A DNA stretch of 64,000 nucleotides, taken from Eledone cirrhosa. Its lineage: Eukaryota. Under the pieces are notes generated by a model. That model had not been told where the DNA came from. It saw only the letters and a program-made list of their open reading frames with translations, and did not search any database. Positions 1 to 64,000 of this stretch are shown here, one piece after another; the first letter of the stretch is position 1; every line of letters begins with the position of its first letter. The position numbers and the translations under genes are program-made. The DNA lies in NCBI GenBank assembly GCA_964016885.1, contig OZ024742.1, positions 110,856,001 through 110,920,000 on the forward strand, in the 5' to 3' direction.

Positions 1-156
1 TACATCGGCACCATTGCCTTACTAGTGCTTTTTTAAGTATGAACGATAAAGCCAACCTCACCCGTATTTGAAATCCGAAAGTAAAGGGCCGTAACTATAT
101 TCCACAAAGCAATGTTTCCGACATTTTACCAATATTGCTGACCCATCCCTCTAATG

Positions 157-203
<47 letters not shown>

Positions 204-209
<6 letters not shown>

Positions 210-568
210 ATTAAATAAATGGAAAACTATATTTATAAAACCATATCTATTTCATTATATATATTTCGGGGATATCATATTAACAATATGCTATGCCTTC
301 ATCAGACAAAATACAATATAAACAGTTTTATAGATAAATATATTCGACATACCGTAATAAACATCAACTTCATTTGAAGAGGTTTACGCTAGCATCAAAT
401 GAAGTTGATGTTTATTACGGTATGTCGAATATATTTATCTATAAAACTGTTTATATTGTATTTTGTCTGATGAAGGCATAGCATATTGTTAATATGATAT
501 CCCCGAAATATATATAATGAAATAGATATGGTTTTATAAATATAGTTTTCCATTTATTTAATATTGTA
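204..568. repeat. Perfect long inverted repeat (174-bp arms, 17-nt spacer) embedded in (TA)n; HHR-bearing PLE-type terminal fragment
   Basis: 204-377 is the reverse complement of 395-568. The right arm continues to about 657, then (TA)n. (TA)n also lies on the left. Confidence 0.9.
459..524 (+). ncRNA. Type I hammerhead ribozyme (mirror copy at 248-313 on minus strand)
   Basis: Stem I TATTTTGT/ATGAAATA (two G-U), core CTGATGA 467-473, stem II containing the CATATT/AATATG hairpin, GAAA 505-508, palindromic stem III TATATATA, triplet AUA. Confidence 0.7.
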
Positions 569-652
569 AATATACTCCAAATATTTGTCGAGTGCTTTTA
601 TATCAGTTATAAATATTTACTAGTTGTAACCCAACAATTTTAAATATAACTT

Positions 653-683
<31 letters not shown>

Positions 684-684
684 A

Positions 685-908
685 GTTTTGCGAGGTTTTT
701 GATATGAAATCGTGTGTCGAAACAAATATTGTTATACTTGGGGAGGGTCATATTTGTGTAATATTGCCAGAATTAATAACAGAACACACTCACTGTTTGG
801 TTGGTTTTCGCTTTTCGCTTCTCTGACACAGAAGCGAAAAGTGAAAACCAACCAAATATTAATTCTGGCAATATTACACAAATATGACCCTCCCCAAGTA
901 TAACAATA
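685..908. repeat. Foldback fragment of the 3' end of the HHR family at 31.5-32.3 kb, flanked by (TA)n
   Basis: About 727-825 is inverted at 828-908, with an internal deletion. It is homologous to the reverse complement of 32137-32278. Confidence 0.8.
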
Positions 909-2659
909 TATATATATATATATGTATATATATAATCAGCAGAAGAACATGTGCACAATTATAAAAGACGGGCAGCAGCAACTTTAGTTTGTCAGTCACC
1001 TTGCTGGCTGTACAGTTTTGCGTATTAAGATGATGCCAATTTGTGTAATGGATCGGGTGAGATACATGTAAGATTGTAACAAATCAAAGAAAGGTTAGGA
1101 AAATTTACAGGAGTCTTTCGACAAAAAGTGAGGGATATGTAAAAAGTTACGACTAGAAATACATGAATAACCGACTGTGCATGTGTGTGTGTGAAACACG
1201 AGTCGCTGCAAGCAGGAAACAATTGACTTTAGGTGATGAGTTGTGGTTGGGTATGGAGTGGAGAACAAAATACCGAATGCATGGCCTTGAGCTAGGAGGA
1301 AGTATACAAGCGAAATATGGTGAGAGAAATAAGAAAGGAGTGGAGGAGAAGTAAAAAGATGGAATGAGAGAACAAAGGAAAAATAGAAAAAGGTGTCACG
1401 CAAGTAAAAACATATATAGCAATTCATAAAAATAGATGCGTGTTAACCTGAACATTCACGCTAATACACATATATAATCCCCCTTCCTACCTTTCTAGTG
1501 CACCAATCTTGATTCACTGAAACTATAGTTATTTCCAAAGGTTGACTGAGGAGAAATGACTCTCCGTTCTCTTTGTCATGTGCACCCAATGTTTTGGATT
1601 CATATTAGAAAATCTCAGCCACGCGTGATATTTTAAAGCTAACATATAATAGAAGTTACAGCACCCGGTGTGTTTTCCTCCATTCCCCACTCCTACCATT
1701 TCTGTGTATCTGTGTCATTTTCCTTCATCTATATATTAGACTGTAGTTCATATACATATTTTATTTTTCCATTCCTCTCTTTTTTTAATTTTCTCTCTTG
1801 GCTAAGCTAAAAAACACCGTTTCTATTTCCCTCTTACTTTTCAGTTGATGCAGTTTGGTTTTAGCATTTTCCCTCTTTATTGCGTAATTTGAAAATGAAA
1901 GGACCTTATGTGATATTGAGTACTGCACCAAACAATTTGCACCTGCTCACACTGCACTTTAAATTAGAGAATTTCTGGCAACGAAAAGCTTTACCACTCT
2001 TCCACATACTTCTTTCCACCCAGATCTAGCTCCTTAAGTTGATATCGAAGCTGAAACTTCATTATTTTGGGATTGAGCGAAAACCTGCAAAACATTGTAA
2101 CCATCGAGCGAAGGACACTCAACGAAAATGACGCCCGGTACTGCTATGATCAAAAGAAAATGTTTGGAACGCTGTATTACTTCCCAAGGTTCGTATTCCA
2201 AAGGAGATAACTTGTAATTTCATGTACATCTAATATACATTTAAATACTTACTTTTGGGTCAAGCCTCGTATATATACATATACATACATACATACACAC
2301 ACACACGCCCCCCCCCCACATACATATATATATATATATAAGTACATATAGTAATAATAAATGTGAAAACTAAAATACGAAGTGGGCTCCATAAGGATTA
2401 TATATACATATATGTATAAATACAAATATAATTTCAGCGAGATCGAATTTCGGCAGTGGTAGAAAACAAAGCAAAACGCAATTTCCGAGTTATGCGGCAA
2501 GCGCTCCATGGACTAAAAAAGACCAGAGCAATACACATAGGTTATAGAGGTGAAACAAACTGAGAATGGCGGTCAAGAAGCCATCAGCCACCTAAGCCAA
2601 AAAAAAAAAACGACGCAAGCTAAACACGTCAAACAAAAGATATATATATATCTTGGTCA

Positions 2660-2940
2660 TTTCACGAATGACCATGGATTTGAACCTAGAAAGATTCCCT
2701 CCAAGGTACAAACCTGGGCAAGATTTTTTGCATACCAGCCTCCCCTCTCTACGGGAAAGGCTATGGCCGATACAGCTTGGCACCAGTGACATTGCAACTC
2801 ATTTACACAGCTGAGTAAACTGGAGCAACATGAAATAAAGTGTCTTGCTCAAGGACACAACGCATCACCCGGTCCTAGAATCGAACTCACAACTTCTCAA
2901 TTGCAAGCCTAATGCTCTACCCGCTAAGCCATGCGCCGTC
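2660..2940 (-). mobile_element. tRNA-derived SINE
   Basis: Minus strand reads GGCGCATGGCTTAGCGGGTAGAG...GAGTTCGATTC (A/B-box-like), then GTGTCCTTGAGCAAGACACTT. A related copy lies at about 53362-53500 (+). Confidence 0.75.
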
Positions 2941-2974
2941 ACACACATATATATATATACACATATATATGTAT

Positions 2975-3060
<86 letters not shown>

Positions 3061-3112
3061 ACACACACACACCCACACCCACACACCCACACACACACAT
3101 ATATATATATAT

Positions 3113-3540
3113 AGTATTAAGGATACTATTTATGGTTATGTATATAATAAAACCTTTTATAGTTATATATATTTTAAACTCTAAATAGTGAAAGACAGTA
3201 ATTCATTACTATCTTATTACCAGTAAGATAAATAGCTCAATGTAATAACATCAATTGTTTTACAGAGCAGTTATATAGAAATTACATGAATCAAAGTTCA
3301 GTTTAAATCATTTATTTGCTTACAATTGTTTCCTCCAAACCGAGGTTTGGATTCTTCGGAGCAACTATTTAGTGATTTTTTACATACTTGACCTCCTTTT
3401 CAACACAAGAGACATATGAAAACATATGTATATATTGACTCACAGTGGGTTGACATCCATCATAATAATATAGCATGGCAATATACATACAAAGGTTACA
3501 GTCATATTAAAGAACAAAATTAAAGTTAAAATTAAAATTA
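3113..3540 (-). mobile_element. PLE-type 3' terminal fragment with variant hammerhead
   Basis: Reverse-complement homolog of about 33600-34000, flanked by microsatellites. Confidence 0.7.
3316..3364 (-). ncRNA. Hammerhead ribozyme with U4C core (CCGAAGA)
   Basis: Minus strand: TTGCT CCGAAGA A TCCAAAC-CTCG-GTTTGGA G GAAA CAATTGTA AGCAA. Stem III is palindromic (ACAATTGT) and the triplet is GUA. Confidence 0.7.
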
Positions 3541-3596
3541 AAATAAAAATAAAAATAAAACATTGGCAGTTTATGAAGATATATATATATATATAT

Positions 3597-3669
<73 letters not shown>

Positions 3670-3683
3670 TTTGAACTTTATAT

Positions 3684-3751
<68 letters not shown>

Positions 3752-3754
<3 letters not shown>

Positions 3755-4548
3755 TTTGAACTTTGAAACTTAAACTTGTATAGGCACCAGGGCAGTTGCC
3801 GATATACGTCTGTGAGTATAGATTTATTATTTTTTAGATCGATACAGGCAGACTATATGTATTTGAATTAAGGTATTTCTATCTGGCTAAATTATTGTCA
3901 ATTTGCAATAAAACACATTAGTGTTGATCATATTTTTTTATATTAACTTGTATTGTACTGCTCAGAAATATTTCTTAGAGCTAAATAGTTGTATTTGACT
4001 CCTGAGTGAAAACTCTAAATTATATTATATCTGCTCCTTCGGTCGAGCTGAATTCGTAATCCCATATAAACGGCTGTTATTTCTAGCGCCATGAGTATGA
4101 GCCAGAATGCTGTGAAAAATCGTGTGCAAAAGCATATGTATTTGGCATACGACAGACCAGTCCTTAGATATTTCTCTTAGGTGAAGTAACTCTAATTTTT
4201 CTGGGTGCCTATTGAGAATCACAGAAAATTGATTATTTCACTAATAATTATTTCATGAATAGTTATTCCACAATTAATTAATTATTTCAATAGTATACCA
4301 TCCTTTGTGAAACAAGTTTACTTTTTGAATTTCGGACTGATCTGCTGAAAAGGTTTGAACTTTGAAACTTAAACTTGTATAGGCACCAGGGCAGTTGCCG
4401 ATATACGTCTGTGAGTATAGATTTATTATTTTTTAGATCGATACAGGCAGACTATATATATTTGAATTAAGGTATTTCTATCTGGCTAAATTATTGTCAA
4501 TTTGCAATAAAAACACATTAGTGTTGATCATATTTTTTTATATTAACT

Positions 4549-4552
<4 letters not shown>
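3752..4552. repeat. About 200-bp near-identical direct repeats (3752-3952, 4351-4552) around a 400-bp core, in (TA)n; pseudo-LTR or partial-tandem element
   Basis: AGGTTTGAACTTTGAAACTT...TATTAACTTGTA occurs twice, 599 bp apart. A further stub lies at about 3667. Confidence 0.8.
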
Positions 4553-4638
<86 letters not shown>

Positions 4639-4718
4639 AGGTAAGTTATTCCGGGTTGAATCGGAGGTAACCACAGTAAGTAAGGTACTGAATACATAGC
4701 AGAGTATAAAGGTTTTAA

Positions 4719-4769
4719 TGTAGGGATTCCTGATGATTTCTAAAGAATGAAACAGTTCTGGTCCTGCAT
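4719..4769 (+). ncRNA. Degenerate hammerhead-like motif in a short insert between (TA)n and (TC)n
   Basis: CTGATGA 4730-4736, TTCT/AGAA stem II, GAAAC 4749-4753. Stem I and stem III pairing is imperfect. Confidence 0.4.
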
Positions 4770-4776
4770 AATCTCA

Positions 4777-4891
<115 letters not shown>

Positions 4892-4998
4892 GAATAGAAT
4901 TAAATGAAATTACATTTCTCACTCTTAGTACGGCACTTACTTAAATGTAAGTATGTATGTATACGTACATACATATATGTATACAGACGTACAGTAGC

Positions 4999-5041
<43 letters not shown>

Positions 5042-5196
5042 CATACAGGCACACACATATATATATGTACGTATCAGTTTAGAGAACATTTATTATAATG
5101 TTCGCTTTGTTCGCCTGTAAACAAACGGACATCCTGATTTATGCCGTACGGTGTTAAGGCAACCACGTCACCCCCTTGTTCAACACTGACACAGGA

Positions 5197-5239
5197 ACGA
5201 TGTACTAGTTTCAAGCTTGTTAGCTATCGTCAGCACCGT
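5197..5239 (-). ncRNA. Type I hammerhead ribozyme (475-nt unit)
   Basis: Minus strand ACGGTG CTGACGA TAGCT AACA AGCTT GAAA CTAGTA CATCGT. Confidence 0.85.
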
Positions 5240-5473
5240 ATACCCTTCTGCCAGATGGTTGAACTTTCGAAACTATATACTTTCCTTATGAAAATTAACG
5301 GCTGAGCAGCCTAATTTGCATATCGAGTGAGTTCAGTCGGCCAGGCGCACCGAAAACGATAAAATGGAATAGAATGAAATGAAATTTCATTTATCACTCT
5401 TAGTACGGCACTTACTTAAATGTAAGTATGTATGTATACGTACATACATATATGTATACAGACGTACAGTAGC

Positions 5474-5522
<49 letters not shown>

Positions 5523-5671
5523 CAGGCACACACATATATATCTACGTATCAGTTTAGCGAACATTTATTATAATGTTCGCTTTGTTCGCCTGTAAACAAA
5601 CGGACAGCCTGATTTATGCCGTACGGTGTTAAGGCAACCACGTCACCCCCTTGTTCAACACTGGCACAGGA

Positions 5672-5714
5672 ACGATGTACTAGTTTTAAGCTTGTTAGCT
5701 ATCGTCAGCACCGT
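5672..5714 (-). ncRNA. Hammerhead copy with G12->A (probably inactive)
   Basis: Same motif 475 bp from the first copy, but GAAA reads AAAA. Confidence 0.7.
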
Positions 5715-5856
5715 ATACCCTTCTGTTGAATAAGGTGGTGACGTGGTTGCCTTAACACCGTACGGCATAAATCAGGCTGTCCGTTTGTTTACAGGCGAAC
5801 AAAGCGAACATTATAATAAATGTTCGTTAAACTGATACGTACATATATATGTGTGC

Positions 5857-5896
<40 letters not shown>

Positions 5897-6130
5897 GCTA
5901 CTGTACGTCTGTATACATATATGTATGAACGTATACATACATACTTACATTTAAGTAAGTGCCGTACTAAGAGTGAGAAATGAAATTTCATTTCATTCTA
6001 TTCCATTTTATCGTTTTCGGTGCGCCTGGCCGACTGAACTCACTCGATATGCAAATTAGGCTGCTCAGCCGTTAATTTTCATAAGGAAAGTATATACTTT
6101 CGAACGTTCAACCATCTGGCAGAAGGCTAT

Positions 6131-6173
6131 ACGGTGCTGACGATAGCTGACAAGCTTGAAACTAGTACATCGT
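6131..6173 (+). ncRNA. Type I hammerhead ribozyme (475-nt unit)
   Basis: Stem I ACGGTG/CATCGT, core CTGACGA 6137-6143, stem II AGCT/AGCT, GAAA 6158-6161, palindromic stem III ACTAGT, cleavage predicted after A6167. Confidence 0.85.
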
Positions 6174-6395
6174 TCCTGTGTCAGTGTTGAACAAAAAGGT
6201 GACGTGGTTGCCTTAACACCGTACGGCATAAGTCAGGCTGTCCGTTTGTTTACAGGCGAACATTATAATAAATGTTCGCTAAACTGATACGTACATATAT
6301 ATATGTGTGCCTGTATGTATATATATTTATTTATATATATATATACATGCTACTGTACGTCTGTATACATATATGTATGTACGTATACATACATA

Positions 6396-6466
<71 letters not shown>

Positions 6467-7051
6467 CTTTTGCACTCAATCATTGTTATACAGATATAAC
6501 GTTATATTTATATCCTAAATCTCTTTCCATGCAGTGATATATACATAGATGTATATGTAATAAACCTTTCATCTATATATTTATAGTCACATACAATTAT
6601 GTGTAATTGCCAGAATGCAAAATGCGGCTCTGTTTCTCTTTTCCGAGTTGAAGTTACAATGCAAATGATTAAATGGGCGAAAATAATAGAATATTCAGTG
6701 AAGTTGCCTCAAATACCCAAACTGAATTATTCAAATTTAAAACACAGCATTTAAACATACCTTAGAGGATTATCCTCGAAACAACAAATCTTGTACAAAC
6801 ATGCTAATGTATGTATGTATGTATGTATGTATGTATGTATGTATGTATGTATGTATGTATGTATGTATGTATGTATGTATGTATGTATGTATAAATAAAT
6901 ATATATAATATATCTATATAGTAATAATAATACATTTGAAGACTAAAATACAAAGAGGGCTCGATAAGGATAAATATATATCAAATATATAAGAACCCTA
7001 GAGCAAATATTTATTAAAATAATAATTATTTAAATTAATTTTAATAAATAA

Positions 7052-9669
<2,618 letters not shown>

Positions 9670-9679
9670 TATATATATA

Positions 9680-9985
9680 TAAGTATGTACACAGACGTAC
9701 AGTAGTATGTATATATATATACATACATGCACACATATATATATATGTACGTATGGATTCACCGAACATTTATTATGATGCTCGGTGTGTTTGTAAACAA
9801 ACATCCCGTATTAGGCCGTAGTGTCCAGCAACCATCGTTGCTCGTTTGTTCAACACTGACAAAGGAACGCTGTACTAGTTTTAAGCTTATTAGCTATTGT
9901 CAGCAACGTATACCTTCCTGCCAGATTGTTGAACGTATATATTTACCTTATGCATATTAACAGCTGAGAAGCCCAATTTGCGATT
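9680..9985 (-). repeat. Diverged copy of the 475-nt HHR family with a decayed ribozyme (about 9867-9909)
   Basis: Clear similarity to 4980-5320. The core reads CTGACAA and GAAA reads AAAA. Confidence 0.7.
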
Positions 9986-10241
9986 CCTGTCTACTGAGAT
10001 TACTGAATTTGTCACTACTCTAAAACAATAGCATACGGTCTTCAAAATGCTTTTAATGCATAAAGTGTATTGCAAAATACATTATATATACATCCATATA
10101 TATATTGCTATTTCAGAGGTCCAATTCTAATTTTTAATTTCTGCCTGACCAACAATCGCTCTGTATAATCAGTTCCTGATTATTTACTAGAATTCTATAA
10201 GAATATAACATTAGTAATCTCAGTAGACAGGAGGGGTAGTT

Positions 10242-10286
10242 AGCCTTGATAAGCTTCAACAAAAGCGAAACAAGGCCTTGTCGGCT
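10242..10286 (+). ncRNA. Hammerhead ribozyme with U3:A8 core (TTGATAA)
   Basis: AGCC TTGATAA GCTT-CAACAA-AAGC GAAA CAAGGCCTTGTC GGCT. GUC triplet with cleavage after C10282. Stem I is extended by AATCTCAG/CTGAGATT. Confidence 0.85.
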
Positions 10287-10561
10287 TATCTCCCCTGTTT
10301 GCTGAGATTAAAGTAAGTGAATTTGTTACTACTCTAAAACAATAGCATACGGTCTTCAAAATGCTTTTAATTAAGCGTAAAGTGTATTGCGAAATACATT
10401 ATATATATACATCCATATATATATTGCTATTTCAGAGCTCCAATTCTAATTTTTTAATTTCTGCCTGACCAACAATCGCTCTGTATAATCAGTTCCTGAT
10501 TATTTACTAGAATTCTATAAGAATATAACATCAGTAATCTCAGTATACAGGAGGGGTAGTT

Positions 10562-10606
10562 AGCCTTGATAAGCTTCAACAAAAGCGAAACAAGGCCTTG
10601 TCGGCT
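10562..10606 (+). ncRNA. Second identical U3:A8 hammerhead
   Basis: Exact copy 320 bp downstream. Confidence 0.85.
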
Positions 10607-10730
10607 TATCTCCCCTGTTTGCTGAGATTAAAGTAAGTGAATTTGTCACTACTCTAAAATAATAGCATACGGTCTTCAAAATGCTTTTAATTAAGCATAA
10701 AGTGTATTGCAAAATACATTATATATACAT

Positions 10731-10777
<47 letters not shown>

Positions 10778-10780
<3 letters not shown>

Positions 10781-12912
10781 ATAATAATAAATTTGAAGAC
10801 TAAAATACAAAGAGGGTTCGATAAAGATAAATATATATCAAACATATAAGAACCGTACAGCAAATATTTATTAAAATAACAGATTAATGTTTAAGCAAAG
10901 AATCGCTGCTTTCCCCCTTAACGGGAACTTCTGAAGCTAAAAAAGTCAATCTGTGAACGCAGAAGTAAATATTTCAAAAAACGTTGCAACCGAAGTAAGA
11001 CAGCAAGACGATACTTTGGTTCGTGTAAACGTTCCCTGGCAAAGAACGGTAAAAAACGAGGATAATACGTCATTATATGGAGCGGAGGAAAACAATTACA
11101 TGCAAAGACAAAACCACGTTTATGGTATAAATGAAGTCGTAGACTAATTTTTATTAGGTGATTCATGGAGACGTTCTCTGGCAATGAACGAAAAAAAACG
11201 AAGATAATACGTCATTATGTGGATCGAAGAGGACAATTACACGCACAGACAAAACCACGTAAATGGCATAACTGAAGTCGTAGACTAAAATTCTATTCAG
11301 GAAACCGAATGATCCTCGGCTTCAGAGTTAAGAATAAAGTAAATAAAATACAGAGATAATTGAAACTAAAATTATACATACTTGCATCCATATACGTACA
11401 TACACAAGCATATGCGAAAACACTCGCCATGGGTATTCAAATACAAGCACATACACAAAAAAACACGCACGCAGATACAGAACCCACGCAACGCCTGTAC
11501 CCGCACACATACGAACGTATACACCAAATACACATAAAAATATATATTAAAAAAAAAATATTAAGTAACTGTAAATAAATATACACACATAAATACGTAT
11601 ATAACGAGCGCACACACATACCTACATGTAAATACACATATGTTGGCAGACGTATGTCAACCAAAACAGAAAGTACACATATACACACACACAACATACG
11701 CACGACCCGCATACTCACACAGACGCAAAACTCACGTATACACATATACCAGTATATATAATATATACGCCATAACGTATACAAGTTAATATACGTACGA
11801 GAAAGTATACGTACCTTCACAAAACATACAGGTAATATATACAAATAAGTAATGGTATAAACATAACATATACTTAGCTACCACATCAAGACGTAAAATA
11901 TCCGCGTATAGTTCGTACTATCCGTTAGGGTATAATGTGGGGCTGTAATACAGGAACGTTTTGTGCAATTTATGTTTACAAGCCGAAATTGCCTCAAATT
12001 CTTTGTTTAAGATGTGATCATTGGCGTAGAGTATTTCCCGGGCCTCAGCGACGCAGAGGTCACATGATCTTTTATTTCCGTTATACGATCTAGCCTCAGC
12101 TAGGATCTCCCAGTGTAACTTATATTGGGTGTGGTTGTCTTTTAGACTCCAGATATAAGCTGAAAGGGACGTCATATTCATTCTTAAAGGGTTAAGAAAA
12201 GAATGGGTATGCATGTAAAGACACTGCTTGAATCTATTGGTGGTTAACCATATGTAGTCCCTACGGGACGTGGGTGTTTCAACTTACATGTGTATACAAT
12301 GTTACTAGAGAGGCATTTCCCGGATAGGAGCAGTCAACCCGATTCCTACAATTACAGTTAGTACTAGCTACAGGGTTGCACGTGTTCCTACGGCTAGGTA
12401 ATTTAGCTAAATTTGAAGCTGTGATGTTATGTACAAGGTTAGGAGTCGTAGTGTAAGAAATTTTACTGGTATTTCTATTAAAAATTTTACTATATCTATG
12501 TGCTGGGGGAAATGCTTCATAATAATGGAGAGAAAGATCTTAACTAATGGTGTGGCCACCTCCATATTATATGTGGGTTATACCATATAATGCATCTGGA
12601 TCTATTTTTCCTAGGTCTATTCTCGTACTCTGTATATGCTACCTTATCGACAAATCCACTCCGAGCAAGAGCTTCATTGTAATATGTGGAATGGCTGTTG
12701 AAAATATGCTCGTTTGTAGATAGACGGGAAAGCCTCAAAGAAACGTTTCTTACCAGGTTCTTGGGTATGCTGCCAGCATCGTTGATTTCATTAATGACGC
12801 TCCGATTAGTTTTACGGTATTCCTTATTTACAGCATTATATAGCAGTTGATGGTAAGGAATGCGCTCCACTTGATATAGATTGCCAGTTTTGTCGGAGTG
12901 GACGTGCACGGC
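10778..12912 (-). mobile_element. Decayed Naiad-type PLE lacking the RT core, with long 3' UTR; inverted copy of its UTR at about 12915-13330
   Basis: ORF pieces VHSDKTGNLY..EIN / KNLVRNVSLRLSRLS..WYNP and LSAYIWSLKD..CDLCVAE..SACKHK align to the 14866-16794 protein. Its 3' end recurs at about 2351, 6920 and 38488. Confidence 0.85.
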
Positions 12913-13348
12913 ATTGGGTTCTGTATGTACGTATATGCATGCGTGTATGTATAATCTTAGTTTCAATTACCTCTGTATTTTATTTACTTTATTCTTAACT
13001 TAAGTATATGTTATGTTTATACCATTACTTATTTGTATAGGTAAGTATTTATTATCTGTTATTTTGTGAAGGTACGTATACTTTCTTGTACGTATATTTG
13101 CTTGTATATGTTATGGTGTATATATTATATATACTGGTACATGTGCATTTGGTTATGTGTATACGTGAGTTTTTCGTCTGTGTGTATATTTCGTCGGTAT
13201 GTGTATATGTGTATTTTGTGTTTTGGTTGACATACGTCTGCGAACATATGTGTATTTACATGTAGGTATGTGTGTGCGCTCGCTATATAATTATTTATGT
13301 GTGTATATTTATTACATTTATTAATTATATGTATACACGCACACACAT

Positions 13349-13382
<34 letters not shown>

Positions 13383-13498
13383 GACATAGAATATTCGAAA
13401 ATATTCTGTATGTTTATAATAAACATTTTGAAGACCTAATCGCTATAGAATAGAATACGTCACGTATTACAATTAGATTCTCGATAAAAGCAAGGGAA

Positions 13499-13541
13499 GT
13501 AATCTACGCGTTTCATTCTTGTTAGAATTCATCAGGACTAC
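13499..13541 (-). ncRNA. Type I hammerhead ribozyme (310-nt unit, inverted copy)
   Basis: Reverse complement of 13725-13767. Confidence 0.88.
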
Positions 13542-13724
13542 ATATCCAGTGCTTTTATCGAGAATGACACAGCTAGAGACTTATAGAATACTTAGCTGTG
13601 TACAGGAACTGGTTTGAAAGAGCGGTTGCCGGTCCGGCAGAAATTAGAAATTGGAATAAATGCTCTGAAATAGCGATATATATGTGAATATAGACATAGA
13701 ATATTCGAAAAAAGCACTGGATAT

Positions 13725-13767
13725 GTAGTCCTGATGAATTCTAACAAGAATGAAACGCGTAGATTAC
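13725..13767 (+). ncRNA. Type I hammerhead ribozyme (310-nt unit)
   Basis: GTAGTC CTGATGA ATTCT-AACA-AGAAT GAAA CGCGTA GATTAC. Palindromic stem III ACGCGT is typical of minimal PLE/retrozyme HHRs. Cleavage predicted after A13761. Confidence 0.9.
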
Positions 13768-14034
13768 TTCCCTTGCTTTTATCGAGAATCTAATTGTAAT
13801 ACGTGACGTATTCTATTCTATAGCGATTAGGTCTTCAAAATGTTTATTATAAACATACAGAATATTTTCGAATATTCTATGTCTATATTCACATATATAT
13901 CGCTATTTCAGAGCATTTATTCCAATTTCTAATTTCTGCCGGACCGGCAACCGCTCTTTCAAACCAGTTCCTGTACACAGCTAAGTATTCTATAAGTCTC
14001 TAGCTGTGTCATTCTCGATAAAAGCACTGGATAT

Positions 14035-14077
14035 GTAGTCCTGATGAATTCTAACAAGAATGAAACGCGTAGATTAC
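14035..14077 (+). ncRNA. Type I hammerhead ribozyme (310-nt unit, second tandem copy)
   Basis: Identical motif, closed by a perfect 16-bp ATTCTCGATAAAAGCA/TGCTTTTATCGAGAAT extension. Confidence 0.9.
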
Positions 14078-14259
14078 TTCCCTTGCTTTTATCGAGAATC
14101 TAATTGTAATACGTGACGTATTCTATTCTATAGCGATTAGGTCTTCAAAATGTTTATTATAAACATACAGAATATTTTCGAATATTCTATGTCTATATTC
14201 ACATATATATCGCTATTTCAGAGCATTTATTCCAATTTCATATATATATATATTTATAT

Positions 14260-14560
14260 ATATTTTTATGTGTGTGTATTTGGTGTATACGTTCGTATGT
14301 GTGCGGGTACAGGCGTTGCGTGGGTTATGTATGTGCGTGCGTGTTTTCTTTTGTATGTGCTTGTATTTGCATACCCATGGCGAGTGTTTTCGCGTATACT
14401 TGTGTATGTACGTATATGGATACGTGTATGTATAATTTTAGTTTCAATTATCTCTGTATTTTCTTTACTTCATTCTTAACTCTGAAGCCGAGAATAATTC
14501 GGTTTCCTAAATAGAATAATAATCTACGACTTCATTTATACCATAAACGTGGTTTTGTCA
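14260..14560 (+). repeat. Further copy of the 3' UTR of the 10778-12912 PLE family
   Basis: Reverse-complement homolog of about 11250-11545. Confidence 0.75.
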
Positions 14561-14586
14561 AAACGACCAAATGTTATCTCGACCAG

Positions 14587-14782
14587 GGGGAGATTAATAA
14601 TAATAAAGTATATATACCTACACGCAAAATACATATAGGGACACATGTATTATCCAACCATATGCCAATGTGGTTCTATGGCAGGTTAATAAATTACACA
14701 TTGCCATATGGTTGGATAATACATGTGTCCCTATATGTATTTTGCGTGTAGGGATATATACTTTATTATTGTTAATCTCCCC
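14587..14782. repeat. Inverted repeat (about 85-bp arms) at the 5' junction of the Naiad ORF
   Basis: GGGGAGATTAA...CAATGTG pairs with CACATTG...TTAATCTCCCC, with few mismatches. Confidence 0.85.
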
Positions 14783-14865
14783 ATGACAGATATTGCGACA
14801 ACCAAGACTTCGGCACCAAGGAGAGATTCGGATTTATTACCTACAAATCTCCGCCCCTGAACCCC

Positions 14866-16794
14866 TTGCTCGCACCCTTCGAGAATGACCTCTTCCAACT
14901 GGTCAAGAACATTAAATTTAAACCCAGACACAACCGATTCCTACAAAAACTCCGTAGCAACTTAACAGAGTATGATAACACAAATGACATCATGGTGCAT
15001 TCGGATAAAACTGGGAACCTATACTTTGTCAACCCTGACAGATACCACACACTGATCAGGAGCAGCCTAAACTCCACCTATAAAAAGGCCAACCACTCTT
15101 GCATCGAGGACATAAATCGAGATGGACAACAAATCACCTCCAGCCTCGGGGTCGCCGACCGCACGGAACCTCTAGACCCACGGACACCATACTTCACACT
15201 GAAGGACCATAAATCCGATTTTGACCGTAAACCCTCTATCAGGCTTATTAACCCAACGAAGTCCGACATAGGGAGAATCAGCAAAAAAATCCTAGACCGC
15301 GTGATACCAAAAGTCAAGCAACACACCCGACTTAGCCTATGGATCAACACCCAGGAAGTAATCTCCTGGTTCAGCAATATGGAGGATAAACGAGAAACTA
15401 AATTCATACAGTTCGACATAGAGAGCTACTATGCTTCAATCACCTTACCGCTACTTACTGCCGCCTTGGACTTCGCCGAAACACTCGTGCCCATCACCGA
15501 CCAGGAAAGAAAAATCATCCTCCACGCCAGGAAGACAGTCTTACTCTTTGACGACTCTAAATGGATAAAAAGAGCTCCCGACTCACCCTTCGACGTCAGC
15601 ATGGGCGCCACGGATTCGGCGGAGGTCACTGATCTTATAGGATTATTCCTAATAGCCAAACTCACTGATATGTTTCCTGCATTCGGTGGTGGATTGTACC
15701 GTGATGATGGGCTCCTTACCCTTAAAGGGTACAACCCCAGTAGTACAGATCGGGTCCGGAAACAATTAATCAGATTCTTCCGCGACTGGGGATTTAAAAT
15801 AACCCTACAAACGTCCCTGACCCGAGTAAACTTCCTGGACGTAACCCTCGACCTCGAAAACGACCTGTACTACCCATACAGGAAACCTAATAACAATCTG
15901 CACTACATCCACCGCCGATCAAACAATCCTAGGAACATCACAAACAACCTGGTCAAAAACATCTCCCTCCGCATATCCCGTTTGTCAGCTAATGAGCGGA
16001 TATTCGATGAACATGCGCCTTATTACAACCAGGCCCTCAAGCGGAGTGGTTTCCGGGAGGAAATATCCTACTGTCCAGCTCCCATTAGCGGAACCAGCAG
16101 GAGACACCGCCGCTCACGCAATGTAACATGGTTCAATCCTCCCCACAACGCAGAGGTGACTACTCCCATCGGGAAACTATTCTTTAGGCTCATTGAAAAA
16201 CACTTTCCATTACAACACCGCTACCACAACATAATTAACAAAAATACCATCAAACTCTCTTACAGCACTACACCAAACTTCGCACAAAACATCGTCTCCT
16301 CTAACAACAAAAAACTCAACCCCGATGGCAGAAATAACCTAAATAGCAGTGGAGAACCGACCAGGAGGTGTAACTGCCCGGATAGATCTATTTGCCCACT
16401 CGACAATAGATGCAGAGACCGTAATGTGATCTACCAGTGCAACGTGAGGACGGATACTTCCAACAAAGCCTATATAGGACTTACCGCATGTGACTTCAAG
16501 ACCCGGCTATACCAACATAGACATACCTTCCGAAACCCGGCCCGGCGTCACGCCACTACACTTTCGGGCCACATATGGGACCTCAAGGACAACAACATCA
16601 CCTATGATCTCACTTGGAGATTACTGTCCAGAGCCAATTCTTACACGGGAGGACGCCGTCCGTGCAATTTATGCTCGGAGGAAACTTTACAAATGCTGTT
16701 TTCGACGGACCAACTCCTAAACAAGAAAGATGAACTGGTTACTGCATGTAAACATAGATTGCGTAGGACTTACCTCGCCCTCAAACCCCTATAA
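14866..16794 (+). CDS. PLE polyprotein: reverse transcriptase plus CxC-x5-C-x5-C linker plus GIY-YIG endonuclease
   Basis: Motifs TLKDHK, RLINP, QFDIESYY, FDVSMGA, GLYRDDGL, VNFLDV, WFNPP, CNCPDRSICPLDNRC, VIY..YIG..FKTRLYQH, CNLCSEE, ACKH. The frame stays open upstream to about 14780 (ERFGFITYKSPP) with no ATG, so the ORF is 5'-truncated. Confidence 0.93.
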   Translation: MLAPFENDLFQLVKNIKFKPRHNRFLQKLRSNLTEYDNTNDIMVHSDKTGNLYFVNPDRYHTLIRSSLNSTYKKANHSCIEDINRDGQQITSSLGVADRTEPLDPRTPYFTLKDHKSDFDRKPSIRLINPTKSDIGRISKKILDRVIPKVKQHTRLSLWINTQEVISWFSNMEDKRETKFIQFDIESYYASITLPLLTAALDFAETLVPITDQERKIILHARKTVLLFDDSKWIKRAPDSPFDVSMGATDSAEVTDLIGLFLIAKLTDMFPAFGGGLYRDDGLLTLKGYNPSSTDRVRKQLIRFFRDWGFKITLQTSLTRVNFLDVTLDLENDLYYPYRKPNNNLHYIHRRSNNPRNITNNLVKNISLRISRLSANERIFDEHAPYYNQALKRSGFREEISYCPAPISGTSRRHRRSRNVTWFNPPHNAEVTTPIGKLFFRLIEKHFPLQHRYHNIINKNTIKLSYSTTPNFAQNIVSSNNKKLNPDGRNNLNSSGEPTRRCNCPDRSICPLDNRCRDRNVIYQCNVRTDTSNKAYIGLTACDFKTRLYQHRHTFRNPARRHATTLSGHIWDLKDNNITYDLTWRLLSRANSYTGGRRPCNLCSEETLQMLFSTDQLLNKKDELVTACKHRLRRTYLALKPL

Positions 16795-17920
16795 TGACCC
16801 GGGGGGGGGGGGGTAGACTAGGGCTATAACACCCCACTTGCCGATTTTGCAATGGGTAACCCCTGCTTGCCAAGGAAGACGTAAGATCTTCTTTGTATTC
16901 TTTTATCGCTTCCTTTAATTCCTTCCCCCCTCTCTCCTTTGTCCTTCTACCCCAGCTCTTCTCCTTTGTCGGCGTCTTTTCTCGCCCACCCGAGGCTGCC
17001 CTTTGGCCCCATGTAGCCTTAGTACCCCCCCCCTCCCCTAGTCTATGATAGATTTGGCGGACTCCGCCCTTTATAGCAGTTGGCTTAGACCCCGGATACT
17101 TGCCCCCTTTTTTCCGACCGCTCCCACTATTCTCTGTGCCCTCTATATTTCTTAGTGGCACTTATGCCTTATTTTTTCGTTTCAGTATTTCTTGCTTCGC
17201 TTTTCTTCTGGGCGGGGTGGATTCTGAATTTATTTCTCCGTATTCTACCTTTATTTCGTACGAACTTTCATGTAGCTTGTTTTAGATCTTTTAGAGTTAG
17301 CATTAGTATATATTTTTCTCGGGACTCAGAATTATTATCTCGTACAAGTTCACTTTGCTGCACTGGGTCGTTGCTGGCCCGGGATGGAAACCTTTATTGT
17401 TTATTTCGTGGTAGTCTCTTTAGTATTTTGGCCCCTTTTGTTGACCCGTCACCGTATCATTTACGTACTTATACCTCTTAAAAGGGTCCTTGCCTTATCC
17501 GTCCCACCTAGTTCTTTTACTTATTTCCTTATTTATTTATTTATTTATTTATTTACTTCTTTCTTTCTTTCTTTATTTTATTCTCGCCTAACAATAGCCT
17601 GACACCTAGGTCGTAGAATTTAATTTACTTTACTTTTTTCTTTACACTTATTTGCTTTTCTTCACTCTCAGTATTTTTTCTTTCCTATTTCTACCCCCCA
17701 TTGTTCTACCTACCGTTCCGACTTCCTCCCCCTCCCCCTCCCCTGTATCTTCTTTGACCTCATGCCCAGCTGTAGCTGGCACTACCAACGCTTGATTGGG
17801 TCTACTCCACCCCCTCCCCTCTTTCTCCTACTGGCAGGTTTAGCCACCATCTCCCCTACTAATTTGCAACCACAGAATTACTACTGATTTTTGACAATCA
17901 CTTTGACCATATATGGAATT

Positions 17921-18014
17921 ACCCCTTGAGAAGATCGGCTATTTAAATACCAGGATAAATTTTCATTTAGTCCAGAATTAGCCGTCGAAACGGCTTGAGC
18001 TCAGCTGTCGGGGT
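17921..18014 (+). ncRNA. Hammerhead ribozyme with U3:A8 core (TTGAGAA) in the PLE 3' end
   Basis: Stem I ACCCC/GGGGT, core TTGAGAA 17926-17932, stem II GA(T)CGGCTA/TAGCCGTC with a large loop, GAAA 17987-17990, stem III ACGGCT/AGCTGT, GUC triplet with cleavage after C18009. Confidence 0.85.
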
Positions 18015-18106
18015 CTTACTGGTTCCTATTACCCACTCTACTACCTCAAGTATTGAGTACTTTGGTGCGTTATGGTCCACCTGGTTCCTTACCACATTTC
18101 CTTCGT

Positions 18107-18161
<55 letters not shown>

Positions 18162-21107
18162 TGAGATAAGAATGATTTATGAATACAGACTAAAATAATT
18201 ACCCCTTTGATTACGCCGCATATGGCATAATATATATCTTCATGTTTAAACATTTACTTTGTCCTACTCTGAACGTTGGTTTTCTATGAAACCTCCAAGA
18301 TAACACGATCACGTCATTTGGAACATTTTTATTTAAAAGGAAGATATAATAGAATTCATCAAATTTGCTATGCTGAAAATGGTAATTGCATTCAAATGGT
18401 TGTTCGGTATTGATGATTAAAAAGTAAATGGATGAGGCCCAGTATATGTGTAAACATTTTATATCATACTATAAACTAGTCTTTGTGTTTGTTGCCAGAT
18501 CACGAAATGTAACATAATAGGATATATTTGAATTATTCTAAAATATAGTTAGTAGAGCGAGGAATTCAATCTTTAATTTAATTGTCACAACGCATACAAA
18601 ATAATACGTCGCTATCATTATTAATTCGCCCCTTTATTTATAGGGAGAGATAAACGGTTCGATGATATGATAGATTATTCCCCATGTTGGTTGAAACTGA
18701 GACAGTCAGTCTGGTGTCTGAGTATACAAACGTGCGGCTTATCTAATCATTAAGGTGACATTTATATATTTAAGCACGATAGCTTCATACCTTTAACGTT
18801 TCAATGACATGCAACAATTTTATTTCACTTTGCGTCTACAGTAGTTTACAATATATTATTTGCATTGTTTCACACGGCAATATTTCCGACTCTTTTAAGA
18901 AATAAAGGCGTGACTTAGGAAATAATTTTGCCCATTTACGTCAGTCTGTATTTCGTCATTTACATATACAAAGCTACTATCAATAGCAATGTAAATATCA
19001 GTTATTCAGTTGTGGGCATTTGGGTTGATAATTATAACTTTTGCTCCTTTCATATATTATTATTATTAACAATATTATTATTATTGCTGTTGTTGTTAGA
19101 AGCAGCATTGTTTGATTTGAGCGTGGTGCAAAAAGCCTTAGACTACTTATTATGGCCGTTTACGCCCTGAGCCAATGCCGAACTCAGCTGTTGCCTTTCA
19201 TCTTTCCACCACCGATTAACTAAATTTCCAGACAGCTAGTGGGATTCGATTTAATTGACTTTCGCATACACTAAATCTCTAGCCGTGTGCGTAAAGTGGA
19301 TAACATTATTATCAATAGCAATAAATAAATAAAATGACAAAACAAAAACAAAAATAAAGAAATTATAATTATTAATACTAATATACTTAAATTCTGTGCA
19401 TTGATTAGTTTCTTCTAAAGGGATTTGTATCCAGGGTCTATGAACAATTTTCAACTGTTTGAACCTAACTGCATAACAAGTTGGCAGAGAATCTAAGGCA
19501 ATGATTCTCAGGCAGGTATAAAAGTAGCCTTCGAGGCATGGACAGAAATTTAACGACAGTGGGTATATATATATATATATCACACCTGATTGAATATTTT
19601 ATAATACGCAATGTTTATTAAAAACTATATTAAATCACACCACCTTCTGCTAAGATGGTTATACATATACTACGGAACTATAAAAATGGTATAGCAAAAG
19701 CAGAACGCTTGTCCTATATACTATTATATTACAGGTGTATATGAAGGCAAATATGATATGTACATCAACAGTAAACATACAGGCATCTCGCCATCCCGAT
19801 TTTAAGCCATGAGCATATAAATTATCTCAGTAGCCGGTGAGAATATCAGTCACGTGTTTCTGGATTTTAAACGTCACCGGCGGCATTTATTCTCGATACT
19901 GAGACAAAAATAAGCTAAAGTTTATATGTTTTTTTTTTATTTTTGATATTATTATACTGTTTTATATGTTTGCGTGGGAGTAGGGAAAAAATGTGAATTA
20001 CATGAAAATGGTGTGATAAATTATAGAATGTCCCAGAATCAATGCTCTCGAGGCATGGTTCTGTACACCTGAGGCAAATAGACATGTCACCGATACGTAC
20101 ATATTGCAGAATCGTGACTGTATGCTGTCGATTAGTGATCGTGTATTGGTGATTTGTGGATGTATGTTGAGTAAATATTATCATGTGAGGTATATTAGCC
20201 AGATTAATTAAATGTGACGTTCTACTAACTACCTTTCTTTGGCAAACCTCCTTTACCGGATGAATACGGTGATGACAGATGTTCTCCACCCAGGTCGATT
20301 CCTTTCCAGCATCTTCAAGGGAATACTTGAAGTGAAAGAAAGTGCAGAGTGGCAAATATTGCTTTTCAGTGAAGGTTGTTTGAACGTGGTTAAATGGGCC
20401 TAGTTTTTTCCCTCTCTATCTGTCTTTTAATCTCACTGCTTTATTCAACATAAACCCGCACCATTCTTATTGTCTCATATCTTGCTTTTGAAAACTTTCC
20501 AAGCTTTCTCTGTTCTGGTCAGCATTAAGTATTGTTATTGTCAAATTTGCCTTTCATCATTTTTATGTCAGTCAGCTAACATGGCAGTCAAGTACTGTTG
20601 TCATTTTAATCGATTGGCCACTCTCCTCAAATCTTTGGCCTTGGGAGTATTTTAAAAACAATTATTAGCATTATTATTATTAAAGATAAAAAACCTACAA
20701 TTATTATTAAATAAAAAGAAATAATAATTATTATTGGATCGTGAAGTCATTCTATTGTGACCGAGTAAGTTTATTGTTTTAACGTATTTAAAATGTGCGC
20801 AGACTAATGACAGTTCTGTACACACTCGTTTAGTGCTTTGCTAACTTGGGGAGTTTCATCGAACATCTATTGTCACGCTTAAGATCTCTTCCTCGCCGCC
20901 TTTTGGCCAGGGTGGACAAGCAATTTTCTTCTGTCTTGTGGTTGTTGGAAAAGAGTTATTTCAATTTTTTGTTATTTTGTTATCTCTTTTCTTTGTTTAC
21001 TCGATTAGTTATATGTAAACCCACTGTCCTTCTCTATTTGTATTGTTCCTTGCTTTTCGGTTCCAGCTATCAATAAAGAAAGAATTAATGTTTTTATATC
21101 CTACTAT

Positions 21108-21325
21108 TAGGGCGGTGGATTAGTGGTATCTGTAGAGCGTCGGACACCATGCTTCACAATATAGAGTTGCATCCCTTTACATACTGATTTCAAATCCCGT
21201 CGGGGTTAGCTTTGGCTTTCATCCTTACTGGGTCGATAAAATAAAGTACCACTAACACTGGGGTCGATTTAATCGACTTCTCTAACCCCAAAATTTCTGG
21301 CCTTGTGCCTAGAGTAGTAACAGTT
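21108..21325 (+). mobile_element. Octopus-type SINE
   Basis: Conserved CTTTCATCCTT..GGGTCGATAAAATAAAGTACC and GGCCTTGTGCC blocks are shared with 22820-23070 (-), 26760-26950 (-) and 52600-52830 (+). Confidence 0.75.
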
Positions 21326-21328
21326 ATT

Positions 21329-21377
<49 letters not shown>

Positions 21378-21442
21378 GTTCCTCCTCCTCCTCCTCCTCC
21401 ACATCCCCCTCCTCCTCCTCGTCCTCCTCCTCCTCCTCCTCT

Positions 21443-21519
<77 letters not shown>

Positions 21520-22167
21520 GCACTCGGTAAGACTGCAGCGTATCTCATAAGTGCCGTCGACGATACATGGTTTTGTTTTAACTAAAAAAAACTTCAGACA
21601 TTTCAGGGGAAAATAGTGTTTAAAACTTCTCTGTATCGCACGCAATTACAGGAATGACAGTTATTCTCCTGTCGTCTGCAGCTAGTGGTCAAATATTTCT
21701 ATTTATAATGCCAATAAGTTTGATGTTTGTAGAGAGAGGAATGGTAGAAGTTAATGAGGAGAGCATGGTATCATGAACGCTAAACATGATATCGGTCTTG
21801 GGGCCTTTGCTTGGTGAAGCAATAAAGTGAATTTATCCAAACATTTTTCAAAGAAATAAAATAGCTAATGCGTTGCTGTTAACTATGACAATATTTCTAT
21901 ATTGTTAGGTAGCATTAATGTGCAACACGGAGCAAGAACCAACAACGAAAACAATATGAACAACAATAAAGAATCTAACGCCAAAAATTAGCAGCTGAAT
22001 CAATGCATTGTTAAACATAAGACAGGAAGATAATACAATGAAAGGTCCATCTATCCATACGACTCTTGATAGACCCAAAGGGACGCCGCCATGATATGCG
22101 TGTCCTGTGCAGTTAATCCTGTCGAAGCTCATTTCTCTCAAAGTGTGAACACAAAAGATGTCTAAGA

Positions 22168-22249
<82 letters not shown>

Positions 22250-22610
22250 TGTGTGTGTATGAGAGAATGATATATATATGGAGAAATAGGATTTAGCTTT
22301 AGGCATAGCTGTATACAAATATGTATAGAAATTTCGGAAGCCGCAGTTATGTAAACATCTCGAAATTTCGGAAGCCGCAGTTATGTAAACATCTCGTGAT
22401 GTCCAGAATTTCAGTGCATTTCAGACTTGACTGGTCTTACTGAGGACGGTCCTCCCAACGCTTCCAACTGCTGGACTTGAGAACAGTCGAGAACATATAG
22501 TTTTCTCGTCTGCGTAAATGGGGTGATTAATCTCATTTACATATGAAGCTGCATAAGGTGGCTCAACTTATAATAGAATAGAAATAGGATTCAGCTTCAG
22601 GCATAGATGT

Positions 22611-22670
<60 letters not shown>

Positions 22671-22725
22671 ATATATATATATACATTTATTAAAATAACA
22701 GATTAGTCTTCACATTTATTATTAC

Positions 22726-22819
<94 letters not shown>

Positions 22820-22821
<2 letters not shown>

Positions 22822-23070
22822 TGGTCTACTACTGGATTAGTAATTTATTTAATGACTTTGAAATGATGAAAGGCAAAGTTAACCTCCGCGGGATTGGAGT
22901 CCGGAGCGTAAAATCCACTGTCCTACCGATCCTACGAATTGGCTGCCTCGTAATGGAAGATAATTGTTTCTACTTTTTGGTAGAATGCCTGCAAATATCC
23001 CAGTGCATTACTGGTACTTTATTTTATCGACCCCGTAAGGATGAAAGGCAAAGTTAACCTTGGCAGGATT
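22820..23070 (-). mobile_element. SINE fragments (two partial copies)
   Basis: GGTACTTTATTTTATCGACCCCGTAAGGATGAAAGGCAAAG block. Confidence 0.7.
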
Positions 23071-24284
23071 TGGAAGATAATACGGAGTAAAAACAGTGAC
23101 AAAAATTTTGAGATGTCAGCGAATGTCGAACGAACCAAATAACACAATTTCCATAAACAAGAAAACAAAAAAAAAAAATCATTTTAATATTTGGGTTATT
23201 TTAGTAGTTATTTGATGCGTTGGGGGTGGTATGTATCTTGATATACGAGTACTACGCATTTCAGTGGTTAGTTGAATATTTGAGTTGAAAGTAATTTAGT
23301 ATTTAATTTGTGTTTTCAGAAACTTGTTAGTATTTGACTAGTATGGACCTTAGTATTAGAGTGTTCGTTATTCTAGCATTTCAAGGGTCCGCATTTTAAC
23401 ATTTAAGTACCCATCTTCGTATTGGAGTGGTATTTATCGTTACGTTGGAGTAGAATATATTTTAGTATATGCTATTTGGTTTTGAAGTGTTACTTATCTT
23501 GGTATTTGTCCGTTGATTGTTTTATTGACAATGATATCAAAGTGAAACCTGATGAGATTTAACCTAAGAACGTCGAGGGATATAACTAAATAGCGCAAAT
23601 AATTTAATCCGTCATTCTTCTGTTTTCTCTATTATTCTGTCGTCAATGGTTAACATCTTAGAAAATAGTTATAGGCGTTATTATACGTATTATGTAGTTA
23701 GTGTGAATGAAACACTAATAGTGTAGGCGACAATGGCATGCAAGAATTATGCTTGATAATGAGAGTTAAACAAAAAACGACTATTCTTTCTGTAGTATAT
23801 CTGGTTAGAAAGTGAGAAACATGTATGGCGGACATGGAGAAAGAGGGAGAAAGTGGGATGAATATGAAAAATGATAGAAGTAACTTTGGAAAAGTGAAAT
23901 TGAGAGAAAACGTTTGTTTTTGAGAAAGAAATGCAGTAGAAATCTGAGAAAGGGAGAAATCGAATAGGATGTTGTAAGCGCGTGCGTTTCAGTGTGTGTG
24001 TGTGTGAGAAAGAGAAAAAGAGGGAAGGAGGGAGAAAGAGAGGGTAATAGAGAAATGAAAGAGAATTTCATGCTAGAAAGAATGAACGAGTGGTGGAAGA
24101 AATGATAAAAAAGGAGGGATAGTTATATATAGTGACAGTAAGAAAGATAGAGCTGCAGAGGAATGAAGGGGAATTGAATGCGAGAAAGAAGGAGAGAACG
24201 AAAGAAAGATGAAAATAGAAACATACATACATACATGTTTTAATTATATATATATATATATACAGACACACACACATACACACG

Positions 24285-24320
<36 letters not shown>

Positions 24321-24812
24321 CATAGAGAGAGAGAGAAAGGGTGAGAAAAATGGAGGAACAGAGAAAGAGATAGAAAGATAGATTGATCGTCGCTAGATAG
24401 ATGGATAGATAGAAAGGGCCTTAGTGAATATTGTATCTAGTTGGTAGTCCGATAGCAAACACAAAACATTTCATTGAAGGAGTTTTGTTTAGTTAGAGGT
24501 AATCCCATCATTTATGCAGATGTATGAGCTTTTTCCATCAATAGAATTATATAAAGGTTTTTGTTCCACGTTAAGATAGTAGTTACTTAAAACTGAAGCG
24601 TCTATTGATTTTGGCGTTCTTCACCAAAACCAAAAGAAAACAATTATAACAAAAAAAAAAAAAAAAAAGTAAGGTAATCATTTATTCAACACACGATAAG
24701 CTGCAATACTGATATTCATTTATATGTATTTACAGGTCCATAATAGGATATCACGTTTGTAAAAGGCAATGCTGTTACCTTAAAGAAGTAGCTCTATTCT
24801 TTTTTTTTTCAC

Positions 24813-24874
<62 letters not shown>

Positions 24875-26391
24875 GCAGCTGCTGCTGTTACTGCAGCTGC
24901 TGCTGCTACTGCTACGACTATGGTGCTGGTGCTGGTGGTAGAGATGGTAGAGATGTCGCTGTTGCAGGAATGATGTAGCGCGACCTTCGACAGACATCTG
25001 AACTTCTACTTTCCTATTACATTATCCCTTCCATAGAACATTAGAAATAATCAAATACATATTATTATGGTAATAACAGGGTCAAGATGCTGTTGGTCAA
25101 GACACGAATGCCTTCATTTATACTTCTCCCGAAGCATGCCGGTTTTGAGACTAAAACACAACAATATCAGGATTGTCAGTTGAAGGAGAAATTTGGATTG
25201 TATGTTGAATTCAAAAAGTATGAAGTAAAATTTGAAAGGAAATTAGGAGAGTAAAAGTAAGAAGTAAAATTTGTATTGTATAAACTATGATGTTCCGCTC
25301 TAAAATGTTTAATTCATGCTTCTACATTAAAGATATATATATATATATATAGTGATTGTATATATTTACGAATGGGAAAATGTTTGTAAAGTAACGTTAA
25401 ATTTAAAAGAAGTGTTTTGTTAAGTGATGTGTACAGAGATTTGTAGATGACGATTTGTAGATGACTAAAACATCGGTGCTGTTTATGCTAAATCGTTATA
25501 AATAGCAAACTAAATACGGCTGGTTGACCTTAGCTTCACAATCATTAGGTTTCGCATATGATACCAATGTGTAGTTTCTTAGGTAATTGAAATAGGGTAA
25601 AGGGAAACTGCTTTGACGCCTTTTAAAAGTATTGTATCTGTAAACTAAAGTACAAGCCCAATCACACAGCGTTATACTGAAACTCGGTGAAATTCTCAAC
25701 TATTTGCATGTCCTTTCCCTTATAGGGCGTTGTGTTGTACGAAAAAGCGCAACACTTGTCGAAAATAATAAAGATGCATTTACTTTACCTTTTAAGAAGA
25801 GCTTAAATATATGATTTACGTTAATAACTTCCATCCCACTACATGTGTATTTGTGCGTTAGTAAATTTTCTGTATCCTCCCTCTTTCACATGCATACACT
25901 GACACACACACACATGCACACACCCACACACATACACACACACACATATATACACACACACACACGCAATCTCCCTTATCTGGAAATAAATATTGCTCAT
26001 CTGACACAACTATCTAAATAATATAAAGTGTGTGTGTTTGTCTGTATGTGTGTGTGCGCGCGTGCGTACGCGGTGTGTGTGTGCGAACGCGGTGTGTGTG
26101 TGTGTGTGTGGTGTATGTGTGAACCTTGTAAACCCTAATGTAAAAGACCAGAGTTTTTTCAGAAATACATTTGTGATGTTTTATAACATACCTATTATTA
26201 CTATTTTTCTATGAGACGTTATGCTAAACAGCATTAAAGTAAAAAAGTCAATTTATAAAACCAAATGACAACATTTGATTTCGTTCTTTTCCAGGATCAA
26301 AAAAACTTCCATTCACTTACCTAGTTTTTTATTTTTTTACAGATCTTTGTGCCTGCATCATTCTACATCACGAAGATACGGAGGTGTAGAT

Positions 26392-26468
26392 ATATTACTA
26401 GTGTAGTTCATATACATATATATATATATATATAATATATATATATATGTATATGAACGACACTAGTA

Positions 26469-26472
<4 letters not shown>
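26392..26472. repeat. Short palindrome around a (TA)n core
   Basis: ATATTACTAGTGTAGTTCATATAC pairs with GTATATGAACGACACTAGTAATAT. Confidence 0.7.
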
Positions 26473-26499
<27 letters not shown>

Positions 26500-26564
26500 T
26501 TAAGTAATTCCGTCGGAAAGGTCCAGGAAAAAAGAGTGCTCTATGTAGGTTACAGAGCTTAATA

Positions 26565-26642
<78 letters not shown>

Positions 26643-26645
26643 TAT

Positions 26646-26687
<42 letters not shown>

Positions 26688-26759
26688 TATACATCTAACT
26701 ACTTTTAATGAGAAAACATTAATTGTAATTACCAGCAATTACCCATTAACGAGAAAAAA

Positions 26760-26950
26760 ATAATTGTTTCTACTTTTGGCACAAGGCCAGCAATTATCCC
26801 AGTACATTTCTGGTACTTTATTTTATCGACCCCGTAAGGATGAAAGGCAAAGTAAACCTCGGCGGGATTTGAACTCAGATCGTAAAGGGACGTAACTATG
26901 CTGGAAAGCATGGCATCCGACCTTCTACCGACACTGCCAATCCACCGCGA
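26760..26950 (-). mobile_element. SINE, same family as 21108
   Basis: Shared conserved blocks, and a B-box-like GAGTTCAAATCCC on the minus strand. Confidence 0.75.
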
Positions 26951-27029
26951 AAAAAAATAATGATAATATATACGGAATAACTATTTACAACAATCGCATA
27001 CATACACAGAGACACACATACACATAAGC

Positions 27030-27308
27030 ATCTAGGGAGCACCCCCTCTCTGTGCTCCTGAGGAGAAGGGTTGCACACTTTTTTTCGGGGGTGTGTGCGA
27101 CACCCCAAGGCGCCTCTTCTCTATTGGGGATTTTGTTATAAATTTTATTTTGTTATATTTTATTTTATTTTTATATTTTGTTATATTTTATTTTATTTTT
27201 ATATTTTGTTATTGCCTCCTCCTTATTGAGGACGCCTTATTATGTAAACTCCCCCCCCATTGTACTTGTCCCACTTTTTGATGCCCTGATGGCAAATAAA
27301 AAGGAAAT
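27030..27308 (+). mobile_element. 3' UTR fragment of a Tx1/L1-like LINE ending at (TATC)n
   Basis: End CCCTGATGGCAAATAAAAAGGAAAT matches the end of the 27400-28305 copy. Confidence 0.6.
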
Positions 27309-27336
27309 TATCTATCTATCTATCTATCTATCTATA

Positions 27337-27399
<63 letters not shown>

Positions 27400-27400
<1 letters not shown>

Positions 27401-28305
27401 CGAGTACCTACAGGCACTCACAGCCCTCTACCAAGCGGAAAGGGCAATTAGCGGAGACTCCACTTCGACATTCTATAGGGGATTCGTGGAGGATAGTTGT
27501 GCGACGTTCTCGGGGAAACTCAGGGCCTATGGACAACTTCCAGAGGTCTCTGGCCTTGCAGTGCTACCGAGGAGCTCTACCAGTTTGAAAAAAATCTACA
27601 GGCACGGACGCCCTGGCAGAGATCCTGCCTAAAGGACCTGTCCAAGATGCGACAGGACATCGAAACCGTTCTGCACGCAATTGTTCAGTACCCAGGGGTG
27701 ACCGACCTGTGGAATTATGTCGAACAGTTGCTGTCACGTGTGGGACGCATCCAGTTGTCAGCCGAGTCCATCGTGAAGATCACCCCGCCGCCTTCATTTA
27801 ATAACGAAGGAGAGGTGGTTTTCCTCTGTCTGATGGCTATGGCGAAAGAGGTAATATGGTGGACGAGGTTAAAAGGACTGCGGGCAAACACCTTTCTCTC
27901 CGGACAACAACTTATCCCCTTCTTTAAGTATCACTTCAGAAGGAAGGTGAGAGTGAAGAGACGGGTGCTACACCCCAGTAAATTCGCTGAAAGGTGGGTG
28001 AATGTGGCGAAAATGGTCCGGGTGAATGGGCCTTCTCTGTATATAAACCTGTAGGTTGAGGAAGATAAACAGAGGGAAGACAGAAACACCTACAAAACGT
28101 GTTCCCGGTGTTCAGGGTTGTTCTATCCACGGGGTGTAAAATAACCCTGCAGTAACGTTCCCCCCTACTGGGGATTTCAATTGATATTTTATTATATATA
28201 TAGTTTATTGTTATTTATTAATGTTAAAGTTATTTTTATGTAAAACTCCCGCCGTCACGTCTTGTAATGTCCCATTTTTGTACGCCCCTGTGGCAAATAA
28301 AGAAA
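27400..28305 (+). mobile_element. 5'-truncated Tx1/L1-clade LINE (C-terminal zinc-knuckle region and 3' UTR), frameshifted
   Basis: QCYRGALPV...CPRC..ETVLHAIVQ.P...LWNYVEQLL resembles the L1/Tx1 C-terminal CCHC region. AATAAA lies near the 3' end. Confidence 0.7.
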
Positions 28306-28727
28306 TATATCTCTCTATCCATTTATTTATCTGTTTTTCCTCCCCCCTCTCTCTCTCTCGCTTTCTCTCTCTACCTAGCTATCTCTTTATCTAGCTAGCT
28401 AGGTAGCCTTCTTCTCGTCTTTATAAAAATGTGCTTGCGTGAGTATATATGCGTGTATGCATGTGTAACTATTTATTGGGGAAGAAAACATACTAGTGGA
28501 AGCGGTATTGAACCAAGTCAAAATACACACAAAATTACGTAACTAGTATATTAGACTAGGAGTAATGGTTCCCTTTGTAACTACGGAATTCCGGGTTCAG
28601 AACCACTACATGTCTTTTAATACAGAAGAATGGGAATAATAAAGAGATGAAGACCTGTCTAATATGTTTTAGATATACATACAAATTTACAGTATACAGC
28701 GAAAAGAAACTACCTTGTACGGAATGA

Positions 28728-28771
<44 letters not shown>

Positions 28772-28774
<3 letters not shown>

Positions 28775-28877
28775 CGAAGGAAATGTGGTAAGGAACCAGG
28801 TGGACCATAACGCACCAAAGTACTCGATACTTAGGGTAGTAGAGTGGGTAATAGGAACGAGTAGGACCTACTCGTTC
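28772..28877 (-). mobile_element. Solo about 97-nt copy of the Naiad 3' terminus in (TA)n, with a micro 5' inversion
   Basis: Reverse complement of about 18012-18107 with about 5 differences. 28856-28877 is a small palindrome. Confidence 0.9.
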
Positions 28878-28878
28878 A

Positions 28879-28899
<21 letters not shown>

Positions 28900-28910
<11 letters not shown>

Positions 28911-30300
28911 AGGGTTGCAGGTAAATGCGTCCGTAGGCGGTATGCCGGTTGAGCACTCGATGCTCGCGCAGAGCAGAGTATATTATTATAAAGAACGACG
29001 AATCAGTAATGCATCAAACCACAATTTATTAACATATTACATATGTTTCTTTGTCGATCAGCTCGAGGCAGGTTCGAATCCAACTCTGCATTCGAAGGGT
29101 CTTGAGATATGTCTTGTGTGTTCGAACATCTCGGCTGTTCTATCCGTAGCACATAATAGCATCCTATATAGGATGCTATTATGTGCTATTAATAAATTGT
29201 GGTTATAGCATTACTGATTCCTCGTTCTTTATAATATAAATATAGGTGTGTGCGTATATATATCTAGTGCAAACAATGTTTCATACACTTAACATGTATG
29301 TTCCCCCAATGGTTTCGCGGTCCAGTCATGGCCATCACTTTTGAATTGCTCCTTCATTCAGGCAGACGGACAAAAATATAAAAAAGAGAAGTAGTTGTTA
29401 AAGATTAAATATCGTAGTGAGCTCGTTGAGGGGGTACTAAAGGTAGGTGGTGTCAGGGGGTTTATGATGTCCGATGAGATGGTGGCTTGCCGCGTGGGCT
29501 TCCAGTTGGGTCTTTTAATGTAAGCAAGTCCTGAAGATTTCTGTCTTTGAATTTAGGTACACATCCGGTTGAGTATAGACCCTGTAAGATCCTGAATTTC
29601 TCACTTAGACAGAGCGAGCACTTTTGCTTCCGTTTTTATATGGTATTGAGTTTTCAAGCACTTTTCACGGGATAATTCTTTTTCTTTTAGCTGCCAGGCC
29701 CTTTTTGCCACTGCTGTATTTGCTTTTATATTTGGGTGTCTAAATCGCCGGTAGAACCTTTGTTAAATCGGTCCAGGACCATATCTACATATTTTCCGCG
29801 GGTCTCTGGCTTTTTGGCTTATGTGTATTTGATCTCGGCTTAATAAATTATAGATCTAAGATTACAATTTTAATGTAATGGACAGTTATTCTTCTTCTTG
29901 CAAGAGCATCCTAGATGTCCATGTGGTTTGCTCTTTTCAGTTATTTTCGATTTCATGGATGAATAGGAAACTCACTGAACGTCGATTGAAGATCTTACAG
30001 TATCTGTGTTGAGGTATAAAGTGCTTATCTATAACGTCTAAGAATTTCACCTATATTAGTTTTTAGATTTAGTGAGAAAGAAGACGCAAACCATATTATT
30101 TTTCATCTATTGTTATTTCTAGGTGAGTGGCTATTAGGAATGTATTTTATCTGTTCTTTAAATCCACTATCTCAGAGGGCCTTGTTGTTGTACGGCGCTG
30201 CTTTTTCCAGTATCTCTCTGCCTAATAAGTTCAAGATTCTGCGGCGGCTAATATTGGGTACTATGTTGTTGTTATAGTTACTGTATTTTAGCGTATAGTA
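28900..30300 (-). mobile_element. Highly decayed Naiad-type PLE 3' half with a foldback 3' region and a degenerate HHR (29031-29113)
   Basis: Minus strand CSCKKNNCPL..C..SIIY and FRHPNIKANTAVAKRAWQLKEK. Foldback spans 28982-29238. Stem I GACATAT/ATATGTT, core CTCAAGA, GAAACATATGTA. Confidence 0.7.
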
Positions 30301-30597
30301 TATTTTGTCCTATTCCTTTTACTGCTCCCTTGTATGTCTAAAATTATTTCTTCATTCCTGATTCTGGATTTGTTTTCTTTCAAGTTTGGATTCCTGTTGT
30401 TATATATATATATATATTGGAAGAAACAGGGAGCTGTGTGGTTAATTGGAAACACAAGAAGCACATGTATGTATATAAGTAATCGGGAGAGCGAAAGAGA
30501 GAAAAGGAGAGAAAAAAAGAAAGGGAAAGAGTTAATAGCAACAAAGTAGATGGAGAGATAGAGAGAACAGGTCACAGCAAAGAATTAATAAAACTTT

Positions 30598-30888
<291 letters not shown>

Positions 30889-30952
30889 ATATAGATACAT
30901 ATAGACATATACATACTAAGAGTGGGAAATGAAATATCGTTTCATTTTTTCC

Positions 30953-30999
<47 letters not shown>

Positions 31000-31517
31000 T
31001 ATCCTCTTTGTGGTTATTTCTTTTGGAGTGACTGTAGCTTTCTCATGAATCATTTATGCCTAATTATTTACTTCTTCCTTACTATGTTTCAATGAAAATG
31101 TAGTCAATGTTGGGATTTTCTCTGTTACGTTGAACGTCAAGTTTGACATATCTAATCCTAAACTGATAATTAGATATAACAAGACTCACGAAAATGAGAA
31201 CACGTGATATTGCCAATAATGACTATGGAACTGGAAGTTCTTTTGAATATTACTAATAATATTTTATTTAAATATATACATTTCCCCTATGCTTAATACC
31301 ACGGGAGCTTTCGTAATACGAAATCAGACAAAAGTAACTATATATATATATATTGATAGTTTCTGTACTATATGCTCATAAACGTTACAACTGTAATTGT
31401 TACTCACACTAACGCACAAACTCATACTGATAGAAAAGTAAATATGTGCTTCTGTGAATGTGTATGTGCATGTGTTTCATGTAGACAGATTTAAATCTAC
31501 CTGTGTCACCCACTAAA

Positions 31518-32272
31518 GCTTCTGTATCTTTTATATATCCATAGTTAATTTATTTGGCAATCAATGTTTATCATTGAGTGACCAACGGTTATAGATATAA
31601 ATATATATATATATAGTCTAACAAAGTTCTTTCATTGCACATCTGCAACATCATCAGTACTATTATCATGTTCCCTCCTATTGTATTGTATTGTAATGTT
31701 TACGCCATTTTTATTTTGTCTCCGTCTCTGGGCATGCGTTTGCGTGTGTGTATAATGTTAGGTGTGTGTGTTCGCGTTTGAGTGTATGTGGTTTGGTTTA
31801 TGTATTCTATCTTTGTTTACTAGTGTGTTTTTATATGTGTTTGTTGTTCTACAACAAACATTATATGCAACATACATTATACACACACGCAAACGCATGC
31901 GCAGAGAGGGAGACAAAATAAATAAATAAATAAATAAATAAAATAAAAATGGTGCAAATATTACAATACAATACAATACAATAGGAGGGAACATGATAAT
32001 AGTACCACTGATGATGTTGCAGATGTACAACGAAAGTCTAACTTTGTTAGACTATATATATATATTTATATCTGTAACCGTTGGTCAGTCGTGATAAACA
32101 TTGATTGCCAAATAAATTAACTATGGAGATATAAAAGATACAGAAGCGAAAACCAACCAAACAGTGAGTGTTTTCTGTTATTATTTCTGGCAAAATTATT
32201 ACAATAATATGACCCTCCCCAAGGATAACAATATTCGTTTCAACACACGATTTCATATCAAAAACCTTGCAA

Positions 32273-32278
<6 letters not shown>
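31518..32278. repeat. Head-to-head inverted pair of an HHR-bearing unit (left arm 31518-31757 minus, right arm 31873-32278 plus)
   Basis: The arms are diverged reverse complements and the right arm ends in (TA)n. Confidence 0.8.
32000..32060 (+). ncRNA. Hammerhead motif with a long stem III and weak stem I (decayed mirror copy at about 31608-31663 minus)
   Basis: CTGATGA 32008-32014, GTTG/CAAC stem II, GAAA 32032-32035, stem III AGTCTAAC/GTTAGACT, triplet CUA. Confidence 0.6.
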
Positions 32279-32349
<71 letters not shown>

Positions 32350-32908
32350 AGCGGAGCAAGCAATTATCAAACAATTCTCTAAATAAATTAAAAAACGATT
32401 TAAATAATCACATGTTCTATTGCTGTTTATTTATATATATATATATGTATGAATGTATGTATGTATGTCTTCAACCACAGCCGACTATTCCCAGTGAATG
32501 TTTTGGTTGCCGACTCTGTGCAAGACATTTTAGATCATTGTCTGGGCTAAAAAGCCACATTCGATCGCAGCGCTGTTAGTTGCTATCGTGTGTGTGTGTG
32601 TGTGTAGATATGCTTATGTGTGTGCGTGTGTGTGTATATATATATATGTATATGTATAATATTATTGTTGTTGTCGTTATTATTATTGCTGTTATTATTA
32701 TTATTATTATTGTTATTAATGTATGTGTGTGTGTATATGTGTGTGAGTATGTGTGTGTGTGTGTGTGTGTATATATGTATGTATATGTATATATATATAT
32801 ATATATATTTCTTTTTTTAATTTTTATTTTCTTTTTATTTATTTATTATTATTATATATTTTTTTTCTTTCTCCTCGTGCAATGGCCATACTCGATAACG
32901 AGGGGGCA

Positions 32909-32976
<68 letters not shown>

Positions 32977-32982
32977 ATGTAG

Positions 32983-33014
<32 letters not shown>

Positions 33015-33037
33015 GCATATATATATATATATATATG

Positions 33038-33089
<52 letters not shown>

Positions 33090-33094
33090 ATACG

Positions 33095-33993
33095 TTTCGA
33101 GAATCGACATTGAATACTTCCGGGTAGTATTCAATGTCGATTCTCGAAATGTAACAGCCTCCTGTATTGAACTAAAGAACATCAGACTACGATTCTCTAA
33201 CTGGATTGTCAAACGCTCAATATCGAATTGTCGTGGATTATGGAGGGGCATATAATCTGAAAAATACACTCCCCTGACTATGAAAATGTCGAAGTACATG
33301 AAGTCCATATCATCCCTTCGCTGTGCATTTCCAATGCTTTTAATATTTTTAATGCTTGCACTATTTTTAATGCTTATATCATTTCTCCACACACAGACTA
33401 TAACAATCATATAAAGAATTTGCCACCAGATCAACCAACCTAACACTCTTGTTTACCTACCTAAGTGCTTCTACTACACGTAACTCTCTGCCACACTATA
33501 TAAACAAGACGCACGTGCTTGCCACACATATAACATTTGCACTATATAACCGCTTATTTTCATGTTGTATTTTAAAGTGTATTTTTGATTTTTGATTGTA
33601 CCTTTTAATATGAATGTAATCTCTAAGTGTGTACTGCCACTCTAAATGCTGTAATGAATGTTGACCCACAATATTTGCTTATGTATCTATATGTCTCTTG
33701 GGTGAAAAGGAGGTCATATAACTGTCCATTCATTAATAAATTGCTCCGAAGAATCCAAACCTCGGTTTGGAGGAAACAGTTGTAAGCACAAAAATGTTTT
33801 GAACAGATCTTTGATTCTTATATTTCATATAACTGCTCTGTAAATCATCTGATGTTTTTACATTGAGCTACTTAACGTACTGGTAATAAGATAGTAATAT
33901 ATTACCGCCTACCACTATTTAGGGTTTGTATAAAAAAATATATATAACTGCAAAAGGTTTTTGTATTTACATAACCATAAATAGTATAATTAA

Positions 33994-34000
<7 letters not shown>
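33095..34000 (+). mobile_element. PLE-type 3' fragment with a 5' palindrome (33095-33149) and a variant HHR
   Basis: TTTCGAGAATCGACATTGAATACT pairs with AGTATTCAATGTCGATTCTCGAAA. The 3' part is homologous to 3113-3540, with (TA)n flanks. Confidence 0.7.
33742..33788 (+). ncRNA. Hammerhead ribozyme with U4C core (CCGAAGA)
   Basis: TGCT CCGAAGA A TCCAAAC-CTCG-GTTTGGA G GAAA CAGTTGTA AGCA. Confidence 0.7.
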
Positions 34001-34038
<38 letters not shown>

Positions 34039-34052
34039 TATATATATATGTG

Positions 34053-34193
<141 letters not shown>

Positions 34194-34491
34194 TGTATAT
34201 ATATATGGGTAGCGTTTGAATGTGTATTGCTAAGGTATTTAGTTCAAGCGGAGAGCTGATTGTTTGAACTATACCTTTTAAATTAGATACACCGGCAACT
34301 CACTATGCATGCAGTACTACTTCCTTTGAACCTTTTGCACACACAAACCCACGCACACCTACACGTGCATACGCACACACACATATATACGCATTATATA
34401 TATATATATATATATACATAACTTTATCGATATTTCCACTTCAATACATACATGTATAAATATAAATGTGTTTTGTCTGGTGCAGATATAT

Positions 34492-34542
<51 letters not shown>

Positions 34543-34790
34543 CACACACACACGCATACACGCACACACACACACGCATACACGCACACACACATACAAA
34601 CATTCATATAAAGATATATAGATATAAAGAATGTGTGATATACGTAGATATACAAACAAGATACATAAATAAGAACATATATATATATATCCTATTCATG
34701 TATGTGTTTAAGCCAACAATATGTCGTCTACAGTTTAACCTTCATTTTAGATTGAAAGATCATAATACAATCACACATATATATATCAAC

Positions 34791-34799
<9 letters not shown>

Positions 34800-34885
<86 letters not shown>

Positions 34886-35395
34886 TGTATTATGATCTTT
34901 CAATCTAAAATGAAGAAACATATATATATATATATAAGAAAAAAGAAATATATATATATATATATATATGTTTCCTTTATCATTCCATATCCCTATTTCG
35001 TAGTGATTTCCCATTCGTGTCTCTAGCTTCCGGCAACAAAACTTATATGCCTGAAGCTGAAGATCTTTCGTTATTTTACCAACCCATTTCTAGTCACGTA
35101 TAGCTACTTATACAATTTTCATCAAACCATTGTCTTATATCTTTTTTTATTTTTTTTTTCATTATTATTTAATTTCGCTATATCATACCTTCCTTCTTTT
35201 GACCTTCTTTTTCACACACACACATATATACATATGTTTGTGTATATATATGTGTGTGTATATATGTATGCATACACACACACACACACACACATATATG
35301 CATGTATGTATGTATATATGTGTGTATATATGTAGGTATATGTAGGTATATACACACACTCACACACACTCACACATATATATATATATTCGCAT

Positions 35396-35430
<35 letters not shown>

Positions 35431-35475
35431 CATATATTTATATTATATATATACATATATATATACATATATATA

Positions 35476-35561
<86 letters not shown>

Positions 35562-35623
35562 TATATTATATATATACATATATATATGAATATGTATATA
35601 CATATATATACATATATATATAT

Positions 35624-35672
<49 letters not shown>

Positions 35673-35687
35673 TATATATATACATAT

Positions 35688-35740
<53 letters not shown>

Positions 35741-35793
35741 TATATACATATATATATATATATGCAAACACACACGCACACACACACGCACAC

Positions 35794-35870
<77 letters not shown>
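34800..35870. repeat. Dense compound (TA)n/(CA)n microsatellite block, representative of dozens in the window
   Basis: Direct inspection. Other types include (TAC)n/(TCC)n at 21330-21520, (TTA)n at 50655-50765 and (TATG)n at 6808-6890. Confidence 0.95.
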
Positions 35871-35874
<4 letters not shown>

Positions 35875-36560
35875 CAAACATACATTATCGCTAGCGCTAT
35901 GGGTATATAATTGATTTTGGACTTCTTTACTTTTCATTCTGTAATTCCTCTTATGTCTTCTTTCACTTGTTTTTCTGCTCAATCCTCTATTTCTTTCCAC
36001 ATTTTTCTTTTTCTCCATCTATATTTCGTCTCCCATTTTCGTGTCTTCTTCTTCTTCTTCTTCTTCTTCTACTACTGCCCCCTCCTCCTCCTCCTCCTCC
36101 TCCTCCTCCTCCTCCTTCTCCTCACTACTTTGTTACCGCATCGTTCTCTTTATCTCCTTCTCATTTCCTCATTCCCTAAATTCTTCAATTTGTTAGTTAA
36201 CAAGCCCACTTTCAATGCCCGTTAATCCGCCTTAATAGAAATAATATAGTCATGCAACACCACCGGTATATATGTGCACACCAAACACAAACATACAAGA
36301 CACTCACACACACCGACACACACACACATACACAAACGCACACAGACGTACATATAAATCACGGCCACACACTTAAATGAGTTTGCATACGCCTACATAT
36401 ATATTATATTTGGACCAATGTGAGTGCATTAGTATTAAATGGACTGAAAAGTAAGTAGCTGAGAGCTACCATACCAAATCAAACACAGACACACACTCAT
36501 ATACATTTTATATATGTATATACACATTATACATTTTATATATGTATATGCATAATATAA

Positions 36561-36664
<104 letters not shown>

Positions 36665-37958
36665 ATATATACATACATGCATACATATATACAAATAAAT
36701 GTAGAGAGTGAAGTAGCCTGGAAGATAGGAAATAGATGCAAATGGAAAAAACGAGAGAGAAATGACATGAATAATGAGGTTATATGAAAAATGATGCTTT
36801 GCTGAAGATACTTTTCCTGGAGAGAAAATTACATCGAGCAACAGTTGATTTCGTGAGAAAAAAATCATTAGCTCCATTTTACGATTTTCCTTAGTATGAA
36901 TAAAAAATTGAAATGACAGGGTTTACAGATTAACACTGTTCTCATCATGTCTGCAAATATGTTGTTTAATTTTTCTGCTCATCTTTGAAATTGATAAGAA
37001 CGTTTGAGTGTGCGAATGATTATATTGTGTGTCTTGTATTATATATTCAATAAATGCTTACCTTCATTTATATCTATGAAACCTGTTCATATATAGCGTG
37101 ATATCTCTAGATGAATCATCCGTGATATTCTCAAGCTTTAGATTTATATATAAGAAAAATAATCAACTGTGTTATTCCGATTTCGTCGTCCGTCTTCTGT
37201 AGAAAGGCAGCTACATTTCCACGATATCTTGAAGTTTTGAAACATGGTATTGGAGAGCAACGTTTGAATAGAATATATGATATAATCAATTTAAAAGCTT
37301 TTTGTCGTTGGTTTGTTTCACGCGTTATAAACTAGTGCTAAACAATCTTTGTTACGATTACCCATCATTTCTGTCACACCAGCTGGTAGAAATAGAATCT
37401 GAAAAATTCTTCAAATGACACACTACCAGTCCTAGAATCACCATTTCTGTAAAAAAAAGGGTTTTCCCACGGATGCAAATGGCTGTTCGTTCATTATTTT
37501 ATTTTATTTTATAGCACATTTTTAATAAGTATGAATTAAATGGATCATGCACGGTAATATATGTGATATAGCAACTCACCGTTGGCAAATCTTTCACAAT
37601 TATATGCTGGGAGAAATGCAACGAGTATTTTTGACACTTCACAATATAGCAGGCTGTAGTGAAATAAAATACAATTAAATATTACATTTTGTTTCAGGTT
37701 TTGAAGAAATTATAAGACTCACTCGTCAAATTACCAAAAAATGCCAGTGCAAATGTTGTATGATATCCAGAAACATATGGAGATTGAGGGGAAGCTAGAT
37801 TATATTGAAACATCGTAAGGGATGATGGTGATAAAAACCATAACAGCTGACATGAAGTATACCTATTTTCAGGTTTAAGGTGGCAAGAAGTGTAGTCTGT
37901 CTTAAACTATGTGCTGGATTCTCAACAGCCCATGCGTGGATGTGTGTGTCTGTGTGTG

Positions 37959-37990
<32 letters not shown>

Positions 37991-38439
37991 AATGTCGTTG
38001 ATAATATATATCTTACTTGCATCCAATGTCCAGAAGTTGTACGTATAGTATAGTCGATAAAATAAAATATATCTCAAGCAGTATGCGCAATATAATGTTC
38101 ATTCTCAACGCCTCAAATTGCTGTACTAGCGTCTAAACTAGAAAGTGTTATTAGTATCGCCACTAAAATAATAATCATTTTTATCATCACCATCTTTTTG
38201 TTATTTCTTATTATCATTATAAATATAGTTAGTTGTGGCTGTACTTTTACAGAGCTTCTCATACGCTGTAATTTATTCCGATAGTTTACTTGATAAATAA
38301 AGTCATTTCTCCATTTCCTCTAAAGAATCAATGGATTCACAGTGTATAAATATGAATCTTATAACTTGAATCGGAAAATAGACTCATCGTTCGACATTTC
38401 TATGTATACATAATTCTCTTTACTTTTTACGACCCCCAC

Positions 38440-38487
<48 letters not shown>

Positions 38488-38491
<4 letters not shown>

Positions 38492-38645
38492 ATAATAATA
38501 AATTTGAAGACTAAAATCCCAAGGGGGATCGATAAGGATAAATATATATCAGATATATAAGAACCGTAGAGCAAATATTTATTAAAATAACAGATTAAAG
38601 TTTAAGCAAAGAAACGGTGCTAAACATCTTTTATTTTAATAAATA
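38488..38645 (-). repeat. Solo 3' end of the 10778-family PLE with a short inversion, in (TA)n
   Basis: Matches 10778-10910. Similar stubs lie at 2351, 6920 and 22686. Confidence 0.8.
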
Positions 38646-38699
38646 AATATATATATATATATATATATCCGCCTGGGAGAAAAGCGTACTCAAAATCGG

Positions 38700-38766
38700 A
38701 GTAGAGAATTTGTCTGATGATCTATTGATAAACAGGCGAAACACCAGAGTATCAAGACTCACTACT
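38700..38766 (+). ncRNA. Probable hammerhead in a 120-bp insert between (TA)n tracts
   Basis: CTGATGA 38714-38720, GAAAC 38738-38742, GUA triplet, interrupted stem I (AGTAG/CTACT, GAG/CTC, TTG/CAA). Confidence 0.55.
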
Positions 38767-38781
38767 TAGCCTTGAAATATG

Positions 38782-38933
<152 letters not shown>

Positions 38934-38942
38934 CATACATAC

Positions 38943-39527
38943 AAGGTGGCTGCTGCCAACTCGTTTTCGAGTACGGCCACTACTTTATATCCATGTAGGA
39001 GAACCCCTAGCGGTGCGCTGAACGAGTGTGACTTTTTAGTCCAGCTAGCGACTTAAAATCTCTGGTACAAACACTACACTTGTGACAATTATTGACACAT
39101 AGTGCTGGGCCCATGGTACCATGTAACGACAAGTGCAGAGAGATCTCCAGATATAAAGCAATGCCTGTGCCGTGAAGCTTTTATAGTGAGCAAAGGCACT
39201 GCACAAAGCCAGTCCCACTCTCATAACCAAGATGATATTTACCAAAAAGAAGAAAAAGTCAACATCATTGGATACCATCAGAGTTGCAGGTGTTATATCA
39301 GAGTTTTCCTTCTCCTAGAATTCTGCCTTGACAAAGGCTAACGGGTCATCTCACCCGGTGATTTTGGATGGCCATTGACTCTTAAGAGCTCCTTTGCCCT
39401 TTGACAGGTTTTGTTTTTAGTCCTGCAGGATGTCCAAAGTCACCCTCCAGTTTAGTCGCCAACTACCCGACCATGAGACAGGGTGTACTGGGATACTTGT
39501 TACCAGTAGCACCAACTGGTGACCTGA
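38943..39527 (-). mobile_element. RTE-like LINE 5' region or derived short element
   Basis: Begins with the GGTCACCAGTT...GGCGACTAAACTGG motif shared with 45620-45699 and 59876-60070. Contains GGAGAAGGAAAACTCTGA, resembling RTE 5' UTRs. Confidence 0.5.
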
Positions 39528-39571
39528 CATACATACATACATATACATACACACACACACACACACACACA

Positions 39572-39655
<84 letters not shown>

Positions 39656-39687
39656 CATGCATACATACATACACACACACACACTTT

Positions 39688-39728
<41 letters not shown>

Positions 39729-39729
39729 G

Positions 39730-40421
39730 TAGAACATTGGAAGGTAATATCCGTAGTGGTAGAACACTCAGTCCATGGGACGAGTTTGGTAGAAGAAGTA
39801 ACACAACAGTTAGTTCACCATACCGAGAACAATTATTTCACCTTACGCGGATCTTCAGCTCGGACTCGTAATGGTTATACGGAACAGGAAGAACAACCGT
39901 ATGGATGCGCATGTGCAGAAACGGTCACTTCACCCAAGCGATATCGAATTGATTTGAAAATTAGAATGTTGTTGCTATTTAATCCGAAGCTTTGTAGTTA
40001 TTCAAGAGGTGTTTCCAGACATGTGGACAACGTGAGAAGATTTAATTTCTTCAATTTAGGCAATCGCTATTGCGTAATACTCACTATTGAGTTGTCTATA
40101 CCTGAGTCTTTGAGGGACCATGCGTGCTTCGCGAGTTTCGTGGATGATCGTTTGTCCGTGTACCTAAAGGTCGACTGATGGTTCAGGAAGCGTTCTAAAT
40201 CGGCCCTCCGTCTTACCCACATAGGATTTAATCTCCTGTGGTTGATTTGGTCGGTTGGAAGTGACCAGAGCTTCATAAACTACAGCGGGTCTGTTGCATT
40301 CCTGTTGAACCGACCAAATCAACCACTGGAGGTCAAATCCTATGTGGGTATGGCAGAGGGCTGATTTAAGGAAGGCTTCCTGAACCATCAGTCGACCTCT
40401 AGGTACCCGGACAAACGATCA
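39730..40421 (-). mobile_element. Naiad-type PLE 3' fragment (GIY-YIG remnant plus HHR) with a 5' inversion at about 40305-40421
   Basis: [38 protein letters not shown]. 40305-40421 is an inverted copy of about 40145-40258. Confidence 0.8.
39823..39863 (-). ncRNA. Minimal type I hammerhead
   Basis: Minus strand CCGAG CTGAAGA TCC-GCGTAA-GGT GAAA TAATTGTT CTCGG. Confidence 0.7.
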
Positions 40422-40429
40422 TATATATA

Positions 40430-40603
40430 TATGGGGGCTTCGAAAGATTCGTGGAAAAAGTACATAGCTAAAAGTCATATGCAAGGATTTTGATTTCAAT
40501 GCACCTGCACGTTTTCGTAATAACCTGTCATGAAAATAAACATCATAACTTAAACCTTTCTCCAACCGACCTCTTTTCACGAACGTTCTGAAGCGCGCTC
40601 GTA
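40430..40603. mobile_element. Mariner-like MITE
   Basis: Imperfect TIRs GGGGGCTTCGAAAGATTCGTGGAAAA and TTTTCACGAACGTTCTGAAGCGCGCTCGTA, flanked by TA. Confidence 0.5.
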
Positions 40604-41486
40604 TATATATATATATATATATATAATCCCTCTTTATTTGTTCATTTGTAATTTACTCGTGTGCTTCATACAAAAGTGCCATCAGTGATTTTAAACCAAC
40701 CATTTTGCCAACTGCAATATAGGGTTAAGGCTGAAACGAAATAAGGAAATAGGACATATACACAAACAATTGTGAAGTTATGAGCATATACAATTTGAAA
40801 AACGCAAGGGAAAAGGTGAAAACCCAAACTTATATGATAATAAATAAGGACAAATTCCTCCACCACCACTAACAGCAATAACAACAACAACACCATCATC
40901 AGCAACCTTAACAACAATATTAACATTAACAGTATCAACATCAACATTAACAACACTAATATTAAACACCACACCATTAACTGCAACAGCATTAACAATA
41001 ACGTCACTTTCAACAATATGCAGCAGCTATAACTACACAAGGAACTGCAGCAAAAATGAAAAAAAAGTGAAACGTGAAGCTGGAAGAGAGTGGTAGTAGA
41101 CAACTGCGGATGTCCATGCTGCTGTGGCTGTTGCCACCTACCACCGATTAAAGCCCCGAGAAGAACCGAAGAGGAAACAGTGACAAACGAAATCATCTCG
41201 TCTTCAGTACCACAAACAATTGCTACCACATTTCATTTAATGATTACGTTCACTGAAGTCTTGTTCAGTTTACATACTCCATTGAATACTGATGTTCAAT
41301 TCTGTATAAAACAATAATTTATCACTGTGATCTGAAAACCTTGCAATAGATAACATTCTAACATTATACGTTTTGTAGAACTTGGGGAAATAATAAGCTA
41401 GGAAAAAGAAAGAAAAAGACAAACAAATTTACAAAATTTGTGTACGTATGTATGCATGTATGTATGTATGTATGTATGTATGTATG

Positions 41487-41517
<31 letters not shown>

Positions 41518-42199
41518 GTATGTATGATTGTATGTATGTATATATGTATGTATGTATGTATGTTAGAAGACAAAATGGAAGTAAAATGAAGTAAAACACC
41601 AAAGACACAGAAAAAGCGAAAAATTCAGGGATAAATTGAAAGGAATCTAAGATGAAAGAGAGAAATAAGTAAAGGTCAATGATAAAAGAAATTATGGTCT
41701 TCAACGTAGTCTGTTGTTTTACCAATGTCTGAGTATTGACTTGAAACTAGTGTTTTGGTCTTGGTTAATAGAGATTAATGGAGCAAAACTTGTAGCGCGC
41801 GTGTAAAAAAATATAGAAATAAGTGCTCTTCAAATAAGATGAAAGAAGACACAATACAATAGGTAGAAGGTCTACTTCGAATAATTTCGCTTAGTAAATC
41901 AGTGTTCAAATACAATGTTTGTCGCATTGTTTTGTAAAAAAGACATTCACATAGTTTACTTTTTGATGTTTGATGTTAATTGTTGTTGAGTCCACGGTCG
42001 TTTTTATAAAGCAAATTTATGATAATAGATATTCCAAATGTGGCCATTCCGTATTTATGCGTGAAAGTGACATCATTTTCCATTCACTTCGTTTTTTCTT
42101 TAATATGTGGTTTCAAGGATATGTTTCTAATATCTTAAATAACTAGTGTGATCGTGCAGAATCTTTTTTCATGTGACATGATATGGCCTAAAGACTATA

Positions 42200-42845
42200 C
42201 AAAGCAATCCGTAGAAAGGATTGTCCACAGAATAAAATAAAATGGTTAGTTGTATTTGATGGCATATACATACATAATATGAAAGAGTACTTGTTGAATG
42301 TCCCAGTAAAAACCCCAATAAAATGCAAATATAACATACTAGACATAGTGATATGGGACAAAAAAATTAAGGCATGCGCAGTAATGGAAATCAGCTGCAC
42401 AACAGATATCACTGTAATACTAAAGATTAGCAAAAAGGGAAACAGTTATGCTTCACACTGACTATACGTTTAGGTTTGCAGCTGTAATCATTGGGTCTTT
42501 TGGATATTTACTAGCTACTTCAGTACACATCTTCAGAAGCTGAGCTATTTAGGAAATTGCAAGTATATGCCATTAATGGAACTGTAAAAAATTATAAAAC
42601 ATTTCAGACATTTGGCATGTAAAAGCTGCATATGCACAGGTATAGGCACAGGAACATATCTATGTGTACCCAAATAACTCTAATCATATAAATCAACACA
42701 TGTAACGACATTCAGAGCTACACACAGAGAAACACATTTACTTAGTGTTGTCTAAATTTCACTAAAAGAGAGTTGTCTCTGTTAGAAATCAGCTCTCTTT
42801 TTATTGGTGAAAATTTATAAAATGATAAAATCAGAAAAGCATACA
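42200..42845 (+). mobile_element. 3' fragment of an RLE-type non-LTR retrotransposon (R4/Dong/NeSL-like)
   Basis: KCKYNILDIVIWDK..CAVMEISCTTD resembles the PD-(D/E)xK endonuclease. The 3' UTR is homologous to 45085-45150. Confidence 0.65.
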
Positions 42846-42875
42846 TAAATGATCATGGACGCAAATATAGTCACA

Positions 42876-44110
42876 TGCGAGGATCGGCTGAAAAACTCAT
42901 AGGCTGAAAAAGATACTCTTTTTGAATGTGACCAAATGAGGTATATGATTCAACATGGTCCCCCTTGTGGTCCACAAACTTCTTCTTTCGGTGTTGCAGT
43001 GTTTGTACCCCATTCGTGAAGACGGTATCCTGTTGGTAAAAAAAAGTCATCACCATCAGATATATCGTCATTATCATTGCGATAGGGATTCCAGACCATG
43101 TTGGCGAACAAATGGTAGACAGATGGGGCCAAATTAGGAGCATAGGGAGGGTGATCAACCAGTTCAATGCTAGTCACACACAGCCGCCATTGAAATCAAG
43201 GACTTGTGTGCTAGAGCATTGTCTTGATAAAACATGACAACTTTTGTTAGTTTTCCTGGGCATTTCATTTTGTCTTGATAGTCTTTAGAAACTGCCTCAG
43301 CAAGTTGGAGTAGTACTCCCCATTGATAGCTTTTCATAACAGTCAATAAACACAATGCCTGTTACATTCCCAAAACTGAATGCATCACCTTTCCAGCAGT
43401 TGAAACGACCTTGGCTTTCCTTGGAGCAGGTAAGGAGGGATGTTTTCACTGCCTTTTTGTCTTCGACTCAAAGAGATGAATGCAACACTTATCCTGGGTT
43501 TGGAAACATTCAAAAAAACCAGCTGGATCTGCCTCAAACAATGTCAGATTTTCTCATGATGTGATCAACCTGATGCACTTTTGAGCAGAAACCTTCGTCA
43601 TACCAAATTAATTGTGTAGAATTTTCTCAACTCTCTCGGGATATGTTAATAGCATTGGCTATTTGCTTTATTGTCAATCGCTTGTCATCCATCACCATAT
43701 GGTGAGCACAGTCAATGTTTCTCTTGGTGGTGGTAGTTGCTCGACGTCCAGACCATAGGTCATGTTCAACTCTTTACCCTCCCCTCCTAAATTCAGCTGC
43801 CCACTTTTGTCCTGTTTATAAAGCTGGAGCAGCATCCCCTAATTTAGCAACTATGTCAGCATGTATGTCATTGGGGGCTAAACCCTTTTTCTGCATGTAC
43901 ATAACACCATTATGCCAAGGTTTGTCTATTTTGAAGAGAAATCGCTACCAGTTACATTTGAAGTCTTTTTTGAACAGTCAGATGTCAGTTTATATGGAAT
44001 AAAACAATGCAGTTATTAATAAAAATAATTTGGATTAATACATGCAAGATTTCACAGCTTTAGCATAACTCCTTCACAGTCAGCCTATGAACATTTCAGC
44101 CCAACCCCAA
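42876..44110 (-). mobile_element. Decayed near full-length mariner transposon
   Basis: Imperfect TIRs GGCTGAAAAACTCATAGGCTGA and TCAGCCTATGAACATTTCAGCC. Fragments QDNALAH, HPPYAPNLAPSVYHLF and VDHKGDHVE. Confidence 0.85.
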
Positions 44111-45059
44111 CATCAGAGAAACGTACATACTTAAGCAAAAATAATGAATTCAATGATGATATATATATAATTTAGCATAACTTACAACCATATCTATCCA
44201 GTCTTTTACGACTACATAATCTTATGTAACATTTCGTCATTTAAGACAATATGGGGTGCATTGAAGGAAAGAGAATTGATTGCTATTTCAAGCAAGTCAA
44301 GTGCAGATGTCAGGTATCCATTGTAGATGGAAATATTTGTTAAGTAGATTCGTAATTCCTGGAAGTATTTGGAAATATACGCTGAATAGATTTATTTCAA
44401 TATATGATTTAAGTGTAATATAAAAGGTCTCTGCGGAAAGATATTTTTACATTGAATACTAAAGATGGAGAATAAATAAATCATACAGATTGCAATTTTC
44501 ATTTGTATCAATAACTCACTCATTCACTCTATCAGTCAATGATCAAACGTTCTCACTTACTTGACGATCAAACGGTTCATTCATTTGGTTCCTAAGGGCT
44601 CTTCACATTTCTGCATCTAATATAAAACAGGCTGCGTTGCTTGATACGAGTGTCATTGCATTTAGATCTAAAAAGAGCGATCGATAAGATGATAACATAA
44701 ATTCGTTGAGGCTAAGTCTTTAAAGAGGACTATTGAAAGATAAGTGTTCTGAGATTAGAGCCTAATAAAATATATTTCCGTATGTAACAACTCGTAATTT
44801 CTTCATTTTATTAAGTTTGATAATTCGCCTGTTTATACAGTTGATATTCTTTGCCGGATCTAGATAACTATCGGTCTACTGTTAAATGCAAATGAAATAG
44901 CAACGAGGCAAATGATATCTATTACTCTCATCACCAAATATTTATAATTTGTATTAGCTTCACAAGGCTATATGGATGTATGTATGTATGTATGTATGTA
45001 TGTATGTATGTATGTATGTATGTATGTATGTATGTATGTATGTATGTATGTATGTATGC

Positions 45060-45535
45060 TTGATGGATGTATGTTCTTCTTGGTTTATAATTTCACAAAG
45101 TTTTACCAATAGAGAGAGAGTCGGTTTCTAACATAGACACAAGACTCTCTCATTGGAATTTACACAACATCAACTAGGTAGATATGTATGTATGTCTGCA
45201 TGTGTAGATATGGATGTTATTGTATGTGTGGATGTGTATGTTTTGAGTTATATGTGTGCATGTATATATGCTTTGTATCTGTACATGTGTATATGCAGTT
45301 ATTAGATGCAACATTTTTGGAATGTTTTACATATTTTTACTGTTCCATTAATGGATTGTACTTGTAATTTCCTAACTAGTTGTGTTCTTTCTGTTCCTGT
45401 GAAGTCTAGCTTCTCAAGATTTATATTGAGGCAGTTACCAACATACCCCAGTGCCCCTATAATCACAGGCATAAATCTGAAGGTGTAATCAGAGTGGAGT
45501 ATCTGCAGATTTCTCATCAGTTCTGCATAAATATT
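45060..45535 (-). mobile_element. 3' fragment of an RLE-type non-LTR retrotransposon within (TATG)n
   Basis: RNLQILHSDYTFRFMPVIIGALG..GTVKICKTF, flanked by (TATG)n on both sides. Confidence 0.75.
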
Positions 45536-45938
45536 GTATGTATGTATGTATGTATGTATGTATGTATGTATGTATGTATGTATGTATGTATGTATGTATG
45601 TATGTATGTATTATGGTCATCAGGTCACCAGTTGGTGCTACTGGTAACATGTATCCCAGTACAACCTGTCACATGGTCGGGTCGTTGGCGACTAAACTGT
45701 ATGTATGTATGTATGTATGTATGTATGTATGTATGTATGTATGTATGTATGTATGTATGTATGTATACTTGCATGTATGTATGTATGCATGCATGCAAGT
45801 ATGTATGTGTGTATGTATGTATGTATGTATGCGTGCATGTATAGTATGTATGTGTGCATGAAATATACACATATCTGTTTATCAATCCACCTATATATTA
45901 TACACAGACGTACAAACACGCACACACACAAACACACA

Positions 45939-45981
<43 letters not shown>

Positions 45982-46475
45982 ATATATATACATGTATGCA
46001 TGTGTGGGTGGGTGTGTACAACTTATTTATGCATTCTGTACAAGCCCCTTTCAAAATCCATTTATTAGTTGAGACTCCGAAGAAACGAATTCATTTTGTT
46101 TATCATTGAGTGTAGATCGGGTCATTTCAGATTTATCGAAGCCTGATGCTTGATTTCGTGCAATGTTGATAGCGATAGACACCTATCATACACAACTAAT
46201 TTTTGTTTTTACCTAAGTTAGTCGAACCACATAGTTTCAATTATTACTATTTCTCCAATCCGTAGAATTTGTATCGAATTTTCTAGTAGATTAATACTAC
46301 GAAGGTATATTATGGCAGCATTTGATAAAATAATGTGGCAGAGAGGGACAATCACACAGTCCCCTGATAACATGCTTGTACAATAGCTGTAAATATGTAG
46401 TTGTGCATTTGACATGTACGTTAACGGTTCAAGTAGATGTAATATACCTGTGTAATTTTGTATGTATGGATGTTT

Positions 46476-46515
<40 letters not shown>

Positions 46516-46694
46516 TATATATCGTAATGATGCTACATGTAACGCCGGTGTCGTCGGTCGGTGTTCTTGGCGTCACACCTTATAACAGATATTTACTCTG
46601 GACCTAATGTTTGTTTTTAAATTTCAAACCATATGCTTTGTGATTGCGTCAAACAAACAACTTCGATTTACAACTATCATATATATATATATCA

Positions 46695-47231
46695 CACCAT
46701 CTTTTGATGGATTTTTAAGTTTTGTCTTTTGGATCTGATTAAACGCTATTCTTTTGTTTTATTCTGACATGAATTGATCTCTTCTCATCACGTAAGATTT
46801 GTATCTGATGTCTTCATGCACAACATTTCTGATTGTTTATTCTGACACACGAACAGTTTTTGCAATTGACCTCATTGATTTTCCTGGATTGTCATCAATG
46901 TTTTTCTTAATTTCCTGAATAAATTCAGGTGTCCTGATAGAATCAGATCGTTTGCAATGTTTTTTTACATTTTGCTACTGGTAATACGCTTCCATCTTCT
47001 TTCTCTAACTCACACCGAATCTTGTGGACAAAAGATCTTGCAACTTTCAGAAAACGAGAAAGTTCTAAATCCCCATGCTTAGCCTTCAAAGCCACAATCA
47101 CAGTATGCCTTTTCATGTCATTAGTAAGCATAGTTATTTTCATTGTTTTTTTCCGAAATGGAAATTCAATTAAAATTAGTCAAATAAAATAATGACTAAA
47201 AATACATGTGTCCTCAAATACCCTCCGCATC

Positions 47232-47235
<4 letters not shown>
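46695..47235 (-). mobile_element. 5' half of a Tc1/mariner-superfamily transposon; its end is repeated inverted at 47578-47682
   Basis: MKRHTVIVAL..HTH region..DNPGKSMRSIAK..VHEDIRYKSY, with TIR CAGGATGCGGAGGGTATTTGAGGACAC after TA. Confidence 0.8.
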
Positions 47236-47302
<67 letters not shown>

Positions 47303-47352
47303 AAATTAGAAAGTGAATAACACAATATATAACTACTCCATGTTCATAACAT

Positions 47353-47392
47353 CTCTGCCTGATGAACGATCCAGAAACCTTTGGTAATGGAG
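47353..47392 (+). ncRNA. Minimal hammerhead inside a small inverted-repeat insert (47303-47470) in (TA)n
   Basis: CTCTGC CTGATGA ACGATCCA GAAA CCTTTGGTA ATGGAG. 47303-47341 is the inverted copy of 47387-47425. Confidence 0.6.
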
Positions 47393-47474
47393 TAGTTATA
47401 TATTGTGTCGTTCACTTTCTAACTAAATAGCCCTTTTTTTCCTTTGCTTTGTCTTCGGAATTACCTAACGTATG

Positions 47475-47509
<35 letters not shown>

Positions 47510-47531
47510 GTTATATATGTTGTTCACTTTC

Positions 47532-47580
<49 letters not shown>

Positions 47581-48167
47581 GGTGCGGAGGGTATTTGAGG
47601 ACACATGTATGTTTAGTCATTATTTTATTTAACTAATTTTAATTGAATTTCCATTTCAGAAAATAACAATGAAAATAACTATATAACCGTATGTGACACA
47701 CTAGTATCTGCTCATCCCGAAGTGAAAATGAAGTGGATCCTTGCCTTCACACCAAATCACAATCCAGAAAACACAGAGGACACACCCATATCAAATATAG
47801 ACACATCCATAACATGATCATTCACACAAACGCCACAATAGCCAATAAAAAAGCATCGCGGTCGCCATCCCCATCCCCACCAACACTACGAAAACCACAA
47901 TTACCCACAAAAGGAAAACATATACACCAACAACAAACAACCACAGAAACACCGAACCTTGTGCTATTGCCTCAGAAACAAAATGAGTATAACGATAGAG
48001 AAGGAAACTCTTTAAGGTCCCACAAACAGTCTGATTGAGCGCATGTCCCTGGGGACATATAGATTCCTGCGTTTGCCAAAGAAGTTTCTTAAACTGGCAG
48101 TGTTTAATGTAAAAATACTATAATTACATACATACACACACACATATATGTTTGATATATATATATT

Positions 48168-48312
<145 letters not shown>

Positions 48313-49820
48313 CATACATACATATGCATATATATATGTATGAACATGTAAACAAAAATAACAAATCATATAACAGTACAATGAAAAAAATATACATTTA
48401 TATATATACATGTGCATGTATGATGTATGCACATGTATGGACAAGTATTTTATGGCTGTATTACGATGAATCTTTCGTATGTTCCGATGAAACTATGAAC
48501 TTATGAATGTTTATAAATGCATAAATGCATGCTTATATATTTTATTTATTAATGATTAAAATATAAATATGCATGAATACATGATATAAATGTAGATACA
48601 TTACATATCAACCAGTATAAAAATATATTGTTTTTTTAAGCATCGAAAGTGTACTTCTAATCGAACTAATATTACAGTGTATACATGTCAAACGCCCTCC
48701 CGTGCGAAGCTGGTGGTATAAGCCCCAGCACATTCAATCCCATCCCAGTAGACTTTGTTCGTGTCAAAATGCTGTTTATTGGTGTTATTTTTGTTGTTAT
48801 CTTGTTCTGTAATTGTGATTAGTCCTTTATTGATTCTGCTATACCATTAAGATTAAGTACACATAAATGAATTTTGGGGGATTTCGGATTCTGATTCAAT
48901 TAATGAAAACTCTGTTTGCGTGTTATGTTATATATGTGTAGTTGCCACGTATGGATATATGTGATGTAGTATATATTTGAGATTCTTTTGACTACATATG
49001 TACGTGAGCATCTTATCTATATGGTTATTGTTTATTCCGTGAAGTTTGTTTTGGTACATCTATGTGTGTTTGTGTGTGAGCGCTCGCGAATGCAAGAGTT
49101 TAAGAATGCATATATGTGTGTTTTTGACGCCTTGATGCATGTATTGTCTTGCTGTGTTATGTTCGCAATTATAATGCTTAGTATGTATGTGTGTGTGCGT
49201 GTGTGTGTGTGCCTGTGTGTGTCCATATGTGGCTAGTTCTTATTTGATTTATATAAATGATGAAAGGACAAACACACTCACACATACATATACATAATGG
49301 GGTGCTTGTGTGTGCACACAAGGAGTAAAGAAGCATGTAAAGGAGTGCTTGTGAGTGAATATATTTTACATATATACGCAAGTTATGTATGTCTGTAAAT
49401 ATCGTTAAAACAGCCGTAATGTATATGTATGTATGTGTGTATCTACATGCATATTAATGGGTATATACGTGAGTGTCTAGCAATATGTATGTTTGTGTAA
49501 ACAGGGGTTAGTTGTTTATGTATCTGAATTTTGTTTTCCTAACAGGTGAAAAGGTTGAGCAAAGCTTGCTTTGCTTCAATTTCAAAAGAACACGTGCACA
49601 AATATTATGCTAATCAATAAGAGATAGCCATCTCTTTCACTTTTTCTCTATCTCTCTCTCTCTCTTTCTTTCACCGTGTTTCGTTTAAAAACACACATAA
49701 CACAGCACCAAACAACAAGCAGAAATACCCAAGCTCCATACACGCATCACACCACGACAACCAAACACCATACATACAATACACCACCATAGACACAGTC
49801 AACTACCAAACAGCCAAGCA

Positions 49821-49891
<71 letters not shown>

Positions 49892-50380
49892 ACTAAATAC
49901 CCAAGCACACAGTACACCAACAAATATACCATAATCCTCTATGCTCGACACACAGCCACATACACAGACCAACTGACACATACACACACACAGTCACATA
50001 CACAGACACACAGACATGCACACACACACACACATACACACACAGACGCACACACAGGCACACATACACAGGCACACACACACCACTAAATACCAAAGCA
50101 CACAAACTCCAATAAATATACCATAATCATCTATGCTCGACACACACACAGAGTCACAGACACACACATTCACAGACACATACACACTCACACATAGACA
50201 CATACACACACACACACATAAACATATACACACACACACACACACTCACACACATAAACATATACACACACACACACACTCACACACATACATACACACG
50301 CGCATACACACATACACACACACACACATACATACACACGCGCATACACACACACACACACACACATACATACACACGCG

Positions 50381-50445
<65 letters not shown>

Positions 50446-50652
50446 ACACACACACACATTCAAATACATTACCAAACATCCAAACAGCAAAGCACAAAAC
50501 ACTACACAACATAAATATTTACTTTATGATGAAATATATTTCAGCTTTCTTTTATATGTATTATTGATTGTTCAACTACAACCAAGATTATCTTTATGAT
50601 TTGATTCGAGTTATTATAGCCAGCAAAATAATCTTGTCGTTATTATTATCAC

Positions 50653-50766
<114 letters not shown>

Positions 50767-52599
50767 CATCATTATTTTGATAATGAATATCATTATTATT
50801 ATTATTGTTGTTGTTGTTGTTGTTACTATATTAATGGTTATGTAGCCTAAATTCGAACAACAATATTATTGAAACACAAATATATTTCGATGTTTGTGCG
50901 ATAGTGGTGGCATTAGTAATTGTGCTAGTATAAGTAGTAGCGATTATGGTTTTATTGATATCAGTAGCAGTGGCGATGTTTGTGACTAATAAATGAAATC
51001 ATTACTATGATCATATTATAATCATAATAATCATCGTCATAATCCCCATTAATATTATTATCAATCGTAGTAATAGTTTCTTATTGTTGGCTTTTTTTTT
51101 TCAACAACATCCGTAGAAACAATTTTCATCAACACCATCAGCAATTGCACCAACAAGAACATTGCGAATAACAAAAGATGGAGAATTCTTTTGTGAGATA
51201 TTTTAAGATTTAGAGATAGTTGTGTGTCTTTAATCAGACAAACCAATTTCTTAATTACAAGAAAACGTTAATCATAAATGATTGAAATAAATGTTTAAAC
51301 ATACTCTTCCACATTGAGAAAATATAAAATTATCACAAATGATTTATAATTAAATTATAAGTTAATACTAAAACATTGTTTAACATTGTAGCATCATTTC
51401 TAGTTTGTTAGCACAGTATAGACGAAGTGTTAAGTTGTCTTCACAATCCTAAGATCCTGGGTTCAAACCAATTTCGTCGCATCTTGGACAAGTCTAATTT
51501 CTCTCGGGTTGATCTAGGTTTTGTGAGTGAAAGTGAATAAATAAAAACCTGTTTGCAATCCCGTCGAAGGTGATAGAACTGTAATTCAAAGACCAACCAT
51601 GCCACACACAGAGTTATGCTAACTCTCCTTATGAATATATTTAATCAGACGCGTTTTCATGGACTACCATACCAATTCCACGTTAATTTCACGAGCATGT
51701 TATTCCTTTGATCGAACAACTGGGATATTCATCCTCAAATCTGATGGACGTTCACTGTTATCATTGCATAATTGATAACTGTTTCTGTAGCCAACCTGAT
51801 TACTGGAATTACTAGAAATAACAACACTATATCCCTCAAATCAAGCGCAGTGAAATTTAGTGAACAAGAGACGGCATTGAAACATGTGACCATATATATA
51901 CTATTTCGGAAACTTAGACGGCATAGTCACCTAGCCCTTCTTAAACCAGAAACTCAGTTGATTGGTGACAGATGGCTAAACAACAAGCAACTTCGTTAGG
52001 TGGTCCGCAGACATGCTAGAAACTATAGTAAGATTTTTCAAACAATCACACTCTGGAGACTTAAAAATAAACAGAATACAAATTTTATAATGTACTCCTT
52101 GAGACACCATATCTAAAATGTGAAGGGATTGTTACAAAGGAATGTTGTGGGTGCTATTTCTGCTTGGAGCACGGCTGGGTTGATGATAAACAACGAGCTA
52201 CCGAGAAAGCCTCTATGTAGTCATCTTTCCCGCTTTAAATAGCAGCTAAATGTTCTTAAAACCATAATCTATTTTCTTAAGAAAAGGAATATCATATATG
52301 AAATTGTAGTTCAAGATATAATTAATATGCCGAATACATCGGATGGTTACGGTTAGAATGCCTTGTATAATCAGTTTGGTTAATCAGTCCAAACCTGTGG
52401 CGAAACATAATACTCAGTAGTCAGTCTTGATGGAGTTTTGAAGGGTTAATAAATAAACTACCAGTGTAGGGCAAAGGGGTGGCACATTCGTGTAGATTTC
52501 GGCTCCCTGTCTCAGGTGTTGAATTCATACTGTCGAAATTTTTGGCATTTATTTTTCCGGGGTCGGAAATGTATCTTTATATTTTACAATATCTTTACA

Positions 52600-52830
52600 A
52601 TGTGGTGGCTTAGAAGTATCGGAGGAGCGTCGGACAACATGCTTTATGGCATAGCGTTACGACCCTTTACGATCTGAGTTATAATCCTGCCGAGATTAAC
52701 TTTGCCTTTCATCCTTACTTGGTCGATAGAATAAAAGAATAAAGAACCAGTAATGCACCGGGGTCGAGTTAATCGGCTTTGCCCTTCCTCAAAATTGTTT
52801 ACCTTGTGCCTAAATCAGAAACCAATATAC
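52600..52830 (+). mobile_element. SINE, same family as 21108
   Basis: GAGCGTCGGACAACATGCTT..CTTTGCCTTTCATCCTT..GGTCGATA..CCTTGTGCC. Confidence 0.75.
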
Positions 52831-53361
52831 ATATAATTCACGCTTTCCAAAAATTCTAAAGTATCAACAAACTGAGCTAACGATGTAAACCATTGCTGAA
52901 TAGCAATATTTAAAAACACATTCTAATATACCATATATAGTTCAGGATTAAAAAAGACAATCACAGAGATACAATTTCACAAATTCGTCTTAGTTTGACG
53001 CTTGTTGGAATAGAAAATAGAAAAAAAGGTTTTAATATAGCTGATATTAGCATTTCATCAGGAAAGACTAACATTTGGATAAAGAATAGGTCTGCCCCCC
53101 CCCCCCCCCGATTATCAGGATGGGTTAAGTTGGCAGGTATGGAGGGGTGTACGTAACCCAACATGCGTGTGGGGTTGTACAGAGCGTTAGGCTCTATCAT
53201 TGTTGGTATATGTGTGCGAATCAAGCACATGTTGTGAGAGTGTGCAACGCTGTTTTTAGTTTTTGTTTTAGTGCATGTGTAGGTATACTCACAAAGTGGT
53301 GTATATTTTCTTCGTGAATACTAATGTGTGTATATATATATATGTATGTTGCGTATGTGCA

Positions 53362-53500
53362 ACGGTGAAAGCGTGTGGCTGAGGGGTTAGAGAATTGGAT
53401 TCGCCATCGTGAGGTTGTTAATTCGATTCCCGGACCGGGCGATGTGTTATGTTCTTGACCAAGACAATTTATGTTTGACGTTGCTACTTCTACCTGGAGT
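53362..53500 (+). mobile_element. tRNA-derived SINE head
   Basis: GCGTGTGGCTGAGGGGTTAG..TTCGATTCCCGGACCGGGC, related to 2660-2940. Confidence 0.6.
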
Positions 53501-54136
53501 TATGACCGATAGATAGTATTAGCAATTGGGAGGACCAATGGAAACATTGTTTTCTCGGTCCGATTTGACGAAAGTCGATCGTTCCTTATGTGTAATAATG
53601 TGTGTGTATGTGTGAGTCAGTGTGTCTATGGGTGTTGTGTTGCGTTTGTGTATCCGGGTGAGATTGTGTAATTGCTGTGTGTATAAAAGAAGTGTGTCTA
53701 TCTGGATCTGTGTGGGGTGCGAGTGTGTCTGTGTGTGCGCGCGTGTGTCTGTGTATACCGTATGACAATAATATCAAATAGGCTATTGTGTTAGAGAGAA
53801 ATTTCTGTCGTGGGCGTCAGAGTTTAGGTTGAAAGTGCCCTGTAGTGTCCAGTAGTGGAATGGATGTTGGTGTGTTCTCACTAAAATATGAAGAAAAGAG
53901 AATGTTGATATAATGGGGTAGCTGACACAATTCAAATGAATTAAAACATTTCATATGATTTGTCCTTGAATGTTAGTGTGAGGTTTTTGTTGTAAATTCT
54001 TCATCAAATAGTTTGATCTCTAAGCCAACTGTACTTCATTTTAGCAAAAGCGATTATTTTCAGCCTTAACCATGCGTTCTTCAAACCCCTTTTAGGTCAA
54101 AGGAATTGGTAAGAGCTGTGCGATTCGAGATAACCG

Positions 54137-54295
54137 ACCTGTCAACTCTCCCCATCCGTGGGTGAGAGATGTCTTCGCTTATGAAAATGTAAATAGCTTT
54201 CATGTAAAGTCTCCCCATTTTGCCATATTTCTCCTCGTTTGGGGGTACTGTTTTTCATGGTACTCCCCGTTTGGATTTTTAGAGGTTGGCAGGTC
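54137..54295. mobile_element. Small MITE
   Basis: Imperfect TIRs GACCTGTCAACTCT and AGAGGTTGGCAGGTC. Confidence 0.45.
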
Positions 54296-55094
54296 TGCGA
54301 TGAATATATTATGAATTAATTATGGAAACTATTGACGTAAATGTAATTACTCAACTTGTTGCTAAATGCTAAATGAGCAATTTGTAATTATATTCTGCAC
54401 GATAATCATGTAAGAAAAGATTTCTGTTTTAATTCCTATATTCAAACACTTATGCAATTTTATTGAACGCATAAGTGGGGTCAAAGTTGTAGGTGTGATA
54501 TTTTAAGAAAGGGTTTATCAAACATGAGACGTTAGAATCAACGCTTCACAAAGCCATATCGAATAGCGGATAGTTGTGTCTTATGAACAGTCTTAACTGA
54601 TTACTACATATATTTACCGCGTCCGTTCACGACGTGATAGCCAACTATTGACTGAATCTAATGAAATAAAAGAAAAAATTGGTTCGTATATCAGTTTGGT
54701 TTACCATTTGAAATATATAAACAGAAACAAGGAAATAAATATTGCGTTTCCTGATAAATATCACCAGCAAAGCTCATACTTTTACGCCAATCGGCAAACG
54801 ATATAGAGATAGATTTTCATAGACTATTAATGTGCTGTCTAATCTAAGAAGATTATCAAAATTCTATGCCAATGGATAGTCTCTTTTCTCTTGAGAGCCG
54901 AAAAGAAATCTATAGCACATTAAGAAAAATTCAATATAATTAAATTCCTTCACCCAAAAATATCGTATATCACTTTTAACTGAATGTCTTTTTCCATTCT
55001 GTTTTAATATTATCTCAAGTACTTTTCGTCGTACATATATGTGCAAGCATTTCAATCTGCTGAAATTATATATATATACGTATGTATGCAAAAG

Positions 55095-57180
55095 GCAAAC
55101 AGAAATAACAAAGCAAACGACTCAGGAAAATTAATAAATATATGATATATTATAGTAAAAGTGTCTTAACATTTCGGACTCTAATCCTTCATCAGAAAAT
55201 AGAAAGAGAAATTAAAGTAGAAATAGAAAGATAGAGGTGAGTGGGCAGTGATAAAAACGAAAATAAAAAATTCTTAGAGAAAAGGTACCTCTATTCAAGT
55301 CCCAATCTCATGGAAAACTGCTGATTCTGGTATTGCTGTAAAAGTAGATCTTGTTTTTAAAGGGTAATGATTGAACGCATCTAGCTGAAAAAGAAAAAAA
55401 TCGTTTGTATATAGAGCGTGAGCATGTGTTTCTATTTCTTTTTACTTGTCCGTATGAAGCTACGAGGTTATGTGTGGGTAAATAAGTGTATGACGGTCTA
55501 TGTGAGTGTTAGTTATTGGTCATTACAGAGCTGTTAGAGCAAGTGTGCGTGTTGTTGAGGGTGAATGTGCGCGCGCATGTATGAGAACCGACGAGGTAGG
55601 GGTGAAAGTGATTAAGGGCATAGAGTTAAGCGTGAACGTATGTGTGCAAGATTAAAGAAATTGGAGAGGGAAGTTGAGCCCATACGGGAAACTGGACCCA
55701 CGATGGAAAATCAGAATCTGCTCTGTCCTGGTGTGTGAGTCTAGCGATCCGTGATATAAAATGACACCAAGGACTGAGACATGTAGGGAAGAGTGGCCTG
55801 GGAACCGAAATGACGTGCGACGGAAATAACCATGACGAGTCGATATGTTATTCAACTGTTCTGCGAAACGGTCTGCGAGGCGACGGCCTATTTGCCCGAT
55901 GTATCTTGACCCGCAAAGGGAATACCTGAGAGCATAGACAACGTGGGTGGATATGCAGGTGAAGGAATGACGGATACAAAAAGAACTATTAGTGCCCGTG
56001 AAAGTGGTGAGATTAGAAATGAAGGGACAGGTGTTACAGCGGGAACGAGAACAAAGACGGGAGCCAGGGGAATAATAGGAGAGGAAGACAAAGAAACTGC
56101 GTACCAGGAGGTCACGGTGTTGGGTGGAGCTGGAAAGAAGCGAGAAGTGACGTAGTCAGAAGGCAGGGTGCGGAAGCAATGGAGGATATGTCGTTCGGAT
56201 TGGTAGGATAGTAGGGTGGAAAGTGACGGGAAATGGACGGCAGATGGTTTTCGTGGGGTGGGTGGGTGAGAGGGCTGTGTCGGTCGGTTTCTCAGGAGCG
56301 AGTAAGGGCACCTTGGATCAGGGTGGAAAGGATATCCACGCTGGATTAATCCGGAGGCCATACGTTATGATTTGGTCTCGAAATAGTGGTCCTAACTACG
56401 GAGCCAACGGAGACGGAGGAATTGGAAGTAGAGTAAGGAGAGCTTGGTGTCGGTGGGATGGGAGAAGGTGAAGTCGAGGTAGGATGCGAATCACTCGGCT
56501 TATAGAAGAGGGAATTAGAGAGTGTGATGAGTGTGGTCGATAGAGAGAGATAGATGTCGAGAAATTAGACTGAAGAGTTGGTGACGTAGTGAAGGTGAGT
56601 GTAAGATGGAAAGACTGGACAAAAGAAAGGAGTCAAGCTGTTAACGGGAGAGAGAGAGTGGTGGCGCCGATACAATCGTCGATGTAATGACCCTTTAGAT
56701 CAGGAGTTGGACCAATGAATTGAGAGAAGATCGACACCACCTCAACGTAGCCAACGAACAAGTTGGCGAAATTCGAGTCCATTCTAGTACCTGTGGCTAC
56801 CCAGAGACCTGTTGCTAAAACTCTCCGTAAAGGAAAAACAAAACAACAAAACATTTAGATTGAGAACGAGCCCAGCAAGGCGGAGAAGAGTAGACGTGTA
56901 GGGAGTAAGTCTTAAAAATGTCGGAGAGCGTGGAGGCCGTCATCGTGAGGGATGATGGTATAGAGAGTGTTGATGCCCATGGTAGAGAGAAGTTTAGAGT
57001 GGGTAGAAGAAGCTAAGGAGAGTGAGTTAAACAAAGAGAATGATTAGTGTCGTGGATGTGGGCGAGGATGTGGTTACTAGGGAGCCGAGGTGGGTGTCAA
57101 TGTATTGGGAGATTATTTCGGTAGGGCAGTTACAAGCGGAGACGATAGGGTGGCCGGCATTATCGGGTTTATGTATCATC
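55095..57180 (-). mobile_element. Decayed PLE of a non-Naiad (Penelope/Neptune-like) lineage
   Basis: IHKPDNAGHPIVSACNCPTE, TMGINTLYTIIPHDDGL, TGTRMDSNFANLFV, YIDD, YIGQIGRRLADRFAEQ and EQILIF..PYGLN, with many frameshifts. Confidence 0.85.
55163..55199 (-). ncRNA. Minimal hammerhead at the 3' end of the decayed PLE
   Basis: Minus strand TTTT CTGATGA A GGA-TTAGAG-TCC GAAA TGTTA AGA. Confidence 0.6.
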
Positions 57181-58499
57181 TGAGGGTGTGTCAGTATTTG
57201 ATTCGGTGCGTGTTACGTATGTTTGTCTTTCTGTATATGTGTACTTGTACAGTTGAAATGTGAGTAATTTTTAATAAAAATAGAACTAGGTAACGAACTA
57301 TAACGGCTGTCCATATGCGTTCAGGGAAAACCATCGCTGACTCAAAAGAGTCCTGTTAAGTTCACCAGACTCAAACATGTCTTGATATACATTCCGAACA
57401 AAGCTGCATATGTGCACACCGGTATGGAGAAGTGTAGCTATACGGATATAGATATAATAATGCTTTTTATGTAATACAAGTTAGACGAGAGAATTGCACG
57501 AGCGATGGGTGACTACTTGCTCTCGATATAGTTCTTAAGCATAGGAGACAATTAATTTAAGCCATCTATCGTTAAATATTTTTACAGTACTGAGAGGAAT
57601 GATTTTATCAAACACATATTCATCCACAACACGTAATTCTAACGCAATTTCTCCAATACAAATATCATTTGAGTTAGAATTTAGTTTCACATTCGACATG
57701 ACATTTTATATTTCCATATATTGTCATGTGATTTGTAATTAATGCAGAATTGAAATATCTATATTTATTAAATAATCAGAAGCTATATTGTTCATTTTAA
57801 GAAAATAACTTATCAATATTTTCAGTTCAGTTTAATGCTTCGATAACGTAATTCAGCACGTTATAGAACATCTGAATTAATTTCCTTTTTTCTTTCACCT
57901 TTTCCAAACTAAGAGAATCTCCAATTCTCAGAAATACGTGAAAGCGTTGCTTGCTATTCATTCAATACAAATAAACGTATAGGAAATAATAACGGAACAG
58001 TTCAGTTCTATGATCTAGTAACGAAAATCGGAATATTGCATGAATACAAAGTGTTAATAATTGCAAATCGTGTGTGCAGTTAGAGATTCATCCTTAATTA
58101 TCGACTGCTGGAGGCTCAAAGCCGTTAATGAGAATTCCGATTTGCGTATAAAAGATTTTTTGTTCAGTTTATGATTAATGTAACTATTGGTCGTGATAAA
58201 ATCAGATTTTAACTGGATCATAGGCTTGTGGATAATTAGATGAACGATTTCTGGTTCAGTAGAGAAAATATCAAACTTTGACCTTCAGCCATGGATGATG
58301 CATTCATCTGTTTAGTGGCGATAACCGTACAGCTACTTTGACATTTGATTCTAATACTGATATTATGGGTAATTGAGAAGCAATCGACTGCATATTCCTG
58401 TGTCACATTATTGCTTCACTAGGCGCGAATGGCTTAATATATCAATAGATAAATTAATGTTAACTTAACGCTATGCTAAATATTCATGTAATGTACTAT

Positions 58500-59250
58500 A
58501 ATCAAGCAGAAAGCCTATGAGTTTAGCAACCAACCGCTCAAGAGCATCCAGCAGACCTCCAAGAAAGTATTGGAAAGATCTTTGAACGTTTGAACAAAAT
58601 TGAAAAATCGAAGAAGCTTGAAAAGGTGATGTCATAAGAATTGGATAAAAACAGAAAAATAACTTTATAAAGTTTGCTCTTTGCTTCTTTTGCGCAACAA
58701 ACAGGATCCATCTGTTAAAGTATTGTGATCACATGCAATAACCGCCAAAGTTCAGCACTGGTTGGACTGCGACGAAGATCCTAATCACTTTCAAAAGCCG
58801 ATGCTGCAGCTAAACTTTATGACTCCTTGCGAAGGAAACACACCAGACTAGTAGTATCCTCATGAAATCAATGAAATTCACAAACAGCTCCAGTCTATGT
58901 ATCCCGCATTGGTAAATAGAAAGGATCCAATAACACATTGCTCGATCACACATCTCACAACCAACGCCCAAGAAGTGGAATAAATTGGGCTATGAAACTC
59001 TGCTTGATTCAGCTTACCCAACAGATCATTTAACAAACGCTTCCACTTCTTCATGCATTTCCGCATCTCACAAGGAAAAAATCTTCAACAAATGCAAGAA
59101 ATGCTTTAAAAGAATTTATCGCCTGCATAACTTCAGAATGCTACACCCCAGAATAATTAAATCTGTATCTTGCTGGCACATTCATTTAAGAAATAAAGAT
59201 AATATTAAGGATTGATTTAGGCCATTTTACATTTAATATTTAAACAACTG
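58500..59250 (+). mobile_element. Highly decayed mariner transposase remnant
   Basis: Fragments resembling KKL..WVPHEL, CSLLLLRNKQDP and LGYETL..AYPTDL. Confidence 0.55.
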
Positions 59251-59488
59251 CAGGAATTTGAACAACCAGATATTAAGAATGCCGGGATATCCATCGTAAG
59301 ATCGTGATACGTATTGTTGTGCAGGGTGAGGCTTTGGGTATTTGATCAAGAAAATATATTTTATCATGCGGGTTCTATATTCTATCAGCACTTTCTTTTC
59401 CCTTGGAAAATATCAGTTTCGTGTAGAGGCAAACCCATGGACATTTATGACCAAAGGAATCAGCTTTTTCTTCCGATTCCTGTATATG

Positions 59489-59580
<92 letters not shown>

Positions 59581-59875
59581 TATATATCCAGGGAGTGTAA
59601 CGTGGAGTTACTGTAGGTTCACGCGGGTGAGCACTCAATGTTTAGGTTCACTTCTGTGTCGAGGTGTGGAGCTAGACAGAGTGTATTATAATAAAATAAA
59701 ACAAGGACGAGTGGTTACTCCTTCATTACTCTTATTGGTTGGTGACGCGCGTTTTGACACTGATCAGCTCAAGGTTCAATCTGCATCGATCTAGCCCGAC
59801 TCTGTAATCCACGGCTCGTCAGATCCCTTTTAATGGTAATGAAAAAAAAAATATATATATATGTGTGTGTGTGAG

Positions 59876-60070
59876 AGGTCGCTCTCAAGTGCTGTTGGTA
59901 ACATGTATCCCAGTACAACCTGTCTCATGGTCGTATCGTCGGCGACTAAATTGGAAACCCCACCAAGCTTGCTTGGTGAGGAGGGTGATATTTGGACATC
60001 CTGCAGGATGAAATACAAGATCCGGCGAAGGGCGGAGGAACTCAGTAGAGTCAACAGCCATCCAAATAGT
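59876..60070 (+). mobile_element. RTE-like 5' fragment
   Basis: Homologous to the reverse complement of 39365-39527. Confidence 0.5.
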
Positions 60071-60579
60071 ACTTTTTCTTTTCACCTGGGAGTGAAAGGC
60101 CCCCAGTTGTTATCACAAAACGTGCGTTTTCGGAAGCATACGACGATGTTGACCAGTTCTCCTTTTCAAGTTGTGTTTTTGATGGTCAGAGTGTGGGATT
60201 GGTCGAGTGCAAAGCCTTTACCCATTTAAAAAAACTTCAAAGCACAGGTATTTCTTGTTCAGATTATCTTACAGGGTCGTGCCTAAAAGTGCACCATTTT
60301 CTGTAATCTGACAAGCGATTGCAATACTCATAGCAGAGTTTGCAGCCATATATATATATATATATATTCACATACATATATATATATATACTAGCGGAGC
60401 TACCCGGCTTCGCTCGGTGTTAAAAAGCTTATTTAGAAAACAATAATATTAAAATTTTAATCGTTATTTAAACACTCCTCTAATTTAGTTTCTATTTTTT
60501 AGATCTTAATATTTATCTTTAAATGATTGAATGACTGATGAATTTAAAGAAAACTCGTTATAAGAACATTTAATTTATT

Positions 60580-62460
60580 TTACTGAAGTGCTTTTGGATA
60601 CACAATGTTTTTTGTTTTTCCTTCTGGTGCGTACACAAATAAATCAGAAGGTTTACCGACGCGTGAGCAAGCCACACACAGCTGTCCATGTGAGAAGCAT
60701 GGATTTTCTAAATTTAGTCCACACACTTGTAGCGATTGTCCTTGTGCTTTGTTGATAGTCATTGCAAAGGCGAGTCGCACCGGAAACTGCAAACGTTTGA
60801 ATTCGAATGGCGTATCTGTCGGAATCATTGGGATGCGTGGCAACAGTACACCTTCTGCTTTTAATTTTCCATTTAAAATTGTAGCTTCGATGATATTGTT
60901 CATCATCTTTTTCACTGAAAGCCTGGTACCGTTGCAAAGTTGTGGTGGATTGATGTTTCGGAGAAGGATGATAGGCACGCCAATTTTCAATGTTAAAATG
61001 TGCGGTGGCATGCCTGGCAAATCAAGTGAATTCAAGAATTCAGTTGGATAATTGATAATTTCGTCTTGATTCATTACAGTATCGATGGACTTATACGTTG
61101 TCGCTTCGCCTGGTATTTTGTTTTGAATGCTGAAATAAATGGCATTGACATCGTCGTTTTTGGCTGCTCATATAGCACGTGCATTGAGCCACTGATGATT
61201 TTTGTAATGCTGCGCGATATTTGGGAAAACTTTGTGAATCAGTTCGTCTCTGGTTGCCGTGATTCTACAGAAGTTTGTTGGCAATGTCATACATTTTGTG
61301 GATTCATCGATTACCATTTTCCCATTCCCAATATCCAGCAATTGTTTTGTGAAACGTTCAGCGGATGCATCATTTTGTAGTTGTACACGCATATTGGTTT
61401 TTAAAGTTAATTTCTGTATGTGTCGCCATAAAACTGATGATTTGAGACATGCATTAAGCTCATCAGCGGGTGTTGATCGCGGTATAACTGGTAGAGTTTG
61501 TCGAAAATCACCAGACAATAAAATGAGTGTGCCACCGAAGAGCTGTTCATTTCCTTTCAAATATTTTAGTGTGTTATTAAGCGCTTCCAATGATTTTTTG
61601 TGCGCCATAGTACATTCGTCCCATATAATGATTTAACATGATTGGAGTACTTTACCTATACCAGAACTTTTGGTGATATTGCATGTTGGTGTCTCAGTGA
61701 TTTGCATATTCAATGGCAATTTCAGTGCTGAATGTGCAGTTCGGCTACCATCCAAAAGAGTTGCCGCAATTCCAGATGATGCGATTGCCAGTGCAATATT
61801 ATTTTGTGATCGTATAGTTGCCAAAATATGTGAAATGAGAAATGTTTTGCCTGTACCACCGGGCGCATCTATAAAATACAATCCGCCGCTTTGATTTGTA
61901 ATTGCCTGCATAATTTTGTCATATACTATGCGTTGTTCTGGTACCAATTTCAGAAGATTCGTTTGAACAAATGTACCCAATTCGGCGACATCAAAGTTTG
62001 TTTCTCGTTGCAAATCACGATCGAAAATGTCGTTTACAGATCGATTCGGCGCAGGTATTCCCAATTGTACCAGTGTTTTGTTAGCGATTGCTAAACATAT
62101 GACCTCAATCGAAACCAATGCTTCATTATACACGATTGGTGTGAATTGAATATTCAGATTTTGATTTGTTGCACGCAAACGATGTAGGATGTCTTCACTC
62201 ATGTAGTCTTTGTATTTTTCCCAAAGATCTTTTGGATTTGATGGGAAGCACGTTGTCAATATTATTGCGAATAACGTGCGTATTTGCTGTGGTCGAGCAG
62301 TATTCGATGCATCAGCGAGTGAAGTGTCCCAATGTCCATCATTTTCAAGAAGATTTAATTTTTGGCAAGCTTCACGATAAGTGGCACATACTTGACCGTT
62401 TACTGTTCTCAATTCTTGGAATGATGTCGGTCCACGTACGTTGATTAACAATAATCGCAA
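60580..62460 (-). pseudogene. Helitron PIF1-family helicase region, with in-frame stops at about 61633 and 61168 and a frameshift near 62490
   Basis: DAPGGTGKT, ASSGIAATLL, IWDECTM, GDFRQTLPV, LCNGTRL and AMTINKAQGQS motifs. Confidence 0.92.
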
Positions 62461-62476
62461 GTAAAAGCATTCTGCA

Positions 62477-63995
62477 TTATTTGGGTGAACAGTACAAACG
62501 GCCTAACGCGTCGGTCGAATATAAATTGGAATGTCCTTCAACTACTTTACCCTGTTTGCGACGTTTAAACTTTTTCGTTGATGTATTCCATGTGTAATAT
62601 GTTGGCACTTCAGAATAAAGTAGTGTCTTTGCAAACACATCTTCACTGCACAATGAGAAAAATTCAGTTAACGTTGTTGGCGGTGGTGTCAATGCCCTTG
62701 CACGTATATTTTCAGTTGTGAAGTATACGCGCTGTCCATTTTCAAGGTGCACCGCCAAATGAACAACTGTTGGATGTTGATAATGGATTGGAAATGAGAA
62801 AATGCGCCGTACTGCTTCATTACTACTAATGTAGCGTACCAGTTGGTATTGGTCGATTTCATCGATAGATGCATTTGCATTGCACACTCCAAAAACTGCC
62901 ATATCGCTTCCTTTGTTGATATATTTGCAAATGTACTTGATCGCTTTCACCGAATTGCAATACTCGACATTGATGTGTGCTTTGAACGTCTTTGAGAGTA
63001 ACGGTAAATATGGTACAACCCAACGATTATCGACTTCAACATAATTGTTTCGTACTTTTAAAGTGATGGATTTGCCGCCATCATCAGTTGCTCGTCGACG
63101 ATAGAGTGGATATCCGTCATTGCCAGTGATAGTCTCGGCAACTAAGTCTCTTGGGTATTGTTTCGTGCATTTCCCATCAGACATGCATGGTGAATTGTTG
63201 TTGAGTAAGCTACATGGACCATGAATCATGTTTTTAGTGACGACTTCAAATAAGTCTGGATCAACGTCGACATCTGGTATTTCTGCAGAGATGATTTGAT
63301 CAATTTGATCTGGTCTGACTTTTTCAATTAACCAAATCAAAATGTGTGCATGTGCCAATCCTCTTTTTTGCCATTCAATGGAAAACATCCAACAGCGTGT
63401 CTCTCCAAAAACATGATGCTTGACAATTAAATCCGTTAAAGATTTCAATTTTTGTTTGAACACACGCGCTGTAATATCATGACGATCCGAAGACGATTGA
63501 CCAGGTAACAAAAGTTCTTTAATTTCATCCCACGTAGGATTGCATGTGAATGTAATAAAAATATTTGGATGGCCATATGCGCGAACATATGTCATTGCAT
63601 CTTGTGCGTATTCATGCATGTGCCGTGGGCTCCCTGTAAATGTAGCGGGCAGTATGACCATTTTTCCCCAATTAATTAGGATTCATATTGCCATCATTAA
63701 CAATGGCATAACGTAAATGAATGTACTCTTCTGAACGTAGTTTGGTTTGATTCAATCGAATGTAGAGGAGTCGTTCAGTTTCGATTTTTGCATACATATC
63801 GACAATGTATTGATGGAACAATTGTCGACATTTCAAAATATGATTTTCACCGTTTTCACGAATCATTAATCTATATGAATAATAATTCATGGCACTGACT
63901 TTCTTATTCGTTTCCTCATCTGTTTGTGGATTTCTCAGTTTGATGTTGAAATGATATCCATCTTCTCCTTGCCAAAATAAAATCGGATATTGCAA
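62477..63995 (-). pseudogene. Helitron Rep (HUH endonuclease) region, interrupted by a stop and frameshift near 63665
   Basis: FITFTCNPTW, EWQKRGLAHAHIL, MIHGPC, DNRWVVPY and KYICKYINKG motifs. Confidence 0.92.
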
Positions 63996-64000
63996 ACCAT

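What the first reader, a model, noticed from the sequence alone, without database searches (positions are those of the whole stretch)
10006..14238. Two repeat families share a conserved backbone but carry different ribozyme modules at the same position
Seen: the 320-nt and 310-nt units share GGTCTTCAAAATG, GCTATTTCAGAG, TAATTTCTGCC.GACC..CAA.CGCTCT, CAGTTCCTG and ATTCTATAAG in the same order and similar spacing. The HHR hairpins that follow have no evident primary similarity (TTGATAA/GUC versus CTGATGA/GUA), though both are closed by long stems. Inference: either modular ribozyme exchange or structure-only conservation. The non-ribozyme block is the sequence-constrained part and is a candidate RT-recognition, promoter or splicing element.
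Basis: partly seen in the sequence, partly recalled or inferred. Interest (0 to 1): 0.75.

Follow-up and report, generated by a model that had tools for sequence, protein, structure and literature searches.

The report
Sister retrozymes sharing a Penelope-type tail
The two repeats are cousins within one large family of small protein-less jumping elements; their hammerhead-shaped RNA motifs drifted apart step by step rather than being swapped, and their shared stretch holds the two fixed points where copies end, which is likely where a borrowed Penelope-type enzyme starts copying.

Summary
The five shared blocks are real, but the ribozymes are not different modules. The two hairpins are colinear homologues: 41/73 identical without the core and stem III (0/1000 shuffles). 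They pair in one register with compensatory changes, and their core difference is the published U3-A8/C3-G8 covariation. The genome holds 20,637 exact matches linking backbone to hammerhead core. Intermediate subfamilies (C, E, D) give a stepwise series towards A. Backbone and hairpin trees are congruent (distance r=0.93), and no A/B chimera was found. B sits on a long branch with no intermediates of its own. The useful result concerns the backbone: 156 of 167 arm ends fall at two fixed sites about 35 nt apart, most running into (TA)n, and 41 of 50 two-armed loci have one of each. This is the Penelope-like 'tail', which in a published in vitro system lies between two reverse-transcription start sites. 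Verdict: a new family of known non-LTR retrozymes, likely mobilised by a Penelope-like enzyme. The partner was not found (three families tested). Cleavage and expression are untested. The scan noted this kind of element before, in other families of this genome.

The parts
9985..10008 (-). 24-nt inverted stub of the A unit at the 5' junction
   Evidence: weak HMM hit (E 2.8); reverse complement of the hairpin 5' arm read directly
10004..10742 (+). Subfamily A array, 2.3 units of about 320 nt, ending at the short end in (TA)n (10733-10777)
10037..10201 (+). Backbone, A unit 1
10246..10282 (+). Type I hammerhead core, U3-A8 variant, GUC site, A unit 1
10351..10521 (+). Backbone, A unit 2 (predicted helices P0-P3, tail, post-tail block)
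10536..10629 (+). Hammerhead hairpin, A unit 2 (core 10566-10602; palindromic stem III)
10778..12966 (-). Internally deleted Hydra-type Penelope-like element; neighbour, no backbone homology
13366..13711 (-). Subfamily B inverted arm, ending at the short end in (TA)n; hammerhead 13535-13505
13705..14239 (+). Subfamily B direct arm, 1.7 units of 310 nt, ending at the long end in (TA)n; hammerheads 13731-13761 and 14041-14071 (C3-G8, GUA site)
13830..13996 (+). Backbone, complete B unit
14011..14099 (+). Hammerhead hairpin of B, homologous to that of A
14202..14239 (+). Tail (about 35 nt between the two fixed ends; holds the GCTATTTCAGAG block), present on this arm only
14584..18128 (+). 5'-truncated, 5'-inverted copy of a young Hydra-type Penelope-like element (open frame 14776-16794, hammerhead 17926-18009); neighbour, no backbone homology

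Best explanation
The 320-nt and 310-nt units are two subfamilies of one non-coding, hammerhead-bearing tandem element (a non-LTR retrozyme) that descend from one ancestor over their whole length and are likely copied into (TA)n by the enzyme of a Penelope-like element. Shown: whole-unit homology, stepwise subfamilies, faster change of the hairpin through compensatory pairs, two fixed ends about 35 nt apart inside the backbone, one end on each arm of inverted insertions, and (TA)n targets. Inferred: the array is transcribed; the hammerheads cut it, probably as dimers through the self-complementary stem III; a Penelope-like protein binds the backbone, nicks (TA)n and starts reverse transcription at the two sites, one per strand, which yields the two arms and the one-sided tail. 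On this reading the backbone keeps its letters because a protein reads it, while the hairpin needs only to keep its pairs and catalytic core.
For: Hairpin homology: (B hairpin scores 33.4 bits on a profile built without B; segment-wise shuffles with the core kept: mean 2.4, max 16.4, 0/1000; hammerhead-like hits outside the family at most 12.8); stem I arms alone, B against three C copies z 3.9-5.8, 0/500 each. Covariation: 19 of 28 hairpin pairs change on both sides, 95.7% of cells paired against 37-45% for slid registers. Concordance over 117 distinct units: r=0.93; 5 of 117 have a different nearest subfamily by part, all among D/E/A, none involving B. Trees of 46 of the 117 recover A, B and A+D in both parts. 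The hairpin/backbone length ratio on B's stem (0.68/0.28) is not above that on the C-to-A path (about 0.66/0.15, my sums of printed branches). Chimeras: 0 and 0 genome-wide; the non-chimeric versions match 125 and 313 times in the fetched, partly overlapping loci. Ends: 85 short, 71 long, 11 other of 167; 41 of 50 two-armed loci have one of each. PMC11167929 (parts 1-2 of 4 read): the tail is the sequence between two RT start sites. PMC4209133 (part 1 of 4 read): U3-A8 is a known core covariation.
Against: No autonomous element with this backbone was found: three Penelope-like families were tested, and their tails are about 80, 90 and 60 nt by eye, not 35. B has no intermediates, and the base of the backbone tree is unresolved. 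Over the whole hairpin, B scores about as well against an unrelated 467-nt retrozyme F (mean 55.8) as against C (61.9) and better than against A (44.2); only the arms separate them (B against F z 1.9, 91/2000). Backbone covariation is modest: 5 of 26 pairs change on both sides, a number reached by 253/500 shuffles. The shuffle controls ignore relatedness, and the loci were picked by patterns and top hits, not at random. No cleavage, binding or RNA data.
Confidence: 0.8

Rival explanations
1. Ancient module swap: the B lineage took its hammerhead from another retrozyme family, such as F, and kept the backbone.
For: B and F share a 4-nt stem III, a UAACAA loop II and the closing ATTCTC/GAGAAT pairs; whole-hairpin score 59, 61% identity. 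B's branch is long and unbroken.
Against: B's arms match C (z 3.9-5.8) and not F (z 1.9). The hairpin tree with F included puts B with C at 97/99 and F on a separate very long branch. B pairs in the same columns as the other subfamilies. No chimeras. Only two F copies were available.
Confidence: 0.06
2. The backbone is conserved mainly as a promoter or intron of a Penelope-type pLTR, and the ends merely fall within it.
For: GTAAGT follows the hairpin in 76 of 98 non-B units, and TTTCAG lies in the tail. Penelope and Chlamys-3 have a 5'-UTR intron overlapping an internal promoter (PMC8557442 passage).
Against: 0 of 19 B units have GTAAGT, and no spliced junction was found in the fetched loci. 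Helices P1 and P2 covary, which points to an RNA role. This rival can hold together with the main reading, for example for the post-tail block.
Confidence: 0.15
3. The units are satellite DNA spread by recombination, and the backbone is homogenised by gene conversion between subfamilies rather than by selection.
For: Arrays are internally uniform; all 10 listed units at C1:15,423,563-15,426,687 share one private change.
Against: Dispersed insertions have fixed 3' ends, variable 5' ends, head-to-head inversion and a one-sided tail. Backbone distance rises with hairpin distance.
Confidence: 0.04

Closest known systems
Metazoan non-LTR retrozymes (Cervera and de la Pena 2020, PMC7229834; parts 2-3 of 6 and passages read)
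   Same: Non-coding tandem units of about 300 nt, low GC, type I hammerhead in each unit, many thousands of copies, strongly self-paired predicted circle (z -4.8 and -4.1). That paper also reports two repeat variants with different hammerheads in axolotl.
   Different: Here the insertions have Penelope-type inverted arms, a one-sided tail and (TA)n targets; the parts I read do not describe these for retrozymes. Expression and circles are untested here.
Retrozymes as non-autonomous derivatives of Penelope-like elements (bioRxiv 10.64898/2026.07.22.740005; parts 1-3 of 5 read)
   Same: Same proposal: hammerhead tandem repeats borrow the PLE machinery.
   Different: Their evidence is co-occurrence and pLTR similarity; here it is the end structure, and no pLTR parent was found.
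Tail and internal RT initiation of endonuclease-bearing PLEs (Frangieh et al. 2024, PMC11167929, parts 1-2 of 4; Craig et al. 2021, PMC8557442, passages and section 11)
   Same: Two fixed ends about 30-40 nt apart and downstream of the hammerhead, tail on one end of tandem/inverted insertions, AT-rich or microsatellite targets.
   Different: In the anole element the start sites lie in the 5' part of the ORF; here they lie in a non-coding unit whose short frame is not kept between A and B.
U3-A8 core variant and dimer-type hammerheads with palindromic helix III (Cervera and de la Pena 2014, PMC4209133, part 1 of 4)
   Same: Same core covariation; self-complementary stem III (self-duplex -19.5 kcal/mol in A, -7.5 in B).
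   Different: Here both core states and several stem III lengths occur within one family's history, with a long extended stem I.

Membership tests
Non-LTR retrozyme | Tandem units of about 150-450 nt, each with a type I hammerhead | tested here: met
Non-LTR retrozyme | Non-coding, no LTR-type structure, low GC | tested here: met
   no conserved frame; region GC 33-35%; no tRNA
Non-LTR retrozyme | Dispersed high copy number | tested here: met
   17,914 and 20,637 exact pattern matches, reversed controls 0
Non-LTR retrozyme | Self-cleavage | not testable with these tools
   core letters and covariation only
Non-LTR retrozyme | Expressed as linear and circular monomers | not testable with these tools
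   needs RNA data
PLE-mobilised element | Tandem and inverted arms with 5' truncation | tested here: met
PLE-mobilised element | 30-40-nt tail on one end only | tested here: met
   156 of 167 ends at two sites; 41 of 50 loci one of each; 35 alignment columns
PLE-mobilised element | Microsatellite target | tested here: met
   most ends run into (TA)n
Derivative of a specific autonomous PLE pLTR | Sequence homology to the end of an autonomous element | tested here: inconclusive
   no homology in two Hydra-type and one Neptune-like family (31, 30 and 30 loci), nor exact motif hits in the one supplement file held for PMC8557442; other PLE families of this genome not examined
Modular ribozyme exchange | Non-homologous hairpins on a homologous backbone | tested here: not met
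Modular ribozyme exchange | Conflicting trees or chimeras | tested here: not met

The most novel reading that the evidence does not exclude
The backbone is a compact, folded docking domain for a Penelope-like reverse transcriptase: a junction of helices that carries both start sites. The enzyme rolls around a ribozyme-made circle to write long uniform arrays on both arms, although no autonomous element in the genome shares the sequence. This family would then be a ready 170-nt substrate for testing how animal retrozymes move, with natural covariants already mapped.
Probability: 0.35. Interest if true: 0.55.

Novelty: new member of a known kind. Interest (0 to 1): 0.33.

Why it matters
The ribozyme-swap headline falls, and the kind of element is known. 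What remains is mechanistic: how animal retrozymes are mobilised is described as unresolved in the 2020 paper and the 2026 preprint that I read. Here a family with about 20,000 matching units shows the Penelope two-start-site signature, and its most conserved sequence lies on and around those sites. That gives a defined RNA region and a graded series of natural variants for a binding and priming test.

Tried and rejected
DNA search of the genome with the B unit returned no candidates; patterns showed that B is abundant, so this blank probably comes from the filter for common words. RNA runs: no RNA holder listed. Laying contigs of coded runs served only as a lead to subfamily C. Metagenome scan for the backbone: 0 matches. 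Paper searches: no paper holds two of four backbone motifs; searches listed no paper whose title or abstract start points to this family or to tails mapped in retrozymes, which covers only the held library and the listings I saw. Pfam found nothing on the Hydra-type ORF; I first took it for Naiad and corrected this from the domain order and the RWK-like, DKT and CxCX5C motifs. A 28-30-residue frame from the conserved ATG is not kept in frame between A and B: rejected. A shared AGTCTTCAAA near the end of the minus-strand Hydra element did not reach significance with the backbone profile. Weak profile hits on Hydra-1 short ends (E 0.06-0.24) look like TA-run artefacts. The probability of the monomer catalytic fold from ViennaRNA is uninformative, since the model does not cover the core and my constraint was rough. 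The sigma-70 scan does not apply to this genome. One search lost all B rows through a truncated extraction and was redone. In alignment A2, B is shifted by one column at helix P0, which lowers that helix's count; anchored counts are. Trees used 46 and 28 rows sampled from 117.

Full report
Observation. The window holds a 2.3-unit array of 320 nt at 10004-10742 (A) and a 310-nt array with an inverted arm at 13366-13711 and a direct arm at 13705-14239 (B). A descriptor finds type I hammerheads in each complete unit; Rfam gives only matches below the gathering score. Between and beyond the arrays lie two Penelope-like elements with a C-terminal endonuclease and the motifs listed for the Hydra clade (PMC8557442 section 11). 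The region is a pile of separate insertions into (TA)n.

Are the ribozymes different modules? No. Globally aligned, the backbones share 124/171 and the hairpins 54/96 letters. With the core letters and stem III removed the hairpins still share 41/73 (z 5.25, 0/1000). The 5' arm, 3' arm and linker are each weakly above their own shuffles (9, 16 and 28 of 1000). TTGATAA against CTGATGA is one swapped pair, U3-A8 for C3-G8, already reported in Penelope-like elements (PMC4209133). On 24 copies from all subfamilies, 28 hairpin pairs are formed in 95.7% of cells, and 19 pairs change on both sides (reached by 11/500 shuffles); slid registers give 37-45%. The shuffles ignore relatedness, so these are not probabilities.

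Intermediates. Patterns give 17,914 exact matches for two backbone blocks and 20,637 for backbone plus hammerhead core, with reversed controls at 0. A loose end in contigs led to subfamily C; further patterns gave 2,609 and 1,160 matches of other types. From the fetched loci, 117 distinct units fall into A (47), D (21), B (19), C (12+3), E (8) and 7 singletons. Backbone/hairpin identities run 0.91/0.79 (A-D), 0.85/0.68 (A-E), 0.83/0.64 (A-C) and 0.72-0.76/0.53-0.58 for B against each; the distances correlate at r=0.93 (pairs are not independent). Both core states occur outside B: C and E mostly C3-G8, D and A mostly U3-A8. Separate trees of 46 rows recover A, B and A+D in both parts; the base of the backbone tree is unresolved. 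Five of 117 units have a different nearest subfamily by part, all among neighbouring D, E and A. Patterns for B-backbone with an A-lineage stem III and for the reverse gave 0 matches each (controls).

The weak point is B, which has no intermediates. Its hairpin scores 33.4 bits on a profile built without B, against at most 16.4 for 1000 shuffles that keep the core. An unrelated 467-nt retrozyme (F, two copies seen) matches B's whole hairpin about as well as C does. On the arms alone, B matches C (z 3.9-5.8) and not F (z 1.9), and the hairpin tree joins B to C at 97/99. I leave 6% for an ancient swap.

What the backbone does. Copies of A and B have variable 5' ends, frequent head-to-head inversion and fixed 3' ends. 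Of 167 distinct arm ends, 85 fall just before the GCTATTTCAGAG block, 71 about 24 nt after its start and 11 elsewhere; most run into (TA)n, and the exact base is blurred by the TA run. Of 50 loci with arms in both directions (a few overlap), 41 have one short and one long end, 4 two short, 1 two long and 4 an odd end. The window's B insertion has one of each. The interval spans 35 alignment columns. This matches the 30-40-nt one-sided tail of Penelope-like insertions (PMC8557442), which in the anole element corresponds to the sequence between two internal start sites of reverse transcription (PMC11167929). Columns identical in all five subfamilies make up 60% of the region before and within the tail, 69% of the tail, 63% of the block after it and 26% of the hairpin. 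Two backbone helices show changes on both sides, and 91.7% of cells pair over 26 proposed pairs, but the count of covarying pairs is not above shuffles. I infer that a Penelope-like protein binds this region and primes at both sites; binding is not shown.

Partner. The young Hydra-type neighbour (3531-bp unit, 784-residue frame), the older Hydra-type neighbour and a Neptune-like family (GIY-YIG hit) each show two ends of their own and (TA)n targets. None matches the backbone profile except where a family copy has inserted next to it. The partner remains unknown.

Comparison and verdict. The element meets the sequence criteria of animal non-LTR retrozymes (PMC7229834) and fits the proposal that they are non-autonomous Penelope-like elements (10.64898/2026.07.22.740005). 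Cleavage, expression and circles are untested. Earlier notes of this scan describe the same kind of element in other families of this genome; a look-up by sequence found none for this family. It is a new member of a known kind. The swap claim is rejected, and the mapped start-site region is the part worth following.

Noticed in passing
window 14584-18128; L091: Very young Hydra-type Penelope-like family: 150 of 150 scored matches identical at protein level, tandem unit 3531 bp, U3-A8 hammerhead with a long stem II, two ends about 80 nt apart (longer than the 30-40 nt in the papers read).
   Followed up: partly
window 10778-12966; L191-L220: Second, older Hydra-type family with two ends about 90 nt apart and no hit to my type I hammerhead descriptor in the window copy, although hammerheads are reported as universal in that clade.
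   Followed up: partly
L116:362-1260; L164:2708-3129: Separate 467-nt tandem retrozyme (F) with a 4-nt palindromic stem III and a UAACAA-like loop II; it shares only a short ATTCATATA...TATTTCAG look-alike with the backbone (not significant).
   Followed up: partly
L221-L250: Neptune-like family with a minimal hammerhead about 200 nt after the ORF and two ends about 60 nt apart, inserted in (TA)n.
   Followed up: partly
G000 C1:15,423,563-15,426,687 and C1:1,239,983-1,244,158: All listed units of one two-armed B insertion share a private change (a substitution in the first, a 311-nt period in the second), as expected from one template copied many times.
   Followed up: no
L251:4862-7540: An A array again abuts the older Hydra-type element 18 Mb away; identities (93% and 88%) are at family level, so probably independent insertions into the same kind of target.
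   Followed up: partly
window 60583-63682: Helitron fragments (Helitron_like_N, PIF1 and Pif1_2B hits) on the minus strand.
   Followed up: no
window 5022-6326 and 9706-9981: Another dispersed repeat of about 280 nt in several inverted and direct copies (about 79% identity), abutting the 5' side of the A array.
   Followed up: no

What the first reader, a model, noticed from the sequence alone, without database searches (positions are those of the whole stretch)
17921..18014. Autonomous PLE with a full-size U3:A8 hammerhead 1.1 kb downstream of the stop codon
Seen: all three stems pair, with a 6-bp stem III rather than a minimal one, a 37-nt loop on stem II, and a TTGAGAA core. The sequence is unrelated to the 10242 HHR, so the rare U3:A8 variant occurs in two different families within 8 kb. 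Inference: the variant may be common in this lineage and able to cleave as a monomer.
Basis: partly seen in the sequence, partly recalled or inferred. Interest (0 to 1): 0.7.

Follow-up and report, generated by a model that had tools for sequence, protein, structure and literature searches.

The report
Penelope hammerhead with fossil cut marks
This is a self-cutting-RNA (hammerhead) motif of an already described variant at the end of a broken copy of a very abundant jumping gene; thousands of tiny genomic copies begin inside the motif's long loop and a minority begin exactly at its predicted cut, which likely records where the element's RNA starts and that the ribozyme cuts in living cells.

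Summary
The hammerhead is real as described: type I, U3:A8 core, 37-nt loop II, 6-bp stem III. It ends a Hydra-clade Penelope-like element. This copy is not autonomous: it lacks the start codon, 43 N-terminal residues and the upstream pLTR. The family is young and has intact copies. U3:A8 is already published in PLEs (Schistosoma) and is active in vitro. What the genome adds: of 98 short copies, 70 begin at 17964-17976 inside loop II (sharp edge at A17969/G17970, extra G as from a cap) and 8 begin exactly at the cut, G18010 (background 0.5 per position). In 8 of 8 filler-joined palindromes with one arm at 18010, the partner ends at 18010-18012. So transcription likely starts in loop II, leaving the 5' ribozyme copy incomplete, and the complete copy likely cuts in vivo, but only partly. 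The 3:8 pair is loose: about 3,440 U3 copies, 1,150 mostly C3·A8, a few U3·G8. Monomer cleavage is untested and the stem III loop is still palindromic. No RNA reads were available. The scan noted the same footprint earlier on other DNA of this genome.

The parts
14783..16794 (+). 5'-truncated ORF of a Hydra-clade PLE (RT + C-terminal GIY-YIG-type EN); lacks ATG and 43 N-terminal aa of the 717-aa family ORF; H424N; C-terminal frameshift
16795..17914 (+). 3' UTR / pLTR body, fast-evolving between subfamilies
17915..17925 (+). hammerhead stem I, 5' strand (proximal 5 bp and distal 5 bp)
17926..17932 (+). core U3 U4 G5 A6 G7 A8 A9; position 7 is G or T in the family, position 3 is U or C
17933..17986 (+). 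stem II (8 bp, bulged U) with 37-nt loop 17942-17978
17940..17947 (+). TATA-like word at -29 to the inferred start; present only in the U3:A8 subfamilies; motif name recalled
   Evidence: sequence
17967..17971 (+). inferred transcription start A17969 in an initiator-like TTAGT/TCAGT word inside loop II (motif name recalled); 5' edge of most short copies
17987..18009 (+). GAAA box, stem III (6 bp, near-palindromic with loop) and C17
18009..18010 (+). predicted cleavage site C|G; second 5' edge of short copies
18010..18029 (+). stem I 3' strand with bulge; 18029 is the short 3' end class of family copies (inferred RT start 1)
18030..18109 (+). 80-nt tail with a bulged hairpin at 18035-18058; 18109 is the long 3' end class (inferred RT start 2); a like hairpin follows 18109 in tandem copies
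18107..18128 (+). (TA)n target microsatellite

Best explanation
This is the pLTR hammerhead of a 5'-truncated copy of a young Hydra-clade Penelope-like retrotransposon, and the family's short genomic copies have two 5' edges, likely a transcription start at A17969 inside loop II and likely a ribozyme cut at G18010. Shown: the fold, the family, the truncation, two 3' end classes (18029, 18109), the two 5' edges and their concordance between the arms of one insertion. Inferred: a promoter in an upstream pLTR starts capped RNA in loop II, so the RNA's 5' end holds only the 3' half of the ribozyme (predicted to fold into an inactive hairpin) and keeps its cap. The whole ribozyme forms only where transcription has run through the next pLTR, and there it cuts a minority of molecules. 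The element's RT starts at 18029 and 18109 from the two ends of a nick in (TA)n and runs off whichever 5' end the template has; the two cDNAs are joined into a palindrome. Long insertions come from uncut read-through RNA or from re-ligated circles. Whether the cut is made by a monomer, a dimer or with protein help is not settled; a monomer is feasible.
For: 6,760 arms carry the 18010-29 anchor with foreign sequence 60 nt upstream. Of the first 100 listed, 98 were recovered: 0 start at 17952-63, 15 at 17964-68, 55 at 17969-76, 0.5 per position at 17985-18008, 0 at 18009, 8 at 18010 (two of the 8 are one tandem duplicate and paired arms are not independent). Two-sided set, 99 of 100 rows: 1.5 per position at 17994-18008, 9 at 18009 (C supplied by the inverted arm in all 9), 12 at 18010, 41 at 18011-21. 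TA-adjacent set, 51 loci read by eye: 5 at 17998-18009, 11 at 18010, 1 ambiguous, 34 downstream. In 8 of 8 inverted pairs joined by filler with one arm at exactly 18010, the partner ends at 18010-12. Of 25 TA-joined ends at A17969 the preceding base is G 8, C 2, T 15 (target or native), A 0 (by eye). Three-helix fold probability 0.83 at 25 C for 17905-18035; the half starting at 17969 folds an alternative hairpin at 0.9. U3-A8 covariants are natural and active in vitro (PMC3088659 section 8). Two internal RT starts explain the PLE tail (PMC11167929); PLE start sites lie in the upstream pLTR (PMC6765202 passage).
Against: No RNA evidence: the only RNA run held 6% of words and laid one contig outside the motif. 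1,151 copies have non-U at position 3, and 96 of the first 100 are C3 with A8, a mismatch; an older group has U3.G8 (13 of 32). So whole subfamilies spread without a Watson-Crick 3:8 pair. Their tail type also shows 18010 ends (8 of 12), though that tail type also occurs with U3:A8. No compensatory stem changes, only invariance, and the region is also constrained as promoter and RT start. With 120 nt more upstream context the predicted hammerhead fold drops to 0.03. About 92% of short arms and all long copies read through 18010. In the anole PLE, cleavage was not needed for insertion in vitro and no RNA reads began at the site. The cap-G count is small.
Confidence: 0.65

Rival explanations
1. 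G18010 is a second, minor transcription start (C|G fits a pyrimidine-purine start) or a protein-nuclease site; the hammerhead shape is kept mainly as promoter and RT-start sequence and hardly cuts.
For: Concordant arm ends show an RNA 5' end but not its cause. C3.A8 and U3.G8 subfamilies amplified. No covariation.
Against: The edge falls on the predicted cut to the base. An extra G precedes 2 of 12 ends at 18010 against 8 of 25 at A17969. U4 G5 A6 A9, GAAA and GUC stay fixed while N7 varies.
Confidence: 0.17
2. The ribozyme cuts, but only as a dimer or in trans (for example one RNA's 5' half pairing with another RNA's 3' half) or with the PLE protein's help; the 6-bp stem III does not make it a working monomer.
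For: Stem III with its loop is nearly self-complementary (-26.3 vs -4.9 kcal/mol) and GAGCTC is kept in all four subfamily majorities. Metazoan PLE hammerheads are weak and dimeric; the anole one needs protein. A competing hairpin and upstream sequence disfavour the fold.
Against: The isolated motif folds all three helices at 0.83. Fungal PLE hammerheads with a large helix III cleave as monomers. This rival is compatible with the footprint and differs only in the active form.
Confidence: 0.13
3. The 18010 peak is a DNA-level artefact: RT pausing at the stem III hairpin, or microhomology joining at the CG/GGGG run.
For: Perfect fold-backs and several 18009 ends have 1-3 nt microhomology; discordant pairs (17970 with 18009) exist.
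Against: TA-joined and filler-joined ends without microhomology peak at 18010, not 18009, and 8 of 8 filler-joined pairs are concordant.
Confidence: 0.05

Closest known systems
Hydra clade of C-terminal EN+ PLEs (Craig et al. 2021, PMC8557442; passages, section 11, supplement parts 1-2 and search hits read)
   Same: DKT, RW(R), CxCX5C linker, CxxC and CxH motifs, single ORF, (TA)n target, pLTR hammerhead, inverted 5'-truncated arms, one-sided tail.
   Different: Every Hydra hammerhead row in its File S2 has C3:G8, loop II of 3-10 nt and stem III of 3-4 bp; this one has U3:A8, 37 nt and 6 bp. Unit 3,531 bp against mostly <3 kb. Tail 80 nt against 30-40.
U3-A8 minimal hammerheads of Schistosoma mansoni Cercyon PLEs (Cervera and de la Pena 2014, PMC4209133; parts 1-2 of 4 read, supplements not seen)
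   Same: U3-A8 core in a PLE pLTR, long helix II, short helix I, palindromic helix III.
   Different: Those lack a real helix III and were weak even as dimers; no in vivo evidence was given.
PAc Poseidon element of Anolis (Frangieh et al. 2024, PMC11167929; parts 1-2 of 4 read)
   Same: Two internal RT start sites downstream of the hammerhead that define the tail; AT-rich targets.
   Different: There the ribozyme is protein-assisted, dispensable in vitro and no reads began at the cut; here genomic copies begin at the cut.
Natural U3-A8 core covariants (Perreault et al. 2011, PMC3088659; section 8 and passages read)
   Same: Same compensatory core pair, stated to be active in vitro.
   Different: Not tied to PLEs; that section does not mention amplified C3.A8 or U3.G8 cores.

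Membership tests
Type I hammerhead ribozyme | three helices around the core, ends in stem I | tested here: met
Type I hammerhead ribozyme | core NUGANNA / GAAA / NUH with a 3:8 Watson-Crick pair | tested here: met
   U3:A8, GAAA, GUC in the window copy; not met in C3.A8 and U3.G8 sister subfamilies
Type I hammerhead ribozyme | stems supported by compensatory changes | tested here: inconclusive
   invariant, no two-sided changes seen in subfamily majorities
Type I hammerhead ribozyme | loop 1-loop 2 tertiary contact | not tested
   a bulge in stem I exists; contact not examined
Type I hammerhead ribozyme | site-specific self-cleavage | not testable with these tools
   indirect only: genomic 5' ends at G18010
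Hydra-clade PLE | DKT in place of DKG | tested here: met
   DKT at 117
Hydra-clade PLE | N-terminal RWK motif | tested here: met
   RWR at 37 in full-length copies; lost from the window copy
Hydra-clade PLE | CxCX5C linker, CxxC-E and N-CxH motifs, C-terminal EN | tested here: met
   572, 670, 689; YIGLT at 606. Pfam gave no match
Hydra-clade PLE | (TA)n insertion, pLTR tandems and inversions | tested here: met
Hydra-clade PLE | placement in an RT phylogeny with named Hydra elements | not tested
   reference sequences seen only in a supplement and not used as input
Autonomous PLE copy | intact ORF with start codon | tested here: not met
   intact 717-aa copies exist elsewhere
Autonomous PLE copy | upstream pLTR supplying the promoter | tested here: not met
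   no family sequence 5' of 14783

The most novel reading that the evidence does not exclude
This PLE family nests its promoter inside loop II of its own hammerhead, so transcription splits the ribozyme: the capped 5' end is safe while the complete 3' copy cuts, and hundreds of genomic stubs starting at the cut are a direct record that a PLE hammerhead cleaves in the germ line, through subfamilies with U3.G8, C3.A8 and U3:A8 cores.
Probability: 0.5. Interest if true: 0.72.

Novelty: new variant of a known kind. Interest (0 to 1): 0.55.

Why it matters
Whether PLE hammerheads cut in vivo, and what for, is open: Craig 2021 calls the function unclear and Frangieh 2024 found cleavage dispensable in vitro with no RNA ends at the site. 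Genomic stubs give a read-out that needs no RNA and can be repeated in any long-read genome. A start site inside loop II would explain how an element can carry a ribozyme at both ends without losing its cap. The family also offers natural U3:A8, C3.A8 and U3.G8 cores in one scaffold for a direct assay. The U3:A8 core itself is not news.

Tried and rejected
Rfam scan: only microsatellite-driven miRNA matches in the 150 rows shown. DNA search of the own genome with the motif returned nothing, not even the window, so it is uninformative. Pfam and PDB gave no useful match to the ORF. Sequencing runs: no raw RNA reads; one RNA contig outside the motif. A contig run of unrecorded kind shows about 20-fold higher summed depth over 17920-18140, in line with many stubs, but contig depth is no copy number. 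The idea that the ORF starts at an ATG inside the pLTR was rejected: the ATG lies 91 nt into the body. The idea that full-length copies come from one start-to-cut RNA was not supported: of 29 ATG-bearing copies with a defined upstream end, 26 run past 17969, 1 ends at 17970, none at 18010, 2 downstream; 5 further rows ran into tandem units or the locus edge (copies chosen for long open frames). Order of core changes: the 3' UTR tree (43 of 60 loci kept) separates C3 and U3 clades; the rooted EN tree nests the U3 clade among unresolved C3.A8 rows, but the outgroup is distant and one row is misassigned, so direction is not settled. Assigning 18010 stubs to C3.A8 parents by tail haplotype failed. 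A whole count of long arms with the same anchor was not obtained. Lunse 2017, Przybilski and Hammann 2007, Nelson and Uhlenbeck 2008 and Martick and Scott 2006 were not held; one search opened an unrelated paper.

Full report
Observation. Stem I is 17921-25/18010-14 with a distal extension, the core is TTGAGAA, stem II has 8 bp and a 37-nt loop, stem III has 6 bp, and the cut is C18009|G18010. The hammerhead fold is the minimum-energy structure. A descriptor scan finds it and five other motifs in the window, against 0.2 per shuffled window. The 10.2-kb repeat is unrelated to it, but is homologous to a 13.7-kb repeat whose hammerhead is C3:G8 (scores 20 and 113 against about 20-23 shuffled).

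The element. The upstream frame has the Hydra-clade motifs DKT, CxCX5C, CxxC-E and N-CxH, as defined in Craig et al. 2021 section 11. The best 150 of 72,916 candidates in the 3.0-Gb genome are 100% identical over the last 196 residues, so the family is young. The unit is 3,531 bp, occurs in tandems and inversions in (TA)n, and encodes 717 aa. The window copy begins at 14783. It lacks the ATG, 43 residues with the RWR motif and any upstream pLTR, and has H424N at a column invariant in 60 of 60 homologues. The family is autonomous; this copy is not.

U3:A8 is known. Perreault et al. 2011 report natural U3-A8 covariants and cite in vitro activity (section 8). Cervera and de la Pena 2014 found about 1,300 U3-A8 motifs tied to a Schistosoma PLE. 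Within the Hydra clade it is new relative to the published table, where every Hydra row is C3:G8 with a 3-10 nt loop II and a 3-4 bp stem III. Census here: 3,442 matches with U3, 98 of the first 100 with A8; 1,151 with non-U, 96 of the first 100 C3, none of those with G8; 32 with G8 under a different anchor, 13 of them an older U3.G8 type and 6 C3:G8. The 10.2-kb repeat family has 486 matches, 99 of the first 100 U3:A8. A second Hydra family and the 13.7-kb repeat are C3:G8. So U3:A8 was seen in 2 of 4 families examined, which is not a genome-wide census. Across four subfamilies the stems and boxes stay fixed while the 3' UTR drifts, without compensatory changes.

Two 3' ends and two 5' edges. 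Copies end at 18029 or 18109 and run into (TA)n, matching the two internal RT starts shown for the anole element; a bulged hairpin follows each end. A pattern that demands foreign sequence 60 nt upstream of the cut finds 6,760 arms. For 98 of the first 100, the 5' ends are: none at 17952-63, 15 at 17964-68, 55 at 17969-76, 0.5 per position at 17985-18008, none at 18009 and 8 at 18010. A second set open on both sides of the cut (99 of 100 rows of 2,794) gives 1.5 per position upstream, 9 at 18009, 12 at 18010 and 41 at 18011-21. All nine 18009 ends take their C from the inverted arm and are ambiguous. In 51 loci with TA close by, read by eye, 11 begin at 18010 and 5 in the 12 positions before it. 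Most stubs are head-to-head pairs. Where filler bases separate the arms, so that microhomology cannot set the end, all 8 pairs with an arm at exactly 18010 have the partner at 18010-12 (102 pairs examined). This points to a separate template whose 5' end is G18010, not to RT pausing on a longer RNA. Discordant pairs with microhomology also exist.

The first edge looks like a transcription start. It lies in TTAGT or TCAGT (initiator-like, name recalled), 29 nt after a TATA-like word present only in the U3:A8 subfamilies. Of 44 TA-joined ends, 25 begin at A17969, preceded by G in 8, C in 2, T in 15 and A in none (by eye); an extra G is the expected trace of a copied cap (own knowledge). PLE start sites are known to lie in the upstream pLTR. 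An RNA that starts here holds only the 3' half of the ribozyme, predicted to fold into a competing hairpin (0.9).

Mechanism. Transcription starts in loop II of an upstream pLTR; the 5' half-ribozyme cannot cut in cis; the complete ribozyme forms at the next pLTR and cuts some molecules; RT copies from 18029 and 18109 to whichever 5' end exists. Cleavage must be partial or reversed by ligation, because most arms pass 18010 and 26 of 29 ATG-bearing copies extend upstream of 17969. The steps from edges to cap and to cleavage are inferred.

Against. There is no RNA evidence. Subfamilies with a mismatched or wobble 3:8 pair spread widely, and their tail type shows 18010 ends too, without a clean assignment to core type. 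Longer context disfavours the fold (0.03). The stem III region pairs far better with a second copy than with itself, so 'monomer' is open; metazoan PLE hammerheads tested so far were weak, dimeric or protein-assisted.

Print and earlier notes. Searches of the held library found no report of genomic PLE copies starting at the hammerhead cut or of a start site in loop II. Lunse et al. 2017 and the supplements of Cervera 2014 and Perreault 2011 were not seen and could hold similar motifs. Seen: PMC4209133 parts 1-2 of 4; PMC8557442 passages, section 11, supplement parts 1-2 and hits; PMC11167929 parts 1-2 of 4; PMC3088659 section 8 and passages; PMC7229834, PMC6765202, PMC2377424 passages; bioRxiv 10.64898/2026.07.22.740005 part 1 of 5 and passages. 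After my reading was logged, one search showed that other agents had noted the same footprint on other DNA of this genome; these notes agree but are not independent support. The twin-hairpin check came from them.

Verdict. The finding as written is mostly known and partly wrong. The stub record is the part of value: it makes in vivo cleavage by a PLE hammerhead directly testable. Interest 0.55, new variant of a known kind.

Noticed in passing
window 9990-10730: Tandem 320-bp non-coding repeat with a U3:A8 hammerhead (10242, 10562) and a perfectly palindromic stem III; 486 matches in the genome; retrozyme-like.
   Followed up: partly
window 13366-14240: 310-bp repeat with a C3:G8 hammerhead in tandem plus an inverted arm; homologous to the 10.2-kb unit, so the 3:8 pair differs between related repeats.
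   Followed up: partly
window 14584-14785: A 200-bp palindrome (89-nt arms) abuts the truncated 5' end of the PLE; pieces of it match three other loci; possibly a stub of another element.
   Followed up: no
window 11248-14559: Long degenerate inverted repeat enclosing the 13.7-kb repeat.
   Followed up: no
window 61633-63682 (-): Helitron Rep and PIF1 helicase fragments in adjacent frames.
   Followed up: no
L173-L202: A second Hydra-type family (about 37% identity in the EN region) with a C3:G8 hammerhead and a shorter loop II, also ending in (TA)n.
   Followed up: partly
L223-L252, L283-L312: Sister subfamilies of this PLE carry C3.A8 (about 1,100 matches) or U3.G8 cores, that is, amplified non-Watson-Crick 3:8 states.
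   Followed up: partly
L031-L032: Array of at least four head-to-tail 3,531-bp units with intact ORFs, as a circular or multimeric template would give.
   Followed up: partly

Follow-up and report, generated by a model that had tools for sequence, protein, structure and literature searches.

Could a short insertion in the genome of Eledone cirrhosa be the record of an RNA that was cut by its own ribozyme in vivo? The question is raised by positions 28772..28877 of the window, i.e. the whole stretch of 64,000 nucleotides analysed here, in which the earlier note saw a genomic fossil of cleavage by a U3:A8 hammerhead. Our analysis shows that a Hydra-clade Penelope-like element (PLE) has left many mini-insertions, and that this solo insertion, which is among them, was quite probably made from the 3' RNA piece that the element's hammerhead is predicted to release.

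The solo insertion

The insertion itself is real. Its direct arm (28773..28868, minus strand) corresponds to the last 96 bases of the element, 18012-18107, with 91 of the 96 bases identical and no gaps when the two are compared within the window. Unstranded (TA)n target sequence is found on both sides: 28730..28772 adjoins the element's 3' end (the array itself spans 28730-28773) and 28878..28902 adjoins the inverted arm. The inverted arm (28867..28877, plus strand) equals 18015-18025, is joined to the direct arm through a GG microhomology and stops 2-4 bases short of 18029, the usual outer end in the family. Because the junction GG is common to both arms, the 5' boundary is ambiguous by two bases, and the direct arm begins either at 18012, as was first proposed, or at 18014. 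The cap, a 23-base palindrome at 28855-28877, can be read as 10-bp arms around 3 bases or as 11-bp arms around 1 base.

The insertion carries the CC haplotype at 18016/18021, and therefore its donor is not the long copy in the window. It was thought to be a single example, but the same junction gave 124 matches genome-wide, most loci being matched twice. Among 100 matches listed we counted 58 distinct loci by eye, and we estimate ~60-70 loci in all. Nearly all of these loci come from one subfamily, the one offering the GG/CC microhomology, so microhomology alone shapes this class of junctions.

The parent element

The parent ORF (14783..16794, plus strand, in an open frame of 14776-16794) is 5'-truncated, and its translation has a reverse transcriptase (RT) first and GIY-YIG endonuclease motifs last. 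The motifs are DKT at residue 77, YRDD at 308, CxCx5C at 532, VIY/YIG at 551/566, CxxC..E at 630 and CxH at 658. Full-length copies encode an extra N-terminus with an RWR motif; the full N-terminus is short and, by eye, has no GIY-YIG motif. A Pfam search of the ORF gave no match. The Hydra clade is described in PMC8557442 (our statements on cited papers refer to the accessible parts of their text) as having a C-terminal GIY-YIG, DKT and RWK motifs, a CxCx5C linker, and CxxC and CxH around E/N. The parent ORF has the GIY-YIG at its C-terminus, judged by the order of motifs with no profile match, and it has the DKT, to which the full-length copies add RWR for RWK. It also has the CxCx5C linker with no Cx2-5CxxC finger, and CxxC and CxH around E and N, and copies of the element are inserted in (TA)n. 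We assign the parent element to the Hydra clade of PLEs on these motifs rather than on an RT tree.

The earlier note had called the element a Naiad, a label that the order of RT and GIY-YIG and the Hydra-clade motifs do not allow. Naiads have the nuclease before the RT and a DKA motif (PMC8557442). In the parent ORF the RT (YRDD at 308) precedes the GIY-YIG (VIY/YIG at 551/566), and DKT is found instead of the Naiad hallmark, DKA in place of DKG. Naiads also have no hammerhead in canonical order, whereas the parent has a type I hammerhead in normal order. A non-LTR retrozyme was considered as well and rejected: the solo class has no ribozyme 5' half and is palindromic rather than built of tandem whole-hammerhead units.

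The ORF is followed by the 3' non-coding region and pseudo-LTR (16795..18109, plus strand). Genome copies were located by exact sequence patterns. A 25-base piece from the element's 3' end is present in exact form 22,699 times in the 3.0 Gb genome, and a 24-base piece near the ORF start 284 times, some of these in tandem arrays. The head-to-tail arrays of 2-4 full-length units, e.g. L133-L136 (G000:C1:91474839-91488489), have a period of ~3.53-3.55 kb, which gives the length of the parent unit. In tandem copies the unit continues past 18109 into a 90-base leader and then the start codon, and therefore the apparent end at 18107-18109 is an internal site. At 17 loci the pseudo-LTR stands directly before the ORF; it begins at 17972 in one (L123), at 18009-18010 in another (L146) and farther upstream in the others. 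These start positions require more-than-unit templates, circles or jumps, which speaks against a simple picture.

Some other features of the window were observed. The long element is truncated at ~14783, where it abuts a 200-base imperfect palindrome (14584-14785) that has no match to the rest of the element. Another repeat of ~310-320 bases is found inverted and in tandem beside TA-rich sequence at 13366-14239 and 10004-10742, an arrangement that is the typical layout of this class of element. On the minus strand, 60580-63682 contains broken ORF pieces whose translations resemble what we take to be a Helitron Rep/PIF1 helicase.

The predicted hammerhead

Folding predicts a type I hammerhead at 17921..18014 (plus strand). 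It consists of stem I (17921-25/18010-14), the core UUGAGAA with U3:A8 (17926-32), stem II with a 37-base loop (17933-41/17979-86), GAAA (17987-90) and a near-palindromic stem III of 5 bp (17991-95/18003-07). Thus the three stems, the 3-8 pair, a free position 7, GAAA and UH of a type I hammerhead are all present. By standard numbering on this fold the predicted scissile bond is C18009/G18010. The minimum-free-energy fold of 17921-18014 has all three stems, stem I being open. The stretch is no more stable than shuffled sequences (z -0.46), and an Rfam search of it, at the gathering threshold and at E 10, matched no model. Across 31 whole copies A8 is fixed (31/31), position 7 is G, T or C, and position 3 is U in 22 and C, a mismatch with A8, in the remaining 9. 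Self-cleavage at C18009/G18010 is predicted from sequence, and the genomic ends and scars described below coincide with the predicted bond.

The C3/A8 mismatch subfamily includes L008, L128, L052 and L308. Its haplotype occurs in 19 of 71 cut-type arms versus 24 of 87 unselected arms, and its deficit within the palindrome pattern set is confounded by stem III microhomology. Diverged relatives (L412:276-408 and L020:1727-1862) keep the core and change both stem II strands, by eye. An RNA starting at 17969 can form a tetraloop hairpin (17979-17994) between the 3' strand of stem II and the 5' strand of stem III; this hairpin excludes the ribozyme fold and is a possible off state.

5' ends of the genomic copies

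We mapped the 5' ends in an unselected sample of 132 stretches, covering 93 of the first 100 places listed for one 3'-end search and 42 of the first 100 for another, with 139 terminus copies having enough flank. Of the 139 direct arms, 86 begin at 17965-17983. Upstream of this zone, 9 begin before the core and 2 at 17926-17964; downstream of it, 12 begin at 17984-18009, 3 at 18010-18012 and 27 farther on. The main peak is therefore 30-45 bases upstream of the scissile bond. The peak at 18010-18012 that the earlier note had proposed to look for does exist, but it is a minor one; a first unselected pass over 129 copies resembled a refutation, and the minor peak emerged in enriched searches. By extrapolation, cut-type copies make up about 2% of the family, i.e. 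some hundreds of copies.

The main zone of 5' ends is the same in both arms (17965..17976, plus strand). The ends of exact runs are concentrated in 17965-17975 and are most frequent at 17970; overlap with the other arm explains several of those at 17965-17968. An extra untemplated G precedes A17969 in 10 of the 12 arms ending there, some of which may be microhomology; such a G is what a cap would leave. The sequence around A17969 resembles what we take to be an initiator. These features make A17969, inside loop II of the ribozyme, a rather likely transcription start as far as sequence can suggest one. An internal promoter without a TATA box is described for the Drosophila Penelope (PMC2377424). 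When contigs from four public runs were aligned to 17850-18110, two of the runs showed a depth step at ~17958-17975, which we did not count as evidence because contigs cannot show ends and the runs are possibly the genome's own source. Two other causes were considered for the peak at 17965-17983. Three AG sites lie there and the ends are not just after them, as a splice acceptor would have it, and a stall at RNA structure was rejected, the sequence just upstream being A/T-rich and weakly paired.

Copies truncated near the bond were collected with variable-gap patterns designed around that site. The single-arm pattern gave 757 matches, with 97 loci recovered by script among the first 100 listed, and the palindrome pattern gave 780, with 101 loci by script among the first 100 listed, one locus being counted twice. 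Among the matches listed, 60 were single-arm copies without a short inverted arm; 17 of these start at 18010, 4 at 18011, 1 at 18009 and none at 18008. Were the starts spread evenly over 21 positions, an excess like that at 18010 would have p 2e-9. The last copied base in these listed copies is G18010, with a cliff at 18009.

The 101 palindromes listed behave in a related way. Their junctions overlap through microhomology in 68, whose position is not assignable, and ~45 of the 101 are joined inside the near-palindromic stem III; a CG centre, the same as a blunt join between arms that both end at 18010 would give, is found in 10 of these 68. Of the 33 blunt or insert-bearing junctions among the listed palindromes, 24 have an inverted arm that ends at 18010, 25 a direct arm that does so and 20 both, and the inserts are short and mostly A/T. 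We rejected CpG decay as the source of these A/T inserts, TCG being kept in 257 of 266 arms spanning the bond. Four further enriched searches showed the same pattern by eye. When 117 mini-palindromes from several enriched searches were pooled, which makes a biased set, 47 had the end of their deeper arm at 18009-18010, 18 had it at 18011-18014 and 10 at 18004-18008. The same two-arm G-run junction, with a 2-base insert, was seen by eye in an older diverged subfamily (G000:C1:424657392-424657449).

Scars at the predicted bond

The predicted scissile bond (18009..18010, plus strand) has untemplated scars in addition to the minor base-sharp peak of 5' ends. A whole-genome pattern found 27 matches with inserts between C18009 and G18010. 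Long scars of 5-30 untemplated, mostly A/T bases are carried by 15 loci (one of them matched twice), and the other inserts are one tandem duplication and ten of 1-2 bases. On the sense strand many of the scars are rich in A, which is expected of RNA tails. The ribozyme core is present in 14 of the 15 long-scar copies (13 by script, one by eye), compared with 9 of 109 unselected copies spanning the bond (Fisher p 1e-11). The short inserts, 9 of the 10 in copies starting at 17965-17975, resemble background. When the same pattern design was moved 2 bases upstream of the bond as a control, it yielded 3 matches, without an A/T-rich insert among them; a second control at 18036/18037 yielded 22, which were either single bases or local duplications. 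One palindromic copy (L478:1400-1620) has an identical 5-base scar in both arms, and therefore the scar was already in the template at that locus. The simplest reading of the scars is that the bond was cut in the RNA, that a tail was sometimes added to the 5' product, and that a template jump or ligation brought the two products together again.

An alternative hypothesis would be that nothing is cut, and that the base of stem III, or the end of the G-run, makes the reverse transcriptase stall and drop off or add bases, which would mimic a cleavage site. C18009 is directly 3' of stem III and hence a plausible pause site, the ribozyme activity is a prediction, and metazoan PLE hammerheads are described as cutting poorly in vitro (PMC4209133). 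But a pause would act on every RNA that has stem III. RNAs starting at 17969 also hold stem III and form most of the spanning copies, and the long scars, with 14 of 15, need the 5' half of the ribozyme, which argues against a pause. The cliff at 18009 with G18010 copied last, and the tail-like A-richness of many scars on the sense strand, speak against it too, and we regard a stall as very improbable. Because the base-sharp 5' ends and the scars both fall on C18009/G18010, it is very likely, on this genomic evidence, that the U3:A8 hammerhead cuts in vivo in the parent family.

The inverted arms

An adjacent inverted arm was found in 75 of the 129 copies of the first unselected pass, and 68 of the 75 start at 18029 next to (TA)n. 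This outer end would mark a second priming site (TAT, 18027..18029, plus strand), the first one (TAT, 18107..18109, plus strand) being the 3' end of the direct arms; the 80 bases of 18030-18109 form the PLE "tail". Arms as long as 700-1000 bases run past other TA-rich sites and still have their outer end at 18029 (or 18109). The inner ends of the inverted arms peak in the same zone as those of the direct arms, 17965-17983. Palindrome centres of 0-1 base are common, and at L013, L015 and L019 the inverted arm extends 35-160 bases farther upstream than the direct arm. The subfamily haplotype is common to both arms in 49 of 54 copies, which together with the shared end site points to one RNA templating both.

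It had been proposed that a single cDNA of the cleavage product was copied to its end and snapped back, leaving the 10-bp inversion. The solo geometry permits the 3-base loop that this needs, and the agreement of haplotypes between the arms is what a copy of the first cDNA would show. However, snap-back does not give an outer end fixed at a second priming site, not least for the 700-1000-base arms, fully matched arms with centres of 0-1 base cannot prime a fold-back, and an inverted arm that reaches farther than the direct arm has no place in it. Snap-back is thus quite unlikely. Since it does not account for fixed outer ends, centres of 0-1 base and farther-reaching inverted arms, we favour two-strand priming as the maker of the inverted cap, with high confidence.

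Origin of the solo insertion

Our best explanation is as follows. Most of the element's RNA would start at ~A17969 in loop II and would carry half a ribozyme at its 5' side and a whole one at its 3' side. At a (TA)n target the element protein would nick the two strands and prime reverse transcription at the two fixed TAT sites, 18107-09 and 18027-29, of the same RNA. Both cDNAs would extend to the 5' end of the RNA and be joined head to head, through untemplated bases or microhomology, which gives the inverted cap. In ~2% of copies the RNA 5' end would be G18010, made by the ribozyme. Copying may sometimes proceed beyond G18010 onto the 5' cleavage product, either because the enzyme jumps templates or because the junction has been ligated, and would leave an A/T-rich scar where that product had been tailed. 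For the solo insertion, a few bases would have been lost from each arm before the join through the common GG.

The solo insertion is located in the downstream shoulder of the 18010 peak, 2-4 bases 3' of the peak, and its direct arm is likely a cDNA of the 3' cleavage product trimmed by these 2-4 bases. From its sequence we consider it probable that it derived from cut RNA. Taken on its own, it fits the cleavage model without proving cleavage; the notion of a genomic fossil stands for the family, with its sharp ends and scars, and is weaker for this one insertion, which misses the peak by 2-4 bases. Several points weigh against our explanation. The cleavage site is only a minor peak of 3 in 139 unselected copies, and the solo insertion begins at 18012 or 18014, not 18010. 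Microhomology can strip 25-30 bases from both arms, as in the stem III joins (~45 of the 101 palindromes listed). The solo haplotype goes with the mismatched C3/A8 core in 6 of 9 whole ribozymes, which slightly lowers the odds of an origin from cut RNA. The enriched patterns were designed around the site and cover the first 100 listed of 757 and 780 matches, and one of the 22 matches at the 18036/18037 control is A-rich, though locally duplicated. In the anole element insertion did not require cleavage, and in the accessible text on it no RNA reads begin or end at the site (PMC11167929).

It could also be that the family's ribozyme cuts while the solo insertion came from uncut RNA with its 5' end at ~17969, each arm having lost ~40 bases when its end was trimmed or when the palindrome centre was later deleted through the GG/CC microhomology. 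Uncut-type copies outnumber cut-type ones by ~30 to 1 (86 versus 3 of the 139), deep microhomology joins exist in the stem III class, and the solo junction recurs at 58 loci or more, with few exceptions within the subfamily where this microhomology is available; the haplotype of the solo insertion is linked to a C3/A8 core. Yet the deep joins use 4-8 or more shared bases, and the solo join only 2. The 117 pooled mini-palindromes, a biased set, show a shoulder downstream of 18010 as trimming of cut RNA predicts. The solo haplotype is also present in short, cut-type copies (7 of 46), and two scarred copies (L470 and L477) have the C3/A8 core. An origin from uncut RNA is thus unlikely, though less so than snap-back or a stall, and trimmed cut RNA remains our preferred origin.

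In a wider reading, the genome would keep a base-exact record of hammerhead cutting in a PLE, with the cut products copied into DNA, with tailed 5' products joined back to 3' products before reverse transcription or in its course, and with a promoter in the loop that leaves only the downstream ribozyme whole. We give this reading slightly less than an even chance. If it is true, cutting and rejoining at the bond would be a route to the more-than-unit and tandem copies of the element, and a count of ends and scars would be a sequence-only activity test for any retroelement ribozyme.

Comparison with known systems

The parent element shares with the Hydra-clade PLEs (PMC8557442) the C-terminal GIY-YIG, DKT, an RWK-like motif, CxCx5C, CxxC and CxH, as well as (TA)n targets, a pseudo-LTR hammerhead, inverted 5'-truncated copies and a tail. 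It differs in that its unit is ~3.54 kb, those of the paper being generally <3 kb, its tail has 80 bases instead of 30-40, its core is U3:A8 and not canonical, and it has >22,000 copies. A term search of the supplement of Craig et al. 2021 (PMC8557442), as far as accessible, did not find the parent family, and the accessible text of that paper calls the hammerhead function unclear and contains no mapping of 5' ends to the cleavage site that we could find.

The protein of PAc, a Poseidon element of the green anole, nicks and extends both target strands in vitro (Frangieh et al. 2024, PMC11167929). Two internal reverse-transcription start sites define the tail of PAc, its hammerhead cleavage is dispensable for insertion in vitro, and the accessible text reports that none of the RNA reads had either end at the hammerhead site. 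Both systems have two nicked and extended strands, two internal starts and uncut RNA as the main template. Cleavage in PAc is described only in vitro with protein, whereas here genomic copies begin or are scarred at the site.

The U3-A8 variant of the hammerhead was described in the Schistosoma Cercyon PLE (Cervera and de la Pena 2014, PMC4209133). That paper proposes that cutting, circles and more-than-unit copying lead to tandem copies, and it states that in vivo evidence for PLE hammerhead cutting is absent. The metazoan PLE hammerheads described there and the one here have in common the type I topology, a long stem II, a palindromic loop 3 and the U3-A8 covariation; the 5-bp stem III and the 37-base loop II holding the main RNA 5' end are particular to the latter. 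Non-LTR retrozymes, cut by type I hammerheads and closed by RtcB, are also short non-coding derivatives of PLE ends (PMC7229834; bioRxiv 10.64898/2026.07.22.740005). The short copies here differ from them in having no ribozyme 5' half and in being palindromic, not tandem, and they look like dead-end products of the parent RNA.

Within the literature covered, most subscription papers lying outside it, we found no report of genomic PLE copies that start or are scarred at the hammerhead bond (accessible parts of PMC7229834, PMC4918200 and bioRxiv 10.64898/2026.07.22.740005 included). In vivo cutting of PLE hammerheads and its purpose are open questions in the accessible texts of PMC4209133, PMC8557442 and PMC11167929. 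The genomic ends and scars bear on the proposed origin of tandem copies and pseudo-LTRs by circles or template jumps. The end-and-scar test needs a genome assembly alone, and is applicable to other families, including hammerheads of untested activity.

In R2 elements, cutting by an HDV-like ribozyme determines where both the RNA and the inserted copies begin. The likeness is that a ribozyme cut can be read from genomic 5' junctions and that template jumps occur at RNA ends; the ribozyme and the class of element are different, and the cut gives the normal 5' end in R2 but a minor one here. The element and its ribozyme belong to known kinds, and the new part is the evidence of in vivo cutting and rejoining.
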